DNA from: a candidate division FCPU426 bacterium
GTDB taxonomy: Bacteria; Oederibacteriota; JAAXVQ01; JAUVAV01
Length of the DNA: 24,311 bases
NCBI GenBank assembly: GCA_030637655.1
Contig: DAOWGI010000003.1
Coordinates: 1 to 24,311 of the forward strand
Direction of reading: 5' to 3'
Positions within the stretch are counted from its first letter, which is position 1. Each line of letters starts with the position of its first letter. The notes beneath the pieces are model-generated. The model did not search any database, was not told where the DNA came from, and saw only the letters and a program-made list of their open reading frames with translations. Shown here piece by piece: positions 1 to 24,311 of the stretch. Position numbers and translations under genes: made by a program.

Positions 1-104
1 AAGGGGGTAATTGCAGCATCTAAAAACCGGAAATTTTAATTATCGTTAGAGGGAAAATATAATTGACGCTGATCAACAAGTTCAACCCAAATTATTTCTG
101 CTAT

Positions 105-302
105 GTAATAGGTCAGCGAACTGCGGTTAAACAAAGGTTGTCATACCCCGACCGGAAAAGATATATAAGGACGCTTTAGGCAGCCCGCAGGTAGTAAGTA
201 GGTATCCAGTTACTTTTAATTCCTTTAAAATCAAAACCTCTGGATCCCCGATTAAAACGTTCGGGGATGACAAACAAAAAAATCCCGCGACTGATATGTC
301 AC
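105..302. mobile_element. MITE / palindromic repeat element (GTCAT...ATGAC class), copy 1
   Basis: Imperfect terminal inverted ends GTAATAGGTCAG (105) and CTGATATGTCAC (291-302). Internal palindrome TTGTCAT..CCCCGA...ATCCAG...CTGGATCCCCGA..TCGGGGATGACAA. Related sequence recurs at ~2958-3048 and ~20668-20814. Confidence 0.65.
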
Positions 303-308
303 GAACCC

Positions 309-404
309 TAAAACCGAAATATAAATTTCACAAAATCGAAGTTATCGGTTTTAAAACCAGCCTCAAATCAAGAAATCGGCCCAAATGAAAATCAACCTTT
401 TAGA
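309..404 (+). repeat. 96-bp direct repeat, copy A
   Basis: Ungapped match to 2741-2836; manual count 79/96 identical. Confidence 0.85.
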
Positions 405-550
405 AAGGGATGGAATTGGTTTAAAAAACCGATAGCATGCTTGCGGTGGAAATGGCAAACTGCACAAAGTTCATCAAGAACAAACTTTTTCTGAGCGCGA
501 GATACCACCTGATAACGGTGATAAATGGAAAGGTAGTCTTTTGGACTCAT
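392..550 (-). pseudogene. Truncated N-terminal fragment of a putative IS transposase/integrase (52 aa)
   Basis: AGGAG RBS then MSPKDYLSIYHRYQVVSRAQKKFVLDELCAVCHFHRKHAIGFLNQF. This resembles the recalled N-terminal pattern 'YL..I..RY......K..ILDEFC..CGYHRKHAIRLL' of an integrase-core transposase family. The frame stops just inside direct repeat A. Below the ORF-track length cutoff. Confidence 0.6.
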
Positions 551-564
551 TGGACTCCTATGGT

Positions 565-741
565 CTAATTTCGGCCGGCTTTTTCTCTTGATTTAGTTTC
601 TGTTGTTTGTAATTCAAGACAATAGTTGCTTTTAAGTCCACTTAAATTCCGTTTCCAAGGAGACCAGGTTTTCACCTCTTTATCAGCTTCTTCTATTGAT
701 TCCCAATAATTTTTCTTTTCCTCAATAGTTTTATTTTTCAT
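565..741 (-). CDS. Small hypothetical protein (58 aa) directly downstream of the dCTP deaminase
   Basis: MKNKTIEEKKNYWESIEEADKEVKTWSPWKRNLSGLKSNYCLELQTTETKSREKAGRN. AAAGGA RBS 9 nt before ATG; starts 33 nt after the deaminase stop on the same strand. Not in the ORF track. Confidence 0.65.
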   Translation of the reverse strand: MKNKTIEEKKNYWESIEEADKEVKTWSPWKRNLSGLKSNYCLELQTTETKSREKAGRN

Positions 742-774
742 AATAAATAATCCTTTCTCTTTTTTTGTAATTTT

Positions 775-2259
775 TTAGATTTTTTTTAAATCCTTTATCC
801 GCATTTTTTCTTCCTCTAAATAAGAAGATGGCGACATTGGTAATCGAGGACGTGCTTTAGTTGGCACCCACTTTTTAATTTTTCCAGTTCCTTTTTCTTT
901 TCGTTCCATATTGATACCAGTAGTAGTTACCAGAGAAAACAAGTCAAGATATCGCCGCGGACCTACTCCTTCAAAAGGCACAAAAGACACTTTTTCTTCA
1001 TTCGCTTCTTTTTCTATAGATATTGAATCATCATGTAGTTCTCTCGCAAGACTTTTGGGATATGGTTCAATATATATTACTTTCTTTATGCCCGCCGCAA
1101 GAATATGTTTTGTACAATTATGACATGGGAAAAGTGTAGTATATAAGAAAGCATTTTTAATTATCATTCCCATTCTCACGGCTTGTGTAATTGCATCCAT
1201 TTCAGCATGAACTATACGTCCATATTCGGTAATGTTTTTTAAATAATTATTTTTCTTCAACACTTCTCCAACATTTTTCTTGTTTTCATTTTTAATCAAT
1301 TTATTATCTTCTAAATCTTCAATTATTCCATTAATCAATATATTAATATGTTTAGTATTAGAATCTTCTCCCAGCACATGATCTCTTTGATCATTATTTG
1401 ATTCTACCCAATACAATCCACCGCCAGAGCAAGGAACATCGTTTGTTCCCACAGCAAGGACTTCCCCGTTCTTAGTGGCAATTGCCGCACCTACTTGTCT
1501 GGCTAAAGCCCCTGATCTTAGTGCTGCGGCTTGGGCAAAAAACATTGCATATTCTTCCCGCGTAGGTGTATGAAATGCATTACCAAAAACCAGTTCTACA
1601 AATCTTTCTATCTTTTTCTTTACTTTAGCCTTATCCTCTATTGAAATAAACACATCAGCTAAATGAAAAGTTTTACTGACCTCCTGCCCATATTTTTGCG
1701 GCTCTTTTTGATCACGTAATATTAATGTTTCAGCTTCAGAATAATAATCCTCCCGAGATGATTTATGCCTGGTTCGTGCAATATGTCCAGCTAACGACTC
1801 TTTGCGTTTTTCATGAGAGGAATATACCCCTAATAAAAAGAATCCGGTCCCATACGTCTGTCTTAAAGAAAATACTTCTTCCGATCGTTTTAAAGAACGT
1901 AAAATATATACAACATTTCCCTCTGAAGCTTCAGTATTCTTTCTCCTTTCATTTATTTCCCGAATTGCCAGAACAGAAATAGCATCGCTTTTAGTATAAT
2001 ATTCACACAATTTATTTCCAGCCTTCATTAACGAATCTATTCTGGAACATTCATCTGCTTTCTTGATTTCAAAATCGAACTCACTTTCCTGTTTTTCCAG
2101 TTGTTCAATATGTTTTTCAATCAAAACACTAAGTCTAATCTCTTCGATTCTATATCCTATTTCCTCAAATTTAGCGCGTAATATTTCCATAACATAATCA
2201 AAATCTGTTCCAACTGCACCAACTAATCCAAATACCATCTCTGTTCTTTTCATATCCAT
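775..2259 (-). CDS. Anti-phage dCTP deaminase (AvcD/Dcd-like; N-terminal P-loop kinase-like domain + deoxycytidylate deaminase domain)
   Basis: N-terminal FGLVGAVGTD P-loop-like motif and SLKRSEEV..LR..YG; C-terminal RQVGAAI, GTNDVP, and zinc motifs HAEMDAI and PCHNC. Start placed at ATG 2259 (MDMKR, preceded by GCGGGG) rather than the track's 2334, which lies inside the intron relic. Confidence 0.9.
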   Translation of the reverse strand: MDMKRTEMVFGLVGAVGTDFDYVMEILRAKFEEIGYRIEEIRLSVLIEKHIEQLEKQESEFDFEIKKADECSRIDSLMKAGNKLCEYYTKSDAISVLAIREINERRKNTEASEGNVVYILRSLKRSEEVFSLRQTYGTGFFLLGVYSSHEKRKESLAGHIARTRHKSSREDYYSEAETLILRDQKEPQKYGQEVSKTFHLADVFISIEDKAKVKKKIERFVELVFGNAFHTPTREEYAMFFAQAAALRSGALARQVGAAIATKNGEVLAVGTNDVPCSGGGLYWVESNNDQRDHVLGEDSNTKHINILINGIIEDLEDNKLIKNENKKNVGEVLKKNNYLKNITEYGRIVHAEMDAITQAVRMGMIIKNAFLYTTLFPCHNCTKHILAAGIKKVIYIEPYPKSLARELHDDSISIEKEANEEKVSFVPFEGVGPRRYLDLFSLVTTTGINMERKEKGTGKIKKWVPTKARPRLPMSPSSYLEEEKMRIKDLKKI

Positions 2260-2321
2260 AATTAACCCCGCAGCGACAGTAAAATAATGGTCAAGTTCAC
2301 AGACAATTTTATAAAACCGAA

Positions 2322-2672
2322 GTGAGTCGGCCAAAGTAACTTCCCTTTTAGCCGCTCGTAGAACGATGCGGGAACCTTTCGATTCACACCGCTTCCATTA
2401 ACACGCCTTAATATGGTTCACGCCACCTTTACGCCGGATGCCGCCTCACCAGCAAACAGGTTTCCGTCAGGCTTATCCCATGGTTTTGACCTCACGCAAA
2501 GCTATCGACGCGTTAATCAGTGGTTTGCTTACCTCATTTTATTGAGGTTTTTCCTTATCGCTCACTACCATGGCTTTTGTCCATAACAGCATAAGGTGGT
2601 TTGGAGCCTGTACCTGCATGCTAGCTCCGAAGAGCCCACCTTCATCATTTGTGCCGCTTATCTGTGGCGCAC
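2322..2672 (-). mobile_element. ORF-less, internally deleted group II intron (351 nt; IIB, resembling bacterial class D/RmInt1)
   Basis: 5' end GTGCG at 2672. A 34-nt domain V at 2394-2361 (AAGCGGTGT-GAATC-GAAA-GGTTC-CC-GCATCGTTC) has an AGC triad, GNRA loop and 2-nt bulge. Domain VI GAG-CGGCT...GGCCG-A-CTC has a bulged A at 2327 and ends in AC at 2322. Domain I-like text lies between; there is no RT ORF. Confidence 0.85.
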
Positions 2673-2695
2673 TAAGAAATTTGCTTTTCAAAATA

Positions 2696-2724
2696 AACAT
2701 ATCATTCCTGCCAAAAAGCGTCAA
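2696..2724 (-). promoter_or_regulatory. Sigma70-type promoter for the intron-leader/deaminase transcript
   Basis: TTGACG-17 nt-TATGTT with TGn extended -10; predicted start ~2689, about 17 nt upstream of the intron GTGCG. Confidence 0.6.
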
Positions 2725-2740
2725 TTGCTTTGTTCCGCCT

Positions 2741-2836
2741 TAAAATCTAAATAGAAATTTTACAAAATAGAAGCAATCGGTTTTAAAACAGTCCACAAAT
2801 CACGTAATCAGTCCAAATGAAAACTAACCTTTTAGA
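2741..2836 (+). repeat. 96-bp direct repeat, copy B
   Basis: Ungapped match to 309-404 (79/96). Confidence 0.85.
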
Positions 2837-2870
2837 TGATTTCATTTTCGTCATTGCCGGCAACACGGAG

Positions 2871-2898
2871 GTAGGGGCGTTTAATTAAACGCCCCTAC
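2871..2898. repeat. GTAG-family REP palindrome
   Basis: Perfect palindrome GTAGGGGCGTTTAATTAAACGCCCCTAC. Confidence 0.8.
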
Positions 2899-2957
2899 AA
2901 GATTCCCGATCAAGTATGGAGATGAGCGGAATACACTATTGACATTCAGCTTAAGAG

Positions 2958-3048
2958 CATTCGGACTGCGTCCGCGTCCCAAAAATCGATATCCTTTCCA
3001 GTCGGGGAATAATAACCTTTGTTTAACCGCATTTCACTGACCTGTTAC
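2958..3048. mobile_element. Degenerate MITE copy 2, inverted relative to copy 1
   Basis: 3014-3048 is the reverse complement of 105-139 with 3 mismatches in 35; similarity extends about 40 nt inward (CCCCGAC.GGAAA.GATAT...GGACGC). Confidence 0.7.
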
Positions 3049-3061
3049 TTTGTGTTTTTTC

Positions 3062-3090
3062 TTGACCTAGGATAAATAATAGACCATACT
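3062..3090 (+). promoter_or_regulatory. Sigma70-type promoter upstream of a hairpin RNA candidate
   Basis: TTGACC-17 nt-CATACT; no plus-strand gene follows. Confidence 0.55.
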
Positions 3091-3096
3091 TAATTT

Positions 3097-3189
3097 GAGT
3101 GATAAGTCCACTGTCAGTGGTTTCCGGTGTTCCCTTCCAGCGGTAGGCAAGAGCCGGAACAAGAGTGCTGACAGGGCACGCTCTTTTTT
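3097..3189 (+). ncRNA. Candidate ~93-nt structured small RNA (family not recognised)
   Basis: Starts 7 nt after the -10 box. Nested stems GAGTG/CGCTC, CTGTCAGT/GCTGACAG, TTCCGGT/GCCGGAA and CCT/AGG, followed immediately by T6. GC-rich within AT-rich flanks. Confidence 0.5.
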
Positions 3190-3313
3190 ATGGCAAATAA
3201 AGTGTCTCCCACTTTATTTTTTTCTTATATATATCAAACCATTCGTTGTCTTTTCGTTCGCATTTCCGTAAAATACCCCAGGCAAACGTCTTTGCTGAAT
3301 TTAAGAGTAAATT

Positions 3314-4564
3314 CTAAATCTGTTTTTTCACTTTACAGGTATGCAATCGGTCATTCACTCTGACTTTCTCCGGCACTTTGATGGTTACACTCTCCCCTGG
3401 CTCTGCTGTTTTGCTTACTTTTTCCTCATTTCTTATTTCTGCTATCTTAAACTTGAGTACTCCGGTAGTAGGGCCGGTGAGAATTACCTCGTCATTAACT
3501 TTAAGTTTGCTTGCTTCTATTTTGATGTGCGCTACTTGGTGACGGGCATAATAATTAATAACTTTTCCGCAATAGACCTTACGCTGGGTTGCATGTGAGC
3601 CGTATTTACCGGACCAATCATCCGGCTTTTTACCCAGATAGTATCCTGGAGAATATCCGCGGTGATAGACTTTTTTTAATGGTTCGGATAATTCGGCTAT
3701 CCTTTTTTTCGTATAGGTACCAAGGGCTATGGCATCCAGAGCCTGGCGATAGGCTTTGGTCACTGTGTACACGTATTCTGAAGATCGGCTCCGGCCCTCG
3801 ATTTTCAAAGCCTTCACACCAGTAGCCACAAGCTTGTCTAAAAATTCAATGGTGCATAAATCTTTAGGACTCATGACATAGTTATTATCAATATCCAGCT
3901 CTTCTCCGCTCATTTGATCCACCACAGTATACGCACGCCGGCATAATTGCCGGCATACTCCACGATTGGCCGATTCATTGTGCGCGTACAGAGACATCCA
4001 ACAGCGGCCGGAAATAGCAATGCACCTGGCACCGTGAGCAAAGAGTTCTATCTCCACCAAACGTTTGCCGGGGCCGCATATTTTCCGTTTCTTGATCTGA
4101 TCAACGATCATTTTGATTTGCGCTAGACTTAATTCACGCGCCAGAACAACACGATCCGCAAACTGACTATAAAAACAGAGCGCCTCAATATTTGAAATTG
4201 AGAGCTGGGTCGAAATATGGGTGGCTAGGTTGCACTGCTTACAGTATTGCAGAACTGCCGCGTCTGCTGCAATAACCGCATCGATCTTATATTTTTTAGC
4301 AGCCAGGATTATTTTTTGTGCTTTATTCAGATCGCGGTCATACAACAACGTATTTATGGCCGCATAACAACGAATCCTGGCTTTTGTGCAAATGCGCCGG
4401 ATTTTTGCCAGATCAATGATCCGAAAAGAATCCGTGGACTTCTTGGCACGCATATTAAGATCACTCACGCCAAAATAAACCGCATCGCAGCCGGCCTGGA
4501 TAGCTGCCTGCAGGGCTTCAAAATCTCCGGCCGGAGCCAAGAGTTCAGGAGTTTTATTCATCAT
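3314..4564 (-). CDS. Peptidase U32 family protein (Fe-S-dependent RNA hydroxylase, TrhP/RlhA-like)
   Basis: PELLAPAG, GCDAVYFG, HISTQ, VLARELSL, HGARCIAISGRCWMS, SANRGVCRQLCR, LKIEGR; C-terminal beta-barrel. Start likely MMNKTPELL. Confidence 0.9.
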   Translation of the reverse strand: MMNKTPELLAPAGDFEALQAAIQAGCDAVYFGVSDLNMRAKKSTDSFRIIDLAKIRRICTKARIRCYAAINTLLYDRDLNKAQKIILAAKKYKIDAVIAADAAVLQYCKQCNLATHISTQLSISNIEALCFYSQFADRVVLARELSLAQIKMIVDQIKKRKICGPGKRLVEIELFAHGARCIAISGRCWMSLYAHNESANRGVCRQLCRRAYTVVDQMSGEELDIDNNYVMSPKDLCTIEFLDKLVATGVKALKIEGRSRSSEYVYTVTKAYRQALDAIALGTYTKKRIAELSEPLKKVYHRGYSPGYYLGKKPDDWSGKYGSHATQRKVYCGKVINYYARHQVAHIKIEASKLKVNDEVILTGPTTGVLKFKIAEIRNEEKVSKTAEPGESVTIKVPEKVRVNDRLHTCKVKKQI

Positions 4565-4895
4565 GAAAAGAAGTATATGAAAATACAGCAGAATGGTCAA
4601 ATACTTGTAATACGTTTTAAGTATATTTATTGTGTGATATGACAGTATTTATCTGACAATTACAAGACTCGAAATTTCAACTCCAAATATTTTCACTTAT
4701 GTATTTTCTTTTGAAGCAGGAGTATCCGTTTTTTAATTTGTCATCACCGAAATTTCCAGATGTTCACATTATAAGTGCTCGCATAGATCATAAATATTTA
4801 AAATTCCGATCATGCTCAAAAAAAATTTTCATACTAAGAAAAGACGAATCCTAGTGAATTCCACAATTCAAATCTCTATCCGTTTCTGCTAATTA

Positions 4896-7166
4896 CTACC
4901 GCTTATCCATAAACCCCTTTAATTCCTCATAATACTTATTCCAGGGAGCGCCTAGTTTTTCAGCAGCATATTTATATTCTTTCAGGGCTTGGTCGAATTT
5001 CCTGCTTCTTTCCAGCAACACTGCTAGGTTTGCTCTGGCCTCAGGCCGATCCGGCTGAAGACGTTTTGCTTTGACCCAATATTTTTCAGCATCATAGATT
5101 TTTTTATCCTGCACTGCTTTTATACCAAGATTAACCAGATTTGCATATTCATCCGACCCTTTTGCATTCAGCAATATTCTCTGAGTCATTTTAATATTCT
5201 TTTTGATGGGTTCTGTTAATATCTGCCGCGCTTCATGCTCTATTCTCAGCACTGTTTCTTTATAATATTCATCCCACGGCGAACCATTCGATGCTGCTAG
5301 TCTTTCATAACCGTTTATTGCTTTACTCAAATGCCCACGCATTTCTTGTGCAATAGCAATGTTCGCCTCAGCCTCGTATCTACCCGGCCGCACACTTCCA
5401 GCTTTTGACCACTCCAGAATAGCTTTATCAACTTCCTTATTTAGTACATATTTTACCCCTTCATTTATATGCCCGGCATATTTTCCAGTCCCCGACACTC
5501 GAATAAAACCCCGTGGTTTTCTTTCTGCCGGATTATATCGCTTTAGTGAATAATCACCTGCTAATCGTAGTTTGTCTTTAGGAGTATAATATCCATATTC
5601 TTCAGGATTTTTCGCGTAGTCTTCTAATACCGATTCAAATCTTTCTTTCCTTCCCTTTCTTTCAAATATTATGTTTTTCCCAAATGTTCCAAAAAACCTA
5701 TACTCCTTCATTACGGTCTCAAATATTTTATGCTGTCTGAGCTGACCCAACCAACTTGTAAATATAAAAAATGCCGGTTTGTTGGAAATGAGATCATTTA
5801 TTGTTTTATTCATATATTTAAGCGTTATATTTTTTTCACCAAAAAACATAATATGATGAATAACAATCCCGGACGCTGCATTTCTTTTACTATAAAAATA
5901 TATTGTAGGGGCCAGCCCCCACTGATATATTTTTTCTTCAGGACTTGTTATTTTAGAAATAATTTTTCCCAAAGCTTGTTCTTTAATAATTTTCAGACTC
6001 TCTGTCTTTAAAGCAAATTCCAGCGGGCTGATTTTCAAACTTTTCCATTGGAAATAACCTAAATATCCAAAGGTAATTATTAAAACCAGAGTAAATACTA
6101 GACGTTTTTTGATCTTTTTTTCTTCTAAAAACACACTTAATCTTTTAAAATATAAGGCGGCCATTAATGTCAATGGAGGCAAGAGTACTTGATAATAGTG
6201 TCTAGCTTGTACAGACAACGCACCTATCATCAAAAGCGTTCCGATAAAATATAATGCAACAACTTTCTTAATATCTTTATCACTTTTACCCCTCCAAAAT
6301 AACCAGGCTAAAGATAATACAATCACAATCGCTATTTCTTTAACTATTGGTAAAAATATCAATTTTGGAAGAGATGCTATAAATCGGAATTCATTTAAAA
6401 ATATATTTCCAGCGTAATTTTTCGACGCTTTAAAAACAACATCATAAAAATCATTAAAATTTCCAGCTATTAGAAAAAACACAAATATCAATCCCCATAT
6501 TAAAATGCCAGGAACAATTAACCTGAGCATATCAAGAGCTGTAGACTTCAAATCATATTTTTCTTTTTTTCTAACAATTCTAATAATAAAAAACAAGCTT
6601 AAAGCAAGGAAAACAAAGAACACATTTATTTTAAATACAGATGCCAGCCCAAAACCAATACCAGACAACCATAAATAATTTTTATTGCTTACTATGTATT
6701 CACAAAATGCCCAGATCGCAAACAGTAACAGAGTATTTAAAAATATCTCGGTATTCGGTTGATGTGCTCCTACACTATATGACATCGATATCATGGCCCA
6801 TATGAGAGCACCTATAAGTGCAATAGAATTGCCTGCGCTCTTTTTAAGCAGAAGAAACAAGAATATCAAAGAGAGTAACGAAAATATACTCCCCAACCAA
6901 TAATAAGTATGTTGGTTGTATCCTCCAATCATTTCCGCAAACATATAGAGAAAATAGATACCTGGAGGTTTATTATCTATCAAATCACTATATAACACTT
7001 CCCCTTCAAGCATTTGATGTCCTACATAAGCATACACACACATATCATGGTGAAGGGGTTCATTTACTTTCTGAACACGATTAAACAAAAGCAATCCAAT
7101 GATTGTAACCAATGCAACAATTGGCCAATATTTATTATTATGAAATAATTGCTTTAGTATTTTCAT
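4896..7166 (-). CDS. GT-C fold membrane glycosyltransferase (ArnT/PMT-like) with C-terminal duplicated TPR-like modules
   Basis: HD..YAYVG...LYSDLIDNKPPGIY motif, ~11 hydrophobic helices, RHYY..LLPP; two helical repeats with P.R.EA.AN.A...E motif at the C-terminus. Confidence 0.8.
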   Translation of the reverse strand: MKILKQLFHNNKYWPIVALVTIIGLLLFNRVQKVNEPLHHDMCVYAYVGHQMLEGEVLYSDLIDNKPPGIYFLYMFAEMIGGYNQHTYYWLGSIFSLLSLIFLFLLLKKSAGNSIALIGALIWAMISMSYSVGAHQPNTEIFLNTLLLFAIWAFCEYIVSNKNYLWLSGIGFGLASVFKINVFFVFLALSLFFIIRIVRKKEKYDLKSTALDMLRLIVPGILIWGLIFVFFLIAGNFNDFYDVVFKASKNYAGNIFLNEFRFIASLPKLIFLPIVKEIAIVIVLSLAWLFWRGKSDKDIKKVVALYFIGTLLMIGALSVQARHYYQVLLPPLTLMAALYFKRLSVFLEEKKIKKRLVFTLVLIITFGYLGYFQWKSLKISPLEFALKTESLKIIKEQALGKIISKITSPEEKIYQWGLAPTIYFYSKRNAASGIVIHHIMFFGEKNITLKYMNKTINDLISNKPAFFIFTSWLGQLRQHKIFETVMKEYRFFGTFGKNIIFERKGRKERFESVLEDYAKNPEEYGYYTPKDKLRLAGDYSLKRYNPAERKPRGFIRVSGTGKYAGHINEGVKYVLNKEVDKAILEWSKAGSVRPGRYEAEANIAIAQEMRGHLSKAINGYERLAASNGSPWDEYYKETVLRIEHEARQILTEPIKKNIKMTQRILLNAKGSDEYANLVNLGIKAVQDKKIYDAEKYWVKAKRLQPDRPEARANLAVLLERSRKFDQALKEYKYAAEKLGAPWNKYYEELKGFMDKR

Positions 7167-9999
7167 TTTATCAACGCAATCTTTTTAATTACTTTTTCTT
7201 CCACACCTTCGCTATTTTTAGCTGTTATCAACAACAAATAAACACCATTTGCGAGATTGCTCATATTGATATGTTCTATCTGCTTTCCGATATTGTAATT
7301 CCTTCTAAAAGAAAGCACTTCCTGGTTACTGGTCGTAAACAGTTTCCCGCTAACTTCACAGGAAGTATTTGTAAATATTACTATATTTGCAATATGTCCT
7401 CGAATAGGGTTTGGGGCTGCATAAATATGTTTTTCGGAAATAATTCTGCCATCAAATCCGGGTACCGGAGTACTAGTAGAAGTCGGCGTAATTGTCGGTG
7501 TTGGTGTCGGTATTTCACTGCTTGCCTCAAACTCATAAATATGATTGTTGTCACCAACCGCATAAATCTCATATCGGTTATCATTATCTCCATCTCCAAT
7601 ATCCAATGCCAGCAGTGGTGTTCCCGCTGTCCCTAGATCATTCTTTTTCCACACACTATCTTCCCATAGGAATTGATATATATGTCCATCTTCACAGGAT
7701 GCGTACAAGGCATCAATCCCGCTATTATCAGCATCATTTATAGCAAGATCATACATTTTTCCATTTCCCTGGCCCACTTCGGTCTTTTGCCAGGAAGATA
7801 TAACCCAAGCATATTTGTAAATTTTGCCATCTTCGCACGCAGCGTAGACCTCGGTTTTTCCATCACGGTCAGCATCGGCAACTTTCACTGCGTACATTTT
7901 GCCTCCACCTGTTCCTACCTGATTCGAATTCCAGGAGGCACCGTTGTATTTAAATTGAGCAATCATATTATTTGATCCAGCAGAATAAACCTCAAACTCA
8001 CCATCACTATACCATCACCTACAGCCACATCGTATATTTCCCCTCCGACACTCCCGCAATCTTCTACTGTCCAACTTCCTGTTGATTTGGCATACTGATA
8101 AACATGACCGTTTGCGCAGGCAGCATATAGCTTTACCCAGCCATCATTATTGCCGTCCCCTGTACATAAGCTGTAAACCGCAGCTCCTACAGTAGCCACG
8201 TTTTCTTGTGTCCAATTATTAACGCTGCAATATTCGTATACATTATTATTTAAGGAGGCACTATATAGATCTAAACCCCCATTATGATTCCCGTCAGCTA
8301 CCATTACATCAATATAGTATTCACCTACCACAGCACTTGAAAACACTTCTGTTTTCAACCAAATCGGATCATTGTTTTTGAACCGAAATATTTTTTGATT
8401 ACGACATACTGCAAAGATTTCTTTCAACCCGTCATTATCCCCGTCTGCAACAACAATATCAGAAAATATTCCACCAACAGTCGAACTATCCATTTGTCCC
8501 ATATCAGTAATATCCCATTGGATTGGTTTTTCAAGCAGTTCAAGAATATCAAAACTATTGTTTAGCGCCTTGCTATAGAACGGCCTTATGACTTCAGTAT
8601 TATAAATACCCGCCAAGGCGCCTGTTAAATTAAAATTAGCAGTAATAAGATTTTCATTTACTAAATTTACATTGTATCCATTTATTATTTCACATGTGCT
8701 GCTACGAATCAGTCTAACTTGAACAGGAGCAACAAATTGCACACCAGATATCTTCATGGACATAGTAGTATTTAGGATCGTATGATTTGGCAAAATATTA
8801 TATGGAGAAGTAATTACATCTACAGGATTACCAATATGTTTTACATAGACTTTGTTCGTAGCACCCTCATCATCTTGAAAAGCAACATACACTACCCCGT
8901 CTCCCGGCGTGGCAACACTTGGATATCGAGCATTGCTGTTAGAGCCAACATTCAATTCCCCAGATCCGTCTTGCTCCCAATCACTTCCATTATAATGTTT
9001 TACATACACTTTATCTTTTCCGCTTACGATTTCCATCCAGGTTACATACGGAGTTGTGTCAGATACTGCAATTCGAGGATAAATCGCCACATTGTCGGCA
9101 TCCATATTCAAACATCTGCTTCCTACCAAATCCCACGAACTCCCATTTTTAACTTTTACATACACTTGATAACCACTACTTCTGTACTCCTGCCATACTA
9201 TATACGGCGTATTTTCAGAAAAAGAAATTTTTGGATATACTGCATTCATATTAACATCTACATTCAATTCATTGCCATTTTGCTCCCAGTCACTCCCATT
9301 AAAGTGTTTAACATATATATGCCACTTCGCTCCAGTATATTCATTCCACACGACATAGGGCGTATGATTATCAATCGCAATATCTGGATTATATGCCGGC
9401 CAACTCATATTAACATTAAGCGGCGCGCCTTTCTGAACCCACTGATTACCATCGTAATACTTCACATATATTTTTTCAGTATTTATACCACCACTATTTT
9501 CTTGCCAAGCTATATAAGGAGTTTCATTATCAAAAGTAATGCTTGGATATATAGCAACTTCAGAAGGATTGTTATTTATACTTCCTGATCCAAGTTGAAC
9601 CCAACTCGAACCATTGAAATACTTTACATAAACCAACTTCAGATTAGGATTAGGTCCTTCATGCCATGCAATATAGGGTGTCGAATATAAAAAAGCAATA
9701 TCAGGGCATGAAATGGAATAATCAACATTCTCATTTATATAACTTCCAACTTGAGACCATGATCCTTCCACAAAACATTTTATAAAGCCTTTCGCTCCTA
9801 CACCAGGAAGACCTGATTCTACCCAAAATGCATAAGGTATTGTGCCGCACATTTCAACCACAGGATAACCAGCCCCTTCATTTAAATCAAGGTTCAAGGC
9901 TCCTCCATCCTGCGTCCAAGCACACCATCCCGCTTTTACACCGAAGAGACTAATGGTAATAAGCAGCACATAGATTAGTTTTAAATTAATTTCACGCAT
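7163..9999 (-). pseudogene. Large secreted beta-propeller/FG-GAP-like repeat protein with C-terminal Ig-like sorting-type domain, interrupted by a 1-nt frameshift at ~8010
   Basis: ORFs 7963-9999 and 7163-7966 join if one base is restored (GGT [G]AT AGT GAT GGT GAG TTT GAG GTT TAT = GDSDGEFEVY), matching the repeated D-G-D-N-D-G-x-x-E-x-Y consensus. Signal peptide, PY(I/V)xWxE...YVK..(N)GxxW repeats, PT linker, IYAAPNP...LANGVYLL...KKIALIK tail. Confidence 0.8.
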
Positions 10000-10087
10000 A
10001 AAAAGCCCCCCCGAACTCCATAACAGTTGTTATTTTATATCAACGCTTAATCAGATATACCTTCGACTTGATCTTTAATTTTTTATT

Positions 10088-10759
10088 TCACTTCTCAAAC
10101 TGCTCTGCAGTCCAGGGATACTCAGCACGACGGCGGAGAAAGCTTTTGCGGAGTTTTGAAACTAAAAAGGTCTCACGCAGCCAGGCTTGGATCGGATGCT
10201 GCTTTTTGGTCTGTATTTCTTTGATTAATTTTTTGGCCAGGCGATCTGCCTGGGCATATACTTTTTTCTCATTCACAAAGCCCTTTTTGTCCCGCACTTT
10301 GGAGACACCCCAGGCATAGCCCACATAATTGCCACCGCACAGCCATACTGCCTGGCCGCACCATGCGGCAATTTTTCGGGTCATGGCCCAATGCCCGGCC
10401 ACGCACAATCCGACCCCGTATTTACCTTTGAGCGCCTGACTGTAATACAGAAAGGCATGGCTGCGGTCCATTACTGCTTTAAATTGCGCAGATACATCAA
10501 ACGCATAATTGGGTGTGGCCAGAACCAGAGCATCGGCTTCCAGGATTTTCGGCAACATGGTCAGGTAATCATCCTGAATCGGACAGGTGCCCTGACGCAT
10601 GCATTGCTCACAAGCACGGCAAAAATCCACGCGGTATTGGGTGGTGGAATGGATTTCCGTTGTCGCGCCCAAGGTCTCGCAGGTTTGCATGAACCGTTGC
10701 AGCAAACGCCGGGTATTTCCTTGAGCGCGCGGTGAGGCGCAGAGTCCGACGATTTTCAT
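10088..10759 (-). CDS. Flavodoxin-family iron-sulfur flavoprotein / NAD(P)H-dependent FMN reductase
   Basis: SPRAQGNT, CRACEQC-x5-CPIQDD, ATPNY, FKAVMDR, LKGKYG. Confidence 0.9.
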   Translation of the reverse strand: MKIVGLCASPRAQGNTRRLLQRFMQTCETLGATTEIHSTTQYRVDFCRACEQCMRQGTCPIQDDYLTMLPKILEADALVLATPNYAFDVSAQFKAVMDRSHAFLYYSQALKGKYGVGLCVAGHWAMTRKIAAWCGQAVWLCGGNYVGYAWGVSKVRDKKGFVNEKKVYAQADRLAKKLIKEIQTKKQHPIQAWLRETFLVSKLRKSFLRRRAEYPWTAEQFEK

Positions 10760-10820
10760 AGGCTTACAGTCTCATTTCATAAAAATCCATGGTATTTCAC
10801 CTTGTTATAAATAAATTATT

Positions 10821-10876
10821 GTAGGGGCACCCGTAAAGGGTGCCCCCGCCAGGGCGACCGTGAAGGTCGCCCCTAC
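10821..10876. repeat. GTAG-family REP doublet
   Basis: GTAGGGGCACCC-GTAAA-GGGTGCCCC followed by GGGCGACC-GTGAA-GGTCGCCCCTAC, just downstream of cysE. Confidence 0.8.
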
Positions 10877-10883
10877 ATATTTA

Positions 10884-11594
10884 TTAGGAATTTGGTTTTT
10901 GCTCAAGGAAAGACTCGATGTATTGTTCTTCCTCCTCCATATTCTGCTTTTTAAATTCTTCTTCGGTAAAACATTTTTTATCATGCATCAATTTCGTCAA
11001 GGCGCTGATACGATTGTCCAAATGACGTACTACATCCAGGACCGGATCCGGCAGCTGGTTATGATCCAAAGGAGAGCGCAGACGCTCCCCGGATGCCAAA
11101 CGGACTATTTTACCGGGATTGCCGACTACCGTGCAACCGGCCGGCACATCATGCACCACCACTGCCATGGTTCCGATCTTGGCGCCTTGGCCTACGGTTA
11201 GCGATCCCAGCACCTTGGCTCCGGCGCCGATAACTACATCCGGTTCAATGGTAGGATGCCGTTTTACTTTTTTTAAGGAGGTCCCTCCCAGGGTAACCCC
11301 TTGGTAAATGAGCACGTGGTCACTGACTTCTGCTGTCTCGCCAATAACCACACCATGTCCATGATCAATAAAAACCCCTGTGCCGAGCTTGGCGCCCGGA
11401 TGAATATCAATCCCGGTTAAAAACCGGCTTATATTAGATACCAGGCGTCCCAGGGTTTTGAGTTTGATGATCCACAAAAAATGAGCAAACTGATGCAGCC
11501 AAATGGCATGCAAGCCCGGATAACAGAGCACCACCTCAAAAATATTCCTGGCAGCCGGATCTTTGGCAAACACTGCTTTGATATTGTCAAACAT
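10884..11594 (-). CDS. cysE: Serine O-acetyltransferase
   Basis: [61 protein letters not shown]. Confidence 0.95.
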
Positions 11595-11623
11595 TGCTTG
11601 GTACCTCCTTTTAAACTATGATT

Positions 11624-11671
11624 GTAGAGACGTTGCATTGCAACGTCTCTACGAAATTGCAACGTCTCTAC
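11624..11671. repeat. GTAG-family REP palindrome with duplicated right arm
   Basis: GTAGAGACGTTGCA-T-TGCAACGTCTCTAC, then a second TTGCAACGTCTCTAC. Confidence 0.8.
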
Positions 11672-11736
11672 AAAACGGAATGACGATGCCCTCTGTGAAA
11701 CTTTAATTTTACTTTATATTCTCCGCAACTTACCAC

Positions 11737-13359
11737 TTATTCATTGCCCACAATAACCAGATTTGTCAAGGCGGAAACCAAACGCATCTCTTCCGGCTTT
11801 AAGTCCGTCTTTACGGCCACTGCCAATTTCATCTTATTTTTACGAGCCTGCTCCACTAAGTCCGACTCGCTGGCATGCGCCAAGAAAAACGGTGATATCT
11901 CCAAAATAAACGATACTTCCTTGGAAAGCCGTTTGGCTTTTTCCAGCATGCGGTGAAACCTCAGTTTAAGGGTCTCCGGCGAAGTTACCCAACCCAGTCC
12001 CTGACAGACAGGACAGAAGACATACAAGGATCGCAATAAACTCCCGCGCACACGTTTGCGCGTCATTTCAATCAGTCCGAGATTGGTCAATTTGCGAATA
12101 CTGGTTTTCGCGCGATCACGATGCGCCACCCGGGACAGTTCTTGATACACGCGTTCCTTGTGTTCCGGAATACGCATGTCAATAAAATCAATGACAATAA
12201 TGCCTCCCAAATCACGCAAACGCAATTGTCTGCCAATCTCTTGCGCGGCCTCCAGGTTGGTCTTTAGGATGGTATCGTCTTGTCTGCCTTTCCCCACATG
12301 CCGGCCCGTATTGACATCAACCACTACCAATGCTTCCGTCTCCTCGATGACCAAATAGCCCCCGCATTTCAGCCATACTTTGGGCCGCAATACTCGTTCC
12401 AGTTCATTTTCAATATTAAGCGCTTCGTAGAGTGGGATTTTCCCTTTATACATTTCCACTTTCGGTTTCAAGGAGGTGAGAAATGAATCCAACCACTTTT
12501 TTATCTGTTTGCCCTGTTGGGGTGAATCAATAATAATTTTCCGATCCTCTTCAGTTAAAAGATCACGCGCCACCCGGTGCAAGATCCCCTGTTCAATATG
12601 CAATCCGGCCGGCGCCCCTGATTTTTTCTCTCTGGTTTTGATTTCTTTCCAAAGTCCAATTAGATACTTCACCTCGGATTTGAGCTCTTTTTCCGTCGCG
12701 TTTTCCGCGGAAGTCCGGGCAATAATCCCAAATCCCTTAGGGGTAATCTTGTCTAAAATCTTTTTTAAACGCGATCGCTCTTTCTCAGCGGCAATACGAT
12801 GGGACACACCGGTGTGTTCGGCGCTGGGAATCAAAACCAGCAGACGTGAAGGCAGCGAGACTTGTCCGGTCAAGCGTGGTCCTTTGGTGGAAATCGCCTC
12901 TTTTTCCACCTGCACAACGATCTCCTGTCCTTTTTTCAAAAGATCTTGTATCAAGCGGCGATTTCCGCGCTGAAAACTGTTATATCGTTTTTCCCGGGCG
13001 ACCGCCTCTTCCACTGTGGGTGTATCCTCCTGCTTCCTGGCTTGCTTGGCATTCATATAATCCTCAATGGTCAAAGATTCGGTCATGACATCACGGGCGT
13101 GTAAAAATCCGCTCTTTTCCATTCCAATATCCACAAAGGCCGCTTGTAAACCCGGTAATACGGTATTAACCCTGGCTTTGTAGATATTACCTACAATGGA
13201 TCCTTCCTCATTGCGTTCATAATAATATTCTGCTAATTTACCGGATTCCACGAAGGCTATCCTGGTCTCAAATTCATCCCGGGCAATCAGCATTTCCCGC
13301 TCTTGCTTGAGCAAGGGGGTTAGAACCCGGGTCTCTTTCTGATTCTTTCTCATTTTCAT
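11737..13359 (-). CDS. rng: Ribonuclease E/G family (Rne/Rng), RNase G-length
   Basis: GNIYKARV..VLPGLQAAFVDIG, KGPRLT, DVNTG, TNLEAA.EI.RQLRLRDLGGIIVIDFIDM, CPVCQG. Confidence 0.93.
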   Translation of the reverse strand: MKMRKNQKETRVLTPLLKQEREMLIARDEFETRIAFVESGKLAEYYYERNEEGSIVGNIYKARVNTVLPGLQAAFVDIGMEKSGFLHARDVMTESLTIEDYMNAKQARKQEDTPTVEEAVAREKRYNSFQRGNRRLIQDLLKKGQEIVVQVEKEAISTKGPRLTGQVSLPSRLLVLIPSAEHTGVSHRIAAEKERSRLKKILDKITPKGFGIIARTSAENATEKELKSEVKYLIGLWKEIKTREKKSGAPAGLHIEQGILHRVARDLLTEEDRKIIIDSPQQGKQIKKWLDSFLTSLKPKVEMYKGKIPLYEALNIENELERVLRPKVWLKCGGYLVIEETEALVVVDVNTGRHVGKGRQDDTILKTNLEAAQEIGRQLRLRDLGGIIVIDFIDMRIPEHKERVYQELSRVAHRDRAKTSIRKLTNLGLIEMTRKRVRGSLLRSLYVFCPVCQGLGWVTSPETLKLRFHRMLEKAKRLSKEVSFILEISPFFLAHASESDLVEQARKNKMKLAVAVKTDLKPEEMRLVSALTNLVIVGNE

Positions 13360-13441
13360 TTTTTTGTTTCCTCACTTTATAAATGTTTCACAGCATGCAT
13401 TCGCATTGACTGTGTTATTCAACTTCGATCTCACTGCTTAT

Positions 13442-13469
13442 GTAGAGACGCGATTAATCGCGTCTCTAC
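13442..13469. repeat. GTAG-family REP palindrome
   Basis: Perfect palindrome GTAGAGACGCGATTAATCGCGTCTCTAC. Confidence 0.8.
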
Positions 13470-13492
13470 GGTTTTTATCCTATCTTTCTCTC

Positions 13493-13555
13493 TGCGTACT
13501 CCTCGTGCCCGCTTTTTGGGTATGCGTCTCCTTGTGCCCGTTTCTTGGGTATGCG
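13493..13555. repeat. Two ~30-bp tandem repeats, each with a small hairpin
   Basis: TGCGTACTCCTCGTGCCCGCTTTTTGGGTA / TGCGTCTCCTTGTGCCCGTTTCTTGGGTA / TGCG. Confidence 0.7.
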
Positions 13556-13589
13556 GTGAATCTGACTTTTTGCATCCGGCTTGTCCGGG

Positions 13590-16178
13590 TTAGGGCGCCA
13601 CTACAGTATCCCGGACCAATTTTCCGGATGCCAAACGTACGCACTCAACTTCGGAAACGGAAATGACATTGCCGCATAAATAGGCAACAATCGTGCTGAG
13701 CTTGGCTACTGGCAGCATTTCCGTGGAATGCACCAAGTATATCTCCACGTTTGTCTCAGAAGATGCATATAATTCAATCTGCTTAATGGCTGTCTGCAAA
13801 TTAACTTGACGCGCTCCCTTTTTACTCTCCTGGGAAAGCATGATCTCTTGACCTGCGTGTATTACTTGCAGACTTGTCTCTAACTGTTTGCGTATCTCCG
13901 GTCCGGCAGGAAAACAAAGCGCGTACTTTCCAGCTTTAATTTGCTCATTCAACGACAGTGTCTGCAAGGGCACTTCCTTACACTTTTCAATTCGAATCCC
14001 GGCCGGCAAATTGGCATTCATGGCATTTTGTACTTCCGACGGTTTTTGCCAAGCATCCAATCCCATATCCATCCATTCAGAAATACCGATCATTCCCAAT
14101 GCTAAGGGCGGACCAAATGCCAGACTCGGTTGGGGATGAAAGCCGTGGGAGTAATGCAAAGGCAAACCAGCCCGTCGGGCTGCGCGCCGAAAAACATTAA
14201 CCATATCCAAGTGTCCGATAAATCGCATATCCCCGGTCTTGCCGTACCCCAAACGCAAACGCACGGACTCGCGTTCAGGGCGGAGCTCTGTTTTTTTCAA
14301 AACTGACTTCTCCGGCAAAACCGCTGCCGCAGGTAACGGACATTTCTTCGGTTCTTCCGCCCCGCACACGTTGCACACCCCGGTCTGCCGGCAGTCAGGT
14401 GTGATGACCTCAGCCCTGGCGCGGGACCATTCCTTTTTCAAGTATTCAACGCCCACACCCATATCCATATGTTCCCAGGGCAAAGCCTCATCCTGTGAGC
14501 GTTGACGCAAGGCATACGTATCCGGATCAATACCCAATTCGGTGAATGCCTGTTCCCACAGATCAAAACGGAACTGATCCCCCCAACTGTCAAAACGTGC
14601 TCCCAGGCTCCAGGCCTTGTGAATTACCGGCCAGATTCTACGGTCACCTCGAGCGAGCGCTGCTTCCAAATAACTCCGGTTGAGTTCCTCTTCATTCCGG
14701 CGGCCTAGCTTAAAACCCGTAGCCCGCGGCAATACATCTGCCAACCGTTGCAGGCGCTCCCGGGCGTCAACACGAGATAATTGACCAACCCATTGGAAAG
14801 GAGTGTGGGGTTTGGGTATAAATAAATTGATGCTAAGATTGATGCGTACTGCCCGGCGTTGCGAACGGTTTTGCTTGGCCTGGTATAGTATTTTCCGGAC
14901 CAGACGGTTGATCTCCTGCGCGTCGTCCCTGCTCTCAGTCGGCAATCCCACCATGAAATACAATTTGATCAAATCCCAGCCCTCGGTAAAAACCCGGGTT
15001 AAATTCTCAATAAATCCGTCCTCATCCAAATATTTATTGATGACTCTGCGCAGACGCTCACTCCCGGCTTCCGGCGCAAAGGTCAAGCCGGTTTTACGCA
15101 CTTGCCGGACGGTTTCAGCCAATTCGCTTTTGAATGAATCCAACCGTAAGGATGGGAATGACAAAGCCACCTGCTGCGCGGAAAATGCCTCCATCAAACA
15201 GCGCACCAGTGGCAAAAGTTGCGTATAGTCCCCGGAGGACAAGGATTTTACCGAGACCTCTTCGTAGCCGGTTTCCTTCACAGCCTGCAGTAATTGCTGC
15301 AGAATATCTTGCGGATCGCGCTCCCGGACAGGCCGATTGATCATACCGGCCTGGCAAAACCGGCAGCCGCGCGTGCAGCCGCGAAATAATTCCGTAGAAA
15401 CACGGTCATGCGTCACCTGCAAAAATGGGACCAGGGGTTTGTTGGGCACCGAAGGCGCGGATTCAGTGCGTCGTTGGATTGGAAATGGCATACCTGCTTC
15501 TGGAATTATCTTTTCAAACTGTCCGGAAGCGGAATAATACGGAGTATAGAAAGCCGGCGCGTACACTCCTGGGATTTGGGCCAGTTGCTTTATCCGCTCC
15601 GAACGGGTTAAGGCACGCAGGGCTTGTTCCTGACGCAGCAGTTCCGGAAAAACCGTCTCGCCATCTCCTACTACAAACAAATCAAAAACCTCGGCCATGG
15701 GCTCAGGATTGGCCGCACCCGGTCCACCGCCCAAAACCAATGGCTGATCATTATTTCTATCTTTGGCCTGAATGGGAATCTGTCCCAAATCCAGCATATT
15801 GAGTACATTGGTATATGACATTTCATGCTGTAAGGTAATACCGATGATGTGAAAATCCCGCATCGGGGAAGTGGTTTCCACGGAACAGAGCGGTAAATTG
15901 ATTTTACGCAATACGGCTTCTGCATCCACCCAAGGAGAATACATTCGTTCAGCATAGACCGTCTCGTCCTGATTTAGAATTTCGTACAGAATATGAAATC
16001 CAAGATAGGATATACCAATCTCATAGATATCCGGAAAAGCCAGGGCCACACGCGTTTGGACGGACTGCGGATCTTTTATGATCTGATTCCATTCGCCGCC
16101 CAGGTACCGTGCCGGTTTTTGGACATATGGCAGCACTTGCTCGCGCAGCACCTGTGCATAATTAATTTTAGTTTCCAC
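13590..16178 (-). CDS. B12-binding radical SAM protein (TIGR03960-type) fused to DUF2344/TIGR03936-type domain
   Basis: KPARYLGGE, FPDIYEIG, RGCTRGCRFCQAG, GLTFAPEAGSERLR, KLYFMVGLPTE; C-terminal RFIGHLD..F.RA.RRAGLP..S.GFHP. GTG start at 16178 has an AAGGA RBS. Confidence 0.9.
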   Translation of the reverse strand: METKINYAQVLREQVLPYVQKPARYLGGEWNQIIKDPQSVQTRVALAFPDIYEIGISYLGFHILYEILNQDETVYAERMYSPWVDAEAVLRKINLPLCSVETTSPMRDFHIIGITLQHEMSYTNVLNMLDLGQIPIQAKDRNNDQPLVLGGGPGAANPEPMAEVFDLFVVGDGETVFPELLRQEQALRALTRSERIKQLAQIPGVYAPAFYTPYYSASGQFEKIIPEAGMPFPIQRRTESAPSVPNKPLVPFLQVTHDRVSTELFRGCTRGCRFCQAGMINRPVRERDPQDILQQLLQAVKETGYEEVSVKSLSSGDYTQLLPLVRCLMEAFSAQQVALSFPSLRLDSFKSELAETVRQVRKTGLTFAPEAGSERLRRVINKYLDEDGFIENLTRVFTEGWDLIKLYFMVGLPTESRDDAQEINRLVRKILYQAKQNRSQRRAVRINLSINLFIPKPHTPFQWVGQLSRVDARERLQRLADVLPRATGFKLGRRNEEELNRSYLEAALARGDRRIWPVIHKAWSLGARFDSWGDQFRFDLWEQAFTELGIDPDTYALRQRSQDEALPWEHMDMGVGVEYLKKEWSRARAEVITPDCRQTGVCNVCGAEEPKKCPLPAAAVLPEKSVLKKTELRPERESVRLRLGYGKTGDMRFIGHLDMVNVFRRAARRAGLPLHYSHGFHPQPSLAFGPPLALGMIGISEWMDMGLDAWQKPSEVQNAMNANLPAGIRIEKCKEVPLQTLSLNEQIKAGKYALCFPAGPEIRKQLETSLQVIHAGQEIMLSQESKKGARQVNLQTAIKQIELYASSETNVEIYLVHSTEMLPVAKLSTIVAYLCGNVISVSEVECVRLASGKLVRDTVVAP

Positions 16179-16267
16179 TGCTGTATCCTTTAAATATTTA
16201 TTAATCACTAAGACGTACTGACGCACAGGAGTAAATTATTATTCCTATGTATCTATTCATTAGCGCC

Positions 16268-16290
16268 GGGCGCACTCAGTGCGCCCCTAC
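16268..16290. repeat. Partial GTAG-family REP
   Basis: GGGCGCACT-C-AGTGCGCCC-CTAC. Confidence 0.6.
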
Positions 16291-16337
16291 ATTTATTGAT
16301 ATTTCTTGGCGTCCTCTGCGGTGAAAACGCCTTTAAA

Positions 16338-17477
16338 TCATTTCACTTTCCGACCGGACCAGATGCTCATCATAATTCCGAGCATACTCAGGCACACAAT
16401 CATAGAAGATCCTCCATACGAAATAAAAGGCAGAGTCATACCGGTCACCGGCAATATGCCGATGGCCACACTTAAATTTACCAGCAACTGGGTAAATATA
16501 ATAGTAGTTAATCCCACTGCCGCGAGACTGCCGCTCATATCCCGGGCCGCCCTGGCAATGCGCAGCATTTGCAGCAATAATATGGTAAAGAGCAGCAGCA
16601 AAACTACTGCTCCCAGAAATCCCCATTCTTCCGCCATTACTGCAAAAATAAAATCCGTATGGTGTTCCGGCACAAATTTCAATTGTCCTTGAGTTCCGGA
16701 AAGCCAGCCCTTACCCATAAAACCACCGGAGCCAATGGCAATCTTAGATTGAATCACATTGTAGCCGGCACCCAAGGTGTCGGACGAGGGATTGAGAAAA
16801 ACAATCAATCGCCGGCGTTGATAATCTTTTAACAACATCCACACCAAGGGTGAGGTTAAAATGCCTGCTCCGGCAATAATAAAAAGCCGTTTTAACGGAA
16901 CTCCCACAGTAAAAAGCAAGGCAAACACTAAGGGTATAAATACCAATGAGGTCCCCAAATCCGGCTCCCGCAAAATCAAGACCATGGGCACACCGGCAAT
17001 AATAAGGGCGCCCAATATGGTTTGCCATTCCAGGACCCGGTTTTGCCGGTTGGCTATAAATTTTGCCAGGACCAGGGTGGTGGCCACTTTGGCAAATTCC
17101 GATGGTTGGAATCCAAAGGGACCCAGCGTCAACCAGCGCTTGCTGCCGGATATTTGATCGCCGGCGGCCAATAAAACAGCCAAAATAATCAATAATATCC
17201 AGTACCCGGGCAGCGAGTAGCGATCGAGCAATACCTTAAAATTCAAAGAAGCGAAAAATAGCATGCCCAACAAACCCACCGAGATCCAAATAATTTGCTT
17301 CAAATAAATTACCGGCATATCGACTTTGACGTACGTCGACGAATACACCATCATGACTCCGATCAAGGCCAAAGCCAAAACCGGCAGGAGAATGGTCAAA
17401 TCCATTTCCTGGGCCATGCGCAACGAGGATCTACTGCCTCGGTTTTGCTTCCACTTTTTCTGAGGAAGGTATGCCAA
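16338..17477 (-). CDS. rodA: Rod shape-determining protein RodA (SEDS); true start may be 17417
   Basis: GSKRW, QPSEFAK, EPDLGT, GYNVIQSKIAIGSGG, PEHHTDFIF, LPFISYGGSS; follows mrdA. Confidence 0.95.
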   Translation of the reverse strand: MAYLPQKKWKQNRGSRSSLRMAQEMDLTILLPVLALALIGVMMVYSSTYVKVDMPVIYLKQIIWISVGLLGMLFFASLNFKVLLDRYSLPGYWILLIILAVLLAAGDQISGSKRWLTLGPFGFQPSEFAKVATTLVLAKFIANRQNRVLEWQTILGALIIAGVPMVLILREPDLGTSLVFIPLVFALLFTVGVPLKRLFIIAGAGILTSPLVWMLLKDYQRRRLIVFLNPSSDTLGAGYNVIQSKIAIGSGGFMGKGWLSGTQGQLKFVPEHHTDFIFAVMAEEWGFLGAVVLLLLFTILLLQMLRIARAARDMSGSLAAVGLTTIIFTQLLVNLSVAIGILPVTGMTLPFISYGGSSMIVCLSMLGIMMSIWSGRKVK

Positions 17478-19245
17478 AATAGGCCTCCATAATTTGCCGG
17501 GCCAAAGGAGCTGCTATTGAACCGCCACCCCCGGCATTTTCCAAATACACCAATACCGCGATTTCCGGAGCATGGGCCGGAGCATAGGCGCCGAATGCCG
17601 CGTGATCTTCACCATGAGGATTTTGCGACGTTGCGGTTTTGCCGGCAACCTTAATCCCCTGTACGCGTGCCCGCTTGCCGGTTCCATGTTTGTTGGATAC
17701 CACACCTAATAAACTTTTTTGGAGCAATTTCCAATGCTTAGCTGAGGCATTGACTTTATACATTATTTCCGGCTTAACTTCATGGATCAATTTACCGCTC
17801 ATGCTCCGCACTTCTTTGAGCAAATGCGGACGATAAATCTCACCCCGATTGGCTACGGCTACAATCGTATTCAGTATTTGCATGGGTGTGGCCAGTATAT
17901 ACCCTTGGCCAATGGACATCATGACCGTATTGCCGGGAAACCACGGCATATTTTGGGTGCGCTCTTTCCACTGGGCACTGGGAACCAGACCGGAAAGTTC
18001 ATTGGGCAAATCAATACCGCTGGGATGTCCGTACCCAAAGGAGCGAGCCCACTTGCCCAACTTGTCTACTTTGATACGCAGACCCAACTGATAATAATAC
18101 ACATCACATGATTGTACTAAGGATTTGACTGCATCCACATGCTTGTGTCCATCTTCCCGCCAACAACGATATGGCCAGGTGGATATCCAAAAAATTCCTT
18201 TGCAGTAAAAGCGCTTGTAGGGGGTGACGAGTTTTTCTTCCAAAGCGGCCATCAAGGTCACAATCTTAAAAAGAGATCCCGGCGGATACAAACCTTGGGT
18301 TGCCCGGTTGGTCAAAGGATAATTGGTATTGAGGCGCAGTTTCTCCCAGGCTTTGCGGGAAATCCCCCAGGCAAAACTATTTGGATCGTACGCAGGCGCG
18401 GACGCCAGAGCCAAAATTTCACCATTGCGAAGATCTTCAACAATAATGACACCTTTATGATCACCCAAAATTTCTTCAGCCCGAGCTTGCAGCTTCCGGT
18501 CCAGACTCAGAATTAAATTGTGTCCGATCCAGGGCGCTTCCCTGCCCAGAATACCCATCTGCCGGCCCAGCGCGTCCACTTCAATATGCAGCCAACCATT
18601 ACGCCCTTTTAAATAATGATCATACACCTTCTCAACACCGGACTGACCGATAATACCCCCGGCCTGATACCCTTCCCGCAACGCGAGTTGGTGTTCGGAA
18701 ATTTCACCCACATAGCCTAGGACATGAAACCCCAAGCTGTTGAATTTGTAGTGGCGGCGAGATTCAGTCAGCACCACCACCCCCGGCAACTCCGGCCGAT
18801 TCTCCTCAATCAGGGCGACAATGCTACGATCCAAATTGCTCTTTAGCCTGATGGGTTCATAGTAACGCAATTTGCGTTTTTTGATTTTTTCTTTAATCTC
18901 TTCAACCGGGATGCCCAACAGATCCTGCAGCAAGACAAAGACCTTTTCCTGATCTGCCTCCTGCTTGGGCAGCGCGGCCGGAATCACTGAGATCACAAAG
19001 GAAGATACGTTTCCGACCAACAACTCTTGCGCGCGATCATAGATCAGTCCACGTTGTGCCTTAATAGGAACCAGGCGCACACGATTACGCGCTGACAAAC
19101 CCAAGTAACGCTTGCCCTGAAACAATTGGAGATAGGCCAACTGCAGGATAATGCAACCCAAAAGAGACACTACCAGTATACCCAGCAATTTTATCCGCTT
19201 TTGAAATTGTTCTTCCTTGCGAACGATGAAATGATCCCAGAGCAT
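17431..19245 (-). CDS. mrdA: Penicillin-binding protein 2
   Basis: N-terminal TM, RGLIYDR, YPPGSLFK (SxxK), SCD (SxN/D), KTA (KTG variant); mre cluster context. Confidence 0.95.
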   Translation of the reverse strand: MLWDHFIVRKEEQFQKRIKLLGILVVSLLGCIILQLAYLQLFQGKRYLGLSARNRVRLVPIKAQRGLIYDRAQELLVGNVSSFVISVIPAALPKQEADQEKVFVLLQDLLGIPVEEIKEKIKKRKLRYYEPIRLKSNLDRSIVALIEENRPELPGVVVLTESRRHYKFNSLGFHVLGYVGEISEHQLALREGYQAGGIIGQSGVEKVYDHYLKGRNGWLHIEVDALGRQMGILGREAPWIGHNLILSLDRKLQARAEEILGDHKGVIIVEDLRNGEILALASAPAYDPNSFAWGISRKAWEKLRLNTNYPLTNRATQGLYPPGSLFKIVTLMAALEEKLVTPYKRFYCKGIFWISTWPYRCWREDGHKHVDAVKSLVQSCDVYYYQLGLRIKVDKLGKWARSFGYGHPSGIDLPNELSGLVPSAQWKERTQNMPWFPGNTVMMSIGQGYILATPMQILNTIVAVANRGEIYRPHLLKEVRSMSGKLIHEVKPEIMYKVNASAKHWKLLQKSLLGVVSNKHGTGKRARVQGIKVAGKTATSQNPHGEDHAAFGAYAPAHAPEIAVLVYLENAGGGGSIAAPLARQIMEAYFGIPSSEKVEAKPRQ

Positions 19246-19252
19246 GGCCGGC

Positions 19253-19801
19253 CTAACCCCTGCGTCCCGGCTTGTACAAGTGGGAACGCCTTCCCTGATT
19301 TTTAATCAAATTCCGGTGCAGCTCATTATTGCGAATAAACCGTCCAAGTCCAGCAAATACCACAGGCCCAACCACCACGTGATACAGACTCATGCCCAAG
19401 GCTTGCGTGATCCAGCGGCCAAATTCAAAATGGGTGTGGAGCAGGATATTTAACCAAAAAAAGGCAAGAAATTGATGCAAAAACGTGAACAACAGAATAA
19501 TTAAAATCTGCGAGACAAAATTCTCCTGGAAAAATTTCTGACGCAAATACAGAGCCAAATAGGCCAAACCCAATAAAAGCATTGCGTTGAGCCCCAGGAT
19601 ACCGCCACCGGCAACATCCTGCAACAAACCCAGAAAAAATGCGGTCCATATGCCTATCAAGGTTTGGCGTTGCAAGGACAAATAAATAACCAATAAAAAT
19701 ATTAAATCCGGGGCAATCCCGGCAATAGCTATTTGCGGAACCAAGGTAGTCTGTAAAATCACGGCCATCATCGCAAATACTGGAATAAAAATACGATCCA
19801 T
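19253..19801 (-). CDS. mreD: Rod shape-determining protein MreD
   Basis: Hydrophobic; PDL, GLLQD, LGLNA; between mreC and mrdA. Confidence 0.9.
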   Translation of the reverse strand: MDRIFIPVFAMMAVILQTTLVPQIAIAGIAPDLIFLLVIYLSLQRQTLIGIWTAFFLGLLQDVAGGGILGLNAMLLLGLAYLALYLRQKFFQENFVSQILIILLFTFLHQFLAFFWLNILLHTHFEFGRWITQALGMSLYHVVVGPVVFAGLGRFIRNNELHRNLIKNQGRRSHLYKPGRRG

Positions 19802-19804
19802 ACC

Positions 19805-20623
19805 TTACTCTTCTTTCAGCAGTATCAAAAAACGATCCGAGGTTTTCAAATCCACCCGCGGTTGGATTTGAATATCCAGCATCAATCCATTTTCTGAGGG
19901 TTTCACTTGCACTACATCGCCGATAGGAATCCCAGCCGGGAATAGTGTGCTGAGTTTCGAGGTCAGGACCGCGTCTCCCACTTTGACATCATCCCCACTT
20001 GACACATACATCATTTTTAACACACCCTGTCCTATCCCTTTTACTGTACCATTAACTTTAGCCCTGGCGGTAATGCCTGCAACCGAGCTTTGCGTGTCCG
20101 GCAAAAACATTACTGTCGAGGAATAGAGATTCACTTCCCGGATCCGGCCAACCACGCCCTGGGGAGTAATTACACCTGTGCCCCTCACCACCTCATCCGA
20201 AGAACCCCGGTCCAACACTCCGCGTTCCAACCAACTGACAGGATCCCGGGCAATCAATTCGGCCGGTAAAAATTCATAAGGAGTACGGTGTTGATAGTTC
20301 AATTCCTCACGCAGTTGTTGGTTTTCACGCGCTTGCTCCATCAGGAGTGTGTTGCGCAAAGTCAATTTTTCCACACGGCGTTTCAACTCGACATTTTCAA
20401 TACGGAGTTTTTTTGCTGAGATGGTACGGGCAAACATTTTTCGACTGCCCTTGACTGCGTTCATGGAGATTTTCTGAAAAGGCACCACGATAAAAGAAAT
20501 ACCCTGACGCAAGGTTTGGGTAATAAAACCAGGCTCTCGTTGTGAGACCAGCATCCCCACAGAAATAATAATCAATATCGAAAAGATTATTTCTCTCCGC
20601 CATTTCCATAAAAATTCAGGCAC
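19805..20623 (-). CDS. mreC: Rod shape-determining protein MreC
   Basis: TM + coiled coil (ENxxL repeats), DRGSSD, GVVGRI, VKVGDAVLTS, FPAGIPIG; AGGAGG RBS with GTG start. Confidence 0.95.
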   Translation of the reverse strand: MPEFLWKWRREIIFSILIIISVGMLVSQREPGFITQTLRQGISFIVVPFQKISMNAVKGSRKMFARTISAKKLRIENVELKRRVEKLTLRNTLLMEQARENQQLREELNYQHRTPYEFLPAELIARDPVSWLERGVLDRGSSDEVVRGTGVITPQGVVGRIREVNLYSSTVMFLPDTQSSVAGITARAKVNGTVKGIGQGVLKMMYVSSGDDVKVGDAVLTSKLSTLFPAGIPIGDVVQVKPSENGLMLDIQIQPRVDLKTSDRFLILLKEE

Positions 20624-20634
20624 ACCGGCCTCCT

Positions 20635-20843
20635 AGGAGTTTGAGCAATTAGCCGATTTTTTTTATGTTGTCATCCCCGAATGCTCTTATCGGGGATATG
20701 GTTTAAAAAACCAGATTCCTGCCGAATGCGTCCCTATATATCTTTTCCGGTCGGGGCCGATTAAACCCTCGGGAATGACAACCTTTGTTTAACTGCACTT
20801 GACTGACCTGTTACCAAAAAACCGACTAAATGCTCAAGCTCCT
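20635..20843. mobile_element. Nested repeat element: 28-bp outer inverted repeats enclosing MITE copy 3
   Basis: 20635-20662 vs reverse complement of 20816-20843 is 24/28 identical. The inner GTTGTCATCCCCGA...GGGAATGACAAC palindrome and end 20780-20814 match 105-139 and 3014-3048. Confidence 0.75.
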
Positions 20844-20867
20844 GGAAGTGAGCCCGTCGGCATTCGA

Positions 20868-22273
<1,406 letters not shown>

Positions 22274-22301
22274 GTCAGAAGCCTCCTAAAAATTTGCGCC
22301 A

Positions 22302-22330
22302 ATTATACCAATGCTTCACTCAAGGAGCAA
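22302..22330 (-). promoter_or_regulatory. Sigma70-type promoter for the mre operon
   Basis: TTGCTC-17 nt-TATAAT with TGn extension. Confidence 0.6.
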
Positions 22331-22344
22331 TAGGTTTTTTGTGG

Positions 22345-22372
22345 TTGCAACCAAAACCCTATTTGTTATAAT
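22345..22372 (+). promoter_or_regulatory. Sigma70-type promoter for the foldase gene
   Basis: TTGCAA-16 nt-TATAAT with TGn extension. Confidence 0.6.
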
Positions 22373-22395
22373 GTGCCTTCCCTAAAGATATGTTT

Positions 22396-22423
22396 GTAGG
22401 GGCGGCCGGCAGGTCGCCCCTAC
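22396..22423. repeat. GTAG-family REP palindrome in 5' UTR
   Basis: GTAGGGGCGGCC-GGCA-GGTCGCCCCTAC. Confidence 0.75.
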
Positions 22424-22448
22424 TATCAAACTGTGAGGTTTTATTATT

Positions 22449-23978
22449 ATGATGAATTCAATACGTAAGTATACCAAAACTATTTTATGGATTGTGGTGA
22501 TAGCTTTTGTAGGCACAATATTCTTTGTCTGGGGAATGGATGCCGGCCGGCGAAAATCCTCCTTGGAACAAATTTCCGCTGCGGTGGTCAATGGCCAGGC
22601 TATTTCTTATTCTGATTTCGCCCAACTTTGGGAGCAACGCTATCGCCAGATCGCAGAAAATTCAGATCGCGAACTCCCTCAACAAGAAATCCAGGACCTG
22701 CGTTTGAAACTCATGGACGCCTTGATCGATGCCACGCTTATCCAGCAAAAATTTGACGAACTCAAGCTTAAAGTGACTGCCCAGGAAGTAGCCGCCCGTA
22801 TCAGCACCATGCCGGCTTTTTCGGAAAACGGAAAATTTTCCCATGAAAAATATCTGACCATGCTACGGTACAACCGGGTCTCTTCACAAGCCTTCGAAGC
22901 CGAGCAAGCCAGTGCCATTAAAATGGCTAAAATGAGCCAACTCCTGCAAGAGAGCCTGGTGGTCACTGCTGCTGATGTGAAACAGTATTTTCAATCGCGT
23001 GCCCGCAAATTGAAATTGCAGTATGCTGCTTTTCATTGGAAGAAGTTTATGCTTAAAGCTAAAATCGCAGAAGCTGAGATTACTGCCTATTTCAACGGTC
23101 ATCGCTCAGAATTTGACAAACCCGAAGAGGTTAAGGCCTCACATATCCTGATCCGGGTGGACAGCGCCGCCGGCGAAGAAGACAAACTCACAGCCAAATT
23201 GAAACTGGACAATATTCGTGCGGATATTGCCAAAGGCGAGAATTTTGCTGAAATGGCCAAAAAGCACTCGGATGATCCGGGCAGCAAGATCAAGGGCGGT
23301 GATTTGGGATTCTTTGGCCGCGGTATGATGGTCAAGCCCTTTGAGGATGCTGCTTTTAGTCTGAAAACAAATGAACTTTCCGAAATTGTCGAATCACCCT
23401 TTGGCTTTCATTTAATCAAAGTGACCGGACGCCAGGCAGCCAAAAAAGCCGCTTTGGCAGACGTAAAAAAAGATATTCAAAAGCAATTGCAAAAAAAGAA
23501 AGCCTACCAACTATCGCAGGAAGCAGCCTTACAATTCAGGCAGAGTCTTAAGAAAACCAAGAGTCTGCTGGAAAGCGCAAAAGCAACCGGCAACAGGCTG
23601 GTAACCACTTCGTGGGTGAAAGAAGACGATTCATTGCCTGGTTTGGAAAGTTCGGAGCGCATTTTGGATCGTGCTTTTGATTTGCCGCTCAACCAGCCCA
23701 GCGATTCCATTCTTGAGGAAGACGATGTTTATTTTGTTGAAGTGACTGCTGAGCAAGACCAGCCCTTTAATGAAGATCTTTATACTCTGGAGCGCGATGC
23801 CCTGCTTGAAAAATTAATAAAAATACGCGGCGATCAACTCACCCGCGATTGGATCAAGCAAGCTCGCGCACAAGCCAAAATAGTGAACAACATCAAAAAC
23901 GAAAGCACTAGTGCAGACGACAATACAATTTCGGACAACCAAACATCGAACACACCGGATGCCGCTTCCCGGAAATAG
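22449..23978 (+). CDS. PpiD-like membrane-anchored peptidylprolyl isomerase (SurA N-terminal + parvulin domain)
   Basis: N-terminal TM, AAVVNGQAI, VKASHILI, FAEMAKKHSDDPGS..KGGDLGFF.RG.MVKPFEDAAF, SPFGFHLIKV. Confidence 0.9.
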   Translation: MMNSIRKYTKTILWIVVIAFVGTIFFVWGMDAGRRKSSLEQISAAVVNGQAISYSDFAQLWEQRYRQIAENSDRELPQQEIQDLRLKLMDALIDATLIQQKFDELKLKVTAQEVAARISTMPAFSENGKFSHEKYLTMLRYNRVSSQAFEAEQASAIKMAKMSQLLQESLVVTAADVKQYFQSRARKLKLQYAAFHWKKFMLKAKIAEAEITAYFNGHRSEFDKPEEVKASHILIRVDSAAGEEDKLTAKLKLDNIRADIAKGENFAEMAKKHSDDPGSKIKGGDLGFFGRGMMVKPFEDAAFSLKTNELSEIVESPFGFHLIKVTGRQAAKKAALADVKKDIQKQLQKKKAYQLSQEAALQFRQSLKKTKSLLESAKATGNRLVTTSWVKEDDSLPGLESSERILDRAFDLPLNQPSDSILEEDDVYFVEVTAEQDQPFNEDLYTLERDALLEKLIKIRGDQLTRDWIKQARAQAKIVNNIKNESTSADDNTISDNQTSNTPDAASRK

Positions 23979-24011
23979 CGTGGGAGCCGGCACACCGTTG
24001 ACTAGACCTGC

Positions 24012-24311
24012 CTATTTATCGCCCGCCACAATTTGCATGCGGGCACCAATAAAATCAGAACCTTGTTGAAAGAATATATTCACTGGTTGGTGTATTGCTT
24101 TTTTAAAAAACACTATGCCTGTAACATTGGCTCCCGGCGCTACTTCAGTAGGCCATAAATAGTTTTTAGAGTGTGCTCCGATTTCCTCAATCAGCATCTC
24201 AGCTCGAACAATATCTTTCGCGCTTGAACTTTTTTTACCCAGCAATAAATTTTTCAATCCCGTGCGCCAGGTTATTGGCCGTCCTTGACGCATGTATTCT
24301 TTTAAACGGGC
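24012..24311 (-). CDS. C-terminal part of a hypothetical protein running in from beyond the window edge
   Basis: Open frame to the edge; EVAPGANVTGIVFF resembles an Ig-like lipoprotein strand. Confidence 0.55.
   Translation of the reverse strand, partial: ARLKEYMRQGRPITWRTGLKNLLLGKKSSSAKDIVRAEMLIEEIGAHSKNYLWPTEVAPGANVTGIVFFKKAIHQPVNIFFQQGSDFIGARMQIVAGDK

Follow-up and report, generated by a model that had tools for sequence, protein, structure and literature searches.

In the window (the whole stretch of 24,311 nt analysed here), a group II intron remnant lies on the minus strand (2672->2321), within the leader of a gene for an anti-phage dCTP deaminase. It is very probably an inert and decaying relic: an RmInt1-like (class D), reverse-transcriptase-encoding intron would have retrohomed into a cognate non-coding site and then decayed without constraint. 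The relic keeps both of its ends and has lost three internal segments. Its parts and surroundings, listed below in the direction of transcription of the gene, were delimited with the help of a full-length relative from a metagenome (L080), a differently broken copy of the same family (C65) and target sites that carry no intron.

2696-2724, minus strand (2724->2696): promoter-like site TTGACG, 17 nt, TG, TATGTT, lying 24 nt upstream of the insertion point (putative; promoter scan)
2673-2684, minus strand: 5' exon target, GCAAA (IBS2-like) followed by TTTCTTA at the IBS1 position (comparison with the unoccupied sites GCAAAGTCCTA|TCAGT)
2321-2672, minus strand: whole group II intron relic, 352 nt (Rfam matches at both ends; boundaries from unoccupied versus occupied target sites)
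2668-2672, minus strand (2672->2668): intron 5' end GTGCG (read directly; identical 5' end in C65 and L080)
2415-2672, minus strand: domain I remnant, 258 nt, with the closing helix CGCCAC/GTGGCG kept (alignment to five full domain I sequences)
2527-2643, minus strand: RF01999 match, three hairpins and a helix with mismatched closing pairs (94.6 bits)
2530|2531, minus strand: deletion junction within domain I, 25 nt lost (domain I alignments)
2496-2501, minus strand (2501->2496): EBS2-like CTTTGC, complementary to the 5' exon GCAAA (read directly; pairing predicted)
2478-2483, minus strand: CCATGG, the collapsed EBS1 hairpin, with 17 nt lost between 2483 and 2482 (alignment)
2410-2411, minus strand: junction of a deletion of ~1.45 kb that removed domains II, III and IV together with the reverse-transcriptase gene and the J2/3 linker (alignment to L080)
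2395-2410, minus strand: residual sequence from the reverse-transcriptase gene's 3' end and from domain IV (translation; L080 layout)
2361-2394, minus strand (2394->2361): domain V, with AGC triad, GAAA loop and CC bulge (RF00029, fold, copy alignment)
2324-2357, minus strand (2357->2324): domain VI, whose bulged A is at 2327 and in which two stem-tip pairs are broken (fold, copy alignment)
2314-2320, minus strand: start of the 3' exon, TCGGTTT, against a family consensus TCAGTYA (3' flanks of 11 copies and two unoccupied sites)
775-2262, minus strand: anti-phage dCTP deaminase, 495 aa, whose ATG lies 58 nt after the relic (PADLOC dCTPase, E = 3.7e-157; Pfam dCMP_cyt_deam_1, E = 2.9e-19)

Rfam models recognise the element at both ends. 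Domain I matches RF01999 (group-II-D1D4-2) over 2643->2527 (94.6 bits, E = 1.8e-18), and in a search with a relaxed threshold domains V and VI match RF00029 over 2396->2321 at 39.6 bits (E = 3.4e-6), which is 0.4 bits below the curated gathering score of 40. An earlier sequence-only reading of this DNA had proposed a covariance-model check near 2322-2394, which is thereby answered, and it had rightly recognised the GUGCG start, domain V with its AGC triad and GAAA loop, and the branch A of domain VI, all of which we see on the minus strand. Domains V and VI, 76 nt in all, take the expected fold (-28.4 kcal/mol, z = -3.73), and none of 200 shuffled sequences folds equally well. Small ORFs of 41-61 aa overlap the relic.

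The boundaries of the intron follow from a comparison of occupied and unoccupied target sites. Two intron-free counterparts of the relic's upstream flank are present in its own genome, C119 (...GAAAGCAAAGTCCTA|TCAGTTAAT) and C104 (...AAAATTCCTA|TCAGTAATA), whereas the occupied sites read ...TTCCTG|GTGCG...CTCACC|TCAGTCAAC in C65 and ...TTTCTTA|GTGCG...CTCACT|TCGGTTTTA in the relic. The unoccupied sites CCTA|TCAGT, together with the end of the RF00029 match, place the intron 3' end at 2321 and not at 2322. The relic is therefore 352 nt long, the ligated junction that it would hypothetically produce is TTTCTTA|TCGGTT, and the bulged A comes seventh counting back from the end, the same position as in L080 and a second intron family. 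The boundary drawn in the sequence-only reading, which treats CTCAGT after ...CAC as exon, was rejected, every unoccupied site being CCTA|TCAGT or CCTG|TCAGT without an extra base. The description of an ORF-less mini-intron that keeps both ends thus stands, but its length of 351 nt and the ligated junction TTTCTTA|TTCGGTT that went with it do not.

L080 was found by scanning metagenome contigs with a 33-nt pattern from domain I, which recovered one contig. It is a full-length intron of the relic's family, 1849 nt long, with a gene for a reverse transcriptase/maturase of 416 aa (TIGR04416 at 423 bits). The relic is identical to it at 209 of 290 domain I columns, gaps included (72%), and at 52 of 60 positions from 16 nt before domain V onward. 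A 19-nt 5'-end pattern (17 specified bases) scanned against genome contigs gave 39 loci, about the number expected by chance, and by BLAST none of them extends past the pattern.

Over residues 1-413, the L080 protein is 56.7% identical to the 419-aa ltrA product of a Sinorhizobium medicae plasmid, which lies beside an IS66 tnpB, and domain I of this S. medicae intron matches RF01999 at 115 bits. From the IS66 tnpB neighbour and the 419-aa protein we infer that this intron is Sr.md.I1, which is described as a class D intron (PMC4615759). A protein of ~419 aa without DNA-binding or endonuclease domains, a trait of class D, is found in L080 (416 aa), while the relic keeps only the residues IKAC*. 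The C-terminal motif given for class D is LX3AX3PXLF[V/A]HW (PMC4615759); in the corresponding region of L080, LVNTYKANPKLFENW, the residues L, P, L, F and W match and A, [V/A] and H differ. Judged from these sequences, the lineage appears to be RmInt1-like (bacterial class D) and class D-like by descent, with a C-terminal motif in L080 that matches in part.

We mapped the deletions against L080, C65, three copies of the second family (L033, L029, C75) and the Sr.md.I1-like intron. The sequence-only reading had called for such an alignment to full-length class D-type introns and had proposed two deletions, one of domains II-IV with the reverse transcriptase and one of the EBS1 stem-loop at CCATGG; both were confirmed, and a third, of 25 nt, was found at 2530|2531. 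In the largest deletion, ~1.45 kb is absent relative to L080: positions 1-270 of the relic align to L080 up to 325, and positions 264-323 align to L080 1763-1822. The junction is not at ~2395-2400, as first placed, but at ~2410|2411, since 2395-2410 is a leftover of the reverse-transcriptase gene. Here 2412->2398 reads ATT AAG GCG TGT TAA, that is, the last four codons and the stop of the gene (IKAC*), ending 5 nt before domain V. The L080 protein ends in FKVC*, with its stop likewise 5 nt before domain V, and the same layout is seen in copies C30 and L027. The IKAC* remnant directly proves that the relic descended from an ORF-bearing intron.

At the EBS1 position, L080 reads CCATG-TACGTAGGAATAG-CATGG where the relic reads CCATGG, the deletion lying between two CATG repeats. 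The loop TAGGAA of L080 is complementary to TTCCTA in its own 5' exon, which identifies the deleted hairpin as EBS1, and a hairpin is present at the position of CCATGG in L080, in the three second-family copies and in the Sr.md.I1-like intron. The last of these carries GTCGAAACC-hairpin-GGGATAAG, in agreement with the class D layout that the sequence-only reading had given. The stretch lost in the 25-nt deletion is AGGTATATATATGGGAGACGAATGA in L080, and its core GA(C/T)GAA(C/T)GA is kept in every full domain I sequence and in C65. Microhomology is clear at two junctions, that of the EBS1 deletion (CATG) and that of copy C65 (TCGA), and amounts to 1-2 nt at most at the 25-nt and 1.45-kb deletions. 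L080 agrees with the relic at only 72% of the domain I columns (gaps included), so the deletion edges and microhomologies are approximate.

These junctions belong to real DNA. Logan contigs from four cold-seep DNA runs of one study (X1 to X4), compared over 1700-3300, cover all of them with zero differences, a junction being counted as bridged when 31 letters lie on each side of it. The large junction is bridged in X1 (record 1, spanning 1700-2447) and X4 (record 24, 2342-2602), and both small junctions in every run: X1 (record 3, 2418-2725), X2 (record 10, 2382-2898), X3 (record 19, 2403-2735) and X4 (record 24). Record 1 of X1 also has a backward joint, which corresponds to the second copy of a 90-nt repeat at 317-404 of the window. 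Because independent contigs of four runs agree with zero differences, an assembly collapse, raised beforehand as a possible refutation, is excluded. The genome assembly does consist of 120 contigs, with several intron copies at contig ends, which might have suggested a full-length intron collapsed by the short-read assembler; but with identical junctions in contigs of four runs, and with junction sequences (including the ORF remnant) unique to the relic, the chance of such an artefact is negligible.

The retained parts combine intact and missing features. Present are the GUGYG 5' end and the domain I scaffold, a domain V as in a splicing-competent group II intron (AGC triad, two-base bulge, GNRA loop), and a bulged A inside the 7-8 nt from the 3' end expected of such an intron. 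Absent are the EBS1 loop that pairs with the 5' exon, the J2/3 linker and domains II, III and IV; nor does the relic contain a reverse transcriptase. The CC bulge of domain V, which had been remarked upon as a departure from the usual AC, is indeed there; however, a two-base bulge occurs in all six other aligned copies, as CC in C30, L027, L028, L032 and L080 and as AC in L034, so by this alignment CC is a family trait and no lesion of the relic. The EBS2-like CTTTGC is perfectly complementary to GCAAAG of the unoccupied site C119. This complementarity to the 5' exon would fit a cognate insertion, with EBS1 lost later or during cDNA synthesis.

To score pairing in domain I, we used an RNAalifold consensus of five full sequences (80 pairs), since minimum-free-energy folds of the whole domain missed the expected architecture. 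On this scale, which favours the sequences that define it, the relic has 63 of 80 pairs paired, 10 broken and 7 missing, compared with 3 broken pairs in L080, 0-1 in the second-family copies and 6 in the Sr.md.I1-like intron. Domains V and VI retain 27 of 30 pairs in the relic and 27-30 in the other copies, and two substitutions at the tip of the domain VI stem both break pairs. The good pairing of domains V and VI and the 94.6 bits still scored by domain I imply that the relic is either young or partly constrained.

Copies of the intron were sought by BLAST and Rfam in the relic's own genome, in 101 relatives and in 99 genomes of the phylum (two overlapping sets, both of which include the own genome), as the sequence-only reading had recommended for a parent or further mini copies. 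Among these genomes the intron family is confined to the relic's own and to three more from its taxonomic family, with 17 copies in all, every one a fragment. Four or five keep both ends: the relic, C65 (~254 nt; a TCGA repeat marks the point where domain I runs into the 3' half of domain V), L031 (~142 nt), L039 (5' bases followed by part of domain IVa and by domain VI) and the chimeric L037, whose 8-nt 5' end is of the second-family type. Six have the 3' end only (C30, L027, L028, L032, L034, L035), three the 5' end only (C41, C81, C105), and three are internal pieces (C37, L036, L040). Junctions are unique to each of the 17 copies, no deletion junction recurring, and a second copy of the relic's arrangement was not found in the 101 relatives or the 99 phylum genomes. 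No full-length copy is assembled in the four genomes, although assembly of repeats often fails, and a full-length parent may be present but unassembled in the own genome; the one full-length relative, L080, comes from a metagenome. The own genome has three RVT_1 matches, all partial and all on other contigs. Related ORF-less introns of ~620 nt with intact ribozymes occur in the same bacterial family.

In the 13 copies with 3'-region sequence, contiguous homology extends back from the 3' end for 41, 43, 44, 54, 62, 81, 87, 87, 91, 113, 386, 406 and at least 895 nt. Break-points thus lie within 113 nt of the 3' end in 10 of the 13, for an element of 1849 nt, and cluster just 5' of domain VI and of domain V. 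By analogy, this pattern may be likened to the 5' truncation of LINEs; its cause could be a reverse transcriptase that stalls or jumps, slippage where DNA forms hairpins, or a longer persistence of short pieces. Break-points next to domains V and VI differ from the 3'-end loss described for RmInt1 in the portions of that literature consulted (PMC4496777, PMC4181065).

The setting of the relic is explained by its target. The relic lies in sense orientation between the promoter-like site and the dCTP deaminase gene, and the promoter-like module is also present, intron-free, on C119 and C104. The target pattern CAAAKTCCTRTCAGT has five exact matches in the own genome and ten across 5 of 11 genomes of the family, against none for the reversed control, and in several copies the motif stands downstream of promoter-like sequences and upstream of unrelated genes. 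The relic is therefore in the dCTP deaminase leader because the target motif stands there and, as the insertion interrupts no reading frame, nothing selects for splicing. In the 11 family genomes no orthologous or pre-insertion locus was found, the best dCTP deaminase homologues being 45-46% identical, and the upstream regions of three such homologues that we read bear no resemblance to the leader of the relic. As a side observation, the lineage targets a short motif that is often right behind promoter-like sequences.

In the history that we favour, a full-length intron would have retrohomed in sense orientation into the cognate motif GCAAA-G/T-TCCTA|TCAGTYA, landing in the anti-phage dCTP deaminase leader, a short way past a promoter-like sequence. 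The copy would then have lost 25 nt of domain I, the 17-nt EBS1 hairpin and ~1.45 kb with domains II-IV, J2/3 and nearly all of the reverse-transcriptase gene, while helix-breaking substitutions would have accumulated. We infer this order of events, as well as the absence of splicing and any transcription from the upstream promoter-like site; the relic would be transcribed, if at all, simply as a 352-nt stretch of leader. J2/3 belongs to the catalytic core of group II introns, whose minimal form combines domain I, including EBS1, and domain V together with J2/3. Loss of EBS1 leaves the relic unable to pair with its own 5' exon, loss of J2/3 and domain III takes away part of the catalytic core, and loss of domain IVa and the protein removes the maturase. 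Given the loss of EBS1, J2/3, domains II-IV and the protein, the relic should neither splice nor move, and on this anatomy it most likely does neither, which supports the same expectation in the sequence-only reading. That reading also held that the neat retention of both ends needs explaining, a concern that falls away: both ends survive because all three deletions are internal, such deletions keep the ends by definition, and the family shows 3', 5' and internal fragments as well. The relic would be tolerated because of its position in non-coding DNA.

The alternative closest to this history differs in when the deletions arose. They could have been made during retromobility, by a reverse transcriptase that, on reaching the base of a stable hairpin, stalled or jumped and so delivered a copy dead on arrival. 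The 10 of 13 break-points within 113 nt of the 3' end, clustered just 5' of domains VI and V, would suit such an origin, as would the removal in the EBS1 deletion of a hairpin between CATG repeats and the proneness of group II reverse transcriptases to template switching described in PMC3683930. However, a series of events accounts better than one event for three separate deletions and point changes, and replication slippage of DNA at hairpins or short repeats (CATG in the relic, TCGA in C65) yields the same junctions. Moreover, the deletion of L040 extends from the intron into the 5' exon leader and looks post-insertional, the accounts of RmInt1 drawn on here report loss of the 3' end instead (PMC4496777, PMC4181065), and short fragments may just persist longer. 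We therefore regard this timing as unlikely, though not far-fetched. Its extension to the whole lineage is doubtful: a class D-like intron would home into (GG)AAA-GCAAA-K-TCCTA|TCAGTYA, in several copies a few bases past promoter-like sequences, and would generate truncated and deleted copies when its reverse transcriptase stalls or jumps at the base of domain V or of domain VI, in a LINE-like, dead-on-arrival fashion. If it were true, leaders, including those of defence genes, would be seeded with structured domain V/VI modules.

The remaining alternatives grant the relic a present role, as opposed to the inert decay that we favour. Co-option by the host, either as a structured 352-nt leader or as a hybrid promoter (-35 TTGGCC in domain VI, -10 TAAAAT in the exon) that tunes the dCTP deaminase, is improbable. 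It could draw on the sense orientation of the relic between the promoter-like site at 2724->2696 and the gene, on a second promoter-like match (9/12) that spans the intron 3' end at 2334->2306, and on domains V and VI that are still well folded, and Toro and colleagues suggest, in the passages used here, that gene-proximal intron fragments can be retained and keep evolving (PMC4181065; PMC4615759). Yet the promoter scan of the AT-rich spacer of the relic gave eight matches, against 2.7 expected in shuffles, all of them weak at 9/12, and helix-breaking substitutions oppose a structural constraint. Conservation lends no support either, no orthologue or second copy having been found in the genomes searched, and the sister copies precede unrelated genes owing to the position of the target motif, not to selection. 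That the relic is a working mini-intron spliced in trans by proteins or RNAs of other introns, as the group III and degenerate introns of Euglena are thought to be, is very improbable, even though the 5' GTGCG, domain V and a domain VI with its bulged A 7 nt from the end are intact and the own genome has other group II introns and reverse-transcriptase gene fragments. The EBS1 loop, J2/3, domains II-IV with the protein-binding domain IVa and a conserved segment of domain I are all absent, an insertion into a non-coding leader has no need to splice, and the three RVT_1 matches of the own genome are all partial; furthermore, lesions in sister copies preclude catalysis (C65 has half a domain V), so the family decays freely. 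We give hardly any credence to the idea that the relic is a miniature retroelement, non-autonomous and moved in trans in the manner of the ORF-less Thermosynechococcus TeI3 introns, despite the retention of both ends and the related ~620-nt ORF-less introns with intact ribozymes in the same bacterial family. Introns mobilised in this way are marked, in the sections of PMC2882425 relied on here, by identical break-points in many copies and by good EBS/IBS pairing. Here, by contrast, each of the copies with both ends has different junctions, the arrangement of the relic is single-copy in the 101 and 99 genomes searched, and EBS1, needed for reverse splicing, is deleted, which leaves an EBS2-like pairing alone.

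The inert, decaying relic that we favour is an ordinary one, such inactivated and fragmented introns being the commonest state of group II introns in bacteria; its value is that of a clean, mapped example, with three internal deletions in one copy and a four-codon remnant of the reverse transcriptase, at a locus that also offers differently broken siblings and unoccupied target sites from which the boundaries follow with single-base precision. Copies of group II introns in bacteria are described as mostly truncated or inactivated (PMC4424553), and relatives of RmInt1 as decaying by fragmentation (PMC4181065; PMC4496777), with one internally deleted copy (PMC4181065). With the fragmented RmInt1-like introns of Sinorhizobium, among them FRE652 and an internally deleted copy in AK83, the relic can be placed in the same class on the present evidence, these being likewise inactive, intergenic near a gene and accompanied by related copies in the genome (Toro et al. 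2014, PMC4181065, for the features it reports). In contrast to the RmInt1 relatives, for which loss of the 3' terminus is what the same source describes, 10 of the 13 copies with 3'-region sequence are short 3'-terminal pieces here, and the relic keeps both ends. Its host also differs from Sinorhizobium, being an uncultured bacterium known from cold-seep metagenomes, and its target is not an insertion sequence but a short motif, often after promoter-like sequences.

Two kinds of intron in Thermosynechococcus elongatus offer further comparisons, as far as they are characterised in the relevant parts of Mohr et al. 2010 (PMC2882425). TeI3n, which has a large deletion from domain I to domain IVa, resembles the relic in keeping both ends, in being non-functional and in residing in an intron-rich genome; it differs in intron class and host, and the deletions of the relic number three and leave no part of domains II-IV. 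TeI3 introns of the ORF-less type are, like the relic, deletion derivatives of an ORF-bearing intron in which remnants of the ORF ends are visible, but they have an intact ribozyme, one set of break-points in 17 copies and good EBS/IBS pairing, none of which holds for the relic. Finally, the group III and degenerate group II introns of Euglena plastids are, in the account of PMC4424553 used here, likewise very small with domain I-like and domain VI motifs kept; those introns lie in essential genes and must splice, whereas the relic lies in a leader, keeps domain V and has many differently broken siblings.

The target of the relic's intron family could be recognised in its unoccupied form as a conserved sequence some 20 nt long, (GG)AAA-GCAAA-K-TCCTATCAGT, of which 10 exact matches were found in 5 of the 11 genomes of the same taxonomic family, against none for a reversed control pattern. 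In several of its copies, the motif lies a few bases 3' of promoter-like sequences that belong to unrelated genes.

Sites of the target motif:
Own genome: contig positions C119:7861, C30:57042, C30:57566, C43:53168, C92:6977, C104:5706 and C42:5605
Other family genomes: G001, G003, G007 and G010

Among the 3'-terminal fragments of the intron, the 5' break-points cluster directly beside domains V and VI, with 10 out of 13 falling no more than 113 nt from the intron 3' end.

A second intron family, with the 5' start GTGTGCCACGAAG, is about 620 nt long and devoid of an ORF, all ribozyme domains being present.

Copies of the second family:
L033:1152-1775, minus strand, intron copy in a locus of related genome G002
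L029:1160-1780, minus strand, intron copy in another locus of G002
C75:3383-3805, 5' part of an intron on a contig of the own genome

The family scores 79-84 bits with RF01999, and its copies in L033 and L029 score 58-62 bits with RF00029. The EBS1 loops vary from copy to copy, and the L029 intron has a loop, TGCTGG, complementary to the CCGGCA of its own 5' exon. These introns are candidates for ORF-less introns mobilised in trans.

Nested homing, of the kind known from the introns of Methanosarcina, is represented by a third intron, which is inserted exactly at the YADD-coding bases of the reverse-transcriptase gene of another intron. A second copy of this third intron is found at a YADD-like site.

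Third intron, 5' start GTGCGCCACGAAGGAGCG:
C114:1-700 and C113:1-150, minus strand, contigs of the own genome

At the relic's junction with its 3' exon, a weak promoter-like match crosses the intron-exon boundary, with TTGGCC within domain VI and TAAAAT within the exon; this match is possibly due to chance. A second, partial dCTP deaminase-like gene stands at the start of another contig of the own genome (C10:4-867, plus strand), with 50% identity across residues 204-485.

Features around the relic (window positions):
2306-2334, minus strand, TTGGCC and TAAAAT separated by 17 nt, 9 of 12 positions matching
3062-3090, plus strand, promoter-like site, TTGACC and CATACT separated by 17 nt, directly 5' of the RNA match that follows
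3091-3188, plus strand, full-length Rfam match to DUF3800-V RNA (65.3 bits, E 8e-13)
3165-3179, plus strand, terminator-like hairpin and T run at the 3' end of the RNA match

The peptidase U32 gene is antisense to the DUF3800-V RNA match, which is located just past the gene's 3' end, and there is no long ORF downstream of the match on the match's own strand.

The surrounding DNA also carries repeated sequences. An intergenic module of about 90 nt (2749-2836, 3' end ...TTTCGGTTTTAGGG) has further copies at 317-404 and on contigs C57, C87 and C28 of the own genome, and is followed by promoter-like sequences at several loci. A perfect palindrome of 28 nt (2871-2898, GTAGGGGCGTTTAATTAAACGCCCCTAC) occurs in the own genome on over 10 contigs, and reaches a several-hundred-fold read depth in contigs of the four cold-seep DNA runs. 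Finally, positions 2996-3049 (...GGGGAATAATAACCTTTGTTTAACCGCATTTCACTGACC...), where contig depth in these runs is 100-600 as opposed to about 5-15 in the flanking DNA, represent another highly repeated element, and a similar stretch occurs near positions 100-150.
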